A stretch of 13,399 nt of DNA from Candidatus Zixiibacteriota bacterium (GCA_036170655.1 JAVHPP010000077.1:1-13399); one strand, 5' to 3'; shown: positions 1 through 13,399, counted from the stretch's first letter. Numbers and translations are program-made. Notes: generated by a model from the letters alone, not told the origin.

Positions 1-113
1 CCTGTCGCTGCACCCGCCGTATACGAAAAAACGGATGGTAGGAAGACGGACGAAACGTACCACGCTCGGGCGACCTGCAAGTCTTGAACCGCCAGTCTGA
101 CATTGGAGTGAGT

Positions 114-1472
114 ATGACGAAAAAGGGAAAGAAGAAACTGTTCATCATCGGCGGTATCGTCGTCGTGGCGGCCATTTTGGTCGTAGTCAATCTGACACGT
201 TCGTCCGCCAAGACAACGAAAGTCACGACAGCGAAGGTCAAGCAGGGCAAGCTGGTGTCGCTCGTGACCGCGTCGGGGAAGGTCAAGCCGAAGACTGAGG
301 TGAAGATTTCCGCCAACGTGTCCGGTGAAATCGTCGGCCTCCCTGTTGTGGAGGGGCAGCGTGTCAGCAAGGGCGACCTGCTGGTTCAGATCGAGCCCAA
401 GCAGTATGAGGCGCAGGTGCGTCAGACGCAGGCTGGCTACGAAGCGGCGGTCGCGTCGATGAAACTGGAGGAGGCATCAGCCAACGAAGCGCAACTTATC
501 CATGAGCGCCAGAAGGCGATGTTCGAGAAAGGTCTGACGTCGAAGGAGGCCTACGACGCCGCCAGAACGCGTCACGAGACTGCCCAGGCATCACTCGATG
601 CTGCCCGCTCGCGGGTCCAGCAATCTAAAGCATCCGTTGACCAAGCCCGCGAGAGCCTGAGTTATACCACCATCCGGTCCCCAATCGATGGTTATGTCAC
701 GGATCTCCGTTCAGAGCTCGGTGAAATCGTGATGGGGTCTCTGAACTATCAGGCATCGGTCATCATGGTTGTCAGCGATCTGTCGGAGATTGAAGTCGAA
801 GTCGAAGTCGACGAGACAGACATCGATCAGGTGGCGCTGACGCAGGCGGTCAAGATCAAGCTGGATGCGATCCCCGACACGTCATTCGCCGGACAAGTGA
901 CCAAGATCGGCAACACGGCCAAGGTCACGGGTCTGGGTTCACAGGATCAGGTGACCAACTTTCTCGTGACCATCCTGGTTACCGACAGCGTCCCCAACAT
1001 CAAGCCCGGCATGACCGCGACATGTGAGATCACAACCAACTCGCGCGACAATGTGCTCAAGATTCCCATCGGCGCTGTGGTTCTGCGTGACGAGAGTTTT
1101 CTAAAGAAGCACGATGGGAAAACGGCGGAGTCTTCCTCTTCCGTCGGCGTGAGTGAGGCGGCCGCAGCGAATGACAGTGATTCCGCGAAAGCGGCGAACG
1201 ACGACGAGAACACTAAGAAGAAGCCACTGGAAGGGGTTTTCGTGGTGCGTGGTGGAAAGGCGATGTTTGTCCAAGTGACGACTGGCATTGCCGACCAGCA
1301 GAACATCGAGGTGCTCTTGGGGTTGCAGAAGAATGATGAGATCGTCGTCGGGCCGTTCCGCACGTTACGCTCTCTCGAAGATGGTGACCGGGTGGAAGCC
1401 AAAGAGGAAAAAGCGGGCGCCAGGTCCAAGGATACCGGCAACAACAAGGACGGCAGCGACAAGGATGCCTGA
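114..1472 (+). CDS. Efflux periplasmic adaptor subunit (membrane fusion protein, MacA/HlyD-like)
   Basis: Basic N-terminus plus one TM anchor ([20 protein letters not shown]); lipoyl-like halves ([25 protein letters not shown] and [10 protein letters not shown]) flank an alpha-helical hairpin; beta-barrel motifs VDETDI and IKPGMTA. ATG 114 chosen over TTG 84 because GGAG lies at 105-108. Confidence 0.93.
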
Positions 1473-1528
1473 ACTGCGGCAGCGGGGAATCGCAGCGACG
1501 TTTCCCGAACCAGGATTGTGAGTTATCG

Positions 1529-2221
1529 ATGCTGATCAAGACAGAGAACCTGTGGAAGACCTACCGCATGGGCGACGAGGAGGTCCACGCGCTTCGGGGC
1601 GTTTCGATTGGGATCAAGAAGGGTGAGTATGTGGCCATCATGGGCCCCTCGGGATCGGGAAAATCTACGCTCATGAACCTGATCGGATGCCTGGACACGC
1701 CCTCGCAGGGAACGTATGAATTGAATGGACGCCAGGTGGCGTCGATGAACGACGACGAGCTGGCCTTTATCCGCAATAAGGAAATCGGGTTTGTCTTTCA
1801 GACATTCAACCTGCTGCCACGGGCGACCGCGCTGCACAATGTCGAGCTCCCGCTCATCTACAATGGCACACCGGGGGAAACACGCATCGACATGGCCAAA
1901 CGCGCGCTGGAGATGGTTGATTTGGGCGATCGTATGACCCACCGCCCGAACCAGTTGTCCGGCGGTCAAAGGCAGCGTGTCGCCATCGCGCGCGCGCTGG
2001 TCAACAACCCCTCACTCATTCTCGCCGACGAGCCCACCGGGAATCTGGACACCAAGACCGGCGTGGAGATCATGGGTGTATTCGATCGCCTGCACGAGGC
2101 GGGGAATACGATCATCATCGTGACCCATGAACACGACGTCGCGCAGTATGCTGACCGGATCATCCACATTCGCGACGGACAGGCCGAACGGGAAGAGACA
2201 GGCCGGAAGACGGCCGCCTGA
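1529..2221 (+). CDS. ABC transporter ATP-binding protein, MacB/LolD family
   Basis: Walker [21 protein letters not shown], signature [15 protein letters not shown], Walker [13 protein letters not shown]-loop VTHE. Confidence 0.96.
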
Positions 2222-2224
2222 GCG

Positions 2225-3445
<1,221 letters not shown>

Positions 3446-3487
3446 CGCGATGATGATTGTTGACGGGCACATCTGACGGACCCAATC

Positions 3488-4738
3488 ATGTCGCTGCAAC
3501 TTTTCGAATTCAAGGAAGCGCTGGCGATGGCGATGGGCGCCATCCGGTCAAACAAGCTCCGCTCGTTCCTGACCGTGCTGGGGGTTCTGATCGGCGTCAG
3601 TTCGGTGATTGGCATGGTCTCGCTGATCACGGGTCTGAACAATTCGATGGCGCGGCAGATCGAATCTCTGGGGTCGAATGTCATCTACGTCAGTAAGTTC
3701 AAACCGGGCATCGTGATGGGCAACCGCTCCTCGGAAGAGCGCAACCGCAAGGGGATTGTCTACGAGGATGCCGAGGCCATTCAGGCGAATTGCCCTCTGA
3801 TCCAGTCGGTCTCTCCGGAGAACCACTATTTCAAGCCCCCCTCTGGCAACACGGCGAAGTACGAAAAAAATGAAGTCCTTCGTCCCGATCTGGCCGGTGT
3901 CCTGCCGACCTATCAGGACGTCAACAACACCGAGATGGCCGAAGGGCGTTTCCTCAGCGACGTTGACAATCACTTCCGCCGGACGATCTGTGTCGTGGGA
4001 TCGGACGTGGCAAAGACGCTCTTTCCGGGATTGGATCCGATCGGCAAGGACATCGTTGTCAATGGCAAGCCATTCACCGTGATCGGTGTGGTGGCCAAGC
4101 GCGAGTCTCTCTTGGGAGAATCGATGAACACTTTCATCCTGATTCCCTACGAGACTTTTGCGAAACTCTATCCGTGGGAGAAGGAACTCTGGCTTGGCTG
4201 CCGTGCCCAAAGCGCCGAAGTGATGCTGGCCGCGACCGACCAGATTACGGAACTGATGCGCCGCCGACGGGGCATCCCCTACGACAAGCCCGAAGACTTT
4301 GCGGTCTTCACACAGGAAACCCTCATGGAGCAGTACCGCAGCATCACCGGTGTCATCTACATCGCCATGGTGGTGATCTCGTCCATTGGGTTGATGGTCG
4401 GCGGCGTCGGCGTGATGAACATCATGCTGGTGTCGGTGACTGAGCGCACCCGCGAGATCGGGATTCGCAAGGCGATCGGCGCCCGCCGAAGAAACATTGT
4501 CTGGCAGTTCCTCATTGAAGCGATGACGCTGTCCGGATTGGGAGGGGTCATCGGCATCCTGTTGGGTGTCGGGCTGGCGGTGCTGATCAATGCGGTGTCC
4601 CCCCTTCCCGCCGCGGTTTCGCCGTTCTGGATTGTGATTGCCTTCTCGGTCTCGGTTCTCGTTGGCTTGGTGTTCGGGATTTACCCTGCCTATCGTGCAG
4701 CCAAGGTCGATCCGATCATCAGTCTCCGGTATGAATGA
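3488..4738 (+). CDS. ABC transporter permease, MacB/FtsX family (second paralog)
   Basis: NKLRSFLTVLGVLIGV, GGVGVMNIMLVSVTERTREIGIRKAIGA, C-terminal AAKVDPIISLRYE. Confidence 0.95.
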   Translation: MSLQLFEFKEALAMAMGAIRSNKLRSFLTVLGVLIGVSSVIGMVSLITGLNNSMARQIESLGSNVIYVSKFKPGIVMGNRSSEERNRKGIVYEDAEAIQANCPLIQSVSPENHYFKPPSGNTAKYEKNEVLRPDLAGVLPTYQDVNNTEMAEGRFLSDVDNHFRRTICVVGSDVAKTLFPGLDPIGKDIVVNGKPFTVIGVVAKRESLLGESMNTFILIPYETFAKLYPWEKELWLGCRAQSAEVMLAATDQITELMRRRRGIPYDKPEDFAVFTQETLMEQYRSITGVIYIAMVVISSIGLMVGGVGVMNIMLVSVTERTREIGIRKAIGARRRNIVWQFLIEAMTLSGLGGVIGILLGVGLAVLINAVSPLPAAVSPFWIVIAFSVSVLVGLVFGIYPAYRAAKVDPIISLRYE

Positions 4739-4832
4739 GACTTTTCCCCGGACGGTCCCCCTGTGGCAATTCCCATGGTATAACTGATGGCCGTGCGTAT
4801 ATTGTGCCGCACGGTCGGAACAGGAGTATGCC

Positions 4833-6161
4833 ATGCGCGGCCTGATCAACCCGAGAGTCCTGTGGGCGTCCATGAAGACATTGGGCGGAACGGCGTTGCT
4901 GGTCTTTGCCCTCGGAGTGCCGGTGCAATCGCAGACAGAGTTTTCGGGTCTGCCGGGTCCCGGTGTGCCCGCCTTTGACCTCGATGTGGCAGCCTTCCGT
5001 CAGACGGCAGATTCAGCGCGACTGGAGATCTACTACCGCATCACCAATCCGCACCTGTCCTATATCAAGAAGGGCGACGAGTACATCGCCTCGTATGAGA
5101 TCTCGGCGGTTCTCAAAGGAGACCGCGATCAGCAGGCGGCATCGGCCACCAACACGGAAAAGTACATCGTGACGAGCTACGATGAGACGCGACGGACGTC
5201 CGGGTATTTGATTAATGTCCTGACGATGACCGCGGGGGGGGGCCAGTACGACCTCCTGGTCACGGTCAACGACCGAGTCTCCGGTGGCACGCACACGGTT
5301 CATCGTCCGGTCGACCTACGGGACTTCGGCAGCGACGACTGGGTGTTTGGCGGGCCTGAATTTTTCATTCCGGATGCTCCGGCCCCACGGCAGGAGCGGT
5401 ACCTGAAGGATACTCTGGCGCTTGTCCCGAATGTGACCCGCACCGTCGGCGGAGGTGACTCCCCGTTGTCGATGTATTTCGAAGTCTATTCCCTGCCGCG
5501 CCACCCGGCGCAACGGGTCATCGTCCGTTTGAGCCAGCAGGCCGGGCATCATCGTCTGACGGATACGCTGGCCATCGATACCTCGCTACGACGCGCACCG
5601 GTTCTTTACCGCACTCCGCTCAAGGGATTCGAGGGTGGCGACGTGCGTATGGAACTGCAGGCCATAGACGGGAATGGACGTCCCGTCGGCAATCCGCGTG
5701 ATCTGCTCTTCTCCATTGACTGGTCTCTTCTTTCCTTGTTTGAGGGCAACTGGAACGAGATGATCGGCATGCTGGTTCATATCGCCACCCACGACGAGAT
5801 GGAGACCCTGAAAAAGACACCGCCCGAAGACCGTGCGGCTGCGCTGGAGCAATTCTGGAAATCCAAAGATCCCAGCCCCGAGAGCGAAGAGAACGAGTGG
5901 AAACAAGAGTATTACCGGCGTATCCAGTTTGCCAACCAGCAGTATACGACCCCATTCCAGCCGGGATGGCGGACGGATTTTGGCACGGTGTACATCAAGT
6001 ATGGCGAGCCGGATGAAGTCGAGCGGTTCCCCTTCGAGATTGGGCGAAAGCCGTACGAAATCTGGTACTATTATGCGCAGCGGCGCCAATTTGTATTTGT
6101 CGACGCCAAGGGAAATGGTGAATATGAACTCCAATATCCGTATGACGGCATTGTCCGGTAG
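4833..6161 (+). CDS. Secreted GWxTD domain-containing protein
   Basis: RBS AGGAG at 4822-4826; signal-peptide-like N-terminus; C-terminal FWKSKDPSP...EYYRRIQFAN...PGWRTDFGTVYIKYGEPD...EIWYY is characteristic of the GWxTD domain. Confidence 0.88.
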   Translation: MRGLINPRVLWASMKTLGGTALLVFALGVPVQSQTEFSGLPGPGVPAFDLDVAAFRQTADSARLEIYYRITNPHLSYIKKGDEYIASYEISAVLKGDRDQQAASATNTEKYIVTSYDETRRTSGYLINVLTMTAGGGQYDLLVTVNDRVSGGTHTVHRPVDLRDFGSDDWVFGGPEFFIPDAPAPRQERYLKDTLALVPNVTRTVGGGDSPLSMYFEVYSLPRHPAQRVIVRLSQQAGHHRLTDTLAIDTSLRRAPVLYRTPLKGFEGGDVRMELQAIDGNGRPVGNPRDLLFSIDWSLLSLFEGNWNEMIGMLVHIATHDEMETLKKTPPEDRAAALEQFWKSKDPSPESEENEWKQEYYRRIQFANQQYTTPFQPGWRTDFGTVYIKYGEPDEVERFPFEIGRKPYEIWYYYAQRRQFVFVDAKGNGEYELQYPYDGIVR

Positions 6162-6186
6162 GCGAATGGGTGGCGGCGATTGTGCG

Positions 6187-7605
6187 ATGACGACGTTCCA
6201 GCGCGTTGCGGCGCCGGTGCGCATCACGCTTCTGACGGCGCTGTTGTTGCTGGCCACGGCACACATAGCGGGGGCAATTGACGGGAAGGGCCCTGTCCGG
6301 ATGTGGGTTGACTATGCGGCCTTCCGCTATGCGCCGGATTCCCGCGATGGGTATGTCGAGTTCTACTACGAATTAAAGCGCGTGGATTTCCAATTCCACG
6401 TGGTCGATTCTCTGCTGCGTGCGGACGTCTACACGTGGGTCCACGTGCGAGACTCGGCCGGCCATCCGGTTGATTCGGTTGGCGGGGCTTTTGTCTCGAT
6501 TGTGCAGGATTCGACGGAGATCGCCGATTCGACCTTTACCATTTTCTTTGCGCGTGCCTTGCTGTTGCACCCTGGAGAATACAGAGCCCGCATGGTGGTC
6601 GCCGACCTGATCACCAAGCACTCATCGGAAGCGGACTTCCCGATTCGTGTCCCGGATTTTTCCGCCAGGGGATTGACCCTCTCGGACATTCAGCTGGGTT
6701 ACGACATCATCAATCGCCGGATGGATACGGTGGAAGTGTACCTGGATGTGCTGGAGAAGAACAGGTACAAGGTGTATCCGGACTGCCGCGGTCTGATCAG
6801 CCAGAGCCGGTCGCTTTTGTTTCTGTACACCGAGGCATACAACCTGGATTACGGCCCATCGCGGGACAATTCCTACGATCTGACCATCTCGGTTGTCCCA
6901 GGCGACACCGGCGTCCCTCGGCCGTTGAGCGTGCAGAGACTGACCAAGCCGGGTACGACGGCCGTGCTGGCGACCGGCGTCAATACCCGGGGCTTGGCCC
7001 CGGGCGCTTACCGGTTGCGCATCGACTTGAAGGATCTGGCCAGCGGCCAACAGGCCTCGGCGCAGAAGGGATTTTATGTCGTGCCTCCTCTCATAGTCGA
7101 TTCACTGACTGACGAAGAGGTCCAACGCATCCGCGACATCATTTCCTATATTGCCCATCCCGGCGAACTGCAGACGTTCGAGCGGCTGAACATGGAGGGA
7201 AAACGCGCCTTCTGGGTTCAATTCTGGAAAGATCGCGACCCGACCCCTGGGACACCGGAAAATGAATTCAAGGATGAACACTTGCAGCGGATGAACTACG
7301 CCAACGAGCGGTTCTCCGTCGGGTACCAGAAGCGCAGCGATGGATGGCGGACCGACATGGGACGAGTCTATATTGTCTACGGGCCGCCCAGTACTGCTGA
7401 ACGATTCCCATTCACGGCGCAGAACCCGCCGGCGGAGATGTGGTTCTATGACAATATGTCGGGCCAGGGTCAGGTATATTTCCTTTTTATTGACGAGAGC
7501 GGCTATGGTGAATACAACCTGGTGACGTCTTCAGCGCGGGGGGAACAACGCAACCCCGCTTGGGAGCGTCAGGTGCAGGCGGGCGCCTTCGAACGAAAGC
7601 AGTAG
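6187..7605 (+). CDS. Secreted GWxTD domain-containing protein (second paralog)
   Basis: FWKDRDPTPGTPENEF...RMNYANERF...DGWRTDMGRVYIVYGPP...EMWFY. Start placed at ATG 6187 (MTTFQRVAAPVRITLLTALLLLATAHIAGA signal peptide); ATG 6166 is an alternative. The ORF-track start at 5833 overlaps the previous gene. Confidence 0.86.
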   Translation: MTTFQRVAAPVRITLLTALLLLATAHIAGAIDGKGPVRMWVDYAAFRYAPDSRDGYVEFYYELKRVDFQFHVVDSLLRADVYTWVHVRDSAGHPVDSVGGAFVSIVQDSTEIADSTFTIFFARALLLHPGEYRARMVVADLITKHSSEADFPIRVPDFSARGLTLSDIQLGYDIINRRMDTVEVYLDVLEKNRYKVYPDCRGLISQSRSLLFLYTEAYNLDYGPSRDNSYDLTISVVPGDTGVPRPLSVQRLTKPGTTAVLATGVNTRGLAPGAYRLRIDLKDLASGQQASAQKGFYVVPPLIVDSLTDEEVQRIRDIISYIAHPGELQTFERLNMEGKRAFWVQFWKDRDPTPGTPENEFKDEHLQRMNYANERFSVGYQKRSDGWRTDMGRVYIVYGPPSTAERFPFTAQNPPAEMWFYDNMSGQGQVYFLFIDESGYGEYNLVTSSARGEQRNPAWERQVQAGAFERKQ

Positions 7606-7640
7606 TGCTCGTCCGGCGCTCCAAGGAATCGAAGCCACTC

Positions 7641-8390
7641 ATGCTGAAAACGCAGCAACTGACCAAACATTTTCAAGATAAGAAACGCGGCGCGATCAAG
7701 GCGGTCGACGGCATCGATCTGGATTGCCACAGCGGGGAGATCTTCGGTCTGCTCGGCTTGAATGGCGCCGGCAAAACGACGACGCTGCGTCTTTTGGCGA
7801 CCATCCTTCGTCCTGACAGCGGCACGGTCACAGTTGACGGGGCCGATGCGGTGTCACACCCGGAGAAGGTCCGCGCCAAGATTGGCTTTCTCACGGGTAC
7901 GACGGGTCTGTATCTGCGTTTGACGCCGCGGGAGATTCTCCGGTATTTCGGGCAGTTGTCCGGTATGGACACGTCGTCTATCAGGCGTCGTTCCGACGAT
8001 CTGATTCAGCGCTTGGGAATGGGCGATTTCGCCGACCGCCGGGTGGACAAGCTCTCCAGCGGGCAGAAGCAGAGGACCTCCATTGCACGGACATTGATCC
8101 ATGATCCACCGCTGTTGATACTCGATGAACCGACTACTGGTCTCGACGTTGTCACCTCGCGCGCCATTGTCGATTTCATCCGTGAGGCACGCGGTGAGGG
8201 GAAATGCGTGATTCTTTCCACGCACATCATGCATGAGGCGGCCAAGCTTTGTGACCGCATTGCCATTCTCCACTCCGGCCGCATTCGGCGGATGGGTACA
8301 TTGGCTGACTTTCGTGCTTACTATGGACACGAAGACCTCGACGACATTTTTGTGGCTGCCATAGACGGCGACGGAGAACCCTCGCGATGA
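7641..8390 (+). CDS. ABC exporter ATP-binding subunit, NatA-like
   Basis: Walker A GLNGAGKTT, signature LSSGQKQR, Walker B ILDEPTTGLD, STH loop. Start at ATG 7641 (MLKTQQLTKHF) avoids overlap with the upstream gene. Confidence 0.9.
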   Translation: MLKTQQLTKHFQDKKRGAIKAVDGIDLDCHSGEIFGLLGLNGAGKTTTLRLLATILRPDSGTVTVDGADAVSHPEKVRAKIGFLTGTTGLYLRLTPREILRYFGQLSGMDTSSIRRRSDDLIQRLGMGDFADRRVDKLSSGQKQRTSIARTLIHDPPLLILDEPTTGLDVVTSRAIVDFIREARGEGKCVILSTHIMHEAAKLCDRIAILHSGRIRRMGTLADFRAYYGHEDLDDIFVAAIDGDGEPSR

Positions 8391-9691
8391 GCGGGACGCT
8401 GATTATCTTCTTCAAGGAACTGAAGGACATTCTACGTGACCGGCGCACCATCATCTCGATGGTGTTGGTCCCGATGCTCTTCTATCCGATCATGTCGATC
8501 GGATTGGGAAGTCTCATCTCATCGCAAGTGGAGAAGACACGCGCGGAGCGGCAGCCAATTATGATTCTGCCGTCGCACGCCGAGCCGGGGCTGATGGTCA
8601 GCCTCGCGGCCGACACGAGCCTGCGTCTTGTTCCCAGTGATTCCATCCTGAAATTGCTCTTACAGCAAGCGGAGAACGACACAACGCTTGACAAGACGCT
8701 GATCCGCCGCATCTTCAGTTCCCTTCCTTCTGCGATTCCCGACTCGATCAAGCAGCCGATTTACTATGCGGCGGTGGCGCAGAAATGGATCCGTGCCGTC
8801 GCTGAATTGCCGGAGTCCCTTCCGTCCAGTGCTGGTCCCGATTCTGTCATCGTTGGTGTCTACACCGACCAGGCGGAGATCAAGTCCGACGCCGCCGGGG
8901 ATCATATCCGGGAGCGAATGAGGACGGTGAATGACTCGCTCACCGACAGACGCCTCGCGCCGTTTGGCGTCAGCCAGCGTTCGCTGCGGCCCTTCTGGAT
9001 CGGCTCAGCCGACATCGCGCCCAAATCAAAGCAGGCGGGACGGTTCCTGGCCATCCTGCTTCCCTACATGCTCATGATTCTGACGTTCACCGGCGGGATG
9101 TATCCCGCACTCGACATCACGGCGGGGGAGAAAGAACGCAACACGCTCGAGACGCTGCTGGTTGCGCCCGTGTCGCGCTGGCAGATCGCGCTGGGTAAGT
9201 TTCTGACGGTGATGACCGCGGGATTCGTGACCATGCTGCTGGCAACCGCGTCGATGACTTTCAGCATGAAATGGGGCGCGATGCAGTTTTCGGATCAGGG
9301 AGCGCAGTCGCTTCCCATGGGCATGTCGGGGACGGCCGTCGGCTGGATCCTTCTTCTGATGATCCCCACGTCCACGCTCTTTTCATCTCTGCTGGTCGTT
9401 GTCTCGATCTCCGCCCGCAGCTATAAAGAAGCGCAGAGTTATGCGACGCCGCTTCTCATGATGATCATCCTGCCGGCGATGGTCTCGTTTGTACCGGGGA
9501 TCGAACTGAACTGGAGTCTGGCATTCGTACCGGTGGTCAATCTCTCTCTGGCGCTCAAGGACGTGATCCTTGGCGTGGAGAAACCGCTTCAGATCCTGCT
9601 TGTGTTTGCCGCCACGGCGGTCTACGCGTCGTTCATGTTGTTTGTCACCGCGCGTATTTTCCAGCGCGAATCGGTGCTGTTCCGGACGTGA
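8387..9691 (+). CDS. ABC-2 type exporter permease, NatB-like
   Basis: FKELKDILRDRRT N-terminus, AGEKERNTLETLLVAPVSR..IALGKF and ARSYKEAQSY motifs typical of NatB-like permeases. ATGA overlap with the ATPase stop suggests translational coupling. Confidence 0.88.
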   Translation: MSGTLIIFFKELKDILRDRRTIISMVLVPMLFYPIMSIGLGSLISSQVEKTRAERQPIMILPSHAEPGLMVSLAADTSLRLVPSDSILKLLLQQAENDTTLDKTLIRRIFSSLPSAIPDSIKQPIYYAAVAQKWIRAVAELPESLPSSAGPDSVIVGVYTDQAEIKSDAAGDHIRERMRTVNDSLTDRRLAPFGVSQRSLRPFWIGSADIAPKSKQAGRFLAILLPYMLMILTFTGGMYPALDITAGEKERNTLETLLVAPVSRWQIALGKFLTVMTAGFVTMLLATASMTFSMKWGAMQFSDQGAQSLPMGMSGTAVGWILLLMIPTSTLFSSLLVVVSISARSYKEAQSYATPLLMMIILPAMVSFVPGIELNWSLAFVPVVNLSLALKDVILGVEKPLQILLVFAATAVYASFMLFVTARIFQRESVLFRT

Positions 9692-9800
9692 GGGACTATC
9701 TCTCGCTGCGCTTTCTATCGGCGTAGTGGGAGATATTGTGGTGCCGAGTGGAATACTCGGCCTTCGCCGGACACGCGTGCGTTGCGCAGACCAAGGGAAT

Positions 9801-9829
9801 CCCCGTCCCACTTCACGAGTGAGACGGGG
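9801..9829 (-). terminator. GC-rich hairpin between convergent genes, probable terminator of the Cys-type DUF1573-like gene
   Basis: Minus strand CCCCGTCTCACT-CGTGA-AGTGGGACGGGG (12-bp stem with one G:U), about 30 nt past the stop at 9859. The U-tract is weak (ATTCCCTT). Confidence 0.55.
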
Positions 9830-9858
9830 TCAGCAGCAGATCTCTTGGAAACGGCGGG

Positions 9859-10638
9859 TCAGCGTTCCGAGGTCGGAACTGGTCCCCAGCGGCGGGTCTT
9901 GCTGATGGGGATGGAATAACGCGTGTGCTTGGCGTCTGATGCCTCGATCGTGATCGTCTTGTTGAACAGATCGTCGGCCATCTTCGGGTTGATCTTGACC
10001 GCGAAGGTCTTTTCGGCGCCCGGGGTGATCGTCTTGTCCGCCGGGAAGTCGATCTGGACATACTTGTCCGGACGCGACACCACCGTGAAGCTCAGATCGG
10101 ACGGTGAGATGTTCTTGATCTTGAAGTCGTATTCCCATGGCTTCTTCTGATCCTGCGGATGATCCTTGTCCAAATCCACCACCAGCGGGTGGACCTGGAA
10201 CAGGTCGACGGAATCGGGGTTTAGCATCACATCCGCGATGATCGTGAGACGCGGAATGTTTCCCGTGGCATTGCACAGGATCTGGGCGCTCTTGGTGACC
10301 CTCGAGGAATAATGCCCAGTCGAGAAAATCAGTTCTACCTTTGTGCTGTCACCGACAGCCAGCTCCTTTTTGTCGATCGGAGCCTTGGTGCATCCGCACC
10401 CGGGCTTGACGTCGGTAATCCGTAGCGTGTCCTCACCGACATTTTTGATCCAGAATGCATGCGCGATGCTGGTTGCTTGGGGGGCGCGGCCAAAATCAAA
10501 TTCCTCGGCCGAGACCTGAACTTTGGCGGATTTCCCGCCGGTTGGCGTAGCGGTATTGTCCTGCGCGCCAGACGACAGAGCCAGCAGAGCGACGGCTCCG
10601 AGAGCCATCGGCAGAGTCACTGCGTGTTTGAGTCCCAT
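9859..10638 (-). CDS. Exported DUF1573-like (Ig-like fold) protein, CGC motif, Cys copy, 259 aa
   Basis: RBS AAAGGAGA at 10650-10643 before ATG 10638; signal peptide ending SGA|Q; FDFG...HAFWIKNVGEDTLRITDVKPGCGCT...LAVGDS matches the DUF1573 pattern (F..kN.G...L.I..V...CGCT). Confidence 0.85.
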   Translation of the reverse strand: MGLKHAVTLPMALGAVALLALSSGAQDNTATPTGGKSAKVQVSAEEFDFGRAPQATSIAHAFWIKNVGEDTLRITDVKPGCGCTKAPIDKKELAVGDSTKVELIFSTGHYSSRVTKSAQILCNATGNIPRLTIIADVMLNPDSVDLFQVHPLVVDLDKDHPQDQKKPWEYDFKIKNISPSDLSFTVVSRPDKYVQIDFPADKTITPGAEKTFAVKINPKMADDLFNKTITIEASDAKHTRYSIPISKTRRWGPVPTSER

Positions 10639-10784
10639 TGCGTCTCCTTTTGTATGAGGTTCCTGATCAAATACCACCGTGTGTCTATGTTGGCATGGGG
10701 GACATCAAGATGCGGGTCCGCGGAACATTCGATCTGTTGCCCAGCGCGATCGGGGTCTCGAATGAAGACAGATTAGCTGTTCGC

Positions 10785-10826
10785 AAACGAAAACCCCGTT
10801 CCGCTGCGCACAGCGGGACGGGGCTT
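10785..10826 (-). terminator. Rho-independent terminator after the TGA-containing paralog
   Basis: Minus strand CCCCGTCCCGCTG-TGCG-CAGCGGAACGGGG (13-bp stem, one mismatch) followed by TTTTCGTTT, about 30 nt after the stop at 10855. Confidence 0.8.
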
Positions 10827-10854
10827 GCAACGTGAATTCTGTTGGAGTAACTTG

Positions 10855-11637
10855 TCAGCGTTCCGAGGTCGGAGTGGGTCCCCAGCGGCGCGTCTTGCTG
10901 ATGGGGATGGAATAACGCGTGTGCTTGGCGTCCGATGCCTCGAGCGTGATGGTTTTGTTGAACAGATCGTCGGCCATCTTCTGGTCGAACTTGATGGTGA
11001 AGCTTTTTTCGCTGCCCGGGGCGATCTTCTTGTTCTCCGGGAAGTCGATGCGGACATACTTGTCCGGATGGGAAACCACGGTGAAGCTCAGGTCGGACGG
11101 AGAGACGTTCTTCACTTTGAGTTCGTATTCCCATGGTTTCTTTTGATCTTGCGGACGATCCTTATCCAAATCCACCATCAGTGGATGGACCTGGAAGAGG
11201 TCGACCGAATCTGGGTTCGGCATCACATCCGCGATAATCGTGAGACGCGGAATGTTTCCCGTGGCATTGCACAAGATCTGGGCGCTCTTGGTCACCCGCG
11301 ACGAGTAATGCCCGGTCGAGAAAATCAGTTCTACCTTTGTGCTGTCACCGACAGCCAGCTCCTTTTTGTCGAGCGGAGCTTTTGTGCATCCTCACCCAGG
11401 TTTGACGTCGGTGATACGCAGTGTATCCTCTCCGACGTTTTTGATCCAGAACGCATGGGCGATGCTTGCTCCCTGTGGCACGCGGCCAAAGTCAAATGAC
11501 TCAGCCGAGACCGTGATCTTGGGAAGCTTGCCGCCGACGACAGGAGCGGCCGCGTTGTCTTGCGCACCCGCAGAGGCGGCCCAGAACGCTGTGGTTCCGA
11601 GGGTGACCAGCAAGGTGATGGTGGACTTGAGTCTCAT
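10855..11637 (-). CDS. Exported DUF1573-like protein with in-frame TGA at the CGC-motif Cys; putative selenoprotein (UGC motif), 260 aa
   Basis: ORFs 11637..11392 and 11295..10855 share a frame. Reading through TGA 11394-11392 gives ...TDVKPG-U-GCTKAPLDKKELAVGDSTKVELIFSTGHYSSRVTKSAQ..., collinear with the neighbouring paralog. RBS AAAGGA precedes ATG 11637 and a signal peptide ends AGA|Q. Confidence 0.82.
11341..11380 (-). other. Candidate bacterial SECIS element
   Basis: After the UGA come 11 nt, then stem AGCUCC / GGAGCU with a 12-nt loop starting with G (11380-11357). A second hairpin GCUGUC-GGU-GACAGC follows (11355-11341). Confidence 0.5.
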
Positions 11638-11676
11638 TCGTTGTCCTTTCGATAACGTTTACCAGACTGACAGACA

Positions 11677-11705
11677 AATATATGTATCGGCGTTCATTTC
11701 ATCAA
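11677..11705 (-). promoter_or_regulatory. Putative sigma70-type promoter of the TGA-containing gene
   Basis: Minus strand TTGATG (11705-11700), N17, TATATT (11682-11677), about 40 nt upstream of ATG 11637. Confidence 0.6.
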
Positions 11706-11757
11706 GGGTGACTTTTCTCATCTTGGCGCTTCCAGTCGGCAGATCGTCACTGACCCA

Positions 11758-12555
11758 TTACCGCGCTGACTTCGAGTGACCCGTGGTATCGGGCCTTTCG
11801 GGGTGACTTCCCATGAAGATGGGCAGTGTGAGACGAGTCGTATCGGCCCCTTCCACCTGAAAGGTCAGAGAGGTAGCCAGAGATGGCGAGATGGCCTTGG
11901 GATCGAAGCGCAGAATAAAGGAACGCTCCTCTCCGGGGACCAGACGCGATGCAACATTCTCCACCGTGACGACACGGTCGGGGCGGTCGACGAGCGCAAC
12001 CTGCAGTGATGCGTTTGAAACGTTTTTCATCCCGATTTTGAGTTCGCGCGCCTCACCGGAGGTTTGAAATGAGACAGTTTCAATGTCGATGCGGCGCGGT
12101 GTGAGACGGAGCGATCCGGTGGGTTCGGAATCGGTCACGATTTGCGCGGTGAATGTCAACGCGGGCACTCGCCCGCCTGCGTTCGACTCAATCTGCGTGA
12201 ACTTCTTGAGCGCTCCGTGAAAGACGCTCGATCCGAATATGATCTGAACTCGGGCGCTGTCGCCCGGCGCCACTTTGCTTTTCTCTAAGGGTGCCTCGGT
12301 GCACCCGCAGTTGGGAACGAGCTTGGTGATTTCCAACAGTTTGCCCCCCGGGTTCTTCAGCCAGAACACATGCGAGACAAATGATCGTTGAGGCATAAAT
12401 CCGAAATCGAACACCTCATCTGTAACTTTCACGCGCGCTTCGCTGGTCGAGGTCTGAGCGCGGGCACATCCTGCCAGATGTCCGACCACGACAGACCAGA
12501 TAGCGGCAGCGCTCAGCAGTCGACGTATCGAGAGAATGGGAATGCGACGGGCCAT
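11758..12555 (-). CDS. Exported DUF1573-like protein, CGC motif, divergent third copy
   Basis: FDFG...HVFWLKNPGGKLLEITKLVPNCGCTEAPLEKSKVAPGDS; same two-domain layout as its neighbours (...SLTFQVEGADTTRLTLPI). Start is uncertain: ATG 12555 preferred, 12579 possible. Confidence 0.82.
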   Translation of the reverse strand: MARRIPILSIRRLLSAAAIWSVVVGHLAGCARAQTSTSEARVKVTDEVFDFGFMPQRSFVSHVFWLKNPGGKLLEITKLVPNCGCTEAPLEKSKVAPGDSARVQIIFGSSVFHGALKKFTQIESNAGGRVPALTFTAQIVTDSEPTGSLRLTPRRIDIETVSFQTSGEARELKIGMKNVSNASLQVALVDRPDRVVTVENVASRLVPGEERSFILRFDPKAISPSLATSLTFQVEGADTTRLTLPIFMGSHPERPDTTGHSKSAR

Positions 12556-12562
12556 ACAATGT

Positions 12563-12592
12563 AATTTATTGTACAACATGTGATTACGTCAA
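12563..12592 (-). promoter_or_regulatory. Putative promoter of the first gene of the DUF1573-like cluster
   Basis: Minus strand TTGACG (12592-12587), N18, TAAATT (12568-12563) in an AT-rich patch, 7 nt before ATG 12555. Confidence 0.45.
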
Positions 12593-12713
12593 GCGGTCTG
12601 GGATTCTGGATCTCATGCGTGGTCCCCGCTCATCTGACTTATACAATTTGAATGGATTTGCGACCTATTTCAGCCAGAAAGTGATCCGCACGGACAATCT
12701 TTTTGATTGCGTC

Positions 12714-12770
12714 TGAAACAAATGTTCAGTATTACCCATTGGCAGGTTCATGATGTGAAACCTGTATTCA
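12714..12770. promoter_or_regulatory. Two palindromic TGAAAC-N5-TTCA sites, candidate LexA operators
   Basis: TGAAACAAATGTTCA (12714-12728) and TGAAACCTGTATTCA (12756-12770), 42 bp apart, upstream of lexA. Confidence 0.55.
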
Positions 12771-12821
12771 ACACCTCCGGACAGGTATTCCCCGGAGTGA
12801 CAGTGCCGAGGGAGATCAGAG

Positions 12822-13399
12822 ATGTCCGACATCCGACAGCCACTCACGGAACGGCAGCAGGCGATCTATGAGTTTCTCCGCGACTCCATCCAAAGCGACG
12901 GTCGTCCCCCGACCATGCGTGAGATCGGCGAGCGGTTCTTGATGCGTTCGACGAACGGTGTGCGCGAGACCCTGGAAGCGATCGAGAGGAAGGGATATAT
13001 CAAGCGCGCGCCATACTTGTCGCGAGGCATTGAACTGGTCGACTCGGTTCCCACGGCGGCCATTCCCATCCCCATTGTCGGCCGGGTTGCCGCGGGGCTG
13101 CCCCTTCTCGCCGTGGAGAACATCGACGGACATGTTGCGGTTGACCGGTCGTTTCTTCCCACCGGCGAGGTCTTCTCTCTGCGCGTGACGGGTGAGAGCA
13201 TGAAGGACGAGGGAATCAAAGACGGCGATCTCGTGCTGGTGAGAAAGCAAGATTCTGCCCAGCGCGGGGACATTGTCGTTGCCGTCATTGGTGAAGAGGC
13301 GACCGTCAAGAAGTTCTACCCCGAACGGAACCGGGTTCGTCTCGAACCGGCCAATCCCAGTTTCGGGCCGATTATTGTTGATCGCCGGGCCCCGGGCTT
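12822..13399 (+). CDS. lexA: SOS transcriptional repressor LexA, truncated at the 3' window edge
   Basis: Manual translation from ATG 12822 (RBS GAGGGAG upstream): MSDIRQPLTERQQAIYEFLRDSIQSDGRPPTMREIG...STNGV...ERKGYIKR...SRGIEL...IPIVGRVAAGLP (Ala-Gly cleavage site)...LRVTGESM (catalytic Ser)...EATVKK (catalytic Lys)...LEPANP. Absent from the ORF track because no stop lies within the window. Confidence 0.96.
   Translation, partial: MSDIRQPLTERQQAIYEFLRDSIQSDGRPPTMREIGERFLMRSTNGVRETLEAIERKGYIKRAPYLSRGIELVDSVPTAAIPIPIVGRVAAGLPLLAVENIDGHVAVDRSFLPTGEVFSLRVTGESMKDEGIKDGDLVLVRKQDSAQRGDIVVAVIGEEATVKKFYPERNRVRLEPANPSFGPIIVDRRAPG

Follow-up and report, generated by a model that had tools for sequence, protein, structure and literature searches.

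The window that we analysed, a stretch of 13,399 nucleotides forming one contig (C77) of a Candidatus Zixiibacteriota genome in 184 contigs (GCA_036170655.1, JAVHPP010000077.1:1-13399), holds on its minus strand a genuine Zixibacteria selenoprotein gene, a member of the already catalogued DUF1573/OS_HP2 family with the motif U-G-C (probability about 0.93). Between the ATG at 11637 and the TGA at 10857-10855, the frame contains a single internal stop, the TGA at 11394-11392 (codon 82), in the context AAA CCT GGG TGA GGA TGC ACA, which gives the peptide P-G-U-G-C-T-K. From the sequence and its homologs, UGA-82 is almost certainly decoded as selenocysteine (Sec) in a secreted two-domain protein. 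The gene and its flanking signals, numbered from the first letter of the window, are as follows.

10855..11637, minus strand: full selenoprotein gene, 260 codons plus the stop TGA at 10857-10855, predicted to be read through at codon 82
11392..11394, minus strand: UGA codon 82, almost certainly read as Sec; same-column TGA in homologs, Cys in others
11386..11388, minus strand: Cys84 codon TGC, the U-G-C partner; C84 and G83 are invariant in a 35-sequence alignment
11563..11637, minus strand: probable Sec-type signal peptide, residues 1-25, identified by eye, with cleavage after A-G-A
11644..11648, minus strand: Shine-Dalgarno-like AAGGA, 6 nt 5′ of the ATG, read directly from the sequence
11677..11705, minus strand: promoter-like site TTGATG-17-TATATT, a consensus match only
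10785..10826, minus strand: intrinsic-terminator-like hairpin and U-run, 3′ of the stop codon

The ribosome-binding site, promoter candidate and terminator that the initial annotation had described as intact are all present, as AAGGA, the site at 11705-11677 and the 3′ hairpin with its U-run. The promoter-like search found 3 sites against 1.2 expected. The terminator-like hairpin folds at -27.2 kcal/mol (z = -4.1), and 0 of 200 shuffles fold equally well. Judged by eye, the N terminus has the Sec-type form that had been read as a signal peptide, running from a basic through a hydrophobic stretch to A-S-A-G-A, with no lipobox. Two further DUF1573 genes lie next to this one.

9859..10638, minus strand: Cys paralog with PGCGCTK, whose TGC at 10398-10396 stands in the same column as TGA-82
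11758..12579, minus strand: third DUF1573 paralog with PNCGCTE, 32% identical, without the SECIS hairpins described below

The alignment column agrees with the earlier observation that the one in-frame TGA, at codon 82, is aligned with Cys in both paralogs. In each of them, the aligned residue is the first Cys of the CGC motif. Over the 178 residues past the TGA, the initial annotation had estimated about 23 differences (~87% identity) from the Cys paralog; our recount gave exactly 23, with no gaps or stops.

An in-frame TGA recurs at this position in related genomes. A six-frame search found homologs in 40 of 41 related genomes, and in 35 of the 41, one or more homologs contain a single in-frame TGA (rows read by hand); TAA appeared in one row of this search and TAG in one row, both of them weak matches. 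Searching 20 loci with tblastn gave 44 HSPs, 43 of which cover the column of codon 82, with TGA in 21, Cys in 22 and no other codon. The 21 same-column TGA genes come from 19 genomes of one class, show identities to the window protein down to 33% and share the motif P-G-*-G-C-T-[KQ]-A-P. A second set of 80 loci, drawn from a species-level genome collection and partly overlapping the first 20, gave 120 covering HSPs (29 TGA, 88 Cys and 3 misaligned at low identity); it was gathered by a Cys-coded peptide pattern, and U forms entered only as neighbors or via tblastn, so the ratio of 29:88 is no frequency. When the codon was tabulated across relatives in this manner, TGA recurred in the column and TAA or TAG never stood there. 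These data show that the UGA codon and its downstream frame are conserved across a bacterial class.

The frame beyond the TGA is under selection. Across the 178 codons that follow the TGA (83-260), comparison with the same-genus ortholog gives a dN/dS of 0.15, comparison with the Cys paralog 0.19 and comparison with three other family members 0.29-0.33, and this range of 0.15-0.33 indicates purifying selection past the TGA. Because 7 of the 11 long ORFs of the window, the Sec gene included, terminate with TGA, we take UGA to be an ordinary stop here and the genetic code to be unchanged.

Of the Sec machinery to which the initial annotation had pointed (selA, selB, selC and selD), the host genome has selD, the tRNA-Sec and part of selA; searches of this fragmented assembly did not recover selB. 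The selD gene is of the Sec type (331 bits) and has an in-frame TGA of its own in S-G-G-U-A-G-K, and the tRNA-Sec is identified both by Rfam, at 71.9 bits, and by ARAGORN. Only the first ~130 codons of selA are present, directly adjoining the tRNA-Sec and running off the edge of contig C90. For selB, SelB-wing_3 had no match in the 184 contigs and TIGR00475 stayed below its cut-off, and tblastn of a same-genus SelB against the assembly matched only other GTPases, at 30-38% identity. A genome of the same genus (G003) has selA next to selB, both on one strand. Because selA runs off the contig edge in our assembly and the two genes adjoin in that relative, the simplest reading is that the missing selB is an assembly gap beyond C90. 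Among the relatives, selB is above cut-off in 4 of the 5 searched, with the fifth just under, and selD is above cut-off in 39 of 41, the two without it being 59% and 52% complete; all relatives searched are selenium users. A TGA confined to genomes with sel genes, which the initial annotation had named as supporting its reading, is consistent with selD in 39 of 41 relatives, a comparison that does not discriminate, since there are no non-user relatives in the set.

The RNA downstream of the UGA can form two hairpins within the coding region.

11357..11380, minus strand: hairpin 1, a putative helper or spacer with a 6-bp stem and a 12-nt loop, starting 11 nt after the UGA
11341..11355, minus strand: hairpin 2, the putative SelB-binding SECIS apex GCUGUC-GGU-GACAGC, with its loop 42 nt after the UGA

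Counting the U of UGA as 1, hairpin 1 lies at 15-38 and hairpin 2 at 40-54, the latter encoded within the codons for A-V-G-D-S. An ungapped alignment of the 21 U forms has 228 pair cells, of which 96.1% are paired (99.1% for hairpin 2 and 93% for hairpin 1); sliding the partners by 1-3 columns as a control lowers pairing to 31.6-61.4%, and the same columns in 21 Cys forms are 45.2% paired overall and 42.1% for hairpin 2. Among the TGA forms of the second set, 29 of 29 have a perfect hairpin 2, versus 2 of 88 among the Cys forms. This hairpin is invariant in the U forms, synonymous sites included, and hence provides no covariation; the support for hairpin 2 as a candidate recoding signal is that only forms with a UGA codon have its synonymous sites frozen. 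Hairpin 1 varies, with a UA/GU exchange at one pair, stems such as GGCUCC/GGAGCU and GGCGCC/GGUGCU, and alternative registers in the distant members. None of the 41 distinct U-form spacers folds less stably than -8.4 kcal/mol; their mean is -10.6, versus -6.7 for 99 Cys forms, a comparison among related sequences, for which the nominal p-value is overstated. For the window copy, the energies are -8.4 kcal/mol for hairpin 1 alone, -6.8 for hairpin 2 alone and -15.9 for both together.

The position of hairpin 2 is fixed: each of the 41 distinct U forms has its loop 42 nt from the UGA. The UGA of selD, in this genome and in 10 relatives, is followed by a stem whose triloop, GGU or in one case GGC, is closed by C-G and lies at +21; the survey located the Sec site in 14 of 22 loci, the 8 missed by the pattern being left out, and this GGU/GGC type accounts for 11 of the 14, with other hairpins in 3. 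Thus, the loop starts at +46 in hairpin 2 (42 nt from the UGA) and at +21 in both selD and hairpin 1 (17 nt), and the offset of 25 nt between +46 and +21 equals hairpin 1 plus one base. The bacterial SECIS consensus, as given in the portion of a recent review available to us (PMC13188914), has a loop of 3-9 nt with an early G, a stem of 4-16 bp and 16-37 nt between UGA and loop. Hairpin 2 agrees in loop (GGU) and stem (6 bp) and falls outside the distance range, at 42 nt versus 16-37 nt. Hairpin 1, at 17 nt, has a 12-nt loop that lacks a conserved G and exceeds the 3-9 nt of the consensus. Against a consensus energy of -7.5 kcal/mol or lower, hairpin 2 alone falls short, and hairpin 1 alone and the two together do not. 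Genome-wide scans for genes with a UGA and a GGU hairpin yielded 111 candidates at first and 20 in the second round; selD and the Sec gene aside, these resembled non-coding frames.

These features suggest a mechanism in which SelB carrying Sec-tRNA(Sec) would be recruited by the invariant 6-bp GGU-triloop hairpin at 11355-11341, and the 24-nt hairpin 1 (11380-11357) probably folds out the extra length, so that hairpin 2 would sit at the usual effective distance. We put the odds at about even that DUF1573 selenoprotein genes carry a distinct bipartite SECIS, composed of an invariant SelB-binding hairpin and a variable helper of ~24 nt that places the apex as in selD. A literature search returned no match to the two-hairpin layout, which does not by itself establish its absence from print.

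The Cys paralog keeps both SECIS hairpins letter for letter (about 10384-10345). In a quick tree with SH-aLRT support only, the Sec and Cys copies of the window are sisters (SH-aLRT 99), the PNCGC forms make up one clade (support 100), and the U and PGCGC forms are interleaved, which requires the U label to change a minimum of 5 times, or 2 times when only starred branches are considered. Between the Cys and Sec copies, dS is 0.34 after the Cys codon versus 1.28 over codons 41-81. Judging by these sequence comparisons, the Cys paralog is probably either a recent replacement of Sec by Cys or the outcome of gene conversion, with a fossil SECIS still in place.

On one side, the three DUF1573 genes converge with an ABC-2 transporter gene, and on the other they diverge from lexA; two GWxTD proteins and a MacAB-like ABC system are encoded further upstream of the ABC-2 transporter. 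Among 8 relatives scanned with Pfam, lexA is a neighbor in 7 and the GWxTD/ABC genes are neighbors in 5. This lexA/GWxTD/ABC context reflects inherited synteny and offers no lead to function. The one hint of redox or metal chemistry comes from a distant genome (G032) whose U form adjoins a Redoxin and a YHS-domain gene.

The Pfam DUF1573 domain (PF07610) matches residues 41-138 over profile positions 1-98 of 98, at 98.9 bits versus a cut-off of 26.1, and is joined by a second Pfam domain of the HYDIN/VesB-like Ig type. An AlphaFold model built from the 35-sequence alignment consists of two beta-sandwich domains (mean pLDDT 86.9; ~50 over residues 1-30), with U82-G83-C84 after the strand at 73-80. 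G83, C84, D98, S99 and K117 are invariant in the alignment, and H61 is nearly so. Foldseek matched 2qsv (E = 1.2e-8) and HYDIN-type central-apparatus chains (7.6e-12 to 1e-9), a PDB profile search likewise matched 2qsv_A, and the fold searches also returned chaperone-usher Ig folds. As leads to a function, Foldseek and the PDB profile search returned nothing beyond generic Ig-like/ASH repeats and one uncharacterized protein. The product would be exported by the Sec pathway as two Ig-like beta-sandwich domains presenting a selenol/thiol pair, U82-G-C84, in the loop after strand 73-80. Inferred from the motif alone, the U-G-C pair may cycle between a selenenylsulfide and a reduced form as an extracytoplasmic thiol/selenol oxidoreductase center, a proposal to which we assign roughly half of our belief. 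The initial annotation's broader inference, a redox-active or metal-binding motif, is retained as a proposal.

The Sec and Cys copies differ by one base at codon 82 (TGA versus TGC), are 82% identical, stand as sisters in the tree and have the same downstream hairpins, a set of features that would also fit a pseudogene produced by a fresh TGC-to-TGA nonsense mutation in one duplicate, with the Cys paralog as the working copy. The comparative data refute this explanation, which we regard as highly improbable: the orthologous TGAs all share one column, both in the 21 genes from 19 genomes, at identities down to 33%, and in the 29 TGA HSPs of the second set, dN/dS remains low past the TGA, and a hairpin specific to the TGA form is kept at synonymous sites. 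An error of sequencing or assembly, or cross-assembly with the paralog, would instead make TGC the true codon. The genome is a metagenome-type assembly in 184 contigs that holds two near-identical paralogs, and a T>G variant at 11392 occurs in contigs of runs X3 and X4. The contig carrying it is 575 nt long and differs at 15 positions within 124 nt; since these differences match the sequence of the Cys paralog, the variant is the paralog aligned to the Sec copy. Contigs from 4 of 4 sequencing runs, one of them from another study, span 11343-11700 with the TGA intact and show 0, 0, 0 and 7 other differences, the 7 belonging to the contig of the different study. The TGA is kept in independently assembled contigs, these being contigs rather than raw reads, from which rare variants could escape, and we give an error at 11392 practically no weight. 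The initial annotation's central proposal of a Sec-containing, exported, Ig-like DUF1573 protein is thus supported by the same-column TGA, purifying selection, the assemblies and the Sec machinery, selB apart.

Two further alternatives accept the selenoprotein and concern its recoding signal and its function. Hairpin 1 might itself be the SelB-binding SECIS, with hairpin 2 conserved for another reason: it starts 11 nt after the UGA, its loop at +21 reproduces the geometry of the selD SECIS of the same genome, and the spacer is stably folded in 41 of 41 distinct U forms. We consider this unlikely, as hairpin 1 has widely differing loops with no conserved G and a register that shifts among distant members, whereas hairpin 2 is invariant, has the C-GGU-G apex of selD and is lost from the Cys forms (kept in 2 of 88). 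For these reasons, we retain hairpin 2 as the putative SelB-binding element. With regard to function, the U-G-C motif of a real selenoprotein could be a soft-metal site, for Cu(I), Hg(II) or similar, in a periplasmic metal chaperone or scavenger. The available review tables list metal-linked prokaryotic selenoprotein families (YHS, MerT-like, CopZ-like and cation ATPase), and the U form of G032 lies beside the Redoxin and YHS-domain genes. However, the neighbors in the window and 7 relatives are lexA, GWxTD and ABC-transporter genes, not metal genes, and Pfam and NCBIfam searches detected no metal-binding domain. A metal site is the main alternative, less likely than not on this evidence, and the redox center remains our preferred reading of the U-G-C pair.

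The consequence for annotation is that this gene, like its orthologs in 19 or more related genomes, counts as a single selenoprotein gene, which a standard caller would stop at codon 82. If the bipartite SECIS is true, the rule on UGA-to-SECIS distance would concern folded rather than linear distance, the layout beyond the consensus model would help to explain why gene callers split such genes, and the Cys paralog with its intact fossil SECIS would be a natural snapshot of Sec-to-Cys replacement. A conserved apex beyond the accepted distance window is directly testable by reporters and SelB binding. Moreover, the side-by-side series of Sec, old Cys and one fresh Cys form suits a test of the benefit of Sec in an exported C-G-C center.

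The initial annotation had presented the gene as a hidden selenoprotein, a description that does not hold, as the DUF1573 UGC family has stood in published tables since 2007 and an NCBIfam model exists. Comparison with published family lists found it already catalogued. A table of a 2022 review has the entry 'DUF1573 domain-containing protein, pfam07610, UGC' (PMC9312934), a table of a 2026 review has the same DUF1573 family (PF07610, motif UGC; PMC13188914), and both, in the parts available to us, credit it to Zhang and Gladyshev in 2007 (PMC1976440). The accessible sections of that paper describe six new selenoprotein families from Olavius algarvensis symbionts, including OS_HP2, to which the delta-1 and delta-4 symbionts contribute a single gene apiece, and assign a function to none; OS_HP2 is also mentioned in the GOS paper (PMC2398784). 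None of the sources consulted reports an experimental demonstration of selenium incorporation for any family member. The word DUF1573 does not occur in those sections of PMC1976440, and the equation of OS_HP2 with DUF1573 rests on the NCBIfam name and the reviews' attribution. The best NCBIfam match of the window protein is NF041425, 'OS_HP2 family (seleno)protein', at 79.6 bits (E = 1.7e-22), below the cut-off of 100. The window protein is a relative outside the trusted range of NF041425, and the NCBI model would not name it. The Sec gene is a well-supported addition to a known selenoprotein family and not a new kind, and because the family has been on selenoprotein lists since 2007, the biological gain is modest. 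What could still prove useful is the role of the U-G-C pair and the atypical geometry of the SECIS.

Three known systems bear comparison with the gene described here. In fold, the protein resembles 2QSV, an uncharacterized protein of Porphyromonas gingivalis W83, and the ASH/HYDIN/PapD-like Ig domains in its tandem Ig-like beta-sandwiches, but with low TM-scores (0.30-0.36), a consequence of the different orientation of the two domains. To our knowledge, domains of the 2QSV/ASH/HYDIN type are structural repeats without a known catalytic center, and none is known to carry Sec. With the DUF1573/OS_HP2 selenoproteins, it shares the Pfam domain above cut-off, U-G-C at the C-G-C position, the existence of Cys homologs and a stem-loop 3′ of the UGA; unlike them, the window form is a two-domain, signal-peptide protein of Zixibacteria, encoded in a tandem array with Cys paralogs, and scores under the NF041425 cut-off (79.6 versus 100 bits). 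As in the canonical bacterial SECIS (bSECISearch; E. coli fdhF type), the element lies in the coding region 3′ of the UGA, and, as in the selD genes of the same genomes, hairpin 2 has a small apical loop starting G-G-U on a 6-bp stem. In contrast to the canonical element, the loop of hairpin 2 lies at 42 nt (16-37 in the consensus as available from PMC13188914), hairpin 2 alone is weaker than the model's threshold (-6.8 versus -7.5 kcal/mol), and a variable 24-nt hairpin is interposed between the UGA and the conserved hairpin.

We compared the DUF1573 selenoprotein gene (Sec copy) with its tandem Cys paralog, including the two SECIS hairpins, the variable helper hairpin 1 and the putative SelB-binding apex, hairpin 2.

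Window 9859-10638, minus strand: Cys paralog, hairpins at about 10384-10345

Both hairpins are the same in the two genes, within an identical stretch of ~58 bases. Synonymous divergence between the copies is 1.28 upstream of the Cys codon and 0.34 downstream of it. This drop after the Cys codon, together with the unchanged hairpins, suggests that the paralog either underwent a very recent Sec-to-Cys change or was overwritten by gene conversion with the Sec gene as donor. A perfect hairpin 2 was also found in 2 of the 88 Cys forms of the second locus set, drawn from a species-level genome collection. In one relative, three DUF1573 genes stand in tandem (L038/L158, G022:C19, about 7283-9807); all three carry the in-frame TGA and hairpin 2, and their helper hairpins fall in three different registers.

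The DUF1573 genes of the window have the following neighbors.

Window 84-4738 and 7560-9691, plus strand: MacAB-like ABC system (HlyD, one ATPase, and two FtsX/MacB permeases) and ABC-2 transporter, flanking the GWxTD genes
Window 4833-7605, plus strand: two GWxTD-domain proteins, between these two systems
Window 12822-13397, plus strand: lexA, divergent from the first DUF1573 gene

The GWxTD/ABC block again adjoins DUF1573 genes in relatives of several families (L149, L155, L159, L160, and L161). The divergent lexA adjoins the first DUF1573 gene in the window and in six scanned relatives (L149, L155, L158, L159, L161, and L162). The gene after lexA often encodes a Y-family polymerase (IMS) or belongs to the DinB family.

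Sec machinery was located on another contig, C90, of the source genome, G000.

C90:633-729, minus strand: tRNA-Sec (loci L010/L012/L163, C90:1-729)

The start of selA comes next after tRNA-Sec and is cut by the contig edge. selB was absent from the G000 assembly, whose completeness is given as 100%; selA and selB lie side by side in G003, a genome of the same genus. In seven relatives (loci L120-L126; G031, G017, G020, G015, G022, G029, and G038), the selD match lacks TGA and lies within an open frame of 713-796 residues, suggesting a long, fused form. Four of the seven (G015, G017, G029, and G031) carry, in addition, a Sec-type selD of the usual length, about 360 residues.

In a distant relative (L157, G032:C21), the DUF1573 gene with in-frame TGA is followed by two genes.

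G032:C21, ORFs 8479-9045 and 9053-9568: AhpC/TSA-Redoxin gene and YHS-domain gene

YHS is itself among the catalogued selenoprotein families.
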